Positions 1 through 64,000 are shown, counted from the first letter of the stretch. The stretch: DNA of 64,000 nt from Bifidobacterium breve (GCA_945865605.1 CAMBEL010000002.1:24473-88472), one strand, 5' to 3'. Numbers and translations: made by a program. The notes: a model not told the origin generated them from the sequence alone.

Positions 1-882
1 GCAGTCAGAGGGTCGCGGTTGACGGTAGGTGAGCCGTACTTCGACCGGATGACTTCGCCATTGGGCCTCGCGTTGCTATTCCTAATGGCCGTCGCGCCAG
101 CGTTGCCGTGGCAGGGAACTACGGGCGATGTCCTAGGTCGGCGATTACTCATACCCGCATACAGCGGCGTAGCCGTGATGATCGCAACTTTGATCTTCTT
201 GACGCGAGATCTTTTAACGGCCCTAGCATTCGGACTGGCGGTATTCGCCCTTCTGGGCATTGTGCGCGAGGTCTCACACGCCGTCTCGCAGCGAAGGCGC
301 GTAGATGAGGTAGGACGAACGCGCGCTCTAGTCCGAACAGTACGTGGAAACCCGCGTCGCTATGGCGGCCTCGTTGTTCATGTAGGAGTCGTTCTAATCG
401 CTTTGGCTCTCGCTTCGGCTGGCGCCTTCGGGACCAAACAAGAAGTGCGGCTGAAGGAAGGCGAGTCTGTAGAAGTAGGTGGTTACCAACTCAAATTCAT
501 CGGTACGCGAACAACAACGACCGCGCAGAAGATCACCGTGTCAGCAGATTTAGATATTCACAGGGATGGCCGGTCCCTCGGTACTTACGCGCCCTCGATC
601 TCGACGTTTCCAAACTCCAATATGGGAATCGGTACCCCTTCGGTGCGCACCGGCCTTTTAGAAGACTTGTATCTCACGCTCATCTCGTCGCCGACTGAGC
701 GAGGCCGCGTGACCATAAGTGTCTCGGTGCATGCGATGACGCTTTGGCTTTGGATTGGCGGCTTGGTCATGGCCCTTGGAACGGCTATTGCGCTGCTGCC
801 TTCATTGCGTCGACGTACGAATCGTTCGGATCCATCGGTATACGAGGGAGACGCTGAGCCAATCGTTGAGGTCACCGGGTGA
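1..882 (+). CDS. ccmF: Cytochrome c maturation haem lyase CcmF, C-terminal portion (5' end outside the window)
   Basis: The frame is open from base 1; the TTG at 19 is only the first in-window start. Several TM helices are followed by a soluble C-terminal domain. The stop overlaps the next start (GTGA, 879-882). CcmG- and CcmH-like genes follow in System I order. Confidence 0.75.
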   Translation, partial: AVRGSRLTVGEPYFDRMTSPLGLALLFLMAVAPALPWQGTTGDVLGRRLLIPAYSGVAVMIATLIFLTRDLLTALAFGLAVFALLGIVREVSHAVSQRRRVDEVGRTRALVRTVRGNPRRYGGLVVHVGVVLIALALASAGAFGTKQEVRLKEGESVEVGGYQLKFIGTRTTTTAQKITVSADLDIHRDGRSLGTYAPSISTFPNSNMGIGTPSVRTGLLEDLYLTLISSPTERGRVTISVSVHAMTLWLWIGGLVMALGTAIALLPSLRRRTNRSDPSVYEGDAEPIVEVTG

Positions 883-1424
883 AATACCCGTGGCGATGGG
901 TTGCTATCGCATCCGGCCTGATGGTTGCCGCGCTCGCGGTTGTATTGGCTCTGACCGTAGGAACAGACCCGCGAGCGGATACGAAGGTCAGTGCGTTGCT
1001 GGGCGAACAGTCGCCACGGTGGAGCGCCACGATGCTCGATGGGACGCCAGTTTCATCCGAGTCCCTAGCCGGCAAGACGGTGATTATTAACTTCTGGAAC
1101 TCGTGGTGCATCCCCTGCCGTGAAGAACTCCCCGCCCTACAGGAGTGGCACTCACGCATTTCCATGGACACGTCCGTTGTATTGGTGGGCATACCGAGAG
1201 ACGACACCACTAGCGCGATCCGCGAGGCTGCTGAAGCGGATGAAATGTTGTGGGCGGCGCGCCAGGATGCGGATGCTGAAGCAGCGACATTGGCATTCGG
1301 AACGCGCGGCCAACCAGAAACATTCGCGATCGGGCCCGACGGTGTAATCGTGGGATCGAAGTATGGACCTATAAGTGTGAGTGAACTCGATCAGATGGTG
1401 GCCCGCGCGCAAGGCTCCGGATGA
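879..1424 (+). CDS. ccmG: Thiol:disulfide oxidoreductase CcmG/DsbE (TlpA/ResA-like thioredoxin)
   Basis: N-terminal membrane anchor (WVAIASGLMVAALAVVLAL). Thioredoxin active site WCIPC. GTG start overlaps the ccmF stop, and there is an ATGA overlap with the next gene. Confidence 0.85.
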   Translation: MKYPWRWVAIASGLMVAALAVVLALTVGTDPRADTKVSALLGEQSPRWSATMLDGTPVSSESLAGKTVIINFWNSWCIPCREELPALQEWHSRISMDTSVVLVGIPRDDTTSAIREAAEADEMLWAARQDADAEAATLAFGTRGQPETFAIGPDGVIVGSKYGPISVSELDQMVARAQGSG

Positions 1425-2476
1425 GCAGACACTCGCGCGGATGGTTCCAAATGGTGGTACTCGGAGCCTTGCTGTTCGGAGCCGTCGCATTCGCGCTTTG
1501 GCCGAATGGTTCATCGGAGTCAATTGATGAGCACACGAACAGACTCGCAGCCCAGTTTCGTTGCGTGGACTGCGAGGGCTTGTCGGTAGCGGAGTCATCG
1601 ACAGCGTCAGCGCGTGCGCAACGCCGAGATATTGAAACTCGTATTCGAGATGGACAAAGTGACGCGACGATAAGGCGCGTATTTGCAGACCGCTTCGGAG
1701 ATTCGATTCTGTTGGAGCCCCCAGCTGAGGGCGTCGGTTTGTTGTTGTGGACATTGCCGGTAACGGTGATAATCGTTGGAGCAGGCTGCCTAATATTTGC
1801 CGTCCGACGCTGGCGTCGTGCTGACGGTGTTAATGACGACGTTGTTGACGCACTAGATGGTTTTGCTCGCGATGAGAGTGCGAACCCATCACCTGCCCGC
1901 CGGATTGGTGTGGCCGTTGCCCTTGTTGGTTTTGCGATCGCCACCGGTATTGCGTTGGCAATTGGAACTGGTGTGCGGGCGCCTGGCTCGAACCCGACCG
2001 GGCGCTCCGCAGAGAGTGCTCAGGTATCGGATGAATCGAGAGCACTGATGCTCGAAGCCGCTGTGGACAGGGCGCCGGGAGACGCATTGGCGCATCTCGC
2101 TCTAGCTCGGTTTCGCTTGGGGCGACAGGACCGCGCTGGCGCACTCGAGGCTTATCGACAGGCGGCAACGCTCGACCCAACCGACCCCGAACCGTTTGCT
2201 TACAGCGGCTGGGTTATTCGACTCGGAGGATTTCCTGACGAAGGGCTCGAACTAATAGACAAGGCCATTGCGATCGATCCCCTGTATCCGGATGCCAGAT
2301 TCTTCCGAGGGACGATCCTTCTGCGTGACCGCGGTGACCCCGCTTCCGCGATACCCGAGTTTCAGCGGTACCTTGTCGGGGACCCCGGCGGTCCAATGGC
2401 TAATGCTGTGCGTGGACTCCTTGCAGAAGCCGTGAAGGCATCGCCAACGACCCTACCCAAACAAGCCTCCCGCTAG
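1421..2476 (+). CDS. ccmH: CcmH-like protein fused to a TPR (CcmI-like) C-terminal domain
   Basis: N-terminal TM helix, then FRCVDCEG (the CcmH CXXC), then a second TM helix. C-terminal TPR-like repeats (ALEAYRQAATLDPTDPEPF, AIAIDPLYPDARFF). Confidence 0.75.
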   Translation: MSRHSRGWFQMVVLGALLFGAVAFALWPNGSSESIDEHTNRLAAQFRCVDCEGLSVAESSTASARAQRRDIETRIRDGQSDATIRRVFADRFGDSILLEPPAEGVGLLLWTLPVTVIIVGAGCLIFAVRRWRRADGVNDDVVDALDGFARDESANPSPARRIGVAVALVGFAIATGIALAIGTGVRAPGSNPTGRSAESAQVSDESRALMLEAAVDRAPGDALAHLALARFRLGRQDRAGALEAYRQAATLDPTDPEPFAYSGWVIRLGGFPDEGLELIDKAIAIDPLYPDARFFRGTILLRDRGDPASAIPEFQRYLVGDPGGPMANAVRGLLAEAVKASPTTLPKQASR

Positions 2477-2484
2477 GAGCGAAC

Positions 2485-2958
2485 GTGCCTGAGTTACCTG
2501 AATATCAAATCGACGGGTCCAAGATCTATAGGACGACGATCAAGACCGAACGCGGCGACATCGTCATGGACCTTGACCCGAAATTGGCTGCGAACACGGT
2601 CAACAACTTTGTCGGCCTTGCCCGCAATGGATTTTACGACGGACTGAAGTTTCACCGTGTTGTTCCTGATTTCGTCATCCAGGGTGGCTGCCCGCAAGGG
2701 ACCGGAACCGGCGACGCTGGCTACAAGTTTCAGGACGAAGACGTAATCGGCGAATACACGCTTGGCGCGGTTGCAATGGCGAACTCAGGAAAGAACACCA
2801 ACGGGTCACAGTTCTTCATCACAATCGACGACTGCACGCGCAAGTTGGGCAAGGACTACAACTTGTTCGGTTACGTGGTAGAGGGCATTGAAATCGCGCA
2901 ATCGACAGCAGTGGGCGATATGATGCTTAGCGTTATTGTCGACGAAGTAGATCGTTAA
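2485..2958 (+). CDS. Peptidyl-prolyl cis-trans isomerase, cyclophilin type
   Basis: Cyclophilin blocks FHRVVPDFVIQGGCP and MANSGKNTNGSQFFIT. GTG start. Confidence 0.9.
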   Translation: MPELPEYQIDGSKIYRTTIKTERGDIVMDLDPKLAANTVNNFVGLARNGFYDGLKFHRVVPDFVIQGGCPQGTGTGDAGYKFQDEDVIGEYTLGAVAMANSGKNTNGSQFFITIDDCTRKLGKDYNLFGYVVEGIEIAQSTAVGDMMLSVIVDEVDR

Positions 2959-2995
2959 GCGCACGGAGCACCGAGGACGGAACACGGAGCACGCG

Positions 2996-5275
2996 ATGGG
3001 CAAAGTAGTTGGATGCAACGCTTCTATGGATGAGGTGCGGTCCACGTACGAGAAACTCGTAAGAAACGTCGACATTGCACGTCGTCGGCTTGGGCGACCG
3101 CTCACGTTTGCTGAAAAGGTGCTGTTCGGCCACGCGAACGACATCGAGACAATCGAAACTGTTCGAGGGCTGAAGTACGGCGACTATCGACCCGATCGCG
3201 TCGCGATGCAAGATGCGACAGCGCAGATGGCGTTGCTGCAGTTCATGAATGCTGGCCTGCCAGCTGTATCCGTGCCTTCGACCGTGCACTGCGACCACCT
3301 GATCCAGGCGCGAATCGGTGCGCAGGCGGACTTAGCCGCTGCTCTCGATGAGAACGACGAGGTCTACGACTTCCTCGCTTCGGTTAGTGCGAAGTATGGA
3401 ATCGGTTTTTGGAAACCAGGGCAAGGGATCATTCACCAGGTGATACTTGAGCACTACGCATTCCCTGGCGGGATGATGATTGGCACCGATAGCCATACTC
3501 CGAATGCTGGTGGGCTCGGGATGATTGCAATCGGAGTTGGTGGCGCCGATGCCGTAGATGTGATGGCGGGCTGGCCGTTCAATACGCGGATTCCGCTGGT
3601 GATCGGCGTGAGACTCTCGGGCGAGTTGTCCGGTTGGGCATCTGCCAAGGACGTGATCCTGAAGGTAGCCGGAATCCTTACCGTCAAAGGCGGTACAGGG
3701 GCCATCATTGAGTACTTCGGGCCAGGCACTTCGACGATTGCCGCAACCGGAAAGGCGACTATCTGCAACATGGGTGCTGAGATCGGCGCAACGTGCTCGG
3801 TGTTCCCCTTTGACGACCGCATAGCCGCGTATATGAAAGTTACGGAACGAGCCAAATTGGCTGTGCTCGCAGAGCAACATAGTGCATACCTTCAGGCGGA
3901 CCCAGAGGTTGCCGACGATCCCGAGCGTTATTTCGACCGCGTGATCGATGTGAATCTCTCGGATTTGGAGCCACACATTGTTGGTCCCGGTACTCCCGAT
4001 CTTGATCGCCCCATCTCGTCGATGCGCGAAGCCGTGAAGGTAGAGGGGTACCCGGCGCGAATTTCTCAAGCGCTAGTAGGTAGTTGCACAAACTCAAGCT
4101 ACGAAGACATCGGGCGTGCGGCCCATGTCGCGCGTCAGGCCGCTGCAGCGGGCATCCGCGTGAAGGTGCCGCTACTGGTGACTCCCGGAAGTGAACAAGT
4201 ACGCGCCACGATCGCACGCGACGGTCTCCTAGCCGACCTCGAAGCGATCGGTGCCACTGTGCTGGCGAACGCGTGCGGACCATGCATCGGGCAGTGGCAA
4301 CGGACAGACACGAAGCCGGGAGAAGTAAACACGATCGTGTCATCGTTCAATCGCAATTTCCCTGCGCGCAACGATGGCAATCCGTCGACGTTGTCGTTCA
4401 TCGCTTCACCTGAGACTGTTACCGCAATGGCGTTGACGGGCCGTCTCGATGTGGATTTTGTACATGAACCGATCATCGCTCCGGATGGTTCTGAGATTCA
4501 ACTGCGCGCGCCGGAAGCCGATGAGTTGCCAGCTGGTGGTTTTGATGCAGGCGAAATGGGTTTCGTAGCTCCCGCTGCAGATCCGTCGACAGTCGCGGTG
4601 GTGATCCCACCTGGATCGGAGCGTTTAGAAGCCCTCGTTCCATTCGCGGCTTGGGACGGATCTGATTTCTTGGGATTACAGGTGCTACTCAAGGCCACAG
4701 GTAAATGCACGACCGACCACATTTCGCCTGCTGGGCGTTGGCTTCAGTACCGAGGTCATTTAACCAACATCTCAGGCAATCTTTTCATAGGCGCGAACAA
4801 CGCGTTCTCACTTGATGAACCTGGCACCGGCATCGATGTACGTGATCGATCCGTGAAGCCGCTCCCAGCGCTGGCTCGCGAATACAAGGACGCAGGAATT
4901 GCCTGGGTCGCCATCGGCGATGAGAACTATGGCGAAGGATCGTCCCGTGAGCATGCTGCAATGGAACCGCGCTATATGGGAGCGCGTGCAGTTATCGCTC
5001 GCTCGTTCGCGCGCATTCACGAGGCGAACCTCAAGAAGCAAGGCGTGTTGGCACTCACCTTCGCTAAATCATCAGACTATGAGCGCATCCTGGTCGACGA
5101 CAAGATCGACATTTGTGGTCTGCAAGAACTAGCGCCAAATGTGGTAGTAAATGTGGTCTTGCGGCATGCAGATGGTTCTAGCAATGAAATCGAAACAACC
5201 CACACAATGTCAGACGAGCACATCGCATGGTTCAGGGCCGGGTCAGCTCTCAACCTTTTGGCGGCAAATCGGTGA
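2996..5275 (+). CDS. acn: Aconitate hydratase, short (about 760 aa) mitochondrial-type
   Basis: Long near-identical blocks to aconitase: [83 protein letters not shown]. Length and block order match my recollection of the mitochondrial ACO2 class, not the roughly 900 aa AcnA/IRP class. Confidence 0.95.
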   Translation: [759 protein letters not shown]

Positions 5276-5291
5276 GTACTGACAATAAAAA

Positions 5292-7457
5292 GTGACTCCT
5301 CTCGGGCGTTTAGGTGGTGCGGCATTTAGGCGGCGCTGGTGGGTGATCTTGGCGTGGCTGGTCATCCTGGTGACACTCGGAGTCGCGAGTACTTCTGTTG
5401 GTTCGACATTCCGGGACGAGTTCACAATTCCAGGCACAGACGCGCAGCGGGCGATCGACCTGCTCGATGCGCGGTTTCCCCAACAGAACCTTCCGACTGC
5501 TCAAGTGGTGCTGCACTCCAATTCCGGGAAGGTAGACCCGGCTGTTATCGAATCGGTTGCGGCTTCGGTTGGAAAGATTCGCAATGTTCAGGTCCTCGGT
5601 CTACCACAGGTCTCAACCAATGGTCAGACGGCTCTAATACAGATGGCCTATTCGGTTAGTTGGAGTGACTTGCCGCTTAATGGACTGGCACAACTCGATT
5701 CGGCCACCCGTGCGGCTCGTGAAGCTGGTGTAAGGGTTGACTATGGGGGACCTGTAGCGGACGCGCTTTTGGAGAAAAGACAAAGTGGCACCAACGCTGA
5801 CGCGATAGGACTGCTTGTTGCACTTGTGATCTTGATCCTTGTTTTCGGCACGGTGGTAGCCGCGCTGATACCTGTCGGCATGGCGATTATGGGAATAGTC
5901 ATCGCAGTATCGCTGCTTACCGTCGTGGCGACGATGTTTACCGTCGGTACTGTCGCTCCAGTCATCGGAGTGATGATCGGCTTAGGCGTAGGGATCGACT
6001 ACTCCCTACTGATTGTCACGCGATTTCGTCAGAATCGTGACGCAGGAATGGATATTCAGCAGGCGATCGAAGTTGCGATGGCCACCGCAGGAAGTGCCTC
6101 ATTGTTTGCCGGCGCTTGCGTCATGATCTCGTTGGGGGGTCTGTGGTTCGCGGGGATTCCTTATGTTTCGATGCTCGGATTCTCTGCCGCGCTATTCGTT
6201 CTTGTGATGGTCCTTGTGTCGCTGACACTCTTGCCGGCGCTCCTCGGCGTGTTGGGTGATCACCTGGATCGCTTGCGTGTGATTCCGAAAAGGCATTCTC
6301 ATGCGGATGCAGGGGGCGGATTTTGGTATCGATGGGGCCATGGCGTAGCCAAATATCGGTGGCCTTGTCTTGTGGCGTCCCTCGCGGTCCTACTGCTGCT
6401 GGCTTGGCCAGCTCTTGGATTACAGCTTGGCTTTGCAACCGACGGCGATGATCCAACTAGCTACACACAACGTCGCGCGTACGACTATGTGGGCGAAGCG
6501 TTCGGTCCCGGCGCGAATAGTCCGCTACTCATCACAATGAAGTTCGCACCCGCTGCCAAGCGTGACGTCGCTTCAGATCTTTCCGCAGTACAGCGCGTCC
6601 TTGGTGCGGTCAAAGAAACGAAAGGCGTGGTACTTGCCGAGGGGCCACTTTTCAACAAGGCTGCTTCAGCGGGAGTCTTGATCGTTATCCCGTCTACCGA
6701 ACCCAATGCAGTGGCGACGCAAGATCTTGTACGAACGCTTCAGAATCGCGTCATCCCGTCCGCTACGGCGGGAACCCCGTTAGCTGGAAATGTGTTTGTC
6801 GGCGGAATTACCGCGGAATTGATTGCCATTACCGATCGCATTTCAGAGCGGCTGATTTGGTGTATCGGATTTGTTGTGCTCGCGGCATTCTTCTTATTGA
6901 TGTTGGTGTTTCGCTCCATATTGGTTCCGCTCAAGGCCGCAGTGATGAATTTTTTATCAATCGGGGCTGCTTATGGAGTGCTAGTCGTAGTGTTCCAGTG
7001 GGGCTGGGGGCGTAACCTGATAGGGGTCCACGAAGCGGTTCCAATTGTTTCGTTCGTGCCACTAATGATGTTCGCGATTCTGTTTGGTTTGTCGATGGAC
7101 TACGAGGTGTTCCTGTTGTCGCGTGTGCGCGAGGAGTACCTCGCGACAGGCGACAACCGTGAAGCCGTGGCGACAGGCTTGGCTAAGACCGCGAGAGTGA
7201 TCACGTCTGCGGCTGCGATCATGATCTCTGTGTTCCTTGTATTCGTTACCAACTCGTCGCCAACGGTGAAGATGCTTGGAATTGGCCTGGCGGCAGCAGT
7301 CGCAGTTGACGCCACGATCGTGCGCTTGCTTCTCGTTCCATCCACGATGGAACTCCTTGGCAAAGCGAACTGGTGGATGCCCAAGTGGCTGGATCGCATT
7401 CTGCCGCGCCTTGATGTTGATGGTCCATCGGAAGTCCGTGCTAAAGCTGACGCCTAG
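5292..7457 (+). CDS. MMPL-family (RND superfamily) membrane transporter
   Basis: 721 aa. Two repeats of a soluble loop plus a TM bundle. MMPL-type blocks GIDYSLLIVTRFRQ and GLSMDYEVFLLSRVREE. GTG start. Confidence 0.85.
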   Translation: MTPLGRLGGAAFRRRWWVILAWLVILVTLGVASTSVGSTFRDEFTIPGTDAQRAIDLLDARFPQQNLPTAQVVLHSNSGKVDPAVIESVAASVGKIRNVQVLGLPQVSTNGQTALIQMAYSVSWSDLPLNGLAQLDSATRAAREAGVRVDYGGPVADALLEKRQSGTNADAIGLLVALVILILVFGTVVAALIPVGMAIMGIVIAVSLLTVVATMFTVGTVAPVIGVMIGLGVGIDYSLLIVTRFRQNRDAGMDIQQAIEVAMATAGSASLFAGACVMISLGGLWFAGIPYVSMLGFSAALFVLVMVLVSLTLLPALLGVLGDHLDRLRVIPKRHSHADAGGGFWYRWGHGVAKYRWPCLVASLAVLLLLAWPALGLQLGFATDGDDPTSYTQRRAYDYVGEAFGPGANSPLLITMKFAPAAKRDVASDLSAVQRVLGAVKETKGVVLAEGPLFNKAASAGVLIVIPSTEPNAVATQDLVRTLQNRVIPSATAGTPLAGNVFVGGITAELIAITDRISERLIWCIGFVVLAAFFLLMLVFRSILVPLKAAVMNFLSIGAAYGVLVVVFQWGWGRNLIGVHEAVPIVSFVPLMMFAILFGLSMDYEVFLLSRVREEYLATGDNREAVATGLAKTARVITSAAAIMISVFLVFVTNSSPTVKMLGIGLAAAVAVDATIVRLLLVPSTMELLGKANWWMPKWLDRILPRLDVDGPSEVRAKADA

Positions 7458-8722
7458 AAGGTTGTGAACTGTGCCTCGGTAGGTTCCGCGCAGCAGAACC
7501 AGGGTTCAGATAGGTGCGGTACCGAAACGTCGGGAGCGTTCACCGGTTCCAACCCGAGTTCCACTCGCACCGCATCGAACGTCTCAGAGACAGGATTGTC
7601 AGTCATCGTCTCGACGATCGTCGCCAACCTTTTCTGAAGAGGGTCTAACGGAGAGTGCCAAGGGTGCGAGAGCCGTTCGGGATCAAACGGCATTAGCCCA
7701 TCGATTTCTCCGATTAGTAGCGATCCCTGTGGAACGAGAAGTCTGATCGAGTAATGAACAGGATCGACGTTGCTAATGAGGTCGTTATCGGCGACAAAGT
7801 TTGTAATTTCCTGCACATCTTGTAGGTCAGACCATGGCGTAAAAGGCAACCAAGTCGGGCGTACCGTGATTCCGTGATCCCTCAACACGGCAACTGCTTG
7901 CTGTCCATCCTTGGCTGTGTGTCCTTTGTCGAGTCTTTCAAGAATTGTGTCGTTCACGGACTCGAACGCGCTCACCACGAATAAGCATCCGAGTCCGGAC
8001 ATCTCACCCCACACTTCTTCATGCCGCAATATGTGTTCGACCTTGACAGTGCAGTCGAATGTCATGTCTGGCGCCGCTTCGTGGACTGCCCGTGCGACGC
8101 GTAACGCGTGGTGTATCCCGTTGAAGAAATCTGGGTCGCCGAAGGTGACGTGCCGCGCGCCAGCATTCTTCTGTGCGACTACGTCCTCGACTATCGCGTC
8201 TACTGACACTATTCGGGTACGTCCGTCGTATACGACAGGTACCGGGCAGTGCTTACACCGGTGTGCGCAACCAGTGGATGCCTCGACATACGCTGTCGGC
8301 AATTCGCTGTCGGCCAACACCAGACGCGCGTAACTCGTGAGTGGGGGGAGAAGGTTCCGGGCCGGTAGGGCTCTAACGTGCTCGGCGAGTAGATCTTCTT
8401 CAATCCATCGCAACAGGGCGGTTTCGGGATCGCGGTCCACCAAAGCGGTCGCGACTTCAGCGCACATCGCAGCGTATAGACCATAGGCCGCGACGGGCAC
8501 CTCAAACTTCGGCGCTATCGACCGCGCAAGTCTCGCTGCAGTGTGCATTGGAACAGAAATAGCGACGCGGTCTGCCCAATTGACGAGCGCTCCATCCCAC
8601 TCCTGCACTGAGAGGTCTAGGCAGCGGACTTCGTGCCCCCGCTCCTGCAACATCCCCGCCGGTCCAGCGACCCCGAGCGGCTGGTGGCCGAGTTCGTAGG
8701 TGGACACCAGAAGAATTTTCAT
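7454..8722 (-). CDS. B12-binding-domain radical SAM protein with a C-terminal CCAEP tail
   Basis: Start set at the ATG at 8722 (MKILLVSTYELGHQPLG...), which forms an ATGA overlap with the upstream ATP-grasp stop. The 151 codons upstream of it in the raw ORF are Arg/Pro/Ser-rich and overlap the ATP-grasp gene. N-terminal Rossmann-like B12-type domain. CAHRCKHCPV is a CX3CX2C radical SAM motif. The tail reads PWFCCAEPTEAQFTTF. Confidence 0.85.
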   Translation of the reverse strand: MKILLVSTYELGHQPLGVAGPAGMLQERGHEVRCLDLSVQEWDGALVNWADRVAISVPMHTAARLARSIAPKFEVPVAAYGLYAAMCAEVATALVDRDPETALLRWIEEDLLAEHVRALPARNLLPPLTSYARLVLADSELPTAYVEASTGCAHRCKHCPVPVVYDGRTRIVSVDAIVEDVVAQKNAGARHVTFGDPDFFNGIHHALRVARAVHEAAPDMTFDCTVKVEHILRHEEVWGEMSGLGCLFVVSAFESVNDTILERLDKGHTAKDGQQAVAVLRDHGITVRPTWLPFTPWSDLQDVQEITNFVADNDLISNVDPVHYSIRLLVPQGSLLIGEIDGLMPFDPERLSHPWHSPLDPLQKRLATIVETMTDNPVSETFDAVRVELGLEPVNAPDVSVPHLSEPWFCCAEPTEAQFTTF

Positions 8723-9894
8723 GCAATAACGATATCGAGGTGAGTGACCGCCTCCCGAAGGGCGGATTCGACTTGGTCGGGGGAGTCTGCGCGCGCAAAG
8801 AGAAAACCTAGGTAGCGATCGCCTTCGGGCAAGGGGACAACGCGATGACCAATCGGAATTGTGATCTCTAGTCCTACGACTCCCGGCACCCCGAGTGCTC
8901 GTTCGCGGCCGTTTACCGCGACCAACGTGCCTTCCTGTGCAATCGGGAGCATTGTCACGCCGGATGCGCTGCGCTCGCGCGCGAGGTCGGTCATAGGTAA
9001 GTTGAGAGCGTGTCGTAATACGACCTCCTCGAGACTGATCCCTGCGCCGAAACGAAGGGCACGCGCGCACAGGCCACCCACCGATCGGGATGCCACCTCG
9101 ATAACCCAGGCTTGGGCATCTTTGACGCGCACCTCGGCATGCACCGGTCCCTCGGTCAATCCCAATGCAACACAAGCAAGCGAAGCGGCCCGTTCTGCAG
9201 CCCCCAGGTCGCGAGGAACAAGCCGCGACGGTGTGACATACATCGTCTCTTCGAAATAGGGACCGACAAGTGGATCCGGCTTGTCGAAAATCGCAAGCAC
9301 CTCGAGCCGTCCATTCGTGAGCAAACCTTCGAGAGCAATCTCTACCCCGGGAACGTATTGCTCAACCAATAGTGGCCCGTCCCAAAATGTTGCGATACGG
9401 ATGCGGGCGGCCGACTCCTGCTCTGCCGTATCGGCGCGGATGACCCCTCGGCTTCCGGACAGTCCTGTTGGTTTCACAACACATGGGTATCCGACCTCCG
9501 CTCCCGATGATCCGAATCGAGGTTGGGTTACTTCGGATTTTGCAAGGCGCCTTCGCATCTCGGCTTTGTCGCGAGTCGCTGCGACCGAGTCGGGCGCACT
9601 GTGCGGAAAGCCGAGGCGTTCTCCGGCATGAGCGGCAGCAAGCGTTCCACCGTCATCGACAGCCACAACAGCATCGATCCCGTGTTCGCGGTCGAAAGCT
9701 TCGATTGCATCGGCCGCGGCCAACGGATCATCCAGCGGGATCTGGACAAGCCCGCGCCCGTTTCCCACGGGTGAAGGCATCTCGGTGCCAATTACCAAGT
9801 CAACCTCGATTGCCTTGGCGGCGGCGATGAAATCCTGGGCTCTATATGTGGCCGAGGGAACGAGGAGGAGAATCCTTGGCATACGGCCTATCAT
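8719..9894 (-). CDS. ATP-grasp domain protein (carboxylate-amine ligase type)
   Basis: ATP-grasp blocks YPCVVKPTGLSGSRGVIRAD, LLVEQYVPGVEIALEGLL and GPVHAEVRV...AWVIEVASRSVGG. The start could be M1 (9894) or M5 (9882). Confidence 0.8.
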   Translation of the reverse strand: MIGRMPRILLLVPSATYRAQDFIAAAKAIEVDLVIGTEMPSPVGNGRGLVQIPLDDPLAAADAIEAFDREHGIDAVVAVDDGGTLAAAHAGERLGFPHSAPDSVAATRDKAEMRRRLAKSEVTQPRFGSSGAEVGYPCVVKPTGLSGSRGVIRADTAEQESAARIRIATFWDGPLLVEQYVPGVEIALEGLLTNGRLEVLAIFDKPDPLVGPYFEETMYVTPSRLVPRDLGAAERAASLACVALGLTEGPVHAEVRVKDAQAWVIEVASRSVGGLCARALRFGAGISLEEVVLRHALNLPMTDLARERSASGVTMLPIAQEGTLVAVNGRERALGVPGVVGLEITIPIGHRVVPLPEGDRYLGFLFARADSPDQVESALREAVTHLDIVIA

Positions 9895-9900
9895 GGCCTC

Positions 9901-10524
9901 ATGAGCGACGCGATGACACCACTGTTGACCGTGACCGACGAAGCCCGCATCAAGATCATTGATGTTCGGGCGGCGGAACCGGAGTCGGAATCACTTGCAC
10001 TTTGGCTCGAGGTGAGCGGCGTGCAAGGGACGGCATACACGTACGAGATGTATTTCCGCAGACTCGATGAAGCAGGCGAGGACGAGGTAGTGCAGAGCGG
10101 CGATGACCTATGCGTTGTAGTTCCGAGTGCGGACGCGGAAAAAGTTCGGGGATCGACGCTGGATCTTTCAGGTGGCGGCATGGTTCTCCAGAATCCGAAT
10201 GTTCCCCAAGTTGGTCCTTCCGCCCCAGCGGCCGAACTCGACCTGAGCGATCCGATTGTCGCGCGCATCGTCGAGATACTTCAGACCGACATCAACCCAG
10301 CAATCGCGGCGCATGGTGGATATGCCGAATTGGTTGCGATTGAAGATTCGCGGGCATACATGCGCATGGGTGGGGGTTGCCAGGGCTGTGGCATGGCAGC
10401 GGCGACGCTCTCTCAAGGCATCGAGGTAGCGATTCTCGATGGTGTTCCTGAGATCACCGAAGTCATCGATGTCACCGATCACGCTTCAGGAACCAATCCG
10501 TATTACGAGAGTGCCAAGAAGTAG
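9901..10524 (+). CDS. NfuA-like Fe-S cluster carrier (degenerate A-type domain + Nfu domain)
   Basis: The C-terminal Nfu block IAAHGGYAELV...MGGGCQGCGMAAATL carries the CXXC. The N-terminal HesB/IscA-like domain has no Cys ligands, as in NfuA. Confidence 0.8.
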   Translation: MSDAMTPLLTVTDEARIKIIDVRAAEPESESLALWLEVSGVQGTAYTYEMYFRRLDEAGEDEVVQSGDDLCVVVPSADAEKVRGSTLDLSGGGMVLQNPNVPQVGPSAPAAELDLSDPIVARIVEILQTDINPAIAAHGGYAELVAIEDSRAYMRMGGGCQGCGMAAATLSQGIEVAILDGVPEITEVIDVTDHASGTNPYYESAKK

Positions 10525-10540
10525 GCAACAAACAAAGTGA

Positions 10541-11257
10541 CTAGGCGAAGCGCGTAGCGTCTTCGGATGCGTACCTGGAAACTGCGGCGTCGGCGATCGC
10601 ATTTTTTTCGATCGCTTCAATAATGGATCCCAGTTTCTCCGCCGGAATCGCGCACGTCATTTCTGTGGCCGCCATTCCCGTTCGGACTCGGCTCAATGCA
10701 CAACCAACACTTGCGGCTATCTCCCGCTGTTCCTTCGCTATCGCGACGATGTGACACTGAGGTTTACCTTCGATGCGCAACCCTGGGATTGCGTCTGACA
10801 AAACCATGAGTTGCTTACCGTTCACGCGGATGAAAACTACGTCGGGATCGAAAGATGTTTCAGTGAGTGGCCCGTATGTAACAGCCCCAGGCTTTTTTGT
10901 AATAACTGGAATGTGAGGCACTAGCTCCATCGTCACCCAACCGGAGCCGACCAATGCTGCAACGTCGTCGTTTCCAGCCACTTCGTCGAGAGTCTTGAAA
11001 CCGTGCGTCATGCTCCCAACGCTGCAGTTACCGTGATCTTGTTCAACCGTCGAGAAGGTGTTTGTTTCTCCGTGGATCCAAAAGACGCAACCCGCTGCCG
11101 CTCGTCCGGTCCTGCCATCGGCCAGGGGAGAGGGAATGGGAAGGCCACATGGTTTGACCCCATCTGGGGGCGCGTCGTGGAAAGTGATTGCTAGGGGAGC
11201 ATTTGCGAGATTCAGCGATCCCGAGAGCCGCCGTGCCAGTTCTGACCAGTTGTTCAT
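10541..11257 (-). CDS. Conserved hypothetical, probably DUF169 family
   Basis: 238 aa soluble protein. The pattern resembles my recollection of DUF169 (APLAITFHD..., GCVFW...CSVGSMTHGF, ASVGCALSRVRTG...EMTCAIP). The family assignment is tentative. Confidence 0.45.
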   Translation of the reverse strand: MNNWSELARRLSGSLNLANAPLAITFHDAPPDGVKPCGLPIPSPLADGRTGRAAAGCVFWIHGETNTFSTVEQDHGNCSVGSMTHGFKTLDEVAGNDDVAALVGSGWVTMELVPHIPVITKKPGAVTYGPLTETSFDPDVVFIRVNGKQLMVLSDAIPGLRIEGKPQCHIVAIAKEQREIAASVGCALSRVRTGMAATEMTCAIPAEKLGSIIEAIEKNAIADAAVSRYASEDATRFA

Positions 11258-11279
11258 TGGTTTGTTCTACCACGCATAA

Positions 11280-12413
11280 TTAATTGGTACCGAACAGGGC
11301 ACGGAGTTGTGTAACTACGCCCGAGAACTCGGAAATGAAGAGATCTATCTCGGCATCGGTTGTGTTCCAACCGATGCTCACTCGGAGCGAGTGGTCTGCA
11401 GCGACTCCCATAGCCATGAGCACTGGCGATGGTTCTAGGGATTCGCTTGAGCACGACGAGCCAGAGTGAATAGCGATGCCGCGTTGATCTAGGCCGAGCA
11501 AAATGGGTTCCGCTTCTACACCGTCCACGCCGAAACAGAGAATATTCGGGAGCCGATCTACTGAATCCCCAAATCTTGTGATGCCATTGACGTCATTCGA
11601 AATCGCCGTGAACGCTCGTTCAGTGTTACGACGCGCAATTTCTTCCTCTGAACTGAGGGTCACCGATACCTCGGCCGCAGCCGCACCGAATCCGACGATC
11701 GCAGGGATATTTTCTATCCCACCGCGCCGCGCGCGCTCTTGCGCACCTCCCAAGATCAAAGATGGGATACGAAGGCCGCGCCGCACAAGCAATGCGCCAG
11801 TGCCCTTCGGGCCACCCCACGTGTGTGCTCCTACGCTGCAGAGATCTGCGCCGAGCGCGGCGAAGTCGATCGGCACTTGACCAATAGCTGCGCACGCATC
11901 GACATGTACAAGGGCGCCGCTAGCGCGCGCAAGAGCACATACCTCTGCTGCGGGCTGCATGGTTCCAACTTCGTGATTGGCGAGTTGGATTGTTACGAGA
12001 GCAGTCGTCGGCGAGATGTTGGAATGGATCTCAGCCGGATCAAAACGTCCGTGGCGATCGACGCCAACCACAATGGTCTCGAGTTCCTCGCGGTGACACG
12101 CTTCGATGACGCTCGAATGTTCTACCGCCGTGGTGACTAGACGGGTTGGGTTCGCGCAGCGACGTACCGCCCCAAATATCGCGGCATTGACAGATTCGGA
12201 TCCACCCGAGGTAAAGATCACTTCGCGTGGACGTGCACCGAGTAAAGAAGCGACTTGTTCTCTCGCAAGTTCTACGGCCGATCGTGTCACCTTTCCCGGT
12301 CCATGAAGGCGTCCCGGGTCCGCATGATGTGCATGCAAAAAAGGCAACATCGCCTCTAGCGCGGACTCGCGTAGTGGTGATGCCGAAGCGTGGTCTAGGT
12401 AGGCGTTATTCAC
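11280..12413 (-). CDS. NifS/IscS-like class V aminotransferase-fold protein (cysteine desulfurase family) with the PLP lysine replaced
   Basis: Family blocks: YLDHASASP, FTSGGSESVN, AVEHSSV, HVDACAAIGQ and the active-site loop SGSSCSS. The usual (S/A)GHK motif reads GAHTWGGPKG: codon ACG at 11820-11822 where Lys is expected. Confidence 0.85.
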   Translation of the reverse strand: MNNAYLDHASASPLRESALEAMLPFLHAHHADPGRLHGPGKVTRSAVELAREQVASLLGARPREVIFTSGGSESVNAAIFGAVRRCANPTRLVTTAVEHSSVIEACHREELETIVVGVDRHGRFDPAEIHSNISPTTALVTIQLANHEVGTMQPAAEVCALARASGALVHVDACAAIGQVPIDFAALGADLCSVGAHTWGGPKGTGALLVRRGLRIPSLILGGAQERARRGGIENIPAIVGFGAAAAEVSVTLSSEEEIARRNTERAFTAISNDVNGITRFGDSVDRLPNILCFGVDGVEAEPILLGLDQRGIAIHSGSSCSSESLEPSPVLMAMGVAADHSLRVSIGWNTTDAEIDLFISEFSGVVTQLRALFGTN

Positions 12414-13129
12414 ACGCGGGCGACGCAGTGCGCGTCGCCTTCAGGTCGGCTTTGTTCGAAGTGCGGTTGTGTCTCACCGTAGAGGCCAGCCATTAGACCG
12501 CGTATGAGGCCGCGATCTACCGCGCACACAACATGTGGATACAACTGGGCAGCGTCGCCGAACGGGCAGTGTTCGGAAATGATCGTCATCGAATCACCGT
12601 GCTGTTCGGCGTGAGCGGCGAAACCATGTGCTGTTAGAGCGTCAGCCACTGTCGCGAGCGCGGCCTTGACCGATCGGTGACCCTCGCTGGGAGCGATGCG
12701 ATCCGCGAGCGAGCGTCCGTAGTCGTAGCCAACTTCTTCAGCCATGACGGACGCTTGATCTGGCGGCAATACTTCGAGCGCGCGTGCGAGCAGTGTTGCG
12801 AGAAGGTCGTCGCGTCGTGGAGGAAAGTTCAGTGAATGGTCGAGTTGAGTAACCCGGTATCTCTTCGATGGACGGCCTGCTGAACGAGCGCCTTCCGGCC
12901 GACCCATATCGACGACGAGATAGCCACCTGCAGTCAATTTTTCTAGATGGTGTCTCGCGACGTTTGGATGGAGTTCGAATCGTTCAGCGATCTCTCCTGC
13001 GGTTGCGCCTTCGGGAGCTTCACGTATTGCCAGATAGATCTCGCGTCGTGTTGTGTCGCCGAAAGCGTTGGTGACGGAGGTGACGGCGGCGCTGAATTCC
13101 GAGGCGTCGAGCGGTGCGGGCGAAGACAT
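12410..13129 (-). CDS. ArsR/SufR-like winged-helix regulator with a Cys-containing C-terminal domain
   Basis: wHTH block EIAERFELHPNVARHHLEKLTAGGYLVV. The C-terminal domain has three Cys (EHCPFG, VVCAVDRG, AHCVARV). Start set at the ATG at 13129 (MSSPAPLD). The longer ORF would collide with the divergent mrp start. ATGA-type 4-nt overlap with the nifS-like gene. Confidence 0.7.
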   Translation of the reverse strand: MSSPAPLDASEFSAAVTSVTNAFGDTTRREIYLAIREAPEGATAGEIAERFELHPNVARHHLEKLTAGGYLVVDMGRPEGARSAGRPSKRYRVTQLDHSLNFPPRRDDLLATLLARALEVLPPDQASVMAEEVGYDYGRSLADRIAPSEGHRSVKAALATVADALTAHGFAAHAEQHGDSMTIISEHCPFGDAAQLYPHVVCAVDRGLIRGLMAGLYGETQPHFEQSRPEGDAHCVARV

Positions 13130-13164
13130 CCCCGTTATTGTACCTATCTCCGTAGTAGTAAATC

Positions 13165-13179
13165 GCTGGCGCCGCCAGC
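13165..13179. promoter_or_regulatory. Perfect 7-1-7 palindrome GCTGGCG-C-CGCCAGC in the divergent regulator/mrp intergenic region (candidate operator)
   Basis: Read directly: 13165-13171 is the reverse complement of 13173-13179. It lies in the 68-bp gap between the regulator start (13129, minus) and the mrp start (13198, plus). Confidence 0.4.
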
Positions 13180-13197
13180 ACTCGGCAAGGAGACTCA

Positions 13198-14004
13198 ATG
13201 CCAGGCGAGAACCCGTTCACACACGCCAATACGAGGGTTATTGCGATTGCATCGGGCAAGGGTGGAGTCGGCAAGTCATCGGTAACGACGAACCTTGCAG
13301 TGTCGCTTGCGCGAATGGGCAAGCGCGTGGCGGCGCTCGACGCGGATGTATGGGGATTCTCGATGCCCAGGATGCTTGGCATTAGCGAGGCGCCGTCAAT
13401 CAAAGATGACAAGACGATGATTCCGCCTTCGTCCTTCGGGGTGCGTTGCATCTCGATGGGCTTCTTCGTTCCAGAAGATCAGGCCGTTGTTTGGCGAGGA
13501 CCAATGCTTCACAAGGCTCTCGAGCAATTTCTCACGGATGTTGATTGGGGAGAGCCTGAATATCTAATCGTCGACATGCCCCCTGGCACTGGAGACGTAG
13601 CGCTATCGCTAGCCGAGTTCTTGCCGCGCGCCGAAGTCGTGATCGTCACCACGCCGCAGCCCGCAGCACAGGCAGTCGCGCAACGCGCGGCGGCAATGGC
13701 CGACAAGGTCGATCTAGATGTCATCGGCGTAATCGAAAACATGAGCTTCTTCCGAGGCGATGACGACAAGGCCTATGAGATCTTTGGAAGTGGTGGAGGA
13801 CAAGACTTGGCTACTCGGCTCGAGGTGCCGCTGCTCGGACGTATTCCCTTGGTCAAAGAATTGCGAGAGGGTGGTGACATTGGGCGCCCGATAGTGGAAA
13901 CGGATCCGTCGGGTGAAACATCTCAAGTGTTCGGCGCGATTGCAACAGCCATCGATTCAATGGCGCCTAAACGCATTTACAAGAAAGAACTTCGCCTCTC
14001 CTGA
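13198..14004 (+). CDS. Mrp/ApbC/NBP35-family P-loop ATPase (no CXXC ligands)
   Basis: Deviant Walker A IASGKGGVGKSS. Blocks LIVDMPPGTGD and GVIENMSFF...IFGSGGG. AAGGAG Shine-Dalgarno upstream. The whole protein has a single Cys. Confidence 0.8.
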   Translation: MPGENPFTHANTRVIAIASGKGGVGKSSVTTNLAVSLARMGKRVAALDADVWGFSMPRMLGISEAPSIKDDKTMIPPSSFGVRCISMGFFVPEDQAVVWRGPMLHKALEQFLTDVDWGEPEYLIVDMPPGTGDVALSLAEFLPRAEVVIVTTPQPAAQAVAQRAAAMADKVDLDVIGVIENMSFFRGDDDKAYEIFGSGGGQDLATRLEVPLLGRIPLVKELREGGDIGRPIVETDPSGETSQVFGAIATAIDSMAPKRIYKKELRLS

Positions 14005-14163
14005 ACCCTCGTTGCAGCAGACTGATGCCGTCCCCAACATGTCAATGGCGCGGTAGCCCGGTTGGTCGCGCAGAGACGGCCTGCTCGTTATTTGGCCTAC
14101 TCCTACCGATGTTGGGCGGTTGACTGAGTGGCCACGTTTCGGACGCGACTTGGCCAACACGGC

Positions 14164-14187
14164 CCATATTCCATAAGCGGAATATGG
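14164..14187. promoter_or_regulatory. AT-rich inverted repeat CCATATTCC-N6-GGAATATGG upstream of the DUF3107 gene
   Basis: 9-bp perfect arms (14164-14172 and 14179-14187), 52 nt upstream of the ATG at 14240, inside a 235-bp intergenic region. It could be an operator or an RNA hairpin. Confidence 0.35.
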
Positions 14188-14239
14188 CGGGTGACCCGAC
14201 TACGCTGCGAGTCCGCTCGAATCGTCGGAGGATCGCCAA

Positions 14240-14467
14240 ATGGAAGTTCGAATCGGTGTCATTTACTCGCCCAAGGAACTTACAGTTGAGATAGATGGAT
14301 CTCCAGAACACCTAGTGGCGCTTGTCGAGAAAGCGATGGCTGAAGGGTCTCCGATCCTGTGGATCGAAGACGTCAAGGAACGTCGCGTCGGTGTCCCAGT
14401 CGACAAGATCGCTTACATAGAAGTGGCCGCTGGCGATGAGAGTCGCCGGGTCGGCTTCGGGAGATAA
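14240..14467 (+). CDS. Small conserved actinobacterial protein, DUF3107-like
   Basis: 75 aa. MEVRIGVIYSPKELTVEIDG... matches my recollection of DUF3107. GGAGGA Shine-Dalgarno upstream. It sits before the paired ArsA-like ATPases, as in mycobacterial genomes. Confidence 0.6.
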   Translation: MEVRIGVIYSPKELTVEIDGSPEHLVALVEKAMAEGSPILWIEDVKERRVGVPVDKIAYIEVAAGDESRRVGFGR

Positions 14468-14475
14468 TTCGCTCG

Positions 14476-15441
14476 ATGTTGCGTGCGCCCGATCTACTCG
14501 GGCGGCGTCTCCTGTTCTTCACCGGTAAAGGTGGGGTTGGCAAGAGCACCGTCACGGCGGCTATGGCGCTGCTGGCAGCTGAACGCGGCAAGCGCGTACT
14601 TGTTGTCGAGGTCGACGGCAAGAGTTCCATTGCGGACCGCTTCGAGACAGCGGAACTGTCGTTCACGCCGACCGGGGTGTATCCGAACGTATTCGCGATG
14701 GCAATGGATACGGAGGCAAGCCTCAGGGAGTATCTGAAGCTCAATCTGCGTGTCCCGATTGTTGGTGGATTGGGGCCGTTGGCGAAGGCGCTCGATTTCG
14801 TGGCCACCGCTGCTCCTGGCGTCAAGGAGATTCTCACGATCGGCAAGATTTGCTGGGAAGTGCGTGAATCTTTGGAAGGCCGTGCTGCGTGGGACCTTGT
14901 AGTCGTCGACGCGTCGGCGACAGGGCCTGTTGTTTCACAGTTGGGCGCGCCTGATGCAATTCGCGATGTCGTAGCTGTCGGCCCAGTCCGGTCACAAACG
15001 GATTGGATGAGTGCGCTGCTCGCCGACCCATCAATTACTGCGCTCAATATCGTCGCGACTGCCGAAGAACTTCCAGTTGCCGAAACGATTGATCTGGTTT
15101 CCCGCGTGCGGGAACAGTTAGATGTAAGTCTTGGCGCCGTTGTGGTCAATCAGGTTCTCCCCGCGCTGTTCACCCGGTCGGACGAGGTAGTTTTCGAGCG
15201 TCTCTGCGGTCCAGATGCACGCAAGGTGCTGGGAATAGCGGCTGGAGGAGATGTAGGCATAGTTCTCGAGGCGGCGAGGCTTGCCGAGTCGCTACGCGCA
15301 ACTCGTGCGATGCACTTGGAGCGATTGCGTGAGACGGTCGACCTTCCAATGCTGTTCCTGCCCTACTTGTTCGCGCGTTCACACGGATTGAGGGAGACGC
15401 GGCTAGTGGCAGACGCACTTAGAGCCGAACTCGGGCTGTGA
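14476..15441 (+). CDS. ArsA/Get3-family ATPase, paralogue 1
   Basis: P-loop FFTGKGGVGKST. ArsA-type blocks (VVVDASATGP). GTGA overlap with paralogue 2. The pair resembles the Rv3679/Rv3680-type arrangement. Confidence 0.8.
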   Translation: MLRAPDLLGRRLLFFTGKGGVGKSTVTAAMALLAAERGKRVLVVEVDGKSSIADRFETAELSFTPTGVYPNVFAMAMDTEASLREYLKLNLRVPIVGGLGPLAKALDFVATAAPGVKEILTIGKICWEVRESLEGRAAWDLVVVDASATGPVVSQLGAPDAIRDVVAVGPVRSQTDWMSALLADPSITALNIVATAEELPVAETIDLVSRVREQLDVSLGAVVVNQVLPALFTRSDEVVFERLCGPDARKVLGIAAGGDVGIVLEAARLAESLRATRAMHLERLRETVDLPMLFLPYLFARSHGLRETRLVADALRAELGL

Positions 15442-16691
15442 CTGCGGCTGACGAAGACTCCATCGAAGGCTCTCAGGCGAGATCAGGTGCTGAGTCGCTT
15501 CACAAGAGTCTTGAACCGCTATTGGCTTCGAAGAAGATCGTCGTGTTTTGCGGCTCTGGCGGTGTTGGCAAGACGTCGATTGCTGCCGCATCGGCACTAG
15601 CAGCAGCGGCGACAATGCCAGGGAAGGTTTTGGTACTAACAATTGATCCGGCCAAGCGACTAGCCGATTCCCTCGGGCTTAAAGAGATTGGAAATATCGA
15701 AACGCGTGTTCCTCAGACGGCATTTACTGCCGCCGGTCTTGAACCCCGCGGAGAACTCTGGGCCGCCATGCTCGATACGAAGGAGAGTTGGGATGCTTTA
15801 ATTCTTCGGCACGCGAGTGGTCCAGAGGCAGCGTCGAGGATCTTGCAGAATCGGCTGTATCACAACGTGACCGCGCGGTTTGCTCAGAGTCACGACTACA
15901 TCGCAATGGAGAGACTTTTTGAGGTCCATGAATCAGGTCGATACGACTTGATTGTGATTGATACTCCTCCAACACGTAACGCTCTCGACTTCCTCGACGC
16001 CCCAGCGCGAATGGCGGAGTTCTTTGGTGGTCGTCTCTTGCGATGGCTCACGCTGCCATATCGCGTGGGAGGTAAACGTGGCGCGCGATGGCTCAACTAT
16101 GCCAGCAAGCCCTTCTACCAAGTCGCCGACCGTCTTCTTGGGAACCAGTTTCTCGAAGACATCGCTGAGTTCTTCTTGAGTTTTCAAGAGATGTACGAAG
16201 CCTTTGTCACGCGTGCTCGTGCCGTCGAGCGACTGCTTCACGATAAGCGGACAACTTTCGCCGTGGTCACAACCCTCGAAGATGGCCCGTTGCACGAAGC
16301 GGAGTTGTTTTGCGCAGAACTAGAGAAGAGGAACCTTCACCTTGGATGCCTCGTGATCAACAAAGTCTTACCTTCATACCTCCTCTCGCATAGCGGTGTT
16401 CAAGCCGCGGACAAGTTGTCCTTTAACGCCGAGTCTGTAGCCGAACGCCTAGCTGCTACCTGTGGGTCTCCTTTCGATGACACAGCGCGTACCATTCGCG
16501 TACTTACAACAATTGGGGAATCCTTTAGGAACTTCACAGTGGTCGCTAGGCGCGAGTCCGAACTTCGCAGTCACCTCGGTAGACATGGCGAAGTGTTGAT
16601 CGAAGTGCCCGCTTTCGAGGTGGACATTGCCGACATCGATGGTCTTGCACGATTGGCAGAGTTCCTACTTCCTATTGAGCGAACGGTTTGA
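15438..16691 (+). CDS. ArsA/Get3-family ATPase, paralogue 2
   Basis: P-loop FCGSGGVGKTS and DPAKRLADSLG, IVIDTPPTRNALDFL. GTG start overlaps the upstream stop. Confidence 0.8.
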   Translation: MTAADEDSIEGSQARSGAESLHKSLEPLLASKKIVVFCGSGGVGKTSIAAASALAAAATMPGKVLVLTIDPAKRLADSLGLKEIGNIETRVPQTAFTAAGLEPRGELWAAMLDTKESWDALILRHASGPEAASRILQNRLYHNVTARFAQSHDYIAMERLFEVHESGRYDLIVIDTPPTRNALDFLDAPARMAEFFGGRLLRWLTLPYRVGGKRGARWLNYASKPFYQVADRLLGNQFLEDIAEFFLSFQEMYEAFVTRARAVERLLHDKRTTFAVVTTLEDGPLHEAELFCAELEKRNLHLGCLVINKVLPSYLLSHSGVQAADKLSFNAESVAERLAATCGSPFDDTARTIRVLTTIGESFRNFTVVARRESELRSHLGRHGEVLIEVPAFEVDIADIDGLARLAEFLLPIERTV

Positions 16692-16728
16692 ACGTTTCCT
16701 GATCTTGATGCGCCGGTAGCCTATTTAA

Positions 16729-18213
16729 ATGGCAACGCTGGAGGAACTTGCACGTCAGCACACAGACGTGAGCGAAGATGCACTGGCACACCTCGAGAGA
16801 CTCGCGCTTTCGTGGCGCCTGTTGGCAGACCTTTCGATTTCCGACCTCTTACTATTCGGTCCAATCGCCAATGAAGACGGCGGCAGGTTCGTGGTCCTCG
16901 CGCAGGTTCGGCCAACGACCGGACAAACCATCTACGCGACGGACTTGGTTGGGCAGGTCGTTACCGAAGTAGAGCGTCCGTTAGTTAAGCGTGCATGGAA
17001 ACGAAGCGAAATCTGTGATGGTGAAACCGGCGCCCTGGGAAGTCGGGAACGGGTTCGACTGCAAGTGATTCCAGTGAAGCACCGCGGGCGCGTAGTCGCC
17101 GTGGTCACGCGAGAGACGCCGACCACATCGTCGCGTCGGCCAGGGGAGTTGGAGCGTTACTACCTCGAGTGCTTCGATCACCTTGCGCACATGGTGTTAG
17201 AGGGATCTTTCCCATTCGCGCGTGAAGAGGTGGAACTAGAAGGGGCCCCTCGCGTCGGAGACGGTGTCGTGGTGCTCGGTATCGATCACCGCGTCAAATA
17301 TGCGAGTCCGAATGCCGTCAGCGCTTTGCACAGAATGGGCATCCACGCGTACATATCTGGAGCACATCTCGCGCAGATCGGTTTTGACGAAGGCGCGGTA
17401 GATGTGGCGGTGCGCGGTCGTATCCCGGTGATTGAGGAGATTGAACGGGAAGACGCTTCGGTGCTCCTTCGGGTGATTCCGCTGCTTGCAGATCGAAATC
17501 CCGTCGGTTGCTTGGTATTGATGCGAGACGTAACTGACTTGCGGCGGCGTGATCGGATGTTGATGTCCAAAGACGCGACCATTCGGGAAGTGCACCATCG
17601 CGTCAAGAACAACCTCCAGACGATCGCTTCGCTTTTGCGGTTGCAGGGGAGACGTCTCGATTCTCCTGCGGCGCGTCAGGCGATTGAGGAGTCGGAGCGA
17701 CGCATCCGGTCGATTGCAATAGTGCACGAGACGCTTTCGCGTGAAGCGAGCGAAGATGTTGAATTCAACGCTGTCATCAAGCCGCTCGTCCGGATTGTCG
17801 AGGAAACGGTCTCGGTAGGCGAGGGAGGCCTTAGATTCGAGGTCACTGGCGATGCAGGGGAAGTTCCAGGAGAATTGGCAACGCCACTCGCCGTGGTACT
17901 CAATGAACTGATGCAGAACGCCGTTGATCACGCCTTCCCTGGCGATGACCCTGCCAACGGTACTGTCCGCGTAGAGCTAAGCCGTCGGTCTGGTGAGTTA
18001 ACGCTTGCGGTCGTGGACGACGGCGTAGGCCTACCTGATGGCTTTGTTTTGGATCAGCAGAAAGGGCTTGGTCTGACGATTGTCCAAGCGCTCGTCACCG
18101 GCGAACTCGGCGGCCAGATTGAGATGACTAACACCGACCATGGCGCTCGCGTATTGGTGACTGTGCCGCTAGCTGAAGCAGCCGCGACCCAAGTAGTTGA
18201 ACCGCCAAGTTGA
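16729..18213 (+). CDS. pdtaS: PdtaS-type sensor histidine kinase (GAF/PAS-like sensor + HisKA_2 + HATPase)
   Basis: H-box EVHHRVKNNLQTIASLLRLQ. ATPase blocks NELMQNAVDHAF, DDGVGLP, GLGLTIVQALV. No TM segments. It lies next to whiB, as pdtaS/whiB1 do in mycobacteria. Confidence 0.8.
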   Translation: MATLEELARQHTDVSEDALAHLERLALSWRLLADLSISDLLLFGPIANEDGGRFVVLAQVRPTTGQTIYATDLVGQVVTEVERPLVKRAWKRSEICDGETGALGSRERVRLQVIPVKHRGRVVAVVTRETPTTSSRRPGELERYYLECFDHLAHMVLEGSFPFAREEVELEGAPRVGDGVVVLGIDHRVKYASPNAVSALHRMGIHAYISGAHLAQIGFDEGAVDVAVRGRIPVIEEIEREDASVLLRVIPLLADRNPVGCLVLMRDVTDLRRRDRMLMSKDATIREVHHRVKNNLQTIASLLRLQGRRLDSPAARQAIEESERRIRSIAIVHETLSREASEDVEFNAVIKPLVRIVEETVSVGEGGLRFEVTGDAGEVPGELATPLAVVLNELMQNAVDHAFPGDDPANGTVRVELSRRSGELTLAVVDDGVGLPDGFVLDQQKGLGLTIVQALVTGELGGQIEMTNTDHGARVLVTVPLAEAAATQVVEPPS

Positions 18214-18243
18214 TTCGGTGTTTACGGAAGATCGAGCGTCTTA

Positions 18244-18531
18244 TTACGAAGCGCGCTTGCTGGCAAGCCAACCTTTGCGGAGCTTGCGGCGCTCTTCCTC
18301 GGTCTTGCCTCCCCAGACTCCAGCCTCCTGGTTGGTCGCGAGCGCGAACTCGAGACATTCAAAGTCGACTGTGCAGATATCGCAGATCTCTTTTGCCGCA
18401 TCGATTTGATCTACCGCGAGTCCAGTGGCACCTATCGGGAAAAACAGGTCAGCGTTCGAATCACGACATAATGAATCGGCTCGCCAATCGTCAGTATCCC
18501 AATCGTGCGTCCGTATCCAGGTGAGCGCCAC
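18244..18531 (-). CDS. whiB: WhiB-family Fe-S transcription factor
   Basis: WRADSLCRDSNADLFFP ... EICDICTVDFECLEFAL ... GVWGGKTEEERRKLRK: four Cys plus the GVWGG turn. The start is uncertain. I used the in-frame GTG at 18531 (VALTWIRTHDWDTDDW...). The raw ORF extends to 18660. Confidence 0.85.
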   Translation of the reverse strand: MALTWIRTHDWDTDDWRADSLCRDSNADLFFPIGATGLAVDQIDAAKEICDICTVDFECLEFALATNQEAGVWGGKTEEERRKLRKGWLASKRAS

Positions 18532-18665
18532 TCTGTGCCTTTCGATAGTACGTAGGTGCGATTCTCGGCCTAACTCGTGCACACGTTCACAAGGGTCCCT
18601 GGGAGATAATCCCCTCAAGGCGTGACGCACACGATACGGCTTGTACCAAGCATTCCGCAAGGGGT

Positions 18666-19448
18666 TTGACCTGCGGTTATTCGATGTTGTATCAGGAACC
18701 TACGCTGTTCCCCGTGGCACCCGTGGAGACTGAACCTAACCGTACCCGTCCTTTGGTTATTGGGCATCGGGGTGCCTCGTTAGTGGCGTACGAGAACACG
18801 ATCGCCGCTTTTATCGCTGCCCGCGATCAGGGTGCCGACGGCGTTGAATTGGATGTGCACGCGACAGCAGATGGGAACCTAGTTGTTCATCATGATGCCG
18901 CGGCCGAAGGTGTCGGCATCCTCGCCGAGCGAACCGTTGCTGAAATCACCGACGCGTTGCCGTTTGTACCGACCCTCGACGCGGTACTCGATGTCTGTAC
19001 CGGACTTCTCGTGAACATTGAGATCAAGAACTCGCCTAACGACTCTGACTTTGATCGAGATGAAGGCGTCGCGTCTGCCGTTGTCGAGTTGTTGCAAAGT
19101 CGAAACATGCTCGATCGAGTGCTGGTTTCTTCGTTCCACCTCCCTTCTATCGATCGCGTACGTGAACTCGACGCGGGAATCGACACCGGGTACCTATTCG
19201 TGCTCGATCCGACCGTGCTTGTCGCTGCTGGCATTGCAGCTGAGCGTGGACACTCGGCGATACATCCGTTTTTTGGTGTATTAGCAGGCGAATCTGCGGC
19301 GGAGTTAATAGATGCAGCTCACGCCCAAGGATTACAAGTGAATGTGTGGACCGTGAACGACGAAGCCGAGATGATCCGGTTAGCTAACGCAGGTGTCGAT
19401 GCAATCATGACGGACAGCCCCGAACTAGCGCATCGCGTTCTCGGCTGA
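18666..19448 (+). CDS. Glycerophosphodiester phosphodiesterase
   Basis: GDPD motifs VIGHRGASLVAYENT, GADGVELDVH and WTVN. TTG start; the ATG at 18684 is an alternative. Confidence 0.85.
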   Translation: MTCGYSMLYQEPTLFPVAPVETEPNRTRPLVIGHRGASLVAYENTIAAFIAARDQGADGVELDVHATADGNLVVHHDAAAEGVGILAERTVAEITDALPFVPTLDAVLDVCTGLLVNIEIKNSPNDSDFDRDEGVASAVVELLQSRNMLDRVLVSSFHLPSIDRVRELDAGIDTGYLFVLDPTVLVAAGIAAERGHSAIHPFFGVLAGESAAELIDAAHAQGLQVNVWTVNDEAEMIRLANAGVDAIMTDSPELAHRVLG

Positions 19449-19458
19449 ATGTGCTTAT

Positions 19459-20394
19459 TCACGGCACGACGATATTGAGTGCATCGGGGACGAACGCGAC
19501 GGCTAACTGATTGACTTCTCCCAGGTAGTCGCCATCCATTTGATACGGGAACGGGGTGTTCCCAGCGATTGTCGCGCCAGTTATGTTTGCGCGGTGTTCG
19601 ACGTCGCGTCGACCGTGCAAACGCTTGGGAGATAGGAGAGCCGTCGCGGCGATACTCATCATCGCTGGAGCGTGCCGGGCCTTTACGACAGTTATTGAGA
19701 GCGATGAATCGAGATTTGTTTCAGGTGCAACGACGATTGGTGTGCCACCTAGGTAGGTGTACGGGCTCGTCTTCGAGAGGATTGCAAGCGTGCCGCCATC
19801 GATCACCTCACCGTCGTCGAGGGTAACGGTGAATCTGCCGCGCGAATGATCGTAGGTTCGCAACCAGGTGTCGAACGCTGCGCCGACAAAAATCGGGTGG
19901 GCCGCATATCGCTTGAACGCGGCTTTGCGTTCAACCTGCTCGACGACTGACGCATCGAAGCCGACACCAGTATGGAAGAGGAAGTGTCTGCTGTTCACAC
20001 GACCGAGGCCGACGCGTCGAAAGGTCCTGCGATCCAGCGACCCGAGCAATTGGGCCGTCGCATCCACTGGGTCGCGGGATACTCCAATTGTTCGGGCGTA
20101 AACATTGGTGGACCCACCAGGCAGGGGAGCCAATGCAGTATCGGTGCCTACGAGTCCATCGGCGGCTTCGTTCAGTGTTCCGTCTCCAGCGAGAACGACG
20201 ACCACGTCTACGCCGTCATTGGCGGCACCGCGTGCGATGCGGGCGGCATGGCCCCTGCGCCCTGTCTCAAATACCTCAAGGTGATGCCCGGCACTCAATG
20301 CCTTCTCGATTACAACCTTGCGCCTTGCCGTGAAACTTGACGCGGTGGCATTGACTATGAGAACGAGGCGCACCGCGAGCAAGATAGTGGGCAT
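19459..20394 (-). CDS. Diacylglycerol/lipid kinase family protein (YegS/DagK type)
   Basis: LIVNATASS..., VVVLAGDGTLNEA (the GGDGT-type motif) and a DAGK catalytic plus accessory domain layout. Confidence 0.8.
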   Translation of the reverse strand: MPTILLAVRLVLIVNATASSFTARRKVVIEKALSAGHHLEVFETGRRGHAARIARGAANDGVDVVVVLAGDGTLNEAADGLVGTDTALAPLPGGSTNVYARTIGVSRDPVDATAQLLGSLDRRTFRRVGLGRVNSRHFLFHTGVGFDASVVEQVERKAAFKRYAAHPIFVGAAFDTWLRTYDHSRGRFTVTLDDGEVIDGGTLAILSKTSPYTYLGGTPIVVAPETNLDSSLSITVVKARHAPAMMSIAATALLSPKRLHGRRDVEHRANITGATIAGNTPFPYQMDGDYLGEVNQLAVAFVPDALNIVVP

Positions 20395-21097
20395 GCCCGA
20401 AGACTCTTTGGCACAACTCCATATTGAAATTGGCGAATGCCGCCGTTGCGACCGCCTTGTGGCTTGGCGGGAAGTGATTGCTACTGAGCGCAGGGCGGCA
20501 TTTCGGGACGATCAGTACTGGGGGAGGCCCGTGACGGGTTTCGGTGACCCCCAAGCCTCCGTTCTGATCACTGGTCTCGCACCCGGCGCTCATGGCGCCA
20601 ACCGGACAGGGCGGGCGTTCACGGGAGACAGGTCTGGCGATTGGTTATTCGCAGCGTTGAAGCGCACTGGGTACGCCAATCAGGCAGAGTCGGTAAGCCT
20701 CGGCGATGGCCTCATGTTGAGCGGTGCGTACATCTCGATAGCGGTGCGGTGTGCACCACCGGCCAATAGGCCGACACGCGATGAGCGCGACCGATGTCTG
20801 CCATTTCTTGGCCGTGAATTAGCGCTCCTGCCTAACGTCAAGGTGATTGTCGCCCTAGGGGCATTCGCCTTCGAGGCCATCTGGCAGGCATTGCGCGACT
20901 CCGGAATCGCGCTTCCGAACAAGAGACCGGTATTCGGCCATGGTGTCGCGATTCAAACTCCCCGAGCCGTAATCCTGTGTAGCTATCACCCGAGCCAGCA
21001 AAATACGTTTACAAAAAAACTCACCGAGCCAATGCTTGACAATGTATTTGTAAGTGCGCGGGAACTCGCGAAAACGACCGACAGTGTTATCGAATGA
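20393..21097 (+). CDS. Uracil-DNA glycosylase, family 5 (UdgB)-like, Fe-S type
   Basis: CRRCDRL Cys cluster. Motif A ITGLAPGAHGANRTGRAFTGDRSGDWLF and SYHPSQQN. Start set at the internal ATG (MPEDSL), which shares the GCATGC with the divergent kinase start. Confidence 0.8.
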   Translation: MPEDSLAQLHIEIGECRRCDRLVAWREVIATERRAAFRDDQYWGRPVTGFGDPQASVLITGLAPGAHGANRTGRAFTGDRSGDWLFAALKRTGYANQAESVSLGDGLMLSGAYISIAVRCAPPANRPTRDERDRCLPFLGRELALLPNVKVIVALGAFAFEAIWQALRDSGIALPNKRPVFGHGVAIQTPRAVILCSYHPSQQNTFTKKLTEPMLDNVFVSARELAKTTDSVIE

Positions 21098-21920
21098 GAA
21101 CGATGATTTCGCCGACGCCGTACATCAATGCGATTAGCCCAAGTCCAGAGGCGACTATTAGTCGCAGGCGGTGCTCATGCGCTCGGATAGCTAGGTGTGC
21201 TCCAACTCGAGCGCCAGGAATTACCGCGATGCATAAGGGCAACGCGTAGAACCAGTTGATGTTCCCCAAAATTTGATGTGTGATCATTCCCGGAATCGCG
21301 AGTATCCCGACGCAGGCGAGGGAGGTGCCGATCGCCGCTTTGATGTCGAGCTTCACCCAGCCGGTGAACGCGGGCACCATTACGAGCCCCCCTCCGATTC
21401 CCAGCAAGCCGCTTAAGAGTCCTGCACCACATCCGATCATGACGAACTTCCACGGCTCGTCATGAGGTTTGCCTGCCGCAGGCGCGATGTCTATGAGGTC
21501 TGGGTCCTTTGAGGGCGCGACTTCTTCGGCATCTGCGGGGTCGGGACGGTCTGGTGACTGGGTCATCCGGAACGCAGTGAAGCCAACTAGGCCAGCGGTG
21601 ATGACCATAAGAAAATGCCCATCGCCAGGCACGGCTTGCGATGAGAGCGCTCCAACGACAGCGAAGATCGCTCCCGATAACCCGGTCCATCTAACGATGC
21701 CCCAATTTACGAAGCCCTCGCGGTGGTAGCGAAGGGCGCCGCTGATCGAGGAAGGAACAATCGAAGGAAGTGTGCTCGCCAGGGCTTCCATCGGAGACGC
21801 GCCGAGGGCGCGGATGGCGGGCGTCGAAATGACAGCCCCTCCTACCCCAAACATTCCAGAGAGGATCCCGGTGAAGAAGCCGGTGACCAACACGAGGCAG
21901 AGGGTTATGGCATCCGGCAT
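21087..21920 (-). CDS. TauE/SafE-family sulfite/anion exporter
   Basis: 277 aa polytopic protein with an internal duplication. Gly-rich helices GMFGVGGAVISTP and GLLGIGGGLVMVP. Confidence 0.8.
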   Translation of the reverse strand: MPDAITLCLVLVTGFFTGILSGMFGVGGAVISTPAIRALGASPMEALASTLPSIVPSSISGALRYHREGFVNWGIVRWTGLSGAIFAVVGALSSQAVPGDGHFLMVITAGLVGFTAFRMTQSPDRPDPADAEEVAPSKDPDLIDIAPAAGKPHDEPWKFVMIGCGAGLLSGLLGIGGGLVMVPAFTGWVKLDIKAAIGTSLACVGILAIPGMITHQILGNINWFYALPLCIAVIPGARVGAHLAIRAHEHRLRLIVASGLGLIALMYGVGEIIVLIR

Positions 21921-21960
21921 CGGGGCGACACTACCGAAGGCATGCCGGTACGCTGTGGGA

Positions 21961-22857
21961 ATGGTGACCGATCTTCAGCTCAGGGGCGTTTATGTGCCCC
22001 TCATCACCCCATTCGCCGCAGATGGCTCCGTGGCTCTCGACGGGGTCGGGCGCCTTTGCCACGAGTATCTGGAGGCTGGCGCCGCAGGCATTGTGCCGTT
22101 GGGAACAACGGGCGAAGCCAGTTCTCTTACGGCGGGTGAGAAGAACGCTGTAATCGAGGCATGTTCGACGGTTTGCAACGAACGCGATGCGCAGATGATC
22201 GTCGGAGCGGGGACCAATAACACGGCGTCTACTGTTGCTGCGGTTGAAGCCTTAGAGGGAAATCCGGCAATCACGGCGGCTCTAATCGTCGTTCCTTATT
22301 ATGTGCGGCCGTCGGAGGCAGGAATCGTCGCGCACTTCCACGCGGTGGCCGATGCATCGCCTGTTCCCGTTGTCCTCTACAACATCGCCGCGCGCACGGG
22401 CCGCCACTTGAGCGCGCGAGGTGTCATCCAAGCAGCAACTCATCCGAACATCGTCGGAATCAAGCAAGCCGCCGCAGGCCTTGATCTCGACACCATTCAG
22501 TTACTCGCTGACTCCCCGCGCGATTTTGCAGTACTCGGCGGCGAGGACCCTTTGCTGTTCCCCATGGTGCTCATGGGCGCTGCCGGAGCAATCTGCGCAT
22601 CTGCGCATCTGTGTACCGAACGGTTTGTCGCGATGATCGAGTGTGGCTTGGCGGGCAAGGTCGATGACGGTCGAGCGCACGCCGAAGCATTGTTGCCGCT
22701 TGTTGTTGCTTGTTTCGCTGAGCCAAACCCAGCGGTATTCAAGGCAGTGTTGCATGCGCAGGGTCGTATTCCGACTCCCGATGTTCGCTTACCGCTCATG
22801 GCAGCAAGCGATGCAGCTCTCGATGCAGCTCTCGATGCCGTGCGCCTTGCGTCCTGA
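21961..22857 (+). CDS. dapA: 4-hydroxy-tetrahydrodipicolinate synthase family (DapA-like)
   Basis: GVYVPLITPF, GIVPLGTTGE, VPYYVRPS, and VGIKQA carrying the Schiff-base Lys. Start set at the ATG at 21961. The upstream part of the raw ORF overlaps the tauE gene. Confidence 0.85.
   Translation: MVTDLQLRGVYVPLITPFAADGSVALDGVGRLCHEYLEAGAAGIVPLGTTGEASSLTAGEKNAVIEACSTVCNERDAQMIVGAGTNNTASTVAAVEALEGNPAITAALIVVPYYVRPSEAGIVAHFHAVADASPVPVVLYNIAARTGRHLSARGVIQAATHPNIVGIKQAAAGLDLDTIQLLADSPRDFAVLGGEDPLLFPMVLMGAAGAICASAHLCTERFVAMIECGLAGKVDDGRAHAEALLPLVVACFAEPNPAVFKAVLHAQGRIPTPDVRLPLMAASDAALDAALDAVRLAS
22810..22839 (+). repeat. In-frame 12-bp tandem duplication (GATGCAGCTCTC x2 plus partial) at the dapA 3' end
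   Basis: Copies at 22810-22821 and 22822-22833 are identical, followed by GATGCC. They encode DAALDAALDA. Confidence 0.9.
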
Positions 22858-22887
22858 TCTTCCGCAAACGCGCCGCGTAGGCCCCCG

Positions 22888-24426
22888 ATGAGTCGGTCAC
22901 AGATGGTGCAGGAGAAGGCGTACGAACGGCGGTGGGCGGTGTTGGGAGTGCTGTGTTTCAGCCTCCTTGTGATCGTCTTGGACAACACGATCCTCAATGT
23001 GGCCATCCCGACTATTTCGAATGACTTAAACCCGACGGCCGCCCAACTCCAATGGATGGTTGACTCATACACGCTTGTATTCGCAGGACTTTTGCTAACT
23101 ACCGGCAGTCTTGGCGACCGGTTCGGACGGCGTGGAGCTCTTCAGATTGGTCTCGTTCTATTCGGAATTGGTTCCGTGCTGTCTGCGTTATCAAGCACGC
23201 CAAACGAACTCATTGCTGCACGCGCGTTTATGGGGATCGGCGGTGCGTTCATCATGCCAGCGACGTTGTCGATTATCACGAACCTCTTCCCCGATGAGGA
23301 ACGAGCACGCGCAATTGGGGTCTGGGCTGCGACCGCTGGAGTTGCGGTAGCTCTTGGTCCTATCGTTGGCGGCGCGTTGGTAGAAGATTTCTATTGGGGC
23401 TCAATCTTCTTGGTAAATATCCCGATTGTCGTCCTGGGCCTTATCGCGGGCTTGTTTTTGATCCCGACATCGAAGGATCCTTCAGCCCCGAAACTTGACG
23501 TGCCAGGTGCGTTGCTGTCGATCACCTCCCTTACAGCGATTCTGTTTGCAATCATCGAAGGCCCCCCTAGAGGATGGACGGACCCCGTAGTCGTTGCATC
23601 CTTTGTTGGTGGGGTGATGCTCTTAGGTGCGTTTATCTGGTGGGAACTAAAGACCGAAACGCCGATGCTCAACATGCAGTTCTTCCGCAATCGTCGTTTC
23701 ACCGCCTCTACATTCGCAGTAGCGATGTCGTTCTTTGTTTTGTTCGGTTCAACATTTCTACTCACGCAATACATGCAGTTTGTGCTCGGATACAGCCCGT
23801 TACAAGCGGGTACGCGGTTGTTGCCTTTCGCGGCGGTGATTCTTGTTGTGGCGCCTCTTAGTCCGCGGATTGTCGAACGAATTGGCACGCGAGTCACCGT
23901 CGCATCGGGATTAGCAATTGCGGGCCTAGCAATGTTGTTGATGACTGCCCTAGACGCAACGAGTTCGTACGGGGACATTGTTTGGATGCTCATGCTCATG
24001 GCATTGGGTCAAGGTCTTGTGATGGCCCCTGCGACGGATGCAATTATGGGATCCGTACCGCGCGAGAAAGCCGGTGTTGGGTCAGCGGTTAATGACACGA
24101 CACGCCAAGTGGGTGGCGCGCTTGGGGTGGCGGTTATCGGCAGCGTGATGTCGTCGATCTATTCCCCGAAACTTGTCGATTTCTTCGCAGGTCTCGGTGC
24201 AGCGCTTCCAGAAGAGACCCAAGCCGCAGCAGAAGATTCCATCGGTGGAGCCCTTCAAATTGCGAGTTCTGTACCGGGAGCGATCGGAGACCAACTTGCA
24301 GAGGTGGCGAAGGGCGCCTTTGTATCGGGTCTGCATGCCGGACTGTTAGTCGCAGGTGTGGTGGGATTAGTTGGTGCCGTCGTCACGTATATCGTGCTTC
24401 CGGCATCGCACGACGAGAGCAACTAG
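22888..24426 (+). CDS. MFS transporter, DHA2 (14-TMS drug:H+ antiporter) type
   Basis: 512 aa with about 14 TM helices. MFS motif A GSLGDRFGRRGAL. Confidence 0.85.
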   Translation: MSRSQMVQEKAYERRWAVLGVLCFSLLVIVLDNTILNVAIPTISNDLNPTAAQLQWMVDSYTLVFAGLLLTTGSLGDRFGRRGALQIGLVLFGIGSVLSALSSTPNELIAARAFMGIGGAFIMPATLSIITNLFPDEERARAIGVWAATAGVAVALGPIVGGALVEDFYWGSIFLVNIPIVVLGLIAGLFLIPTSKDPSAPKLDVPGALLSITSLTAILFAIIEGPPRGWTDPVVVASFVGGVMLLGAFIWWELKTETPMLNMQFFRNRRFTASTFAVAMSFFVLFGSTFLLTQYMQFVLGYSPLQAGTRLLPFAAVILVVAPLSPRIVERIGTRVTVASGLAIAGLAMLLMTALDATSSYGDIVWMLMLMALGQGLVMAPATDAIMGSVPREKAGVGSAVNDTTRQVGGALGVAVIGSVMSSIYSPKLVDFFAGLGAALPEETQAAAEDSIGGALQIASSVPGAIGDQLAEVAKGAFVSGLHAGLLVAGVVGLVGAVVTYIVLPASHDESN

Positions 24427-24439
24427 CGGCCTAAGTCGT

Positions 24440-25846
24440 TCAGGCGCGAAGAAGTTCGGCTACCCGAAAGGCGAGATCTAACGATTGCCGTGCATTGAGG
24501 CGTGGGTCACACATTGTCTCGTATCGGTTCTCGAGGTGATCTCCGAGTACTTCTTCGGTGCCACCCAAGCACTCCGTTACATTTTCGCCAGTGAGTTCGA
24601 TGTGCATCCCGCCAGGGCGCACGCCTGAGTTGGCGCACGCGACAAAGAATTCGCGCAACTCGGCCATCACGTCGTCGAAGTTGCGCGTTTTGTATCCGCT
24701 CGAATGAGCGAATGTGTTCCCGTGCATTGGGTCGCATACCCATAAGACCGGATGACCCGACTGGCCAACCTTTTCAAGCAACGGTGGGAGGCGTTCTGTT
24801 ACGAGATCTACTCCCATCCTTGTTATTAGGGTAAGTCTTCCTGGCGAATGTTGGGGGTCCAACCTGTCGCACAGCGCGATTACGTCGTCGACCTCGCTTG
24901 TAGGACCGAGTTTGATGGCGATCGGATTGTTGACTCCTGCGAGGAATTCGACGTGTGCGCCGTCTAGATGGCGGGTGCGGTCGCCGATCCAGAGCATGTG
25001 AGCTGAACAGTCGTACCAGTCTCCAGTGAGGCTGTCTTGGCGGGTCAATGCTTCTTCGTAACCGAGCAGCAGGGCTTCGTGGGACGTGTAAGCATCGACC
25101 TGATGGAACGCCATTTCATGGTTTAGATCTATCCCGCAGGCGTTCATGAAACGCAACGCTCGGTCGATTTCGTTAGCAAGAGCTTCGTACTGTCGTCCTT
25201 GGGGACTTGCGGTCACGAACTCCTGGTTCCAGGAATGAACGCGACTGAGATCGGCAAACCCACCTTTCGTGAACGCGCGCCAAAGGTTGAGCGTCGAAGA
25301 TGATTGGTGATACCCGCGCAGCAGCCTTTGTGGATTTGGGATACGTGCATCTGGAGTGAATGCAAAGTCATTCACCATGTCGCCGCGAAAACTTGGGAGC
25401 GTCGTCCCATCCCGTGTCTCGGTATCTGATGATCGTGGCTTTGCGAACTGGCCAGCGATGCGGCCGACCTTGATAGTTGGCACTCCCGCTCCGTAGGTGA
25501 GAACCACGGACATCTGCAGAATGATTTTGAGTTTGTCGCGAATCGAATTGGCAGAAAACGCCTCGAATGATTCGGCACAATCGCCAGCGTGGAGCAGAAA
25601 AGCCTTGCCCTCGGAAGCGAGAGCTAGCGATTCGGTCAAGGTGCGCGCCTCTCCTGCGAAGACAAGCGGAGGCAGCGCGGAGATCTCACTCAGGACTGCA
25701 TCGAGTGCTTCTTGGTCCGGCCAAGATGGCTGTTGTACGACAGACCGGGTGCGCCATGACGACGGCGTCCACGATTGTTCGGCGGCTGATTTAGGAGTCA
25801 TGGGTGGGATGGCCTTGTCATCAATCGGTGCGCGCCAACGAGGCAT
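24440..25846 (-). CDS. aroG: 3-deoxy-7-phosphoheptulonate (DAHP) synthase, class II
   Basis: Blocks FLLHAGDCAESF, IAGQFAKPRS, CDPMHGNT and HIELTGENVTECLGG. Start set at MPRWRAPIDDKAIPP, which parallels the N-terminus I recall for mycobacterial class II AroG. Confidence 0.9.
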   Translation of the reverse strand: MPRWRAPIDDKAIPPMTPKSAAEQSWTPSSWRTRSVVQQPSWPDQEALDAVLSEISALPPLVFAGEARTLTESLALASEGKAFLLHAGDCAESFEAFSANSIRDKLKIILQMSVVLTYGAGVPTIKVGRIAGQFAKPRSSDTETRDGTTLPSFRGDMVNDFAFTPDARIPNPQRLLRGYHQSSSTLNLWRAFTKGGFADLSRVHSWNQEFVTASPQGRQYEALANEIDRALRFMNACGIDLNHEMAFHQVDAYTSHEALLLGYEEALTRQDSLTGDWYDCSAHMLWIGDRTRHLDGAHVEFLAGVNNPIAIKLGPTSEVDDVIALCDRLDPQHSPGRLTLITRMGVDLVTERLPPLLEKVGQSGHPVLWVCDPMHGNTFAHSSGYKTRNFDDVMAELREFFVACANSGVRPGGMHIELTGENVTECLGGTEEVLGDHLENRYETMCDPRLNARQSLDLAFRVAELLRA

Positions 25847-25862
25847 CGCTAACAGGGTCAGG

Positions 25863-26675
25863 CTACCCGTCGCTCCCGGTAGCCCACTCACCAATTTCTT
25901 GTCCCGGAGGGCGACGGCCCGACGCGCCCTTGATACGGGGTCCAGGTACTTCGTGGAAGCGGTAGGGCTCCGCGTCGCGGCCTGGCTGGCAGACCCAACA
26001 TTCACCGGTGCGACCCGTTGTGACAATGGATAGCACGGCGTCGGCGATCTGTGACGCTGGCATCAATGGAAACGCGACCTTTTCAAAAAGTGCCTTTGTC
26101 TCGGCAGTCATGATCTTGGTGTTGGTCATACCGGGGTTTACGGTATTGGCAGTGATGCCAAGTGGGACGAGTGTTGGAGCAATGCTGCGGATGAATCCAA
26201 CGACCGCGTGCTTGGTTAGGTCGTAGACAGGATCCAACTGAAAAGGAATCAGTCCCGCCAGAGAACTGGTAGCGACGATCGCCCCTCCGCCACGGCGCTG
26301 CATTGCGCGGATGGCAGCGCGAGCGCCGTAGAAGACCCCGTCTACGTTCACGCGCATGATTTTGGTGTACAACTCGTTACTGAGTTCCGTCACGTCGGCT
26401 ACGCCAATCGCAATGCCAGCGTTCAGGAACGCGATGTCTACTCCTCCGAGTTTGCTTTCGCACTCGGCGAAAACCGCGTCAACTTCGTCAGAGTCGCCCG
26501 TGTCAGAGCGGGAGAAGGTTCCACCAACTGTCGCCGCGGTCTCTTCGCCGCCAACGGTATCGATGTCGACGCAAAACACGCTCGCTCCCTCTTGGGCGAA
26601 ACGCTCCGCGGTTGCACGGCCGATGCCAGAACCGGCTCCGGTGATGAGTGCGACCTTGCCGTCTAGTGCTCCCAT
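25863..26675 (-). CDS. Short-chain dehydrogenase/reductase (SDR)
   Basis: TGAGSGIGRA cofactor motif, NAGI, and a Y-x3-K catalytic region (YDLTKHAV). Confidence 0.85.
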   Translation of the reverse strand: MGALDGKVALITGAGSGIGRATAERFAQEGASVFCVDIDTVGGEETAATVGGTFSRSDTGDSDEVDAVFAECESKLGGVDIAFLNAGIAIGVADVTELSNELYTKIMRVNVDGVFYGARAAIRAMQRRGGGAIVATSSLAGLIPFQLDPVYDLTKHAVVGFIRSIAPTLVPLGITANTVNPGMTNTKIMTAETKALFEKVAFPLMPASQIADAVLSIVTTGRTGECWVCQPGRDAEPYRFHEVPGPRIKGASGRRPPGQEIGEWATGSDG

Positions 26676-26705
26676 GATTTTCCTTTCGGTCGAAGAAGTA
26701 ATGGG

Positions 26706-28124
26706 TCAGAGTTGTATGACAATCATTCTTTCTTCGGTCATTTCGCGTACTGCGTAGTGCGGACCTTCCCGTGTATTACCAGAATCTCTAACACCGCCGT
26801 ATGGCATCTGATCGGTTCGGAAGGTCGGCATTTCATTCACGGTGACGCCACCGAAATCCAAGGCATGAGCCGCCCTCATCGCAGTGGCAAGGTCGCGTGT
26901 AAATATTGCGGCCTGTAATCCATATCTGGAATCATTCGAAAGCGCTATGGCGTCATCAAGGGTTGAATATGCAGCGATACCGATTACAGGACCGAAAATC
27001 TCACCCTTGCAAACTTGCATGTCTGGCAGCACGCCGGTGAGGACGGTTGGTTCCAGAACGCCACCACTGCCGGTACCTCCACAAGCGATCTTCGCTCCGC
27101 CCGCGACAGCTTCGTCAATCCACTCTGAGATGCGATCGCATTCCGACTGGTTAATGAGTGCCGAGACATCCGTCTTCTCATCGAGTGGGTCCCCGACAAT
27201 GAGCGATGTCACCTTGTCAATGATGAGTTCGACGAGAGCGTCGCAGATGCGTTCATGTGCATAGACGCGTTGTACTGAGATACATGTTTGTCCCGAGTAC
27301 CCAAATCCACCTGCAACGATTTTTGATGCTGCCAATTCAAGGTCAGCATCGTGTTCCACAATCACAGGAGCATTGTTGCCAAGTTCCAATGCAACCTTTT
27401 TCTTGGGTGCACGCGAGCGAATATCCCAGCCGACTTCGGGCGATCCAGTGAACGAAATCATCGCTATGTCGTCGTGGTCGACGATTGCCTGTCCGACAGT
27501 GGCGCCACCTCCTGTAACGACGTTGAGCCATCCCGGTGGGAGTCCACACTCATCAATCAGGATTTCCGCTAGCAATAGCGCGGTTAGTGGCGTCTGAGAA
27601 GCGGGCTTCAGTACAACCCCACAACCCGCTGCTATTGCCGGCGCGATCTTGTGCGCCACCAAGTTGAGTGGGAAGTTAAACGGACTGATTGCACCGATGA
27701 CTCCGATCGGAACGCGGATGGTAAACCCAAGTTTCCCGATTCCTGCGTCGTTGCCGTCCATAGCGATCATGTCGCCCGTCAGCGTGCGGGCCTCGACGGC
27801 GGCAAATTTGAATGTCCCGACAGCGCGAGCGGCCTCAACCCTGGCGCTTTTCAAGGGCTTCGCGGCCTCGCTCGCTATCGAGCGCGCCAATTCTTCATGG
27901 CGGGCCTCGATTCTGCACGCAGCTGCTTCGAGTATCTCGGCTCGGCGAAAGGCCGGTAGTGGGTCGCGCATCGCCGCGAGTGCAGCAGAAACTGCAGCAT
28001 TAACTTGCGCGATTCCTGCTGATGGGACTCTGCCCAGTTCTTGGGCGTTGAAAGGCGACAAGACGATTATCTCGTCACTCGTTGTGACCGTTTCAGATCC
28101 GATGCGTAATGGGACAACTGTCAT
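26706..28124 (-). CDS. NAD(P)-dependent aldehyde dehydrogenase
   Basis: ALELGNNAP (catalytic Glu block), GQTCISVQR (catalytic Cys), FTGSPEVG and EIFGPV. Confidence 0.9.
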   Translation of the reverse strand: MTVVPLRIGSETVTTSDEIIVLSPFNAQELGRVPSAGIAQVNAAVSAALAAMRDPLPAFRRAEILEAAACRIEARHEELARSIASEAAKPLKSARVEAARAVGTFKFAAVEARTLTGDMIAMDGNDAGIGKLGFTIRVPIGVIGAISPFNFPLNLVAHKIAPAIAAGCGVVLKPASQTPLTALLLAEILIDECGLPPGWLNVVTGGGATVGQAIVDHDDIAMISFTGSPEVGWDIRSRAPKKKVALELGNNAPVIVEHDADLELAASKIVAGGFGYSGQTCISVQRVYAHERICDALVELIIDKVTSLIVGDPLDEKTDVSALINQSECDRISEWIDEAVAGGAKIACGGTGSGGVLEPTVLTGVLPDMQVCKGEIFGPVIGIAAYSTLDDAIALSNDSRYGLQAAIFTRDLATAMRAAHALDFGGVTVNEMPTFRTDQMPYGGVRDSGNTREGPHYAVREMTEERMIVIQL

Positions 28125-28145
28125 CGCACAATGATGCCTGGCTGA

Positions 28146-28167
28146 GTCGCCATCTGTGGACTCGAAC
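28146..28167. repeat. tRNA-Arg T-arm-like sequence in the gap just beyond the last Tad-cluster gene
   Basis: GGACTCGAAC (28158-28167) is identical to tRNA-Arg positions 41046-41055 in the same orientation. Ungapped flank identity is 14 of 22 against 41034-41055. GACTCGAACTA (28159-28169) is the exact reverse complement of 40843-40853. Confidence 0.5.
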
Positions 28168-28186
28168 TAGCAATGGGGCGGTTGGG

Positions 28187-29176
28187 CTACTCGTTGAACA
28201 GAACAGAGTCCAGGAGTTTTTCAGCAGTGAAGGCGCCAATCGGGTCGAAACGGAAGTTCGCGAAGTCTTTAGTGAACTCCAGGTCGATCGCTGCTGGGCC
28301 CGAGCGGTTCTTCTCGATCGAGAAAATGACCTGGCTGCGGTACCGGTCCGCCCTGGCTGAGTCGAACGCCAGATGCTCCTTCGTCACTGCGGCGAACTTT
28401 TCGTTGAGGAGAATAATTAAGTCTGGTTCATGGGCAAGGGCCGTAGATCCCCGTAGGTGATGCATGCGTGCTCGACGGGACAACAAGCCGTCATGGTCAA
28501 CGGCGCTGAGAGCTACGACAGCCGTATCGAGCCTAAGGGCCATCTTTTTGAGGGCCTCAGCGATGGCGTTCGTTCGTTCGAGCTCATTGCCTACGTTGAT
28601 CGGTGGCTGGAGCTTTTGCATGTAGTCCACGAAGACAATCGAGGGCAGTGGGGTCGTGCTCGCTAGTGCCGCGATGTCGTCGAGAGTGACCGTCGCGGCT
28701 CCCGCACCAACGATCGTGAGGTTCTCTCCGTACCTCATGACGCGACCGCATGCTTCTTCGCCGAGAGGTTCGCGAGTGAGTTCATCTAGTGACGCTGCGC
28801 CAATTGCCAAGCCGGTGATCATGGCGCGCAGCCGATCGCGATCTCCAACTTCGTCGCTACGTGAGATGCTCGCCAGTTCTAAGGCGAGCAAGCGTCCGAG
28901 CACTGCCGATGGGCCATCTTCTAAGTTGACGTATACGACGGGACGACCAGCCATCGCGCTGGTGCGGGCCCACTGCAGTGCGGCGATCGTCTTGCCTGCA
29001 CCTGGCTTGCCTCCCACCAGGGTGAACTCGCCCGGATGGAAGCCGCCACCTAAAACTGTGTCGAACGGTTCGAAACCAGTGGGCCAAGGCTTGGATCGCG
29101 CGATGCTCCCTGCGTCGAGCGACTGGCCAAGCGATTCGATCGTCTGGCGAATTGTCTGTGCATTGTTGTGTTCCAC
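28187..29176 (-). CDS. RecA-superfamily ATPase resembling the DnaB helicase C-terminal domain (stand-alone)
   Basis: Walker A GGKPGAGKT and Walker B IVFVDYMQKL. DnaB-C-like blocks IAEALKKMALRLDTAVVALS, HLRGSTALAHEPDLIILL and IEKNRSGPA. The GTG start at 29176 lies 2 nt after the tadC TAA. No N-terminal helicase or primase-binding domain. Confidence 0.75.
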   Translation of the reverse strand: MEHNNAQTIRQTIESLGQSLDAGSIARSKPWPTGFEPFDTVLGGGFHPGEFTLVGGKPGAGKTIAALQWARTSAMAGRPVVYVNLEDGPSAVLGRLLALELASISRSDEVGDRDRLRAMITGLAIGAASLDELTREPLGEEACGRVMRYGENLTIVGAGAATVTLDDIAALASTTPLPSIVFVDYMQKLQPPINVGNELERTNAIAEALKKMALRLDTAVVALSAVDHDGLLSRRARMHHLRGSTALAHEPDLIILLNEKFAAVTKEHLAFDSARADRYRSQVIFSIEKNRSGPAAIDLEFTKDFANFRFDPIGAFTAEKLLDSVLFNE

Positions 29177-29178
29177 AT

Positions 29179-30096
29179 TTAACCGCCGAATCCGGTGTTG
29201 CTGAGGCGGACCACCGCTGGTCCCGCAACAACGACAAACAATGCAGGGAGAATGCACAACACAACAGGGAAAACGAGTTTTACCGGCATCTTCATTGCCA
29301 TTGCTTCCGCGCGTTGACGACGCTTATCGCGCATGTCGGCGGACTGAACGCGCAACACATGTGCAATCGGTATTCCGTATCGTTGAGCCTGCGAGAAGGC
29401 GTGGACGAAAGTTCGCAGGTCCACAACGTCTGTTCGGTGTAGTAGTTGTTCCATCGCGCGGGCGCGCGGGAGGCCCATCTGAATGTCTTGGAGCATGCGA
29501 CCAAGTTCGTTCGCTAGTGGCCCGCTGTTAGAAGCGACTTGGGCGACCGCAGCTTCGAAAGCGAGTCCTGACTCCACGCAGATCGTGATTTGGTCGAGGC
29601 TGTCTGGTAGGTCTCGTCCGATCTGGCCTTGGCGTTCACGCGCGCGGCCGTTGACGATTACGTCAAACGCGAAGAAGAGGCCTCCAGCAAGCACGGCCCA
29701 TGCGAGAAGTCGGATGACCGATGGATCTAGAGCGAACAGCAGGGCGCCGATGATGGCGCCGATGATTCCCGAGGTCACCTTTGTTGCCAACGCACGTTCG
29801 ACACCCCACTCTTGAGACATCCCGGCCAAAAGAATGCGATGTTCTAAGCGTTCTTCGAACCCTGAGGGGGTAAGGCTTCGAGCCCGATTAGCTAAGGCCA
29901 ACATTGATGGAGTGACGACGCGCTCGCTAGCGGAATCTTGGAGTTGGATTTCGCGAAGGTTGGTTGTCTCGATTGGCCCCTGTCCTAGATTCACCCGCAC
30001 CGACTTGGTGGGGGAGCGTTCGCTACCAAGTGCCCAGAATGCGAGTGGGATGGATGCCGCTATTGCTAATGCTGCGAGCCATATGAAGATCGGCAT
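29179..30096 (-). CDS. tadC: Tad platform protein TadC (T2SS-F family)
   Basis: Start set at the ATG at 30096 (MPIFIWLAALAIA...), preceded by AGGAGA. N-terminal TM, cytoplasmic T2SSF domain and C-terminal TM pair. It follows the tadB fusion. Confidence 0.8.
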   Translation of the reverse strand: MPIFIWLAALAIAASIPLAFWALGSERSPTKSVRVNLGQGPIETTNLREIQLQDSASERVVTPSMLALANRARSLTPSGFEERLEHRILLAGMSQEWGVERALATKVTSGIIGAIIGALLFALDPSVIRLLAWAVLAGGLFFAFDVIVNGRARERQGQIGRDLPDSLDQITICVESGLAFEAAVAQVASNSGPLANELGRMLQDIQMGLPRARAMEQLLHRTDVVDLRTFVHAFSQAQRYGIPIAHVLRVQSADMRDKRRQRAEAMAMKMPVKLVFPVVLCILPALFVVVAGPAVVRLSNTGFGG

Positions 30097-30106
30097 CGGA
30101 TTTCTC

Positions 30107-32011
30107 CTAAAAGACGAGTCGGGTGATGCGGCGCAACCAAAGGCCACCGAGCAACATGAGAACTCCGGCGCCAGTAAGCATCGCAATTCCCACGCTCGAA
30201 GATGTGAGTTCACCGAAATATTCGGGGTTGATGAACTGCAGAACTACGCACATGCCGAGTGGGAGGAGAAACAAAATGATGGCGGATAGGCGGCCCTCCC
30301 CACTCATCGCTGCGACCTGCCGTCGGACATGGTTCCTGTCGCGGATCGTTTTGTCGACGTTGTCGAGCACCTCGGCTAAGTCCCCGCCGACTTGACGATG
30401 GATATCGATCGCTTGAACTACCCAACGGAAGTCGTCATTGTCGACTCGGTCCACCATTGCTCGCAACGAGTCCACTAAGTCTCGGCCCATTCGAGTTTCA
30501 GTAATAACTCGGCGGAACTCCTCGGAGGTGGGCGACTCGCTTTCGGTCGCTACGGAATCGACGGCTTGTATGAGCGCGAAACCAGCGCGCAGCCCCGAGG
30601 CAATCAACGGCAATGTTTGGTCAAGTTGTTCGCCGAATTTGCGACCCCGCACCGAAGCCTTGTGGCTTATGTAGTACCTAACACCGAAGAAGGTGGAGAA
30701 GGCGATTACAAGCCCGACAATGGCATTCGTTAGCAAGTAGAACAAAGCGAACGCGATGGATGTAGCGGTGAGTTGCAACACGACGAACTCACCTGGGCGC
30801 ATTGCGATGCCTGCACGTTCTAGAGCTACGTTGAGGTGCCCGGCCTTCCCTGACTTCTCTAGCTTTTCTTGCGCGTAACGCGTAGCTCGGTCTGCTAGTT
30901 CGGAAATGTGTGAGCCATCGGCTTTGACGGCGCGGTTCGAAGTCAATTGACTCGGTTCGTCGCGGGGACGAAACATGAGTAATCCGCATACAAGGAGCCC
31001 GACGAAGAGCGCCACTAATCCGATGATGAGCATCGGCATTTTCCCGGCGAATCCTGGTTCTTCGATCGTGACTACTTTTGGTGCCGCGATTGTTACTTCG
31101 GGTGTAATGCTGTTATGAGGGGGGACCATTATTCGCGTGGAACCCGAAGCCGCTACCCCGCCTGACTTGGCGCGGATCGCGAATCCGATCGAACCACTAC
31201 CAATTGCACGGAACTCGAGGATGTATTGATTCGATAGTTCTCCTGCTATCGAGCCATAGATATTGGCTAGTGCATTCGGATCGGTTGTCTCTAGCAGTTG
31301 CCCGCTAGACGCGACAGCGAGCGCATTTAGCGCTGGTATCCCTTGTTCTGCAGTTTGGAGTAGAACTGCGTAGAACGATGCTTTCGATGCAACGAGCGCA
31401 GTTGTTGCTTGCTCGAAACTTCCAGCGCTCGCGGTGTCTTTGCCGTCGGACAGCAACACCAAAGCTGCTTTTCCGGCTCGGGCGGCGAGTTGGGAACCGG
31501 CGGTGACAGCGTCGTACAAGGCGGTTTCACCCGAAGCTTCGAGCCTTTCTATTTGGCTTGCGAGTAACTTACGATCGGCGCTGAACCCGCTAACGGTGTA
31601 CGGGGTAGACCCGAACCCGACGATCGCAACGGCGACGTCAGGCGGTAGCCCTACGAGCAATTGAATAGCAGCGGCCTTCGACGCCTCTAGCGCGGCTCCG
31701 CGCATGCTTCCTGATGTGTCGAGAACCATTACGACATCGAACGGATCCGATGGAACGCCGGTAACCCGTGCTTTACGCATTGCGCCAGATTCGCGCACCT
31801 CAAAATCGGACGCGTTTAGCACCGATCCAGAAAGTTCGGGCGGAGTAGACACGGTGATGCTGATGCGAGGAGATCTAGTTGCATCGACGCCTAGGATCGC
31901 CAAGTCTCCGTCTTCGGCTTGGGCCGTACCAGGAAATATTAGAAACGCCATTACGCAAGCGGCTATCAGTGCCACGGTTTGAGATGGGCGCGAATGCCGA
32001 GCGCGCATCAT
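30107..32011 (-). CDS. tadB: Fusion protein: secreted von Willebrand factor A domain + TadB (T2SS-F) platform domain
   Basis: Signal peptide ...FPGTAQA. VWA domain with a full MIDAS (VLDTSGSM ... GETALYD ... LLSDGKDT). Then a TM helix (MLIIGLVALFVGLLVCGLLMF), then the T2SSF domain with C-terminal TMs. ATGA overlap with tadA. Confidence 0.8.
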   Translation of the reverse strand: MMRARHSRPSQTVALIAACVMAFLIFPGTAQAEDGDLAILGVDATRSPRISITVSTPPELSGSVLNASDFEVRESGAMRKARVTGVPSDPFDVVMVLDTSGSMRGAALEASKAAAIQLLVGLPPDVAVAIVGFGSTPYTVSGFSADRKLLASQIERLEASGETALYDAVTAGSQLAARAGKAALVLLSDGKDTASAGSFEQATTALVASKASFYAVLLQTAEQGIPALNALAVASSGQLLETTDPNALANIYGSIAGELSNQYILEFRAIGSGSIGFAIRAKSGGVAASGSTRIMVPPHNSITPEVTIAAPKVVTIEEPGFAGKMPMLIIGLVALFVGLLVCGLLMFRPRDEPSQLTSNRAVKADGSHISELADRATRYAQEKLEKSGKAGHLNVALERAGIAMRPGEFVVLQLTATSIAFALFYLLTNAIVGLVIAFSTFFGVRYYISHKASVRGRKFGEQLDQTLPLIASGLRAGFALIQAVDSVATESESPTSEEFRRVITETRMGRDLVDSLRAMVDRVDNDDFRWVVQAIDIHRQVGGDLAEVLDNVDKTIRDRNHVRRQVAAMSGEGRLSAIILFLLPLGMCVVLQFINPEYFGELTSSSVGIAMLTGAGVLMLLGGLWLRRITRLVF

Positions 32012-33402
32012 TCCTTCGTTTTCCCTTTATGTGCTCTTTCTGCAATGCCGAAGCAATAGTTCGGGATCTCGATTCCTTGGTCTGCTAGGCGATCAACGAA
32101 TTGCGCCCGTAGCCCTGTTGGGGTGGCGTTGCCGAGGAAGTGGCCGTGCTCGTCTATGCCCGCCGCGTAATCGAACACGTAGAGGTCGGTGAGGGTTACG
32201 ACATCTCCCTCCATTGCGTTTACCTCGGTCAACTGCGTGACCCGTCGCGTGCCATCACGAAGGCGGCTTAGGTGAACGATGAGGTCGATCGCAGAAGCGA
32301 TCTGCTCACGAATAGCGCGTACCGGCAACTCAAGACCTGCCATGAGCACCATTGTCTCGAGGCGGGCCAGTGCGTCTCGAGGGGAGTTGCAATGCAACGT
32401 CGAGAGTGAACCCTCATGTCCCGTGTTCATCGCTTGGAGCATGTCGAGGGCCTCGCCACCCCGGACTTCGCCAACGATGATTCGATCTGGCCTCATGCGT
32501 AGGGCATTGCGTACGAGATCGCGGATCGTGATCTCGCCCTTGCCCTCGATGTTTGGTGGACGCGCCTCAAGACGGAGGACGTGTTCCTGAACGAGTCTGA
32601 GTTCGACCGCGTCTTCAATAGTGATTACACGTTCGTTCTCCGGAATGTATTGAGACAGCACATTCAAGAGTGTCGTCTTCCCGGTTCCAGTACCACCCGT
32701 GACTAGAACGTTCAACTTTCCGGACACTCCGGCAGCGAGGAGTTCACACAGTTCGGGTGTCAGCGTCGACAACCTGACCAGATCCTCATCGGAATACGCC
32801 TGCTTCGCGAACTTGCGAACCGTCAGAACGGGACCGTCCACAGCAAGCGGCGGAATTATCGCGTTCACGCGCGATCCATCCGGAAGACGTGCATCGACCA
32901 TCGGTGACGATTCGTCGATTCGACGCCCGACGCGTGAAACGATTCGATCGATTACTTGACGGAGATGTTCCGCAGAGGTGTAGCGAGATCCAGTCCTCTC
33001 GATTTTTCCGCGGCGCTCTACGTAGATGCCGTCTAGAGCGTTCACCATGATCTCGGTTACATCTGGATCGGCCAGCCATTGCTCAATCGCACCGAAACCT
33101 AGAACGTCATCGCGGATCTCCGCGACAAGACGCGCTCTTTCGCTCGAGTCGAGTGGTATATGTTCCTCTTCGATTACTCGACTGAGTTCCTGCACAACCA
33201 GCACATCGAGTTGGTCAGAGCTGAGTGAAGCGTCGTAGAGGCGCGCGCCCATTCGAGCGAACAGCGCACCTTGTGCTCTTTGCTTCAGGCGCGCAAACGG
33301 ATCCTGCACGATGGGGGTGGTGAGATCGTCAGTGGATACCCGCAACCGTCCTTGAGAGTTTTGTTCTGCCTGCGCGGCACGTAGCCGGTCACCTAATTTC
33401 AT
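32008..33402 (-). CDS. tadA: Tad secretion ATPase TadA/CpaF
   Basis: Walker [36 protein letters not shown] and [13 protein letters not shown] blocks of the T2SS-E/VirB11 family. Confidence 0.9.
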
Positions 33403-34592
33403 CGTGGGTCCCGTCGTCGCCAGAATTTCGTGCTTTGGTCTTGGACTGGAGAAACAGCATGTGAGCCATTGGTGCTGAATCGGTCTAGCAATTCGACGAG
33501 CGACTTGCTCACTGACGTGCGTTGCTGCGATTCGAGAATCGGAACCCCCTGGTTCATCGAGATAGGAACGGATCGAGAACTGGGGATGAGGACGTCCATT
33601 GTGGTCCCAAGAGCGCTCTCGATATCAGAAGCACTCAACCCGACCTTCGAGTCCGCTCGGTTTTGGACGAAGTGCCGATGTTGGCTCGTGATGCCGAGGA
33701 GATCGAACGCGTCCAAGGCCTTGCGGGCACTTCGAGCGCTTGCGACATCCGTACCTGATACCAGAATGATGTCGGTCGAGCATTCGAGAGCAGCGAGAGT
33801 CCACTCGTCTAAGCCTGCTGATGTGTCGACAACGACATAGGAAAATTCGCTCGTTAGGAGTTCGATTATCTGGGTCCCGTGCTTGGGCGAGATTTGGTCT
33901 GCATCCGCGGGTGATTTAGGAGCACACAGGGCGAAAAGGTCGGCCGGATGAGGGGTAAGAAATGCTTTTACGGAGGTCGCGTTGAGTGATGTGCCAGGAA
34001 CGACGGTGTCTGAAATCGTTGAATCTGGAACCAAACGCAAAGCATTTCCTACGTCACCGAACTGCAAATCTAGGTCGATAATCACGACATCGTGCGGGTG
34101 CCGTTGCGCTAGGCCAACGGCGAGGTTCGTTGAGATAAGCGTCTTGCCCGCCCCACCCTTAGGCGAAACAATTGCGATCACTCGATTGCTGCGAGTCGGC
34201 GTCGGTGCAACGCCGTTCGACTGGCGTCTCCGTCCGACTTCCATCGCCCGCTCGAACGAATTTTGCATGGCTTCTGGCGTCGCATCGGGAGCGACTATTT
34301 CTCGGATACCAGCGCGAAGCGCGTGCTCCCAGACAGCGGACGTTGGCTGCGCCAGCAGAACGACCGCGACGTCAGGGTGGCGCCGTTCTATGGCGCCAGC
34401 GAGAGAGATAGCCGCTTCATCATCGATAGCGGGTCCGATAGCGACAACGAGTGGTCGTTCGGCGTCCATTCGGTCGAGAACGGCAGTCGGGTCATCGGAG
34501 CGAACAACGTCTCTTATGGCCGCGGCTTCTAGCGCAGCGCGCACTCGTGTTACGAGTTCTATATCGCAAGCAGTCAGGAGCAGTTCGCTCAC
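33399..34592 (-). CDS. tadZ: TadZ/CpaE-type ParA/MinD-family ATPase with an N-terminal receiver-like domain
   Basis: Deviant Walker A VSPKGGAGKT. The N-terminal roughly 120 aa have a CheY-like pattern, but no acidic phospho-acceptor follows the LVVAIGP strand. GTGA overlap with cpaB and ATGA overlap with tadA. Confidence 0.8.
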   Translation of the reverse strand: MSELLLTACDIELVTRVRAALEAAAIRDVVRSDDPTAVLDRMDAERPLVVAIGPAIDDEAAISLAGAIERRHPDVAVVLLAQPTSAVWEHALRAGIREIVAPDATPEAMQNSFERAMEVGRRRQSNGVAPTPTRSNRVIAIVSPKGGAGKTLISTNLAVGLAQRHPHDVVIIDLDLQFGDVGNALRLVPDSTISDTVVPGTSLNATSVKAFLTPHPADLFALCAPKSPADADQISPKHGTQIIELLTSEFSYVVVDTSAGLDEWTLAALECSTDIILVSGTDVASARSARKALDAFDLLGITSQHRHFVQNRADSKVGLSASDIESALGTTMDVLIPSSRSVPISMNQGVPILESQQRTSVSKSLVELLDRFSTNGSHAVSPVQDQSTKFWRRRDPR

Positions 34593-35344
34593 TGGTAGAC
34601 GTTCGTTGCGGTGACAATCCTGGTGGGTGCATCGCTGGCTGACCGAGGTTCAATCGACAGCCAAATCGATCCATATTCTGCGGCGAAGATTACGCGAGCA
34701 GATGCCATGGGATCGAGAGCGAGAGTCACTAGGAATCGGCCTGTTGGGGCTACGCCGGGTTCGACGGACTCGGAATCGCTTTCGGGCTCTTCCGTTGTGG
34801 TTTGTGTGGAGTCGCGTGACTCGATTTGCACATTGGTGATTAGCACCTTGTGCAACATCATGCTGGTTTGGAGTTCGCCAGCGTCGGGTTTGATACTGAC
34901 CGTGAGGGCGACGGTGCCGCCAGGAATGAGCGCTCCGCCTACTGCTCGCTCTGGGTCCAATGCAATGGTCGTCTGGAGAAGTCCGTCAGGAATGGCAACG
35001 ACGACGCCCTTCGCCCGGTAAACGCTAGGGGCGACGAATCGTCGTTCGACTACCTGTTCTCCCGACAAGAGGTGGACAGCGGCTACATAGTTTCCTAATG
35101 ACGAAACTTTTGTCACCGCGCCATCGGCTACAAGGTTCTTTGAGACCTTCTCCAATTTGACGCGGTCACCTAATTCCGATGCGGGCGTACCCGCAGGGAC
35201 CTCTTCCTGAACGACCAGAACCTTCACCATCTCCTGGCCTTCAAGAGCGCGATTTTCCGCGCTGTTCACGTAGGCCACAATCGCGATAGTTCCTACGAGT
35301 GCCAGTGCGATAGCACCGATAAGTCCGATCATCCTGCGTGTCAC
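34589..35344 (-). CDS. cpaB: Flp pilus assembly protein CpaB/RcpC-like (N-terminal anchor + SAF-like domain)
   Basis: N-terminal TM (IGLIGAIALALVGTIAIVAYV) and a beta-rich periplasmic-type body. Position between tadG/E and tadZ. AAGGAG upstream of the GTG start. Confidence 0.7.
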   Translation of the reverse strand: MTRRMIGLIGAIALALVGTIAIVAYVNSAENRALEGQEMVKVLVVQEEVPAGTPASELGDRVKLEKVSKNLVADGAVTKVSSLGNYVAAVHLLSGEQVVERRFVAPSVYRAKGVVVAIPDGLLQTTIALDPERAVGGALIPGGTVALTVSIKPDAGELQTSMMLHKVLITNVQIESRDSTQTTTEEPESDSESVEPGVAPTGRFLVTLALDPMASARVIFAAEYGSIWLSIEPRSASDAPTRIVTATNVYQ

Positions 35345-35366
35345 GAAAAAATCTCCTTAGTTGTAG

Positions 35367-36371
35367 TCATGCGTTTGTCCCGCAACCGCGCGAGCTTGTG
35401 TCTGGCGCGAGGGTATCGATGTCACAAATTCGTATCACCCGCGCGCCGGTATCAAGTCCAGTACCGCAACACGTTCCTTGTATCACGCCCTTCGAAAAGA
35501 TGAGGTCGAAGTAGCGGGTCGCGACCGCGCCAGTGATTTTGTACGCGACCAATTCAACGTTTACCACCGCCACGATGTGCATCGTTGCGTTTGAGCCGTT
35601 GCCTGAAATTGCGTCGAAGACCGGCAGTGCGAACGACGCACCACTCGCTGCCAAGAACGCGAGTTGGTTGCTTAGCGAACCGCTAATCGCTCCGGTGTTG
35701 CCAGGAACATTGCTACCCATCGAGACCGTGCCGGGGTAACCGCCTTCAAGCCATGTCTTGGTGTCATTGTTCGAGTTGTCGCCACCATCGAAGTCAGCAA
35801 CACCCCAGTTGCCGCTCGCATTACCGCAAGGGTTCGTCTGGGCACTCACGAATGGAATACGAATAGTTCCCGAAGTCCCTGTGGGGCCCGTAGGAAGGTT
35901 GAGCCACGCAGTCATCAGTGCGTTAGATGTAAGACAGAGCCCGATTGGGCGCAGGCCTATTGCTCCAGCGGGCTTTCCCCATTCAGCAGTTGTTGTCGAT
36001 CTGACATTCTTATTGTTGATGCCGAGCACGCCCGCGAAGGTGAAGAGGACATTCGTGGATCCGCGAACAGTCACGTAGCCACTGTCTGCCGCGTTACCGT
36101 TTTGACTGGAACACGAGTCAAGAGCAGCGCCACTCTTGTTGGCCGTCAGTAGCGTTGCCGCCGTGGTTGCGCACCCGTTCGTCCCTCGTGAATAGTCCGC
36201 GGCCGCGCCAAGCGACGCAGCATCCGTAGCTGTCACCATGTTTCGACGCGTCTGCCATAGGGATCCGGCGTCGATCACGATGGCGGCGAATGAAACAAGC
36301 ACAACTGAACACAGCGCGACGATTACCGCGACTGCACCTCGCTCGCCGGAGTATTTGCTCGTCATTCGCAT
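35367..36371 (-). CDS. TadG-like (TadE/G N-terminal domain) putative minor pilin/pilus-associated protein
   Basis: N-terminus GERGAVAVIVALCSVVLVSFAAIVIDAGSLWQTRRNMVTATDAASLGAA matches the Tad_N pattern. Gly/Asn/Thr-rich extracellular body. Confidence 0.65.
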   Translation of the reverse strand: MRMTSKYSGERGAVAVIVALCSVVLVSFAAIVIDAGSLWQTRRNMVTATDAASLGAAADYSRGTNGCATTAATLLTANKSGAALDSCSSQNGNAADSGYVTVRGSTNVLFTFAGVLGINNKNVRSTTTAEWGKPAGAIGLRPIGLCLTSNALMTAWLNLPTGPTGTSGTIRIPFVSAQTNPCGNASGNWGVADFDGGDNSNNDTKTWLEGGYPGTVSMGSNVPGNTGAISGSLSNQLAFLAASGASFALPVFDAISGNGSNATMHIVAVVNVELVAYKITGAVATRYFDLIFSKGVIQGTCCGTGLDTGARVIRICDIDTLAPDTSSRGCGTNA

Positions 36372-36775
36372 AGGAATTCGCCCCTCCCCGTCATGGTCAT
36401 CGTACCGTTGCCGAAAAGGGGTACGTCATAGGTGAATGGCGCGCTCACGGTAACCGTTACGCGCGTGCCTGGTGGCTTGAGATCACAAGGTCGTGTGTCC
36501 GCTGGCGAAACTGTAATCGTCCGCGAAGAACTGGCAGCCAGAACACCATTGAGGGCTGAGTTCACCTTCGCTGTTATATCGGTGTTTGTGGACTGAGGCA
36601 GCGCAGCGAGGCGGGCTCCCTCTCTTGCGGCCGCTTGCAAGCCCTGCTTTCGGTTGTAGCCGATGCCGAACCAAGCGATGCCAAAGATTAGGAGGATCAA
36701 AATCGGCACGACCAATGCAAACTCAACGGCGGCGGCTCCACGCTCGTCCCTGCATGCGGGCATGAGATACCTCAT
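36362..36775 (-). CDS. tadE: TadE-like pseudopilin
   Basis: ERGAAAVEFALVVPILILLIFGIAWFG is a TadE N-terminal domain with a G/AAAVEF processing-like site. Confidence 0.75.
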   Translation of the reverse strand: MRYLMPACRDERGAAAVEFALVVPILILLIFGIAWFGIGYNRKQGLQAAAREGARLAALPQSTNTDITAKVNSALNGVLAASSSRTITVSPADTRPCDLKPPGTRVTVTVSAPFTYDVPLFGNGTMTMTGRGEFLCE

Positions 36776-36782
36776 TCGCGGT

Positions 36783-36947
36783 CTAAGGCCAATCCAATGT
36801 TGAGAACAGTTGAACTATCTGCAAGCCAAGGATTACCACTATTCCTAGTATTACCGCGGCGATGCAGGATACTAAAATCGCATACTCGACAGACGCCGCA
36901 CCGCGGCAATTTGTGTTTTGTGGGTTCAAGAACTCGCGGCCGTTCAT
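36783..36947 (-). CDS. flp: Flp-family pilin, copy 2
   Basis: 54 aa: MNGREFLNPQNTNCRG/AASVEYAILVSCIAAVILGIVVILG... The G/xxxxEY prepilin site is followed by a hydrophobic helix. Start at the internal ATG at 36947; no clear Shine-Dalgarno. Confidence 0.75.
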   Translation of the reverse strand: MNGREFLNPQNTNCRGAASVEYAILVSCIAAVILGIVVILGLQIVQLFSTLDWP

Positions 36948-37011
36948 AATTGTTGTTCGACTAGTTGGCCCTGGTGCTCTTTCGCCCCAGGGCCAACTAG
37001 CCAAGTTGGAA

Positions 37012-37188
37012 CTACGGAAGGTTGTCCACGACGGTCTGGAATGCATCCCTGATTGTCGTTCCGAGCAGTGCCACCACCACAACGATTACGGCTGCGATAA
37101 GAGCGACTAGAAGGCCATACTCGACCGCAGTCGCGCCCTGCTCTTTGGTCTGCAACCTCAGCCACAGCGCCTGCATAAAGTGTGTCAT
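37012..37188 (-). CDS. flp: Flp-family pilin, copy 1
   Basis: 58 aa: MTHFMQALWLRLQTKEQG/ATAVEYGLLVALIAAVIVVVVALLG... AAGGAGA Shine-Dalgarno 7 nt upstream of the ATG at 37188. Confidence 0.85.
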   Translation of the reverse strand: MTHFMQALWLRLQTKEQGATAVEYGLLVALIAAVIVVVVALLGTTIRDAFQTVVDNLP

Positions 37189-37264
37189 TAGGTGTTCTCC
37201 TTTGAGATAGTTGGTTGCGAGACGCGTTGTTCGTGCCTCCGACGGCATTGTAAACTGATCTTCG

Positions 37265-37291
37265 ACGAAAAAGAGTCCCCAAATTAGGGGA
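37265..37291 (-). terminator. Weak hairpin + U-tract between the response regulator and flp (possible attenuator/terminator)
   Basis: On the minus-strand RNA: UCCCC-UAAUUU-GGGGA followed by CUCUUUUUCG. The stem is only 5 bp. Confidence 0.3.
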
Positions 37292-37312
37292 AGAAACGAG
37301 AACCGATCCGGA

Positions 37313-38032
37313 TTACCTATGCTCGAAACGCTCTTTTTCTGACGGTATGATCCAACTGCGTTCGGTGGCCATAGCGACTGCTGCCAGTTGAGAGTGCACA
37401 TTTAGTTTGCGCAAGATCGTCTTTACGTGCGAGCGAACGGTTGCGACAGAGATAAATCGGTCTTCGGAGATCTGCTCCGCACTACAGCCCGTGACCATGT
37501 CTCCCAGTATTTCTCGTTCCCGTGCCGTGAGCGCATCGAACGGCTCGAATCTCGTCCTTTCGGCTTTCCTGGAGTTATTGAGTTCCGTCATGTAAAGGGA
37601 CCGTTCGATTTCACTTAGCAAGTCTGCGCCTGACGCCACGGCAACGATGCTCGCTAACAGATCATCGAATTTGCTCGTCTTGCTCAACAGGCCGGTAGCG
37701 CCAGCTTCAAGACACTCGGCGAGGCGAATCCGGTCCGTCACTCCCGTCATCATGATGACCTCTGCTCCAAGCGATCGGATGCGTGGGATAAGACTCAGCG
37801 AACTTCCGATTTCGCCGCCTAGGTCCAGATCGAGCAATGCAATATCAGATTCACGCTCCTGAAAGAACGCGATGACGTTGTCGCTCGACAGAATCGGCAC
37901 AACTTGAACATTGACACCGGCATGTTGGAGTGCGAACGCAAGCGATTCGGCGAGAAGATCGTGGTCCTCGACAATCGTGATTTCTTTGAGCGTCGTGCTC
38001 GGTTCATGGCGGGCTGCCGCGCGAGCCTTCAT
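37313..38032 (-). CDS. Response regulator, NarL/LuxR family
   Basis: Receiver domain (ITIVEDHDLL ... DIALLDLDLG ... VIMMTG) plus a LuxR HTH (REREILGDMVTGCSAEQISEDRFISVATVRSHVKTILRKL). The ATG at 38032 forms an ATGA overlap with the kinase stop. Confidence 0.9.
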   Translation of the reverse strand: MKARAAARHEPSTTLKEITIVEDHDLLAESLAFALQHAGVNVQVVPILSSDNVIAFFQERESDIALLDLDLGGEIGSSLSLIPRIRSLGAEVIMMTGVTDRIRLAECLEAGATGLLSKTSKFDDLLASIVAVASGADLLSEIERSLYMTELNNSRKAERTRFEPFDALTAREREILGDMVTGCSAEQISEDRFISVATVRSHVKTILRKLNVHSQLAAVAMATERSWIIPSEKERFEHR

Positions 38033-39573
38033 GTCGCGGCCCTCCACAGCGGAAGCTCTGCGTCGTGCCGGGTGGAGGCGACAGACTGTTTCAGGGCGAG
38101 TACGAAGCTGGTTCCGCCACCAGTCCGCGGCTCGACCCAGAGTTCAGCAAGCATTTCGTTCGCGATCTCGCGTGCAATTGCGAGTCCCAGTCCGTCACCA
38201 TCCGCAACCTTGCTCAGTCTCACTCCCGGATCAAAAATGCGCTCGCGTTCGGCTTGCGGTATTCCTGGTCCGCGGTCCTCTACTACTACATGCAGCCTTT
38301 CCCCATTGACGTAAGTGCGAACCGCAACGGGAGAGCCGACGGCATGGCGGCGAGCATTCGAGATTAGGCCGTGGATAATCTGCGCAACTCCGGCGGGACG
38401 TCCGTAGACAAGCGCCTCGCTGTCGAGGTTCCATGAGACTTGCCACCCCGCAGCGGCACACAGTTCAAGTACCGGTGTCAGGCACTCTGCTAGCGCGAAG
38501 CGGCCGATCATGTGGTCAACATGACTATTCCCTCGGGTTAGGAGTTCGTTAAGGCGGTCTAGTTCGGCCGCGACAGCCGAGGAAATTCGAGAGTCGGCTT
38601 GGACGTCCACAAGCATGCGCATGCCGCCAGCGATTGCGGTCACGCTCGACCGGGCTTCGTGCAACTGCTTGGCGCGGGCTTCTTCTACATGTTGAAGTCG
38701 CTCCTCGGCCTGAGCATGGTCGAGCTGTGCGTCGCGTGCGGTAGAACGGTTCGCTGCAGCAATAGTCGTTACGGACCAGATCTCTCCTACCGTTGCCGAA
38801 CTCAACGCGAAACACAGGAATGTTGTGTATCCCAAAAATCCCAGGCCTGTGTCGAGGAGTGCTGATATCAAGGAGGCGCTTCCCAACGCGATGAGACACG
38901 GCGCTAGCCAGATCAAGTCTGACTTCTCGTGCCGGTTCTGGATGAACAACAGCGCGCATGAGGCGTACCCCGCAGCGATGGCCAACTCGAGGATCATCGA
39001 GTATCCCGCGTTGGTGATTGCGATGGAGCCGACGAAGGTAATTACAAGCGCGATGGTTGTGAAGAGCGCGGCCTTCAAGAAAGGAATCGATGCGTCGACA
39101 TCGGGCGTATACAAACTCTTAACGAAGAGCAATAGTGCCACCGTGAATGCCGCTGCCGTGACGGTGGTTGCCTCCCACCTCGGTATCTCCGGCGACGCCG
39201 TGGCGAGCACAGCGGCGCCGATGAGAAGTAGCGCGCATCCGGACCACCATGCTGGGGCAGTTCCGTTGAGTCGCCAACGAAGTAACGCCGTCCCGCCGGC
39301 CACAAGCCCGAGAGTGCCGGAAGCCGCAATCATTCGCGAAGCAAGCGTGGCCGCGTCGCGCAAGGCGATCGCGTTGGCTGCCACGAGTCCTGCCCCTATC
39401 CAGACGACTGCGAGAGCGATAAGAATCGCAGCATGTCTGAGTTCGTGCGACGTTGGAGTTGCGCCAATCCCGTCACGCCGGTCCAACCCCTGGTAGCGAT
39501 CCCCTGCGACAACCATTGGCACTTCCTCTTTGCGACCTAAAAGCATTGCCATGTGGTCGTCCAGGCTACGCAC
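38029..39573 (-). CDS. Membrane sensor histidine kinase (about 8 TM helices + HisKA + HATPase_c)
   Basis: By my reading of the hydrophobic stretches there are eight helices. H-box LHEARSSVTAIAGG. N/G boxes NARRHA, DRGPGIP and GLGLAIAREIA. GTG start. Confidence 0.85.
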   Translation of the reverse strand: MRSLDDHMAMLLGRKEEVPMVVAGDRYQGLDRRDGIGATPTSHELRHAAILIALAVVWIGAGLVAANAIALRDAATLASRMIAASGTLGLVAGGTALLRWRLNGTAPAWWSGCALLLIGAAVLATASPEIPRWEATTVTAAAFTVALLLFVKSLYTPDVDASIPFLKAALFTTIALVITFVGSIAITNAGYSMILELAIAAGYASCALLFIQNRHEKSDLIWLAPCLIALGSASLISALLDTGLGFLGYTTFLCFALSSATVGEIWSVTTIAAANRSTARDAQLDHAQAEERLQHVEEARAKQLHEARSSVTAIAGGMRMLVDVQADSRISSAVAAELDRLNELLTRGNSHVDHMIGRFALAECLTPVLELCAAAGWQVSWNLDSEALVYGRPAGVAQIIHGLISNARRHAVGSPVAVRTYVNGERLHVVVEDRGPGIPQAERERIFDPGVRLSKVADGDGLGLAIAREIANEMLAELWVEPRTGGGTSFVLALKQSVASTRHDAELPLWRAAT

Positions 39574-39630
39574 TGTCTTTAGGTGCCTGTTGTGGGTGTC
39601 GGAACTATTAGGAGTATTATATTTACCCCG

Positions 39631-40782
39631 TCAAGATATATATCGGGCATAGCGGTCGGTTGGTTCATCAAATACTACTTCGGCCAATTGACGGAAGGCC
39701 TTTGCGATCCCAGATCGAGGAGCGAGAGTCTGGATTGGCAAGCCCTGGTTCATCGCCAGTGGCACAACGCGATCGCTCGGAAGGAGCACAGAGGGTTCCA
39801 TTCCTACGATTTCGGCAATCTCGCCGTTCGTAATGCCAACTTTGGCGTCGGCGCGATTAAGTACGAAAAATCTCCGTGCTTCGGTGATGCCAAGTTCGTC
39901 GAGCGCGGAGATGTAGCGACGGAGACTCTCTGCTCCTGCCCGTTCACTGCCACATACCAGAGCTATATCCGTTGCGTGTTTGATAGCTGCGATGGTATTG
40001 ATATCGAGGCCTGCCGCTGTGTCGACGACGACGTTTGCGAACTCTTGGGCCAGCAACCCGATGGTGTCTTCTAAATGCCGGGGACTGATGCCTTCTGTCT
40101 TGAGCGGAGATTCGGGAGCACAAAGGGCGTAGAGCCCGCTGCTATGACTCGTGAGGAAAGCTTTGACGGTCGTGCTGTTGGGGACGGCTAAAGACTGTGC
40201 TATGTCGTACCAAGTCTGTTCGGGATTCAGTAAGAGGGCGGTAGACACGTCACCGAACAAAAGGTCGCAGTCGACGATAACGGTTCGCTCTCCATCTTGC
40301 TGAGCAAGCCCGACCGCGAGATTGGTGGACACCGTGGTCTTACCTACTCCGCCCTTCGGTGCAAGGACAGCGAGTACGCGGCCTGTCGCGTTGGGAACCG
40401 CGCTTACAAATTTGTTCCGCCGCCGTCTCGCTGCTTCAAGCGCGGCGGCCGCTGATGTGCGCAGTAGTTCTTCATTCGAGTCACCGGCTATCACTTCTCG
40501 GATACCGGACCGCGCAGCTCGGCTGAATATCTCGTCGGTCGGTTGCGCCATCAAGACGACGACGACCTCTGGATGTCGAAGGTCGATGGTGTCCGCGATA
40601 CCGAAAGCCGTTTCTTTATCTAGGTCAGGACCGAGTATTACAACCAGCGGGTCGTGGTTGGCGATACCCTCCATGACCTCGGAACTGGTGGTCGGACAAA
40701 GTGCAACTTGATACTGATCACTCGGCAGCGCAGAGCGGATGCGCCTTTCGTGAGCACCGGGACCAGCGAGCAGAAAACTCAT
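39631..40782 (-). CDS. Second TadZ/CpaE-type ATPase paralogue (receiver-like domain + MinD/ParA domain)
   Basis: Same architecture as 33399-34592, with parallel blocks along the length. LAPKGGVGKTT deviant Walker A. GGGAGG Shine-Dalgarno before the ATG at 40782. Confidence 0.8.
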   Translation of the reverse strand: MSFLLAGPGAHERRIRSALPSDQYQVALCPTTSSEVMEGIANHDPLVVILGPDLDKETAFGIADTIDLRHPEVVVVLMAQPTDEIFSRAARSGIREVIAGDSNEELLRTSAAAALEAARRRRNKFVSAVPNATGRVLAVLAPKGGVGKTTVSTNLAVGLAQQDGERTVIVDCDLLFGDVSTALLLNPEQTWYDIAQSLAVPNSTTVKAFLTSHSSGLYALCAPESPLKTEGISPRHLEDTIGLLAQEFANVVVDTAAGLDINTIAAIKHATDIALVCGSERAGAESLRRYISALDELGITEARRFFVLNRADAKVGITNGEIAEIVGMEPSVLLPSDRVVPLAMNQGLPIQTLAPRSGIAKAFRQLAEVVFDEPTDRYARYIS

Positions 40783-40800
40783 TGTTTCCTCCCGCTAAAT

Positions 40801-40815
40801 GACGCGACGCGACGC
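40801..40815. repeat. (GACGC)x3 perfect pentanucleotide tandem repeat in the leader of the second tadZ paralogue
   Basis: Read directly at 40801-40815, 19-33 nt upstream of the ATG at 40782 (minus strand). Confidence 0.8.
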
Positions 40816-40842
40816 CGCGGCGCACGTTCCTGTCGGAATCAA

Positions 40843-40853
40843 TAGTTCGAGTC
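40843..40853. repeat. T-loop-like 11-mer TAGTTCGAGTC, an inverted copy of the element at 28159-28169
   Basis: Exact reverse complement of 28159-28169. It lies in the 250-bp gap between the last Tad-cluster start and tRNA-Arg. It shares GTTCGAGTC with the tRNA T-loop. Confidence 0.5.
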
Positions 40854-41034
40854 TCATGGTGCCCACCCGTGGCGTCATTGGAATCTGATCGCCTCTAGAA
40901 CGTAGCGAAGAATTGCTACCGGATGCTGGTAAACCAAGGTTTTTGGGCGAATGACAACTTTTTTAAAGCGACAAATACATCCAAAGTTCGGATACCGCTG
41001 CGCGCTGCCGAGGCTCTGGTCTGGGGGAATACGG

Positions 41035-41106
41035 TGCCCTCGGCAGGACTCGAACCTGCGCACACGGCTCCGGAGGCCGATGCTCTATCCACTGAGCTAC
41101 GAGGGC
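41035..41106 (-). tRNA. tRNA-Arg (anticodon CCG), CCA not encoded
   Basis: Manual fold of the reverse complement: acceptor GCCCTCG/CGAGGGC; D arm GCTC-AGTGGATA-GAGC; anticodon arm TCGGC-CTCCGGA-GCCGT (anticodon CCG); T arm GCAGG-TTCGAGT-CCTGC; discriminator A. Confidence 0.9.
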
Positions 41107-41149
41107 AGGGCGCTCGATGGTAACAGCGACCGGTACCTGCGGACCTTGC

Positions 41150-41824
41150 TCAGGTCGTCTCGGTGCCGCTTACTAAGTGGGGGGCGATAGTGCGGTTGAG
41201 GGCATGAAGCGTCGCGCGTGCCGAAGCCTCGATGCTGTCGTTGCCCGCTGCGATACCTGCGCGACGAACTCCCTCGCCCGTTTCAAGTTGACAGGAAATT
41301 AAGGCGTAGTCAGCAGTTGCATCGTCGAGTTCGTCCGCTCGGATGGGAGTTATATCGATGTCGTGTAAAAACTCGCGTAGTCCGCGAACGGTCGCAGTCA
41401 CAGCTCCGAATGGGCCGTCGCTCGCTGCACCTCGGCCGATTATCCGGCGACCTTCATAGGTCAGATGCACTTCGAGTTCGTCGGTATCTGGGAACGTGAG
41501 CACCGCGAGCAGGCGAACCCTTTGTTCGCGGTTCACTGCTGGAGCAGAAGCATCGAGCGTCAGTTGGGCCGCATCAGGGACGACAGGCTCGGTGTACGAC
41601 GGGATGCTGTTCCGGCTGTCCTGCCAGCGAACTATCTCAACTGCGATGGGCTGATCTGAGTAGCGGCAAGCAATTTCGGTAGCGGTTAGCGGCAAGCCAG
41701 CGCCGCCGTGGTCGTTGGCGACCTGCACCTGAACCACCAAGACACTCCCGCATTCCGTGAAGCCGACCGAGCGCACACCGGGGGTCATGCGCAGTTCGAA
41801 CTCAAGATCGTCGCGGTTTGTCAC
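41150..41824 (-). CDS. Hypothetical protein; the C-terminal half resembles the LeuA allosteric (dimerisation) domain
   Basis: 224 aa with a GTGA overlap with the upstream GGDEF gene. The C-terminal pattern GRGAASDGPFGAVTATVRGL ... ADYALISCQLETGEGVRRAGIAAGNDSIEASARATLHALNRT parallels the LeuA regulatory domain as I recall it. The domain call is tentative. Confidence 0.55.
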   Translation of the reverse strand: MTNRDDLEFELRMTPGVRSVGFTECGSVLVVQVQVANDHGGAGLPLTATEIACRYSDQPIAVEIVRWQDSRNSIPSYTEPVVPDAAQLTLDASAPAVNREQRVRLLAVLTFPDTDELEVHLTYEGRRIIGRGAASDGPFGAVTATVRGLREFLHDIDITPIRADELDDATADYALISCQLETGEGVRRAGIAAGNDSIEASARATLHALNRTIAPHLVSGTETT

Positions 41825-42768
41825 GACGAGTTGACCTTCGATCGGCTGCGGCGGGCTTCCTTGGCTTCGTAAAGCCTCGCATCGGCGATGGTAAATAAAT
41901 CATCCATGGAGTCTGCGTCAATTGGGCATTGGGCGACGCCGTACGAGAATGCAGGACAACTGCGATTACCCACATTCGCGGCCCCTACGCGTTCTAAGAG
42001 CATCGGCACGTTGTCTGGATCGGTGTCGGGGAGAATCAGTGCAAACTCGTCGCCTCCGATGCGTGCCGCGTTGTCGCCGATTCTGAGAACGGTTTGGAAA
42101 CGAGCGCTGAGCGCGCGTAGGGCTGCATCGCCCGCTTGGTGACCTTGTGAGTCGTTGATCTCTTTGAGGTTGTCGACATCTATGACTACCAGCGTGAGCG
42201 TCATCTGGCGCCGATTAGCGCGCGCAACCGAACTTTCAAGGAGGCTATCGAAACTGCGCCGCATCAAGAGCCCGGTCAGTTCGTCGTGCCACGCGTCGTG
42301 ACGCAGCGCATCCATTTGAAGAGCAACGGTGCATAGGTTCGCGATGAGAGCGGTATCTACAAGGCCCTTGGGCAACGGTGGTTCCAGGTATACGCCCGGT
42401 TGCTTGTCGAGCAGCGATTCAGCGCCTGGTCCATGTAGCGGCTTTCGTCCGGCCCGAAACACCTGCCTCCCGAGCGCAGCGCAGTCGACCACTACAGCGG
42501 CATCGGTAAGCCCGTGTTCAGCGACAAGGCTGTCGAGAACTTCGTAAATGATTGCAAGGCCCGTGGCGTTATCCGCTAAACGAGTCGAGAGCACTGTCCC
42601 GAGTTCGCTTGTCATAGCCGCTTCACCGCTGTTGTTGCTCTGGGCCGCATCATCTACCTCGGTCTGGGGGACCGCGGCCAGAATCGGTTTGAGCGGATGT
42701 GTCGCGGCAGACCCACTATTGGCGAGGAGCGCCTCCAGCCCGCGTCCAAGCCCGCTTCGTTGTACCAC
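41821..42768 (-). CDS. GGDEF-domain diguanylate cyclase with an N-terminal ParB-like GLGRGLEALL peptide
   Basis: GGDEF blocks HDELTGLLMRRSF, DVDNLKEINDSQGHQAGD and IGGDEFALILPD. The N-terminus reads (V)VQRSGLGRGLEALLANSG, translated from the GTG at 42768. Confidence 0.9.
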   Translation of the reverse strand: MVQRSGLGRGLEALLANSGSAATHPLKPILAAVPQTEVDDAAQSNNSGEAAMTSELGTVLSTRLADNATGLAIIYEVLDSLVAEHGLTDAAVVVDCAALGRQVFRAGRKPLHGPGAESLLDKQPGVYLEPPLPKGLVDTALIANLCTVALQMDALRHDAWHDELTGLLMRRSFDSLLESSVARANRRQMTLTLVVIDVDNLKEINDSQGHQAGDAALRALSARFQTVLRIGDNAARIGGDEFALILPDTDPDNVPMLLERVGAANVGNRSCPAFSYGVAQCPIDADSMDDLFTIADARLYEAKEARRSRSKVNSS

Positions 42769-43061
42769 TTGGTTTCTTTTCTTAAACGTTGCATCACCAC
42801 GCCCCGGTGTCGATCGCTTAGTTCGCTTGGCTGATCGTGCAGTCTGAATGTACCGTTTGTGAAGATGGTACCAGTACGCATTCCTGGTTGCGGACGCTCC
42901 ATTCTCTCCGCTGTTTCGCCCGGGTCGAACGGTTGATCCTGGTTTTATCTTGCGCGGTTGTACCTACTGCGTGTGCGATGCTAATTATGACGGTGCCTTG
43001 CGAGGCTCCCCGCATCGCTAAACCTGCCAGATCCCCAAAACAACCAACGAGACGCCGGATT

Positions 43062-44732
43062 GTGATCTCCGACCAGATCGCCGCCTCCATCAAATCCGCT
43101 CTCGCAGCGGCAGATTTGCCATTGCCCGACCGTGGCATTGAGGTCATCGCGGCAAAAAACCGTGACCATGGGGACTGGCAAACCAATGTTGCAATGGCGT
43201 TAGCCAAGGCCGTTGGCGCTCGGCCTTCCGAAATAGCTCAACGCATTATTAATGCCCTTGAACTATCTCCTCCTCCACATGTCGAGCGAGTCGAAATTGC
43301 TGGTCCTGGCTTTCTGAACTTTTTCTTGTCTCCAACTTGGTTGCACGATGTCTTGGTCGAGGTCGTAGCGGCTGGCGAAAACTTTGGGCATGGCGAGATG
43401 TACGCGGGGACGCGGATCAATCTCGAGTTCGTTTCTGCCAACCCGACTGGTCCACTCCACGCCGGTGGTGGACGTTGGGTCGCTGTCGGCGACGCGATCG
43501 CGAACCTGCTCGCGGCTCAGGGTGCTGAGGTACATCGTGAGTACTACCTCAATGACGCGGGCACGCAGTTACAAGTCTTTGCCGCGTCGCTCTATTGCCG
43601 CTATTCGGGAGAAGAACTTCCGACCGATGGGTATCAAGGTGAATATCTCATCGAGATGGCATCCCGTATGCGCGCCGAACTCGGCAATGACGTTTCAATT
43701 GAACAAGCATTGGATTGGGGTTACGCCGACGTTGTCAGGCAACTGCGCGATGATCTCGCTCGCATTGGAGTGCACTTCGATACCTGGTTCTCGGAGCGGT
43801 TGTTGCATGAGCGCGGCGATGTCGCCGAAGTACTCGCAAAACTCACCAAAGACGGCCACACGTTTGACAAAGATGGCGCGTTATGGCTTGGCAGCGAGGC
43901 CTTAGGTGATCAACGCGATCGTGTACTTGTCCGCAACGATGGCGCCACTACGTATCTCGCCAATGATCTCGCTTATCACCGCGACAAGTTGCGGCGCGGG
44001 TTCGATCATTTGATCGATATTTGGGGTGCGGATCACCATGGTCAGGTGAAGTCGCTGCAGGTAGGAATGGGTGCTCTCGGTTACGGGTCGCCTACAGAAC
44101 CCGAACCAGAAATCCTGTTGGGTCAATTAGTGAAACTTCAGCGCGGTGGCGAACTTGTACGTCTGTCGAAGCGCGCGGGTGACGTAATAACGCTTTCGGA
44201 CATTCTTGATGAGGTAGATCCCGATGTCGCTCGGTTGACCTTTTTGCTTCAGGGAATCGATTCAGCGCAGACATTCGATCTAGATGTCGTCACTGCGCAG
44301 TCGATCGAGAATCCAGTTTATTACGTGCAATACGCGCATGCGCGGGTCGCGTCGATTGGCAGGAAGGCGGCGGCGGCTGGAATCAATCGTAAAGAACTCG
44401 CGCGCGTTGATCTGTCGCTGTTGACTCATGAGCGTGAACTCGACTTGTTGCGCTCGCTTGCGGAGTACCCAGAGATTCTCTCACGTGCCGCGGAACTTAG
44501 AGCGCCGCATCGGGTTTCGACATGGGTCCGGGATTTCGCGTCGCGCTTGCATGGTTTCTACCGAGACTGCAGAGTGATAGGCGAGGATGAAGCCCTTACG
44601 CACGCTCGCCTCTGGTTGACCGAGGCATGCCGAATCGGGTTGGCCGATGCTCTCGGGTTACTCGGAGTGAGCGCACCGGATCGCATGGAACGCACAGATG
44701 AGATGCGCGAGCCGGACGGGGGAGATCTGTAG
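43062..44732 (+). CDS. argS: Arginine--tRNA ligase
   Basis: Class I HIGH region SANPTGPLHAGGGRW. Add-1-like N-terminus and DALR-type C-terminus. The start is uncertain. I chose the GTG at 43062 (V-ISDQIAASIKSAL...) because the 75 upstream codons of the raw ORF look non-homologous. Confidence 0.9.
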   Translation: MISDQIAASIKSALAAADLPLPDRGIEVIAAKNRDHGDWQTNVAMALAKAVGARPSEIAQRIINALELSPPPHVERVEIAGPGFLNFFLSPTWLHDVLVEVVAAGENFGHGEMYAGTRINLEFVSANPTGPLHAGGGRWVAVGDAIANLLAAQGAEVHREYYLNDAGTQLQVFAASLYCRYSGEELPTDGYQGEYLIEMASRMRAELGNDVSIEQALDWGYADVVRQLRDDLARIGVHFDTWFSERLLHERGDVAEVLAKLTKDGHTFDKDGALWLGSEALGDQRDRVLVRNDGATTYLANDLAYHRDKLRRGFDHLIDIWGADHHGQVKSLQVGMGALGYGSPTEPEPEILLGQLVKLQRGGELVRLSKRAGDVITLSDILDEVDPDVARLTFLLQGIDSAQTFDLDVVTAQSIENPVYYVQYAHARVASIGRKAAAAGINRKELARVDLSLLTHERELDLLRSLAEYPEILSRAAELRAPHRVSTWVRDFASRLHGFYRDCRVIGEDEALTHARLWLTEACRIGLADALGLLGVSAPDRMERTDEMREPDGGDL

Positions 44733-45982
44733 TGGTCGACCCCACCGCTCCATTTGATCGCACTTTGGTTCCTCCGGGGTTGCTGTCGTTAGATCTAGAC
44801 GCTTTGGTCGCCGAGTACGGAACGCCGTTGTTTGTGTATGACGAAGACCACCTTCGAAGCCGATGTCGCGTATACGTCGAGAACTTCGGTGCTGGCAATG
44901 TTGTTTACGCAAGCAAGGCGTTTCTCTGCGCAGCGATGGCTCGTCTCGTAGCCGAGGAAGACTTAAGTCTTGACGTGTCGACTGGGGGAGAACTCCATGT
45001 CGCGCTGCGGGCTGGTTTCCCGTCGGATCGGATTGTGTTTCACGGCAACAACAAGAGTTCCGACGAGATCGCCCAGGCTCGAGATTCAGGTGTTGGATGC
45101 ATCGTCGCGGATTCAAATGATGAACTGGACCGGTTAGAAAATCTTGGGTATGCGGGAGAGGTACTGGTTCGGGTTACCCCAGGAGTTGAGGCGCATACCC
45201 ACGAGTACGTCGAAACGGGCACCGAGCGGTCGAAGTTCGGTTTCTCCGTCGCAACCGGTGCGGCTATGGAGGCGGTTCAGCGCGTTGCCGGATCGAAGAC
45301 CCTTAGTTTCGGTGGATTGCACTGCCATATTGGTTCCCAGGTATTTCGTCTTGACTCTTACGCGAAGGCGGCCGCCGTCATGGAGAAAGTCGCGTCGAAC
45401 GTAGAGAAGGCCATCGGAACTCCGGTGCCGTCGCTCGATGTTGGCGGAGGGCTTGGTGCGCGTTATCTGCCGGATGATCCAGAACTGAGCGTGGCGCAAT
45501 ACGCCGAGGTCCTTCACGATGCATTGCCCGGTAGGCGAGTCGTCGTCGAACCCGGCAGATCCATCGCCGCTTCTGCCGCTATCACTATTTACAGGGTCGG
45601 CACCGTGAAGAACGTGCCCGGTGTGACTACCTACATTGCGGTCGACGGCGGAATGAGTGACAACCCACGCCCGGTGTTGTACGGGGCTGGCTACGAGGCA
45701 TATTTGCCCGACCGTATTGAACAAGAACGACCTCTAGCCGCATCGGTCGCCGGGAAGCATTGTGAGCAAGGTGATGTGGTTGTTCCCGATGCCCACCTGC
45801 CGGCCGACGTTCGCCCCGGCGATCTCCTTGTAACTCCTGTAACCGGAGCGTATGGATACTCAATGGCGAGCAACTACAACAAGGTGCCGCGACCGGCAGT
45901 TCTATTCGTCAGCGAAGGCAACGTTTGCGCCGTGATACGCCGCGAGAATCCAGATGATCTGACACGCCTTGATGTGGAGTGA
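44732..45982 (+). CDS. lysA: Diaminopimelate decarboxylase
   Basis: VVYASKAF (PLP Lys), HCHIGSQ, GGGLG and EPGRSI blocks. The GTG start overlaps the argS TAG by 1 nt. Confidence 0.9.
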   Translation: MVDPTAPFDRTLVPPGLLSLDLDALVAEYGTPLFVYDEDHLRSRCRVYVENFGAGNVVYASKAFLCAAMARLVAEEDLSLDVSTGGELHVALRAGFPSDRIVFHGNNKSSDEIAQARDSGVGCIVADSNDELDRLENLGYAGEVLVRVTPGVEAHTHEYVETGTERSKFGFSVATGAAMEAVQRVAGSKTLSFGGLHCHIGSQVFRLDSYAKAAAVMEKVASNVEKAIGTPVPSLDVGGGLGARYLPDDPELSVAQYAEVLHDALPGRRVVVEPGRSIAASAAITIYRVGTVKNVPGVTTYIAVDGGMSDNPRPVLYGAGYEAYLPDRIEQERPLAASVAGKHCEQGDVVVPDAHLPADVRPGDLLVTPVTGAYGYSMASNYNKVPRPAVLFVSEGNVCAVIRRENPDDLTRLDVE

Positions 45983-46029
45983 CCGTTCTTCGGGGGGCAA
46001 CCTAACTGCGTGCGCGAGACTGAAACACT

Positions 46030-47352
46030 ATGGCTGAAGATATCGTGAAGGTTGGGCTTCTCGGCTGCGGACACGTGGGATCCGCTCTTGTGCGGCTAAT
46101 CGCGGAGCACCAGGACTCGATCGAGGCACGTACCGGCGTCCGGCTGGCGATCACACGCGTAGCGGTACGCAATCTCGCGCTTGAGCGAGACGTTCCGCTC
46201 CCGGCATCGGTCTTTACCAATGATGGAGCCCAGCTCGTTGGGGATCCAGATGTCGACATCGTCGTCGAACTAATCGGTGGCATTGAACCAGCGCGCGAAC
46301 TCATTTTGGAGGCGCTCAAGACTGGGCGACCGGTAGTTACTGCCAATAAAGAATTGATTGCGAATGTTGGGCGCGAATTGTTTGAAGCCGCCGAGGGAGC
46401 AGGAGTGGATCTCCTATTCGAGGCATCCGTCGCTGGGGGTGTCCCACTGATTCGGCCACTGCGCGAATCTTTGGCCGGCGACCGTATTCGGCGTGTCATG
46501 GGAATAGTGAATGGAACTACGAACTACATCCTCACGCGCATGACCGAATCGGGAGCGTCGTTCAGTGATGCACTAGCTGAGGCGCAATCACTTGGATACG
46601 CCGAGCGTGATCCAACAGCAGATATTGAAGGGTACGACGCCGCGGCGAAGGCCGCGATCATTGCTGGGATCGCGTTTGGGGCGCGAGTTGTCGCAGGAGA
46701 TGTTTACCGAGAAGGTATTAGCGACCTCACCGATGCCGACATCGCCTCGGCGACTGAACTCGGATACGTAGTGAAGTTGTTGGCGGTAGCCGAGGAAGGT
46801 CCTGCGGGAGTGGCGGTACGGGTGCATCCAACGATGGTTCCGCGCAAGCATCCTCTAGCTTCGGTACGCGAGTCATTCAACGCGGTATTCATTGAGGCAG
46901 ACGCCGTTGGTGAACTGATGTTGTATGGGCGCGGAGCGGGTGGTGGCCCAACCGCGAGCGCGGTTTTGGGAGATCTCATCGATGCCGCGAAGAATCTTGC
47001 GAGTGGCGCTCGCGGTGCAACGATTGGGACTCTGGCGCGCAAGCCGATCGTTCCGATTGACGAAGTTCGAAGCCAGTTTTATCTAGCCCTAGAGGCGGCA
47101 GATCGTCCCGGCGTTCTCGCATCGATAGCCGAGCAGTTTGGTGCCCATGGTGTGTCGATCAAGTCGATGCAACAGGTCGGCCTAGACGCCGACGGTGTCA
47201 CGCAACGATCTACTTCCGATGGAGCGCGCCTGATATTTGTCACCCACCTCGCGCGTGAAGCCGACCTTCGAGCAACAGTGCACGCTCTACGCGATGTAGA
47301 AGCAGTGAAGCGCGTAGGCAGTGTGCTGCGAGTTTTGGGTGATGAGTCTTGA
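46030..47352 (+). CDS. hom: Homoserine dehydrogenase (with C-terminal ACT domain)
   Basis: [13 protein letters not shown] motif, [19 protein letters not shown] and a C-terminal ACT-like segment. Confidence 0.9.
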
Positions 47353-48422
47353 CGCAGTTGAGGAGTCCGTGGCCTGGTGTCATTGAGGCGTACCGAGAAT
47401 TTCTCCCAGTATCGGATACGACCGCGGTTGTGACGTTGTTAGAAGGCGGAACCCCGCTTCTTCATGCAGACCGGTTGTCAGAAGACCTTGGGTTAGACGT
47501 GTATCTCAAGATTGAGGGAGCCAACCCAACAGGTTCCTTCAAAGATCGCGGTATGACGATGGCGATCACTAAGGCTGTCGAAGATGGAGCGAAGGTCGTA
47601 GTTTGTGCTTCGACCGGAAACACGTCCGCCAGTGCAGCCGCATACGCGGCGCGAGCAGGAATCACGTGCGGCGTTGTAGTTCCCGAAGGAAAGATTGCAC
47701 TTGGGAAGCTCGCGCAGGCTTTGATCCACGGGGCGAAGGTTGTTCAGGTGCGGGGCAACTTCGATGATGCGTTGCACATAGTTCGAGCTCTCGGCGGTCT
47801 TGGAGAAGCAACGGTCGTTAACTCGATTAACCCCTACCGTATTGAGGGACAGAAGACGGCAAGTTTTGAAGTTGTCGATGTGCTCGGTGACGCTCCGGAT
47901 GTTCATTGCATACCTGTAGGCAACGCGGGCAACATCACGGCCTACTGGCGCGGCTACAAGGAGTACGCGGACCTTGGCAGCGCAACGCGTTTGCCGCGTT
48001 TGCCGCGTATGTTGGGTTGGCAGGCAGCTGGCGCTGCGCCGTTAGTCCTAGGCAAACCGGTTCCAAACCCCGAGACGATTGCTACTGCTATACGAATTGG
48101 CAATCCAGCGAGTTGGCAAGAGGCCATCGGCGCTCGCGATGCTTCTGGCGGATCAATTGGAAGTGTCACTGATGACGAGATCCTCGCCGCCTACCGATTA
48201 TTGGCCACAACCGAAGGTGTGTTCGTCGAGCCAGCATCGGCGGCTTCAGTAGCGGGATTGATGAAGGCCGCAGAGTCCGGACTCGTGGCGCGAGGCGAAC
48301 GTGTGGTCTGCACAGTCACAGGACACGGTCTGAAAGATCCTCAGACTGCGATCGGGGAAGTGAATATCGGGAAGCCGGTCGACGCAACACTCGACGCAGT
48401 CGCATCTGAATTAGGGATATAG
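47349..48422 (+). CDS. thrC: Threonine synthase
   Basis: [17 protein letters not shown] (PLP Lys), ASTGNTSAS and GNAGN blocks. The TTG start overlaps the hom stop. Confidence 0.9.
47987..48008 (+). repeat. In-frame 9-bp tandem duplication (GCGTTTGCC x2 plus partial) inside thrC
   Basis: Copies at 47987-47995 and 47996-48004 are identical. They encode RLPRLPRM. Confidence 0.9.
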
Positions 48423-48433
48423 GGCAAAAAGAA

Positions 48434-48452
48434 GCGTTCGACGTTCGAACGC
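48434..48452. other. 7-bp GC-rich hairpin just after thrC (no downstream U-tract on the + strand)
   Basis: GCGTTCG-ACGTT-CGAACGC. An A-tract precedes it, so the U-tract would lie on the opposite strand. Its function is unclear. Confidence 0.3.
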
Positions 48453-48478
48453 ACGGTTGCCAACAATCGGGGAGTTCA

Positions 48479-49267
48479 ATGTCACCATCTAAGACCGCTC
48501 TTGTTACCGGAGCCTCTACCGGCATCGGCCGCGCATTCGCGGTCGAACTCGCGGCCAGGGGATACAACGTCGTCGTGGTTGCCCGCGACGTTGTGAAGTT
48601 GGAAGCACTCGCCCAAGAACTTAAGGGTTCGAATGGCGGAGATGCTGAAGTTCTCCCGGCTGATCTCACTGATCCGGACCAGCTAAGGGTCGTAGAGGAG
48701 CGCGTCGCAGACACATCCCGACCAATCGATCTGTTGGTGAACAACGCGGGATTCGCAACGATGGGTCGATTCGTGGCGTCAGAGATTGATCGTGAGATAG
48801 AAGAAATATCTCTGAACGTCATTGCACTCGTGCGCCTAAGCAGAGCATCGTTGGCGCCAATGGTGGAGCGTGGGAGTGGCGGCTTGATCAACGTCGCTTC
48901 TCTAGCGGCGTTTCAGCCGAATCCGCTCAACGCAACTTACGGTGCGACGAAGGCTTATGTGAACAACTTCAGCCAAGCGGCTCATGAAGAGTTGAAAGGG
49001 ACTGGCGTCAAGTGCATGGTGTTGTGCCCTGGCTTCACGCGGACAGAGTTCCAAGTCAACGCGAACATCGACTCAGGTGATGTTCCGGACTTCTTGTGGC
49101 AGAGCGCAGAGGAAGTAGTTGCCATCGCGCTGCGTGCCTACGACCGGGGGCGCGCGGTGTGTGTCCCGGGAGCCCTAAACACCGGTGTCGCAGCGTTCAC
49201 CGGTTTGATGCCATCGGGTGTTACCCGTCGCGTGGCAGCGATGGTGATTCGGCGCGCCGAGAAGTAG
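48479..49267 (+). CDS. Short-chain dehydrogenase/reductase (SDR)
   Basis: TGASTGIGRA, NNAG and YGATKAY catalytic motifs. GGGGAG Shine-Dalgarno. Confidence 0.85.
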   Translation: MSPSKTALVTGASTGIGRAFAVELAARGYNVVVVARDVVKLEALAQELKGSNGGDAEVLPADLTDPDQLRVVEERVADTSRPIDLLVNNAGFATMGRFVASEIDREIEEISLNVIALVRLSRASLAPMVERGSGGLINVASLAAFQPNPLNATYGATKAYVNNFSQAAHEELKGTGVKCMVLCPGFTRTEFQVNANIDSGDVPDFLWQSAEEVVAIALRAYDRGRAVCVPGALNTGVAAFTGLMPSGVTRRVAAMVIRRAEK

Positions 49268-49283
49268 GCGAACAAATCGCAAG

Positions 49284-50519
49284 TCATGCAGGGTCTATGC
49301 GCAGCACACCTTGGTTGAGCGAGAGGACGTAAAGTTCTCCTGCATTGTCTTCGCCGAAACCAGTGACATTCCCAGCCTCTAATCCGAAGTCGACCTCGTC
49401 GCCAGCAGTTCCGTCTGAATTTATTAGCGTCGCGCGAATCTTGCCGTCGCAAAAGTCGGAGTAGATGTACGCGCCATAGAGGTTCTCAATCTTGGTGCCA
49501 CGGTACACATAGCCGCCACTTATCGAGCACCTACCGTCAGTGTGCGCGTACGCAAGGATAGGCAACACAAGGTTCCCTGGATCATCACCGCGGAAAGCGT
49601 GTTTGCCTTCCTGTATCGGCCAACCAAAGTTGATTGGCCCCGTAGGTGACTTAGGCAGGCGATTGATTTCCTCCCAAGACGCTTCTCCGACGTCCGCGAT
49701 GAAGAGGTCGCCCGTCGCGCGGTCGAACGAGTACTTCCATGGGTTACGCATACCGAACGCGCGAATTTCCGGCAGGGCCGTTCCATCCGTATACGGGTTA
49801 TCGGGTGGAATCGAATAGGGAGTGGTCGCCGTCGCGCGCGGGTCGATGCGGAGCATTTTCCCCAACAGCGTTTTCGGCGACTGGCCATTCCCTTCTGGAG
49901 CGTGCCCCGGTCCTCGATCGCCAGCGGCCCCGCCATCACCCATCCCGATCCACAACATGCCGTCGGGGGCGACAACGATTCCGCCACCGTTGTGGTTGCC
50001 CTGGGGTTGAGCGATTGCGATGATCTCACGTCGCGTTCGTGCGTCGGCAGTTCCGTCTTTACGCATCGCGTACTCAACGACGCGCGTGTGTCCATCGCGG
50101 TTCGTGTAGTTGATAAAAAGTTTTGACCCGTCATTAGAGAAGTCGAGTCCCAACAAACCGCGCTCACCTCCTGAGGAGACATCGCCGCGTATGTCGAGCA
50201 CCGGCGTTGGATCTAGGGCGTTGTCGCGAATGGCCCAGACCTGACCAGATTGTTGTGTGACATACATCGCTGAATCGCCAGCACGGTTGGCGGCCGCAGT
50301 GGGATCTTCGATGTCTGCGACTGGGGTTAGACGAAATCTTGCCGCACGAAGATCAGATAAAGGGCGGTTGTTATCTGTAGTCGGTGCGGCCTTTGTGCTG
50401 GTCGCGCCCCTGGAATTTGGAGGGGGCTTCGTTTCATCACGTGTCGCGCAGCCTGCAGCTGCGGCCCCGGTCGCTAAGCAGATCGCGACGCCGATGGTTA
50501 GGACACGAGGTTTTCTCAC
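49284..50519 (-). CDS. PQQ-dependent (soluble) sugar dehydrogenase-like beta-propeller lipoprotein
   Basis: Lipobox LATGAAAAGC after a basic N-terminus. Blocks HNGGGIVVAPDGMLWIGMGDGG, IRAFGMRNPW and GWP. GTG start. Confidence 0.8.
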   Translation of the reverse strand: MRKPRVLTIGVAICLATGAAAAGCATRDETKPPPNSRGATSTKAAPTTDNNRPLSDLRAARFRLTPVADIEDPTAAANRAGDSAMYVTQQSGQVWAIRDNALDPTPVLDIRGDVSSGGERGLLGLDFSNDGSKLFINYTNRDGHTRVVEYAMRKDGTADARTRREIIAIAQPQGNHNGGGIVVAPDGMLWIGMGDGGAAGDRGPGHAPEGNGQSPKTLLGKMLRIDPRATATTPYSIPPDNPYTDGTALPEIRAFGMRNPWKYSFDRATGDLFIADVGEASWEEINRLPKSPTGPINFGWPIQEGKHAFRGDDPGNLVLPILAYAHTDGRCSISGGYVYRGTKIENLYGAYIYSDFCDGKIRATLINSDGTAGDEVDFGLEAGNVTGFGEDNAGELYVLSLNQGVLRIDPA

Positions 50520-50573
50520 GGCCCCACGGTACCGACAAGGCCGGTTGGTTACCGGTCGCGTACGATCGGGGTC

Positions 50574-51749
50574 GTGAAATATCTGGTTCTTGTACCCGAT
50601 GGTTGCGCAGACGAGCCCTTCGATGGTCTAGGCGGACGCACTCCTCTAGAAGTTGCGAAGATGCCACACCTCTCGGCACTCGCGGCCAAGAGCTTGGTCG
50701 GCCGCGCGGCGGTGATTCCGGATGGGTTGCCACCGGGGAGCGATGTCGGAAACCTTTCGATTCTCGGTTACGACCCGAATGAATTTCATACAGGTCGCGC
50801 ACCGATTGAGGCCGCGGCTATGGGGGTGCACCTTGAGCCGGGCGAAGTTGCTTACCGATGCAATCTCGTAACCGTCGGCGCCGATGGAACGATGGTCGAT
50901 TTCGCTGCAGGCCACCTATCGAGTGAGCAGAGCGCACCGATCATCGCCGCGCTCAATGTGGCACTCGGGAACGGACGTGAAGGTGTCACTTTTCATGCAG
51001 GTGTTGAATACCGACACCTTCTGGTTGTGCCCCGCGAATGGGCGGATGCCGAGTGCACACCTCCGCATGACCTCACCGGAAGAAACGCCGTGCTTCCCCA
51101 AGGTCCAGCGTCTGATCGTCTGATCAAACTTATGGATGCTTCACGCGCGGTCGTGGCCGAAGCCGCAGGTGAAGTCGGATCGACTGCTACACAGATCTGG
51201 TTGTGGGGCCAGGGCGTGCGCCCGGTATTGCCGCGCTTCGCTGACAGGTTCGGCGTAGAAGGTCGCCTCACTTCGGCAGTGGATCTAGTCAGGGGTCTTG
51301 GCGTGCTTAGTGGCATTGAGGTCATGGATGTAGCGGGAGCGACGGCAGGGTTTGACAACGATTACGGAGCGCAACGCGATGCATGTATCGAGTCGCTCGC
51401 CGATCGAGATTTTTTTCTTTTGCATGTTGAGGCAACCGACGAAGCGGGTCATCAGCAAAATGCCGCGGCCAAGGTCGAGTCGCTCGAGGCGTGGGACTCA
51501 GAAATTATTGGCCCATTATTGGGAACTCTCGGGAACTTCGGAGCCTTCCGAATGTTGGTGCTCCCAGACCACGCGACGCCGCTGAGGCTTGGAACCCACA
51601 CCTCAGATCCGGTTCCGTATCTCTACTTCGACAGCCAACGGCCCGGGGCTGGCGGGCTATATACGGAGGCAGGCGTAGCGGATGCACCGATAGTCCCTGG
51701 ACACCAACTGATGTCCCTGATGATTGGTGGCGCACCCGGCAGCACCTAG
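50574..51749 (+). CDS. Cofactor-independent phosphoglycerate mutase (ApgM) family protein; candidate non-orthologous homoserine kinase
   Basis: MKYLVLVPDGCADEP..GGRTPLEVAKMPHL...PPGSDVGNLSILGYDP...HVEATDEAGH is the metalloenzyme/ApgM pattern. It lies in the thr gene neighbourhood, where no GHMP-type thrB is present. Confidence 0.8.
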   Translation: MKYLVLVPDGCADEPFDGLGGRTPLEVAKMPHLSALAAKSLVGRAAVIPDGLPPGSDVGNLSILGYDPNEFHTGRAPIEAAAMGVHLEPGEVAYRCNLVTVGADGTMVDFAAGHLSSEQSAPIIAALNVALGNGREGVTFHAGVEYRHLLVVPREWADAECTPPHDLTGRNAVLPQGPASDRLIKLMDASRAVVAEAAGEVGSTATQIWLWGQGVRPVLPRFADRFGVEGRLTSAVDLVRGLGVLSGIEVMDVAGATAGFDNDYGAQRDACIESLADRDFFLLHVEATDEAGHQQNAAAKVESLEAWDSEIIGPLLGTLGNFGAFRMLVLPDHATPLRLGTHTSDPVPYLYFDSQRPGAGGLYTEAGVADAPIVPGHQLMSLMIGGAPGST

Positions 51750-51907
51750 GATTCATTACGGAATCTCCGCTAGGTGCAGGTGCCCGGCTCTCCTCTGCGA
51801 GAGCTCACCGCTTCAAACCGGGTTCCACCGGATTCGGTCCGAACCAGATTAGAAGTTGGCTTGCGCGGCATCGTTCGCGCGAATCGGCTCGATTCAAGGA
51901 GCAACGT

Positions 51908-53542
51908 ATGCCCCCCGAGCAACTAGAACGCTCGATGCTTGACGACAAAGATCGCGAGGAACTCCACGCGATTGCAGGTGCCATGGGTGTGAAGGGTGTG
52001 ACCAGGTTGCGCAAAGCAGACCTTGTCGACGCGATCCTCGCTGCAGCGGGCACGACCAATGGTGCCTCGACGGGCCGAGCAACGACTGCGCGCAATGCTC
52101 GAAGCACGACTGCGAACACAACAACGTCGTCGGGCGCTGCGCGTCGGTCGGGTCGCCCAACGACTGGTAGTGCTGCCTCAGTTGATGCGGAACTCGGACG
52201 GCCGAGTGCCGATGAAGAATCAATAGGCGGCTCATCGGGAACAACCAACATCTCTTCTGGCGGCGATGCTGGCTACGGGCAAACAGGTGACGGGCAAGCA
52301 GGTGATGATGGAAACCGAACTGCTCCGCGCCGACGACGACGACGTGGGCGCGACCGAGTGGACCGTCTCGCTGACGGCGAAGCAACAGACGGAGCAGGTG
52401 ATCCGGTTGCCGTTGAAGGCCTGTTGGATCTACGCGACGAGGGTTACGGATTCATACGAACCAGTGGGTATCTCGCCGGTCGCAGCGACGTGTATGTGTC
52501 GGCTTCTCAGGTTCGCCGATTCGCTCTGCGGAAGGGCGATCTCATCAAAGGCGAGACGCGACTCCCGGCAAGTAATGAGAAGTATCCAGCGCTTCTGCGT
52601 GCCGACGAGGTCAATGGCATCAACCAAGAAGAACTAGGCACGAGGGTCCGGTTTGAAGATCTCACGCCTTTGTTCCCGGATAGTCGGCTGAGACTTGAGC
52701 TGACCGATGCGCCACTCGAACTTACGGGACGGATCATCGACCTCATCTCGCCGATAGGCAAGGGCCAGCGCGGTCTTATCGTGTCGCCCCCGAAGGCCGG
52801 TAAGACAACCATCCTGAAGCAAATCGTTACCGCGATAGAGCGCAATAACCCAGAGGTCCATCTCATGGTGTTGCTTGTTGACGAACGTCCAGAGGAAGTT
52901 ACGGACATGCGTCGTCATGTCACTCGCGGCGAAGTTGTTGCCTCCACCTTCGACCGTCCATCAGACGAACATACGCATGTCGCCGAGCTGGCGATCGAGC
53001 GAGCGAAACGTCTTGTGGAGACAGGAAAGGACGTTGTGATCGTGCTTGACGGGATAACGCGTCTCGCTCGCGCCTACAACCTCGCAGCGCCTACCTCCGG
53101 TCGGGTCCTGTCTGGTGGTGTCGATTCGACAGCGCTGTACCCACCAAAACGATTTTTCGGCGCGGCTCGAAATGTTGAAGAGGGGGGCTCCCTAACGATC
53201 ATCGCGACTGCGCTCATCGAGACTGGCAGCCGAATGGACGAGGTAATCTTTGAGGAGTTCAAGGGAACCGGAAACATGGAACTTCGCCTAGACCGAAAAC
53301 TCGCGGAACGCCGCCTGTATCCAGCGATCGAAGTCAACGCTTCGGGCACACGCCACGAAGAGCTCTTGTTTGATCGCAATGAACTCGCTCAGGTTTGGAA
53401 GTTACGTCGAGTGCTGAATGCTTTGGCTCAGGACGGTGCATCCGCCACTGGCCTCGAGGTACTGATCGACAAGTTAAAAACGACCAAAAGCAATGAAGAG
53501 TTTCTCGCCCAGATCGCCAAGACCCCTGCTCCTGGCGGCTGA
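51908..53542 (+). CDS. rho: Transcription termination factor Rho (with a low-complexity N-terminal insertion)
   Basis: ATG at 51908 preceded by AAGGAG. N-terminal Rho_N (DLVDAILA). An Arg/Gly/Thr/Ser/Asp-rich segment follows, then the cold-shock-like RNA-binding domain and P-loop SPPKAGKTT. The raw ORF upstream of 51908 overlaps the preceding gene. Confidence 0.95.
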
Positions 53543-53606
53543 TGAACAAGTGTTTACGTTCTTCGCCTGGTATCGGCTACGGCATACTCCCTAGGATGGA
53601 CTGATT

Positions 53607-53831
53607 ATGAAGACAGAGATTCACCCCACCTATACCGACTGCAAAGTGCACTGCTCATGCGGCAATGAGTTCGTGACGCGGTCGACAGTTTCGGAACTGC
53701 GCGTAGAACTTTGCTCGGAGTGTCATCCGTTCTACACCGGTAAGCAAAAGTTGGTGGACACAGGTGGACGGGTAGAGCGATTCGAACGCCGTTACGCCAA
53801 GACGAAGACCAAGTCCAAAACCAAGGCGTAG
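53607..53831 (+). CDS. rpmE: 50S ribosomal protein L31 (Zn-ribbon type A)
   Basis: [16 protein letters not shown]...[13 protein letters not shown]. Confidence 0.95.
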
Positions 53832-53844
53832 TTCACCGCTCGCC

Positions 53845-54921
53845 ATGTCGCTGTTACAAACGAGTTGGACCGAGACTGAACTACTGGCAGATGAACCAAA
53901 TCTGGAACCGCTGATCGTTGGTGGTCATCGGTGTCATGGTGGGTTCGATGAATCGGGTCAGTACCGTTCACCTCGGACGCATTTTCGCAATCCGGCTATC
54001 GCTGCTTGGCAAGCCCAACACAGCGCAGACTTCAACACCAGCCTCTTAGACGTCCCGCTCGATACGTGGCCGCCAACCTCGCCCAATGTCGCTCAATCCA
54101 AGTTTCTGTTGTCCGAGGGAGTCCGAGCGCCAGTTATTGTTCAGTTGACGAGGATCGGAACTGTCGAGGGATTCGGCGCGGCGATGCGTATGTGGAATGT
54201 TCCTGATCGGCAGCGGTTCTTTGTGGAGTCGATAGCGGGTACGACGATCGAGCATCTCGACCGGGGACTCTTTGAGGCACAGGCGAGAGATGAAGCTGGT
54301 TGGGAAGACGAGTACGGCCATCGCGATATGTGGTGGGCTGCTCGAGATGTCGCGTTCGAGAACCCAGAAGTTCAGGACATGACCGAGCTCATGCTCTTTC
54401 GCTTAGGAGTTACATCCGCTCCGGGCGCGCCGGTACCGGATGCTGCGGCTATTCGAGGGCAACAGCAACAAGCGCAGGTATTCCCTGGCATCGACCTAGA
54501 CGCGGAGTTGATGATCCAAAGAATGATCGGGTTACTCCTCATCGAGATATCTGCGGCACACCTTTTCGCGTGGGCTGAGGAATTACTTTCAGACACGAAC
54601 CTCGTCGCAGGAAGCGGTGAGGCAGCGCGAATCGTGTCTTACATACGGCAAGACGAAGCACCTCACGTTGAATACTTGCGGACTGCTCTAACCGAGATGC
54701 GCGATAGAACATTCGTCGGGGAGCACCACAACATTCCGGGCTCCGAAGTCATCGGCACCCTCTGGGAAAGAGGCATCGCGGAGTCGACAGGGACGCGCCG
54801 TGATGAAAGCCTGGCGTTGGCTTTGCGAGAGGTAGAGGCCGGGCTTATCGACCATCCTCGACGTGACGAGATTCTTGCGAACTACAAAGCGCTCGGTGTT
54901 ATCAACCCGAGCATTAGCTGA
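53845..54921 (+). CDS. Hypothetical ferritin-like diiron-carboxylate protein (putative oxygenase)
   Basis: Four-helix diiron ligand pattern read in order: TVEGFGAAM (E), WEDEYGH (EXXH), LLLIEISAAH...AEE (E), QDEAPHVEY (EXXH). No TM or signal peptide. The ATG lies 13 nt after the rpmE stop. Confidence 0.55.
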   Translation: MSLLQTSWTETELLADEPNLEPLIVGGHRCHGGFDESGQYRSPRTHFRNPAIAAWQAQHSADFNTSLLDVPLDTWPPTSPNVAQSKFLLSEGVRAPVIVQLTRIGTVEGFGAAMRMWNVPDRQRFFVESIAGTTIEHLDRGLFEAQARDEAGWEDEYGHRDMWWAARDVAFENPEVQDMTELMLFRLGVTSAPGAPVPDAAAIRGQQQQAQVFPGIDLDAELMIQRMIGLLLIEISAAHLFAWAEELLSDTNLVAGSGEAARIVSYIRQDEAPHVEYLRTALTEMRDRTFVGEHHNIPGSEVIGTLWERGIAESTGTRRDESLALALREVEAGLIDHPRRDEILANYKALGVINPSIS

Positions 54922-54929
54922 GTCGACGC

Positions 54930-56297
54930 GTGAAGTTCGGACTGTTCTATGAGCACCAATTGCCGCGTCCATGGGAGGCAGATAGCGAACAACAACTGTT
55001 TCAGGATGCGCTTACCCAGGTCGAATATGCCGACGCGCTAGGCATTGATTACGTCTGGGCAGTAGAACACCACTTTCTTGAGGAGTACTCGCACTCAAGC
55101 GCTCCCGAAGTTTTTCTTGCCGCCGTGTCGCAACGCACGAAGCGCATGCGCCTTGGTCACGGCATAGTTCAGACGCCGCCAGCCTTTAATCACCCTGCGC
55201 GCATCGCAGAGCGCATTGCCACACTCGACTTGGTATCGAATGGCCGCGTGGACTTCGGCAGTGGTGAGAGTTCATCGGAGGCCGAACTCGGTGGTTTCGG
55301 GGTCGACGCAACAATGAAACGTGAGATGTGGGAAGAGGGTCTACGGGTAGCGATCCGATGCTTGAGCGAGTCTCCATTCACTGGACATGCTGGCGACTAC
55401 ATCACGATGCCACCACGCAACGTTGTTCCGAAACCAGTTCAGCGTCCTCACCCACCGTTGTGGGTCGCGTGCAGTAGGCGCGACACGATCTTGTTAGCTG
55501 CGCGTAAGGCGATCGGTGCTCTCGCGTTCGCATTCGTTGACCCAGAGGAAGCTCGCACCTGGGTGGACGATTATTACAAGACCCTCGAAGCCGAGGGCGT
55601 ACCAATTGGCGACACTGTCACTGCAGAGGTCGCTGCCGTTACCACATTCATGTGCCACGAAGATGAGAACGTCGCTCTAGAACGGGGTATAACGGGAGCA
55701 AACTTCTTCGGCTACTCGCTGGCGCACTATTACGTGTTCGGTCGCCATGAACCCGGCATCACGAGCGTCTGGGACGAGTATGAAGCGCGACGCGCTGATC
55801 ACGGATTCGATCCGGAACAAGTCGTCGCGGCCGCGACCAATCAAGCTCGCCTCGGCGCCAAGGTTGTTGAAGATGGGACCGGAGGATTGCGGGGAGCGAT
55901 CGGCACCCCAGACCAGGTACGCGAGTACCTATTGCGTTACGAAGAAGCAGGAGTCGACCAGGTGATCTTCTGTTCTCAGGCCGGGCGCAATCGGCATGAA
56001 CACATCATGGAGAGTCTCGAGTTGTTCGGTACGAAGATTCTTCCCGAGTTTGCTGAACGCGAAGAACGCGCAGCGCGTGAGAAGGCGAAGCGCCTTGAGC
56101 CGATCATCGAAACCGTGATGGCGCGCAAGCCAGCAAGCGACCACCCGCCGCTTCCTGTTGCCGACTATTCGTTTCCAGCCATTCCGAGGGCGATGGCAGA
56201 CCGTGCTGGCTCGGATGAGTTCCACGCCTTGCTCGACAACTTTGCAGAGCAGTCGGCATTGGGACCAACTGACGAGATGCGCAATCTCATCGGTTGA
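54930..56297 (+). CDS. LLM-class (luciferase-like) flavin-dependent oxidoreductase
   Basis: MKFGLFYEHQLPRPW..., GIDYVWAVEHHF and LDLVSNGRVDFGSGES are typical luciferase-like monooxygenase blocks. GTG start 8 nt after the preceding stop. Confidence 0.85.
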   Translation: MKFGLFYEHQLPRPWEADSEQQLFQDALTQVEYADALGIDYVWAVEHHFLEEYSHSSAPEVFLAAVSQRTKRMRLGHGIVQTPPAFNHPARIAERIATLDLVSNGRVDFGSGESSSEAELGGFGVDATMKREMWEEGLRVAIRCLSESPFTGHAGDYITMPPRNVVPKPVQRPHPPLWVACSRRDTILLAARKAIGALAFAFVDPEEARTWVDDYYKTLEAEGVPIGDTVTAEVAAVTTFMCHEDENVALERGITGANFFGYSLAHYYVFGRHEPGITSVWDEYEARRADHGFDPEQVVAAATNQARLGAKVVEDGTGGLRGAIGTPDQVREYLLRYEEAGVDQVIFCSQAGRNRHEHIMESLELFGTKILPEFAEREERAAREKAKRLEPIIETVMARKPASDHPPLPVADYSFPAIPRAMADRAGSDEFHALLDNFAEQSALGPTDEMRNLIG

Positions 56298-56386
56298 CGG
56301 CCTACACGCCACGGTTCTTGCGCGGTCTGGCTGGTTCGAGCGGTCTTCGCTGATTGGTGCGGGTCGGCAGATACCCTTGGCGGACC

Positions 56387-57457
56387 ATGTTTGATCGCTT
56401 GTCAGATTTAGAGGATGAACTGGCCAAGCTTGAATCGCAACTGTCGGAGATCTACGCGGCGGGGGATCAACGCGCATCGGCCGAAGCAGGCAGGCGTTTC
56501 TCGGAGTTACAACCGGTCGTCGAGGCCTACCGCGAACATCGAAGTATTTCGGTCGAACTTGCCGAAGCCCGGGCGATGATTGCAGGCGAAGAAGACGTTG
56601 ACATGCGTGAATATCTGCGGGTAGAGATAGAAACGAAAACCACTCGCATGGCCGAGATCGATGCCGTCCTCAAGGAGTTGTTGGTTCCTAAGGATCCAAA
56701 CGACGGCAAGAACGTGGTCGTTGAGATACGGGGCGCCGAGGGTGGCGAAGAAGCAAATATCTGGGCGAGTGATTTATTGCGTATGTATGAGCGCTACGCA
56801 GAAATCCGAAAATGGAAGCTTGAGATGTTGGCGAGCCAGCCATCGGATATGGGCGGCATCCGTGAAGTTTCGTTCGTGCTGCGTGGACCCGATGCTTGGA
56901 GTCGATTGAAACACGAGGGAGGCCCGCACCGTGTACAGCGGGTGCCATTGACCGAAAGCCAAGGGCGAATTCATACGAGCGCGGCGACTGTCGCGGTGTT
57001 GCCCGAAGCTGAAGAAATTGATGTGCAGGTAGATCCGAACGATCTCGAGATCGACGTCTACAGATCGACAGGTCCAGGAGGCCAATCTGTAAACACGACT
57101 GACTCTGCTGTGAGGATTACCCATAAGCCAACAGGATTAGTCGTTACGTGCCAAGACGAGAAGAGCCAACTCCAAAACAAAGAGAAGGCGCTGCGTATTC
57201 TCCGGTCGCGCTTGGCGCAGATCGAGAGCGATCGCCAGGCGAGCGAGGTCGCCGACACGCGGCGCAATCAGGTTGGCAGCGGTGGAAGATCTGAAAAGAT
57301 TCGAACATATAACTTCAAGGAGAACCGAGTAACTGACCACCGAATCGGACTCACGCTTCACAATCTCGATGGCATCTTGGCTGGCGACCTCGACGAGATT
57401 GTCGATGAACTGCTTGCAGACGAGCGTCGCCGACAACTTGAAGGCAGAGACAACTGA
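56387..57457 (+). CDS. prfA: Peptide chain release factor 1
   Basis: RVQRVPLTESQGRIHTS (PxT region) and GPGGQSVNTTDSAVRITH (GGQ). Start at MFDRLSDLEDEL. Confidence 0.95.
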   Translation: MFDRLSDLEDELAKLESQLSEIYAAGDQRASAEAGRRFSELQPVVEAYREHRSISVELAEARAMIAGEEDVDMREYLRVEIETKTTRMAEIDAVLKELLVPKDPNDGKNVVVEIRGAEGGEEANIWASDLLRMYERYAEIRKWKLEMLASQPSDMGGIREVSFVLRGPDAWSRLKHEGGPHRVQRVPLTESQGRIHTSAATVAVLPEAEEIDVQVDPNDLEIDVYRSTGPGGQSVNTTDSAVRITHKPTGLVVTCQDEKSQLQNKEKALRILRSRLAQIESDRQASEVADTRRNQVGSGGRSEKIRTYNFKENRVTDHRIGLTLHNLDGILAGDLDEIVDELLADERRRQLEGRDN

Positions 57458-57480
57458 ACGACATACCAAGTTGGTCCAGG

Positions 57481-58371
57481 TTGCGATCCGACACGGAAAT
57501 CGCGCTGACCGCGATTGGAGTCGAACGTCCTTCGACCGAGGCGCAATGGCTCGTTGAAGAAGTTTCGGGCATGGACGCGTCTCAACAACTCGCGCACGCA
57601 TCAGAGGGTGCCTCACGGCGTGCGGTATCAGCGCTGCAATTGCTCGTGGAGCGCCGTGCATCTGGAGAACCGTTGCAATATGTGCTCGGATCGTGGTCGT
57701 TCTGCGGGATCGACATATCTGTAGATCGTCGGGTGCTCATTCCGAGACCCGAGACCGAAGTTGTGGCTCAGGTCGCGATAGCGGAAGTCCGGAGATGCGG
57801 TGGACGAGTAGGCCCAACGGATGCAACTGATGCATGGAGCGGTAATTTAACGGTGTACGCCGTCGCCGACCTTGGAACGGGTTCCGGTGCGATTGCGCTC
57901 GCGCTTGCGGCGGCGCTTCCGGATGCTGAGATTTGGGCTACCGACGTAAGCGAAGGTGCGCTCGCTGTCGCGCGAGCCAACGTCGCGGGAGTTGCGGCCA
58001 CGCGCGTTCGTTTGGGGATCGGTTCATGGTTCTCTGCACTTCCGGATGCATTGAGGGGCTCGTTGTTAGTCGTGACATCGAATCCTCCGTATGTTTCTGA
58101 GGCTGAATACGAAACACTGCCGCTTGAGGTGGCTTCGTGGGAACCTGTGAGCGCGCTCGTAAGCGGACCCACGGGACTCGAAGCGATCGAGGTAGTTGTC
58201 GGCGAAGCACCATCTTGGTTGGCGCCCGAAGGAAGCCTTGTAGTCGAGATCGGAGCCACTCAAGCGAGTGCCGCGATCGCGCTGGCTCTAGACGCAGGGT
58301 TCGTCGAGGCATTCGTAATCAAAGACCTCGTCGGACGAGACCGCGTACTAGTAGCGCGCCTCACCTATTAG
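57481..58371 (+). CDS. prmC: Release-factor glutamine N5-methyltransferase PrmC/HemK
   Basis: SAM motif DLGTGSGAIALALA and catalytic SNPPYV. The TTG start is uncertain. Confidence 0.85.
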   Translation: MRSDTEIALTAIGVERPSTEAQWLVEEVSGMDASQQLAHASEGASRRAVSALQLLVERRASGEPLQYVLGSWSFCGIDISVDRRVLIPRPETEVVAQVAIAEVRRCGGRVGPTDATDAWSGNLTVYAVADLGTGSGAIALALAAALPDAEIWATDVSEGALAVARANVAGVAATRVRLGIGSWFSALPDALRGSLLVVTSNPPYVSEAEYETLPLEVASWEPVSALVSGPTGLEAIEVVVGEAPSWLAPEGSLVVEIGATQASAAIALALDAGFVEAFVIKDLVGRDRVLVARLTY

Positions 58372-58400
58372 CGGCGCCTTGCAACTGGCGCGATTGACGC

Positions 58401-58799
58401 TCAGATTCCTTCGTCAAAACGCTCGCTCGCGTCTAGGCGTTGGAGGTAAGCGCGATCCACTGCCACCCAGACGGTCTTCGAGAATGGATAGTAAAGAATC
58501 GGGCCTAGCAGTGCGATCGGAATGACAACCACCAATATGGGGACCACGGGAATTTCAGGGATGGTCGCGGCGAGTAGGGCTATAAAGACGATAGTGAACA
58601 ACCCGCCGGTTGCCATGATGTTGATAGCGAGCGCACCGGTGAAGTACCCGTTTTCGCGCTCGAAGTGAAGAGCACATTGGGGACAGTCGGGAACCATGTG
58701 GAAGTAATTACTGAATAGTTTTCCTGCCCCACAACGCGCGCACCTGCGAGTTATCCCCCACCACAATATTTGAGAGCGACTCGGGGTCAAGGTAGGCAT
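58401..58799 (-). CDS. DUF983-like small membrane protein with a zinc-ribbon
   Basis: RCARCGAGKLF...CPQCALHF followed by two TM helices. ATG at 58799, right after the upstream TGA (58801-58803). Confidence 0.7.
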   Translation of the reverse strand: MPTLTPSRSQILWWGITRRCARCGAGKLFSNYFHMVPDCPQCALHFERENGYFTGALAINIMATGGLFTIVFIALLAATIPEIPVVPILVVVIPIALLGPILYYPFSKTVWVAVDRAYLQRLDASERFDEGI

Positions 58800-58800
58800 G

Positions 58801-60318
58801 TCAGACGAGATTGTTCGTGACGCCATCGGCACGCATTGCAATTTCGCGGCCTTCCCATGCTTCTGCGCACATGGAATCGAGGTAATCACGGTCGTGGCTG
58901 ATAGCGAGCGCGCGTCGACCATCGTTGGCTAAGGCGCTAATGATTCCAAGACTTGTAGATCCGTCGCGATCGAACACGACGGAAGTTGCTTCCACTGTGG
59001 CTTTGCCATCGAATGGCCCAGTGACTTGGCGACGCGGCAACGCGTCGGCCGCGTCCTGGGTCACCGCTTGATCGACGAACTTGAATTCTGTGCTTGGTGG
59101 AGTTGTTGAGTACAGCCCGATCGAGTGTTTAGTCACGTACCAGCCGAGTGCAGTCACCATGCCGATTGATCCCGGATCCATGCGACAGGCATCAACCATG
59201 GCGGCAATGGAATGGGTTACGTAGTTGTTGCCCGGGCCCCCTGCAAAACCGAGACCGCCGGTCACGGTTAACGGCCGCGTGTCACCGCCCTCTGGACCAG
59301 AAAGATCGAGCGACGAAAGCGCTGCTTGCACCGCCGACGGGAAACAGGAGTAGAGGTCGAACCTGCTGATGTCATCGAGACAAGTTCCTGCAGCTTCGAG
59401 AGCAGCCCTGGCCGCGATTCCGATCGCGGTGGACTCCGCAAGTGAGTCGCGCTCAGAGAAAAAATAGTGATCATGTGCATCGGCGCCAGCTAACGGGAAG
59501 ACCATTTGAGAGTCCGGTACTCCGGCTGATTGTGCAGCCTCGTACGAACAGAGCAACAACGCTGCCGCTTGGTCCACATCGATGTTGGCGCACATGCGTT
59601 TTGTGTATGGGAACGCAACCATCCGATTTTTCGGAGAGATCTGTGTGATGTCGTTCGACGAATATGGAGAACCGGAGGATGCATTGGGATTTAGCGACGC
59701 GACTTCCGAGAAGTGCGACCAAAGTTGGCCAATGTGATTTTGGTGTGTCGCAATATCGTGGCCTAGCGCCGCGCGGCAAGCGGTCTCGAATAGTGGATAT
59801 ACCTGTGTTGGTGCGAGCGCGTGATGTGCCATCTCGAACTGGCTTGACCCCGGTCGTCCGTCGCCGCGAACGTCTGCGCACGGCGCGTCGTCGGCGGAAT
59901 GCCAAGGGAGCCAAACTTTGGGATCGGCGCGCATTGCTCGCAAACGTGTATTCATGCACTCGACCCCACCCACCAACACCGTGTCGTATTCCCCCAGCTG
60001 GATTCCTACGGCCAGTTGGTTCACGAGCATCTGTGGGCTATTGCCACCAACCGTTGTCGTAATCGCATGTTTCGGCGTTATCCCAAGCCTGCTGCCCAAC
60101 AGGGCAGATGGGTCGAGATACTTCCAAGAAAGAATGTCCACGACCGCTACGGTGTCGGCATTCGAGACTAGTGATCTTGATGAACCGGTATCTGCGTCGG
60201 CCAGTCGCGCCGCTTCGGCGAGCAGGTCAACGGGTTCGAGGCTGAGTTCTGGATCTTTGTGTCGTTGCGATATCTGACCGACGCCGACGATCACCGGCAT
60301 TCGCGGGGAAATGGACAT
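58801..60318 (-). CDS. Thiolase-fold protein lacking the usual nucleophile Cys, with an extra C-terminal domain (thiolase-like protein type)
   Basis: N-terminus PVIVGVGQISQR...EPVDLLAEAARLA and DTVLVGGVECM are thiolase blocks. The position normally holding C-(A/S)-SG reads VGGNSPQM. About 120 extra C-terminal residues. Start taken at the ATG at 60318. Confidence 0.7.
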   Translation of the reverse strand: MSISPRMPVIVGVGQISQRHKDPELSLEPVDLLAEAARLADADTGSSRSLVSNADTVAVVDILSWKYLDPSALLGSRLGITPKHAITTTVGGNSPQMLVNQLAVGIQLGEYDTVLVGGVECMNTRLRAMRADPKVWLPWHSADDAPCADVRGDGRPGSSQFEMAHHALAPTQVYPLFETACRAALGHDIATHQNHIGQLWSHFSEVASLNPNASSGSPYSSNDITQISPKNRMVAFPYTKRMCANIDVDQAAALLLCSYEAAQSAGVPDSQMVFPLAGADAHDHYFFSERDSLAESTAIGIAARAALEAAGTCLDDISRFDLYSCFPSAVQAALSSLDLSGPEGGDTRPLTVTGGLGFAGGPGNNYVTHSIAAMVDACRMDPGSIGMVTALGWYVTKHSIGLYSTTPPSTEFKFVDQAVTQDAADALPRRQVTGPFDGKATVEATSVVFDRDGSTSLGIISALANDGRRALAISHDRDYLDSMCAEAWEGREIAMRADGVTNNLV

Positions 60319-60404
60319 GAGCCGAGGAGCATACCGACGAGGCTCCGGGTATCCGGATCCCCGAACCTCCGACTGAATTGGTCGCCTCATATCGATAGGG
60401 TCAC

Positions 60405-61355
60405 GTGATGGCCGAGGTTGCGCTCACCGCGAAACAAATTGAGGTTCGTGACCAGATACTCGATCCTGGCGGAGATCGTCCCGTCTTTGATCTGGGCCTG
60501 GCTGAAGAATTGCGCGGTGAACTTGAAACGTCTCTCGCTCCCATCGCGGCGGCGTTGGAACCTCAAGATCAACTGTTCGTGAGCAAGCAAAAATTAAAGG
60601 ATGCGCAGACGTGCGAAGGCTTGTTGTATGCACGCGATCATGGGGTGTTCGAGATGAACAGCGCTATCGCTCGTGGCACGCTCGCTCACCGGTCTATGCA
60701 ACGGTTAATCGGGTCGGATTACGAGCTAACTCCGCTAGACGCGGTGCATGGCCTATTCGGAGACCTCATTGAAGATCCCGGTGGAGACTCTGCGGGCGAG
60801 TTTGTCCAGTCGATGGGTGCAGGAAAACGCGCCGAACTGTGTTCTGAAGTAGCCGACATGGTGATCAAGTTCGCAACAGATTGGCCACGGTTGAAGCGGG
60901 CCTGGAACCCACGCGTCGAGAGCCGGATCGCAGCGAGTTTCAGTGGAGGGTTGATTCGTCTGAGCGGCAAGGTAGATCTAGCCATCGGGAACCAGCGAGA
61001 CGGCGCCGCGGGTGTGTTCATCGCCGACCTGAAGACCGGTTTCGAGCGACATGACAATCTCTACGACGTTCGGTTTTATGCACTTCTCGAAACGCTGAGA
61101 AGCTCGGTTCCCCCATTTCGGATCGCGGTCTACTACCTCGATTCTGGTCAGTGTCATTGGCTCGACGTGACCGAAGATCTTCTGCGGTCCGAGGTGCGTA
61201 GGGTCCTCGATGGCATCGAGATATATCACCGGGTACGGAAGCAACGTAAAGATGAACTGCGTCGCACCCCTAACGGCCTCTGCCCATACTGCTCACTGTT
61301 TAATGACTGCGAGCCAGGCCAGGTGTCAGTCGCACAACGTGATTCCGACACTTAA
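60405..61355 (+). CDS. PD-(D/E)XK nuclease family protein, Cas4/AddB-like with a 4-Cys cluster
   Basis: GKVDLAI...FIADLKTG (D...D/E-x-K core), RFYALLE. One N-terminal Cys (QTCEG) plus C-terminal CPYCSLFNDC (CX2CX5C). Confidence 0.7.
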   Translation: MMAEVALTAKQIEVRDQILDPGGDRPVFDLGLAEELRGELETSLAPIAAALEPQDQLFVSKQKLKDAQTCEGLLYARDHGVFEMNSAIARGTLAHRSMQRLIGSDYELTPLDAVHGLFGDLIEDPGGDSAGEFVQSMGAGKRAELCSEVADMVIKFATDWPRLKRAWNPRVESRIAASFSGGLIRLSGKVDLAIGNQRDGAAGVFIADLKTGFERHDNLYDVRFYALLETLRSSVPPFRIAVYYLDSGQCHWLDVTEDLLRSEVRRVLDGIEIYHRVRKQRKDELRRTPNGLCPYCSLFNDCEPGQVSVAQRDSDT

Positions 61356-61391
61356 TCCCTTAGGGAGGATGCCGGTCGCGCCGAAGTTTGC

Positions 61392-63224
61392 ATGATGAAG
61401 CCGTACGATTTGTCGCACATGCATGACGAAACCTCCTCCAGTAAATCGACGACCGAGACCGACACCGTCTCGCGAGCGAAACGCTCTCGCGTAACTCGCT
61501 TCGTCCTGTTCGGTGGCCTGGCGGTCGTTTTGTTGTGGGCGGCGTTAGCGGGTCTTCAACTTTTTGAGGCACAGAAACGTGCGACTCGGGGAATTGATCT
61601 CCTTCGTGAAGCGAAGCAAAGCCTTGGACCAGCGGAACTGATCCGCGGCGACGGACTAGACGAATTGCATTCGGCTCAACGCGAACTGGATGCTGCGGCT
61701 GATGCCGCAGGGTCGCCGATTATCGCTCCATTCCAAATTTTGCCGATGGTGGGGCGCCAAGTGCGTTCAGTTCGTGCGCTCACCTCGTCCGCTGCGCAGG
61801 TAGTTGGTGCCGGGGTGACAACGATGGAGAAGTCATCAAACCTGCTCGATCAGCCGACCCGGGTTGGATCCGATCGCGTTGAGTTGCTGGAACAACTCGG
61901 CGGAGTCGCGCATGAGGCGCGTTCAGGGCTATCCACGATTTCGTTAGGTCCTTCGAACGCACTTGTTGGTCCGCTCGCGGACGCGCGCGCCGAACTATCT
62001 GCACGGCTTGGCGACGTACGCGATGGAATGGCTGACGTCGACGACGCTGCTACCGGGATTGCAGCGATGAGCCGAGGTCCATCGAAGTATTTGGTGCTTG
62101 CGGCGAACAATGCAGAGATGCGAATCGGATCAGGGATGTTGCTATCTGCCGGTGTGATGTCGATGCAGGATGGCCGTTTCGATCTGGGTCCAATGACGGA
62201 GACAGCTTCGTTGACTTTGCCCAATGGGTTAGTCCCTGTTGAGGGCGACCTACAAGCGCGATGGGGATGGCTTGATCCGAGCGCGGAATGGCGATACTTG
62301 TCGATGTCTCCACAGTTCAATGCGAATGCAGAACTGGCGGCGAAGATGTGGCAGGCGAAGACGGGAGAAGCTGTCGATGGTGTTATTGCATTAGACCCGA
62401 TCGCGCTGAAGAGCCTTCTGGCTGTTGTTGGGCCTGTGGAGGTCGAAGGAAAAACAATTACGAGCAAGAACGTGGTTAAAGAGTTGCTGTTAACTCAGTA
62501 CGTTGATTACGCACGCAATGGAGACGGTTCTTTGTGGATGTTGGGGCAAGCGGCCCGACGAGAGAGAAGTAGCGCGGTTGCGCGAGCGGTCGTCGCCAAG
62601 TTGGATGCAACCGAGTGGGACACAGCGGAGCTCGTTGAACAGTTGCGGCGCGCTTCTCAAGGGCGCCATGTTCTCGCGTGGTCGTCTATCGCCAAACAAC
62701 AACGCGCATGGGAAGGAGCGGGCATCTCCGGTCGCTTGTCAAATAACTCGCTGCTGATTGGTGTAGCGAATCTCTCTGGCAACAAACTCGATCAGTTCCT
62801 GCCGGTGACATCGGACCTCACCCACCGCAGAGTCAAGGGCGGAACAGAGGTATCGGTGGTCGTGACGCTCGAGGACCAGGCGCCGATGGGACTCCCCAGT
62901 TATGTAATTGGTCCGTATGACCCATCGTTCGTTGAAGGCGAGTACCGCGGCATCCTCTCAGCCTCCATTCCGAAGGTCTCTCGCGACATCTCGATCGAGG
63001 GTGGAGGCGAGCTTGTGGTATCCGGATTAGACGCGAGTACGAGGGTGGCAGGCATCTCGGTCGGTCTCCTTCGCGGTGAGAAAAAGTCATACATACTGCG
63101 GTTTACGGTGCCTAACGGGTATGAGACAATCCGCATTGAACCCTCGGCGCGGTACCCCGCAGTGCACTGGACCGCCAGTGGGAAAACGTGGGACGATAAT
63201 GGTCCGCGAACGATTAATTTGTAG
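61392..63224 (+). CDS. DUF4012-like membrane-anchored extracytoplasmic protein
   Basis: N-terminal TM (FVLFGGLAVVLLWAALAGL). The block KYLVLAANNAEMRIGSGMLLSAGVM matches my recollection of DUF4012. The family assignment is tentative. Confidence 0.6.
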   Translation: MMKPYDLSHMHDETSSSKSTTETDTVSRAKRSRVTRFVLFGGLAVVLLWAALAGLQLFEAQKRATRGIDLLREAKQSLGPAELIRGDGLDELHSAQRELDAAADAAGSPIIAPFQILPMVGRQVRSVRALTSSAAQVVGAGVTTMEKSSNLLDQPTRVGSDRVELLEQLGGVAHEARSGLSTISLGPSNALVGPLADARAELSARLGDVRDGMADVDDAATGIAAMSRGPSKYLVLAANNAEMRIGSGMLLSAGVMSMQDGRFDLGPMTETASLTLPNGLVPVEGDLQARWGWLDPSAEWRYLSMSPQFNANAELAAKMWQAKTGEAVDGVIALDPIALKSLLAVVGPVEVEGKTITSKNVVKELLLTQYVDYARNGDGSLWMLGQAARRERSSAVARAVVAKLDATEWDTAELVEQLRRASQGRHVLAWSSIAKQQRAWEGAGISGRLSNNSLLIGVANLSGNKLDQFLPVTSDLTHRRVKGGTEVSVVVTLEDQAPMGLPSYVIGPYDPSFVEGEYRGILSASIPKVSRDISIEGGGELVVSGLDASTRVAGISVGLLRGEKKSYILRFTVPNGYETIRIEPSARYPAVHWTASGKTWDDNGPRTINL

Positions 63225-63377
63225 CCACAGAGAGTGGCCTGGGTACCGAATTTTGCTCGGATTGCGTTAATAAAGGTCCCAAAATTAGCGTTTTGGTGGG
63301 GGTTGCACCTTCCGGTCAACATGGCTACACTAAGTGAACAACCGATGGCGGAGCCGCCAGGTGTGGAGGGGAAATTG

Positions 63378-63668
63378 ATGAGTAACAAAACGAAGTACAC
63401 AGGTAGGGCCCTCAAGGTCGTAGCCGCTTCCGGCATCGTCCTTGGAGCGCTTGCTCCTGCAGCGGCGTTCGCAGCGCCTTACCCAGAACCAACGGTTCCA
63501 ACGACTGCTGCTGCCGCTGGGTCGCAAGTCGCCGGTGCAACTGCAAGTAGGTCCACGTTGCCACTAACTGGTGGAGACGTGACGGGACTTGCGTTGATCG
63601 GTGTCGGTGCTGCGTTAGCTGGAGTGGTGATGGTTCGTCACTCACGCCGTAATCGCGTTACAGCCTGA
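63378..63668 (+). CDS. Very small LPXTG-motif cell-wall-anchored protein
   Basis: GGAGGGG Shine-Dalgarno. Signal peptide ...APAAAFA/AP. Sorting signal LPLTGG + hydrophobic helix + RHSRRNR tail. Only about 33 residues lie between the signal cleavage site and LPLTG. Confidence 0.8.
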   Translation: MSNKTKYTGRALKVVAASGIVLGALAPAAAFAAPYPEPTVPTTAAAAGSQVAGATASRSTLPLTGGDVTGLALIGVGAALAGVVMVRHSRRNRVTA

Positions 63669-63690
63669 ACAACACATACGCAATAACTGA

Positions 63691-63727
63691 CTAGACGTCG
63701 CGGCCTTTCGTAGGCTGCGGCGTCTAG
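63691..63727 (+). terminator. Strong stem-loop terminator after the LPXTG gene
   Basis: 16-bp stem (CTAGACGTCGCGGCCT / AGGCTGCGGCGTCTAG, two G-U pairs), 5-nt loop TTCGT, followed by TTGTTAT. Confidence 0.8.
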
Positions 63728-63804
63728 TTGTTATGTGAGTCGTTTGCGACATTCCTAAAGTCACCGCGCTTAGTGGCCGACATCTTCCATCGGGTTGAGT
63801 ACCG

Positions 63805-64000
63805 ATGGAGGACCGGATGCGGCATCGCCGCGGGATCGCGCTATTGATCGTTACCACGGCCTGGGCCGCTGCTGCTCTCGTAAATATTGGCACGGGTTCG
63901 GTTGCAGGAGCGGAGCCTTTGCAGACTGATGCAGCTGCGCGCGCTGGTATTGCGACGGGCAGCGAAATACTTTGGGAGAGTGACGCGGATCAACTTCGCG
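63805..64000 (+). CDS. Secreted protein of unknown function, N-terminal fragment (continues beyond the window)
   Basis: My own translation from the ATG at 63805: MEDRMRHRRGIALLIVTTAWAAAALVNIGTGSVAGAEPLQ... This is a signal-peptide-like N-terminus. An in-frame TGA lies 9 nt upstream and there is no stop before base 64000. It is absent from the supplied ORF track. Confidence 0.45.
   Translation, partial: MEDRMRHRRGIALLIVTTAWAAAALVNIGTGSVAGAEPLQTDAAARAGIATGSEILWESDADQLR

Follow-up and report, generated by a model that had tools for sequence, protein, structure and literature searches.

A CCAEP-tail radical SAM protein related by sequence to the arsinothricin synthase ArsL is encoded with an L-amino-acid-ligase-type ATP-grasp protein and an NfuA-like carrier

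ArsL, the arsinothricin C-As bond synthase of the arsQML cluster (NCBIfam NF040542, RCCLKC-tail radical SAM), generates a 3-amino-3-carboxypropyl (ACP) radical and binds As(III) through its C-terminal cysteines. When the ArsL tail is engineered to 'MCCA', which has two vicinal cysteines, the enzyme is highly active on methylarsenic, and therefore a two-thiol arm is sufficient. The only other enzyme known to form an ACP radical from SAM on a [4Fe-4S] cluster is Dph2 of diphthamide synthesis, which differs in having an unrelated fold, no CX3CX2C motif and a histidine of a protein as the acceptor. C-terminal arms with vicinal Cys or Cys-Sec pairs also occur in MerA (...CC) and thioredoxin reductase (GCUG), where they carry a soft metal or shuttle electrons; these are unrelated flavoenzymes, whose likeness to a radical SAM (rSAM) tail is functional only. 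A further NCBIfam family, NF040546, the 'CUAEP/CCAEP-tail radical SAM (seleno)protein', was termed uncharacterised in a 2022 preprint, and our literature searches found no assigned function or pathway for this family or for the pairing of its members with an ATP-grasp protein.

We analysed a 64,000-nucleotide stretch of DNA from Bifidobacterium breve (GCA_945865605.1, CAMBEL010000002.1:24473-88472; referred to here as the window), the minus strand of which encodes an ATP-grasp ligase (8719-9894, 391 aa) directly followed by an rSAM protein (7454-8722, 422 aa, with its ATG at 8722). An earlier interpretation made without database searches, here called the sequence-only reading, had proposed that the two genes overlap by ATGA, and they do (8719-8722, in the context gcATGAaa), an arrangement that points to translational coupling; the corresponding genes overlap or are separated by a short gap in 69 related loci. 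A mechanical ORF list carries the rSAM frame upstream as far as a TTG at 9175, while in homologue alignments the protein begins with the Met encoded at 8722, and 422 aa is also the length assigned by gene callers on identical metagenome contigs.

In an HMM search, the window rSAM matched NF040546 along its full length with 447.4 bits (E 5e-134), and because the curated cutoff of 500 is not reached we regard it as a member of a divergent clade. The family, which the sequence-only reading had named and described as lacking an assigned function, does exist. Among the relatives, P0001 and P0021 score 453 and 450 bits, P0108 scores 536 and the protein of T. roseum (WP_012643191.1) scores 765. The latter has both the tail motif and CX3CX2C in common with the window rSAM and is homologous to it over the full length, but the clade of the window protein, at 447-453 bits, has a shorter linker between N-domain and core, and it is nearly always coupled to ATP-grasp and NfuA-like genes, whereas the T. 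roseum protein is not. Apart from NF040546, the best match is the ArsL family NF040542, at 217.9 bits (cutoff 450), and the remaining families all score below 46 bits. Furthermore, residues 1-338 of the window rSAM, covering the N-domain and core, are 30% identical to P. amygdali ArsL (E 3e-56), and the residues invariant in the family include many that are common to ArsL: H154, H191, D196, D198, F199, N201, H205, D223, T225, H230, E254, K266, P296, W297 and Q323. By sequence, therefore, ArsL is by far the closest characterised relative and the two groups appear as sisters, a relationship which is the key lead and which the sequence-only reading had missed.

The protein consists of a Rossmann-like N-domain, an rSAM core (Pfam Radical_SAM PF04055, 52.8 bits against a gathering score of 29.5), a helical C-domain and a Cys-Cys tail. 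The proposed CX3CX2C cluster motif is formed by C152, C156 and C159 (GCAHRCKHC; 8246-8269, minus strand), which are invariant across the aligned CC, CU and ArsL groups. The N-domain (approximately residues 1-110; 8393-8722, minus strand), in which the motifs YELGHQP and PMHTA are kept in alignments, has G12, P15, D36 and G81 in common with ArsL. The earlier description of a B12-type enzyme holds as a label for this architecture, but the N-domain scores only 21.5 bits against Pfam B12-binding (PF02310), under the gathering score of 32.1. In an AF2 model (pLDDT 93.3), the best solved fold is that of the cobalamin-free AprD4 (PDB 6fd2; TM 0.67, 16% identity), and MiaB and RimO are also among the structural matches. 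AprD4, an rSAM diol dehydratase, likewise combines a cobalamin-free Rossmann-like N-domain with an rSAM core, but performs canonical 5'-dA chemistry on an aminoglycoside and has no Cys tail. According to a review, cobalamin is bound neither by ArsL homologues nor by AprD4. Taken with the sub-threshold Pfam score and the AprD4 fold, this suggests that the N-domain of the window rSAM is probably not cobalamin-binding.

The tail motif E-P-W-F-C-C-A-E-P extends from E406 to P414 (7481-7507, minus strand) and contains the vicinal C410 and C411. Its CCAEP, encoded at 7481-7495 with codons TGC TGC as had been read, begins 13 residues before the end of the protein (tail WFCCAEPTEAQFTTF; C-terminus ...EPWFCCAEPTEAQFTTF). 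The tail is predicted with a pLDDT of 77-86 in the AF2 model and therefore does not appear to be disordered. CCAEP is present in 119 of 120 close homologues, which bears out its conservation; E406, W408, C410 and C/U411 are found in 100% of CC and CU sequences, save for C411, which 97% of the CC sequences have, whereas the number of residues past CCAEP varies from 8 to more than 40. The only cysteines conserved family-wide are those of CX3CX2C and the CC/CU pair, C224 and C246 being confined to the clade of the window protein. Orthologues with selenocysteine, anticipated by the sequence-only reading at the first Cys of the tail, do exist, but with Sec at the second: an in-frame C-TGA-AEP was present in 80 of 80 metagenome loci, which had been selected by pattern, and a SECIS-like hairpin was found in 63 of 79 Sec loci. 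Among 150 rSAM representatives, 39 terminate at ...W[FY]C.

The window protein and ArsL are thus alike in having a Rossmann-like N-domain, a CX3CX2C core and a Cys-bearing tail, with vicinal Cys pairs that align. They differ in that the tail of the window family (E-x-W-[FY]-C-[CU]-A-E-P) offers two thiol/selenol ligands and that of ArsL (R-C-C-L-K-C) three, the third cysteine being absent from the window rSAM. Sec forms are common in the window family, unlike in ArsL, and the genes around it encode Nfu, YggX and Fe-S proteins where those around ArsL are ars genes. No arsenic genes (arsM, arsQ, arsN, arsR or efflux) were found beside the window pair. Across 160 related loci (1.76 Mb), the search for ars genes returned nothing beyond one ArsB-like and one generic methyltransferase match, and no mer or resistance genes were found. 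MerB domains were seen, fused or adjacent, in two lineages.

The ATP-grasp protein matches Pfam ATP-grasp_4 (89 bits), LAL_C2 (57) and ATPgrasp_N (32), and among solved structures its closest relative is BL00235 (3vot; E 3e-26), an L-amino-acid ligase, with BacD at E 1e-8. It is thus of the L-amino-acid-ligase type, for which the predicted activity would be the ATP-dependent joining of free amino acids into dipeptides. The same ligase type (ATPgrasp_N, ATP-grasp_4 and LAL_C2) is encoded beside ArsL-type rSAMs in Alicyclobacillus, Priestia, Pantoea and B. cereus plasmids, and BL00235 is also the best solved relative of the ligase from the Alicyclobacillus ArsL cluster, the one such ligase compared; a literature search found no paper on what the ATP-grasp does in clusters of the ArsL type. 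The plasmid clusters of this kind in Firmicutes and Pantoea comprise a CMD-like protein, ATP-grasp, MFS, ArsM, an RCCLKC rSAM, a CobW GTPase and ArsN. They resemble the window locus in that a tail-Cys rSAM is combined with an ATP-grasp of the L-amino-acid-ligase type and with a chaperone-like accessory, but are arsenic-linked, plasmid-borne and patchy, and their accessories are CobW and CMD, not Nfu and YggX.

Genome-neighbourhood statistics support the pairing. The ATP-grasp gene lies directly upstream of the rSAM gene in 54 of 62 well-flanked genome loci, from Acidimicrobiia, Thermoleophilia and Chloroflexota, the top ATP-grasp homologues share contigs with the top rSAM homologues, and P0229 is a natural ATP-grasp::rSAM fusion. 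In Sec lineages the gene order is reversed, with the rSAM first, and an adjacent ATP-grasp is missing in about half of the well-flanked Sec loci, as it is in T. roseum. The two-gene module that had been proposed is therefore real as a pair but too narrow as a unit, since an NfuA-like gene is conserved along with it: 61 of 80 genome loci, spread over three classes, have one no more than 3 kb from the rSAM gene, giving a unit of three parts. In the window this gene is divergent, on the plus strand (9901-10524, 207 aa), its ORF starting 6 bp from the start of the ATP-grasp gene, as originally described, or 18-30 bp with the starts of other gene callers. It encodes an A-type-carrier-like N-domain followed by an Nfu domain with CQGC; Pfam NifU scores 69 bits, and NCBIfam NfuA TIGR03341 scores 92.5 bits (cutoff 269), with protein residues 10-202 spanning positions 2-190 of the 190 in the model. 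YggX often replaces the NfuA-like gene in Sec lineages, some of which carry a short Nfu-domain gene within the operon. No conserved small precursor ORF was found in the window or across the 160 related loci, in agreement with the earlier view that this is not a classical RiPP cassette.

Beyond the NfuA-like gene lie those for a DUF169 protein (10541-11257, minus strand; Pfam DUF169) and, by NCBIfam and Pfam, a Fe-S biogenesis context made up of a NifS-like cysteine desulfurase (11280-12413, minus), a SufR/ArsR-like HTH regulator (12410-13198, minus) and an Mrp/ApbC-like ATPase (13198-14004, plus). A DUF169 gene is a frequent neighbour, lying no farther than 3 kb away in 26 of 80 genome loci, among them loci of Chloroflexota (27-29% identity), and the arrangement of desulfurase, regulator and Mrp-like ATPase is kept in actinobacterial loci (Acidimicrobiia / 'Actinomycetes' MAG). 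Other neighbours in related loci include a DsrE-like protein, as well as lipoyl-synthase-like, quinolinate-synthase-like and MoaA-like proteins, which were recognised by sequence and not scored against the family library.

We conclude that this widespread gene set probably makes an amino-acid-derived metabolite via unusual radical chemistry. Our preferred reading, a tentative one with a probability of about 0.35, is that the aminocarboxypropyl group is transferred, in the manner of ArsL, to a thiophilic atom on the CC/CU arm and that ligation comes next. The rSAM would bind SAM on the [4Fe-4S] cluster of CX3CX2C and cleave its C-gamma-S bond, as ArsL does, to yield the ACP radical and MTA. A thiophilic atom X, held on the C-terminal arm by Cys-Cys, or by Cys-Sec in many lineages, would capture the radical to form a 2-amino-4-X-butanoate amino acid, which the coupled ATP-grasp would join to a second amino acid or amine. 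The Nfu-type carrier, or YggX in Sec lineages, would install or repair the Fe-S cluster, and may also help to load or re-reduce the arm. What we observed are the homologies, the conserved tail with its alternation of Cys and Sec, the linkage of the genes and the ligase of like type in ArsL clusters, all of which favour this reading; how SAM is cleaved, what the arm does, what X is, the sequence of the steps and the product are what we propose from them. Given the genomic context, X should not be arsenic, and our first guess is sulfur or selenium delivered as a persulfide or perselenide; the Fe-S and sulfur neighbours (NfuA, YggX, the NifS-like desulfurase and the DsrE-like protein) count in favour of this ArsL-like transfer. 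The MerB domains, the nearby transporters and a PLP aminotransferase neighbouring the rSAM gene in T. roseum hint at a theme of thiophilic atoms and at a small molecule as the free product. Against the ArsL-like reading stand the two curated cutoffs that are missed, the absent third tail cysteine and ars context of ArsL, and the Sec loci and T. roseum without an adjacent ATP-grasp. Moreover, a route from SAM to homocysteine or selenohomocysteine looks circular in metabolic terms, which leaves X as sulfur or selenium without an obvious physiological rationale, and the broad, syntenic and apparently vertical conservation beside housekeeping Fe-S genes is unlike that of a typical antimetabolite cluster.

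The order of events could also be the opposite, with the ATP-grasp first forming a dipeptide or amide from which the rSAM abstracts hydrogen via 5'-deoxyadenosyl, while the tail, likened to the disulfide or selenenylsulfide tails of thioredoxin reductase or ribonucleotide reductase, serves as hydrogen donor or redox shuttle and is re-reduced by the CxxC of Nfu. Cys/Sec alternation is typical of redox-active sites, such as the C-terminal Cys-Sec of thioredoxin reductase, and is seen here at the second residue of the tail pair; the ATP-grasp gene comes first and is coupled in translation to the rSAM gene, some lineages have a CxxC-bearing Nfu domain inside the operon, and AprD4, the closest solved fold, is a canonical 5'-dA enzyme. 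We nevertheless consider this rather unlikely, as ArsL, by far the closest relative by sequence, uses the equivalent tail to bind its substrate, the same ligase type accompanies ArsL although the rSAM of those clusters itself makes the amino acid, and Sec lineages have the rSAM first. Sulfur insertion on the plan of LipA, BioB or MiaB, in which a substrate radical would attack the sulfur of an auxiliary Fe-S cluster or of a tail persulfide, would account for the co-conserved NfuA-like genes (61/80 loci), because NfuA would rebuild the consumed cluster, just as it regenerates the auxiliary cluster of LipA. The lipoyl-synthase-like, quinolinate-synthase-like, MoaA-like, aconitase, NifS-like, DsrE-like and YggX neighbours and the structural matches to MiaB and RimO also fit; yet, for lack of further family-wide cysteines, there is no conventional site with three or four Cys for an auxiliary cluster, and Sec is unusual as an Fe-S ligand, so that we judge this reading unlikely.

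An organo-metal(loid) enzyme in the strict sense of ArsL, with an arm that binds two-coordinate methylarsenite, Sb(III) or Hg(II), would make or detoxify an organometallic amino acid, the dipeptide being a Trojan-horse antibiotic. Bacilysin and rhizocticin are examples of Trojan-horse peptides assembled by L-amino-acid ligases, and T. roseum has an MFS gene as direct neighbour and a GNAT-domain protein about 2 kb away. The activity of two-Cys 'MCCA' ArsL on methylarsenic, the fused or adjacent MerB domains and the argument of Haft that CU motifs signal heavy-metal contact point the same way. However, ars, mer and resistance genes are absent from the 160 loci (1.76 Mb), save for the two matches given above, the neighbourhood is one of housekeeping Fe-S genes conserved in three classes, and MerB is associated in two cases only, which together make such an enzyme improbable. 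Least plausible to us, at the level of a slim chance, is modification of a protein or peptide, whether RiPP-like or on a client (aconitase, for instance, or the tail of the rSAM itself), with the ATP-grasp adding residues and the rSAM cross-linking or alkylating them. RiPP pathways use both ATP-grasp and rSAM enzymes, and Dph2 transfers ACP to a protein, but no small ORF is conserved within the pair or next to it, the ATP-grasp has the architecture of free-amino-acid ligases, including LAL_C2, and the variable length after CCAEP rules out the C-terminus as a conserved site of ligation.

On the other side of the rSAM gene, an MMPL/RND transporter gene (Pfam MMPL; 5292-7457, plus strand) is convergent with it and, as had been noted, shares its stop region, a palindromic CTAG being common to both stop codons. 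As only 10 of 80 loci have an MMPL gene within 3 kb, and 9 of these carry the label Acidimicrobiia, we regard the transporter as a lineage-specific neighbour and a possible exporter. Transporters near related rSAM genes vary by lineage between MMPL, MFS and an apparent POT-type peptide permease. Farther out in the window is a gene for aconitase, an Fe-S enzyme (2996-5275, plus strand; ORF translation and Pfam Aconitase on an identical contig), and an aconitase or aconitase-like gene is near the rSAM gene in 13 CC and 6 CU loci, a recurrent but loose association.

The pair analysed here consists of an ATP-grasp protein of the L-amino-acid-ligase type (391 aa, 8719–9894) and a radical SAM protein (422 aa, 7454–8722), both encoded on the minus strand with the radical SAM gene downstream. 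As the sequence-only reading had noted, the genes overlap by ATGA at 8719–8722, where the TGA stop of the ATP-grasp ORF can be read inside the ATG of the radical SAM ORF, an NfuA-like gene on the opposite strand starts 6 bp from the ATP-grasp start, and an MMPL gene is convergent with the radical SAM gene. A mechanical ORF list takes a TTG at 9175, farther upstream, as the start of the radical SAM frame; the start is Met at 8722 in all homologues, and 422 aa is also the length called for this gene on identical metagenome contigs, which come, like the close homologues, from Acidimicrobiia metagenome-assembled genomes. The CX3CX2C motif is present as GCAHRCKHC (C152-x3-C156-x2-C159), and CCAEP is encoded at 7481–7495 (codons TGC TGC GCG GAA CCT) within the C-terminus ...LSEPWFCCAEPTEAQFTTF. 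The palindromic CTAG at 7454–7457, common to both stop codons, gives TAG on each strand and ends both the MMPL and the radical SAM genes, leaving zero intergenic room for a terminator.

The curated family named for this tail, to which the sequence-only reading had pointed, does exist as NCBIfam NF040546, "CUAEP/CCAEP-tail radical SAM (seleno)protein". The window protein matches this model with E 5e-134 and 447 bits, under the curated cutoff of 500, while close relatives score 450–453 bits, a 56%-identical relative 536 bits, a Thermomicrobium roseum protein 765 bits and true ArsL proteins 336–364 bits; judging from these scores, it is a divergent member of the family. The sole literature mention that we found calls the family uncharacterised and describes CU motifs as rare and suggestive of heavy-atom contact. 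Our searches found nothing on function for CUAEP/CCAEP, for an ACP (3-amino-3-carboxypropyl) radical together with ATP-grasp, or for arsinothricin together with ATP-grasp. Because the family is already curated, the pair is not a categorically new object; the literature searched seems to contain no description of the family's function, of the conserved triad of genes or of the parallel to arsinothricin clusters. The original observation and its cautious interpretation are supported, and we add to them a third conserved partner, the relationship to ArsL, the ligase type that both families share and a probable lack of cobalamin.

The tail proved to be highly conserved, reading WFCCAEP in 119 of 120 close homologues and CCSEP in the remaining one. 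Across the family, the motif is carried by 47 of 150 representatives of 50%-identity clusters, and a further 39 of the 150 are cut off right after ...E-x-W-[FY]-C, as happens when a UGA goes unrecognised. We searched metagenome loci with the DNA pattern E-x-W-[FY]-C-TGA-[AS]-E-P, which returned at least 80 matches. All 80 loci listed read on through the in-frame TGA as AEP[TN]xxQ... to a later stop, and 63 of 79 listed loci carry a SECIS-like hairpin of 6–8 bp with an AGTT or AGGTG loop, starting 15–17 nt after the U of UGA; no similarly positioned hairpin was found in Cys-Cys genes. Selection on the tail is strong, and its second Cys alternates with selenocysteine. In the selenocysteine-type loci L086–L165, the conserved hairpin is located 15–40 nt past the in-frame TGA, and as the loop CAG encodes the conserved Gln of AEPTxxQ, RNA element and protein motif overlap. 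Family-wide, cysteine conservation is limited to the CX3CX2C triad and the vicinal pair of the tail, with E406 and W408 likewise invariant. A candidate four-Cys auxiliary cluster (C224, C246, C410, C411) was rejected, as C224 and C246 are confined to the clade of the window protein, ArsL having Phe and Leu at these positions.

The decisive lead to the function of the family is its relationship to ArsL, the synthase of the C-As bond in arsinothricin. After NF040546, the ArsL model NF040542 is the sole strong family match of the window protein (218 bits, all others being below 46 bits), and the protein is 30% identical to Pseudomonas amygdali ArsL over residues 1–338, N-domain included (E 3e-56). 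The two families have many invariant residues in common and their vicinal tail cysteines align. The FGDPDFF motif that replaces "GGE" was not taken as an ArsL-specific signature, since motifs like it are probably general in this Rossmann-radical SAM group. To our knowledge, ArsL is currently the sole canonical-fold radical SAM enzyme that cleaves SAM "the wrong way", to the ACP radical. This non-canonical enzyme has been reported to convert SAM to MTA and the ACP radical, and its C-terminal CCxxC, which binds As(III), is essential. An engineered ArsL with its tail cut to "MCCA", and thus with two vicinal cysteines, was the most active form on methylarsenic, so that a two-thiol arm such as CCAEP is chemically competent. 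In a review, ArsL homologues are described as not binding cobalamin. The "B12-type" label initially given to the window protein is an architectural one, since its Pfam B12-binding match is below threshold and its AlphaFold2 model (pLDDT 93.3, pTM 0.91) is closest to AprD4, which is cobalamin-free; sequence and model together indicate that the protein is probably not cobalamin-dependent.

The CCAEP/CUAEP family is far larger than its sister ArsL, with relatives in at least 566 of 185,579 species-level genomes (scanned as one genome per species) and hundreds of 50%-identity clusters, and many of its members are selenoproteins. The best 80 of these loci belong to Acidimicrobiia, Thermoleophilia/Solirubrobacterales and Chloroflexota. 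For neighbourhood clustering we used GC3-guided ORF choice, because taking the longest ORF first picks spurious long ORFs in high-GC DNA. Among the 62 of the best 80 loci with at least 1.5 kb on each side, ATP-grasp is encoded directly upstream of the radical SAM gene in 54, elsewhere in the locus in three and is absent in five. An NfuA-like gene, mostly divergent from ATP-grasp, lies within 3 kb of the radical SAM gene in 61 of the best 80 loci and accompanies it even where ATP-grasp is missing, as in locus L077. The proposal of a two-gene module therefore holds for the pair itself and fails in its limit to two genes, the NfuA-like third member being co-conserved. Top ATP-grasp homologues share contigs with top radical SAM homologues, and no informative names were found among the matches of the ATP-grasp search. 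An 850-aa protein, P0229, is a credible natural ATP-grasp::radical SAM fusion and the only one kept; in an apparent fusion in locus L001 (9860–10060) the last ~25 ligase residues are out of frame after ...LGFLFAR, a junk junction that makes an assembly indel likely.

Selenocysteine lineages are organised differently, with the reversed order radical SAM then ATP-grasp in 11 of 23 well-flanked loci, no ATP-grasp in another 11, and sometimes a short Nfu-domain gene between the two. In these lineages, 21 of 68 loci have a gene for the Fe2+-trafficking protein YggX (PF04362) within 3 kb. It is directly upstream of the radical SAM gene in L165 (oriented copy 501–821) and in L108 (oriented copy 4963–5241, radical SAM 5242–6546), where it abuts the radical SAM start codon, suggesting one operon. 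Family models or translated searches also found aconitase, a NifS-like desulfurase, a SufR-like regulator, Mrp and a weak DsrE-like protein as recurrent neighbours, and others resemble lipoyl synthase, quinolinate synthase and MoaA by sequence appearance. The DsrE/DsrF-like protein (121 aa, motif LCDQCALERC; Pfam 21.3 bits, just below the gathering score) converges on the radical SAM stop in 17–18 loci, several labelled Solirubrobacterales (for example L052 11473–11838 and L036 11394–11759). In Chloroflexota loci, genes with the appearance of lipoyl synthase and pyruvate dehydrogenase E1 follow within 2 kb of the radical SAM gene (L019 12055–12990 and 13053–15761; also L021, L027, L031, L032 and L062). 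Lipoyl synthase is another known NfuA client. For DUF169, the literature search yielded no more than a mention in a figure legend, where it stands next to Nitrospina HgcA-like genes.

Radical SAM genes with an RCCLKC tail in plasmid arsenic clusters of Alicyclobacillus acidocaldarius (L208 2118–9257), Priestia filamentosa (L209 2430–9139), Pantoea agglomerans (L210 6001–11852) and Bacillus cereus (L211 620–8624) are likewise accompanied by an ATP-grasp gene in each of the four, in contrast to the P. amygdali arsQ-arsL-arsM cluster, which has no ligase. Pfam scans of three of these ligases (Alicyclobacillus, Pantoea, B. cereus) showed an ATP-grasp_4 core in each, and matches to ATPgrasp_N and LAL_C2 as well in those of Alicyclobacillus and B. 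cereus. The window ligase and that of Alicyclobacillus align over residues 50–391 (E 4e-18), and the best solved relative of both is the Bacillus licheniformis L-amino-acid ligase BL00235. A tail-Cys radical SAM protein plus an L-amino-acid ligase thus appears to be a common design of the sister families. A literature search found no paper on the ArsL-cluster ligase. Beyond the published ArsL/ArsM/ArsQ/ArsN set, the plasmid clusters encode the LAL-type ATP-grasp, a small CMD/AhpD-like protein and a CobW-type GTPase, which suggest an undescribed additional step in arsinothricin-type clusters, possibly towards an arsinothricin peptide.

With the tight linkage of the family to an amino-acid ligase and an Fe-S carrier, and with the same ligase type present in ArsL clusters, the orphan annotation becomes a concrete biochemical hypothesis that can be tested. 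We favour, with a probability of about 0.35, an ArsL-like scheme in which the CC/CU arm would present a thiophilic atom X, the SAM-derived ACP radical would form a carbon-heteroatom bond to give 2-amino-4-X-butanoate, and the ligase would join this product to a partner, while Nfu or YggX may serve the Fe-S cluster or the arm. Supporting hints are transporters and a PLP aminotransferase near the radical SAM gene in different lineages, a tail that the model does not predict as disordered (pLDDT 77–86), and MerB (alkylmercury lyase) domains fused or adjacent to the radical SAM protein in two lineages: P0157 (695 aa, JGI sample 3300047160) joins a CCAEP protein to MerB via a Pro-rich linker on a contig with a second MerB gene, and in L152 (oriented copy 3644–3982) a MerB-like gene is directly upstream of a selenocysteine-type radical SAM gene. 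Judged by context, sulfur or selenium is more likely than a metalloid as X; this choice, for which there is no clear rationale in physiology, is the model's weakest step.

It is conceivable, if on balance doubtful, that the radical SAM protein is a canonical 5'-dA enzyme whose redox arm resembles that of thioredoxin reductase. Sacrificial sulfur insertion as in LipA would account for NfuA and is weakened by the lack of conserved auxiliary-cluster cysteines; we consider it unlikely. A strict organo-metal(loid) role seems quite improbable; one ArsB-like and one generic methyltransferase match were found in 1.76 Mb of sequence from 160 loci, and the CCAEP/CUAEP unit is not arsenic-linked. Modification of a protein is the least probable of these readings. 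In agreement with the initial inspection, there is no conserved small ORF beside the genes across the 160 loci, and the unit is not a RiPP cassette. Extending the ArsL-like scheme, we can propose only speculatively that CCAEP/CUAEP proteins form a second, far more widespread canonical-fold class of ACP-radical enzymes, forging a C-S, C-Se or other carbon-heteroatom bond on an atom that their own Cys-Cys/Cys-Sec arm carries, and that the ligase would lead to an amino-acid or dipeptide metabolite that has yet to be discovered; this metabolite would be widespread among soil Actinomycetota and Chloroflexota (and, from unclassified metagenome contigs, other bacteria) and linked to Fe-S or iron homeostasis. 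If true, this chemistry would represent a new carbon-heteroatom bond-forming reaction and a novel metabolite in abundant soil bacteria.

Elsewhere in the window, two adjacent genes with Pfam ArsA_ATPase matches and a WhiB-like gene (about 14476–16691 and about 18244–18531, mapped from gene calls of the related locus L081) lie upstream of the Fe-S block; the ArsA_ATPase-matching genes are not members of an ars operon. A single tRNA gene (41035–41106, minus strand) is the sole Rfam match in the window, and searches of the window and of 13 selenocysteine loci gave no riboswitch that could serve as a ligand clue. Bins with this actinobacterial-type locus (L014, L016, L005, L057) are labelled Bifidobacterium breve, Bordetella parapertussis, Bifidobacteriaceae or Burkholderiales, which likely reflects mis-binned or mislabelled contigs. 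The megaplasmid of the cultured T. roseum DSM 5159 (NC_011961, L206 7509–14414) encodes a high-scoring CCAEP radical SAM protein without ATP-grasp. Its gene is bordered by a PLP aminotransferase gene in divergent and an MFS transporter gene in convergent orientation, and a gene for a GNAT/ABC-ATPase fusion lies at a distance of about 2 kb; this locus offers a convenient experimental entry point.
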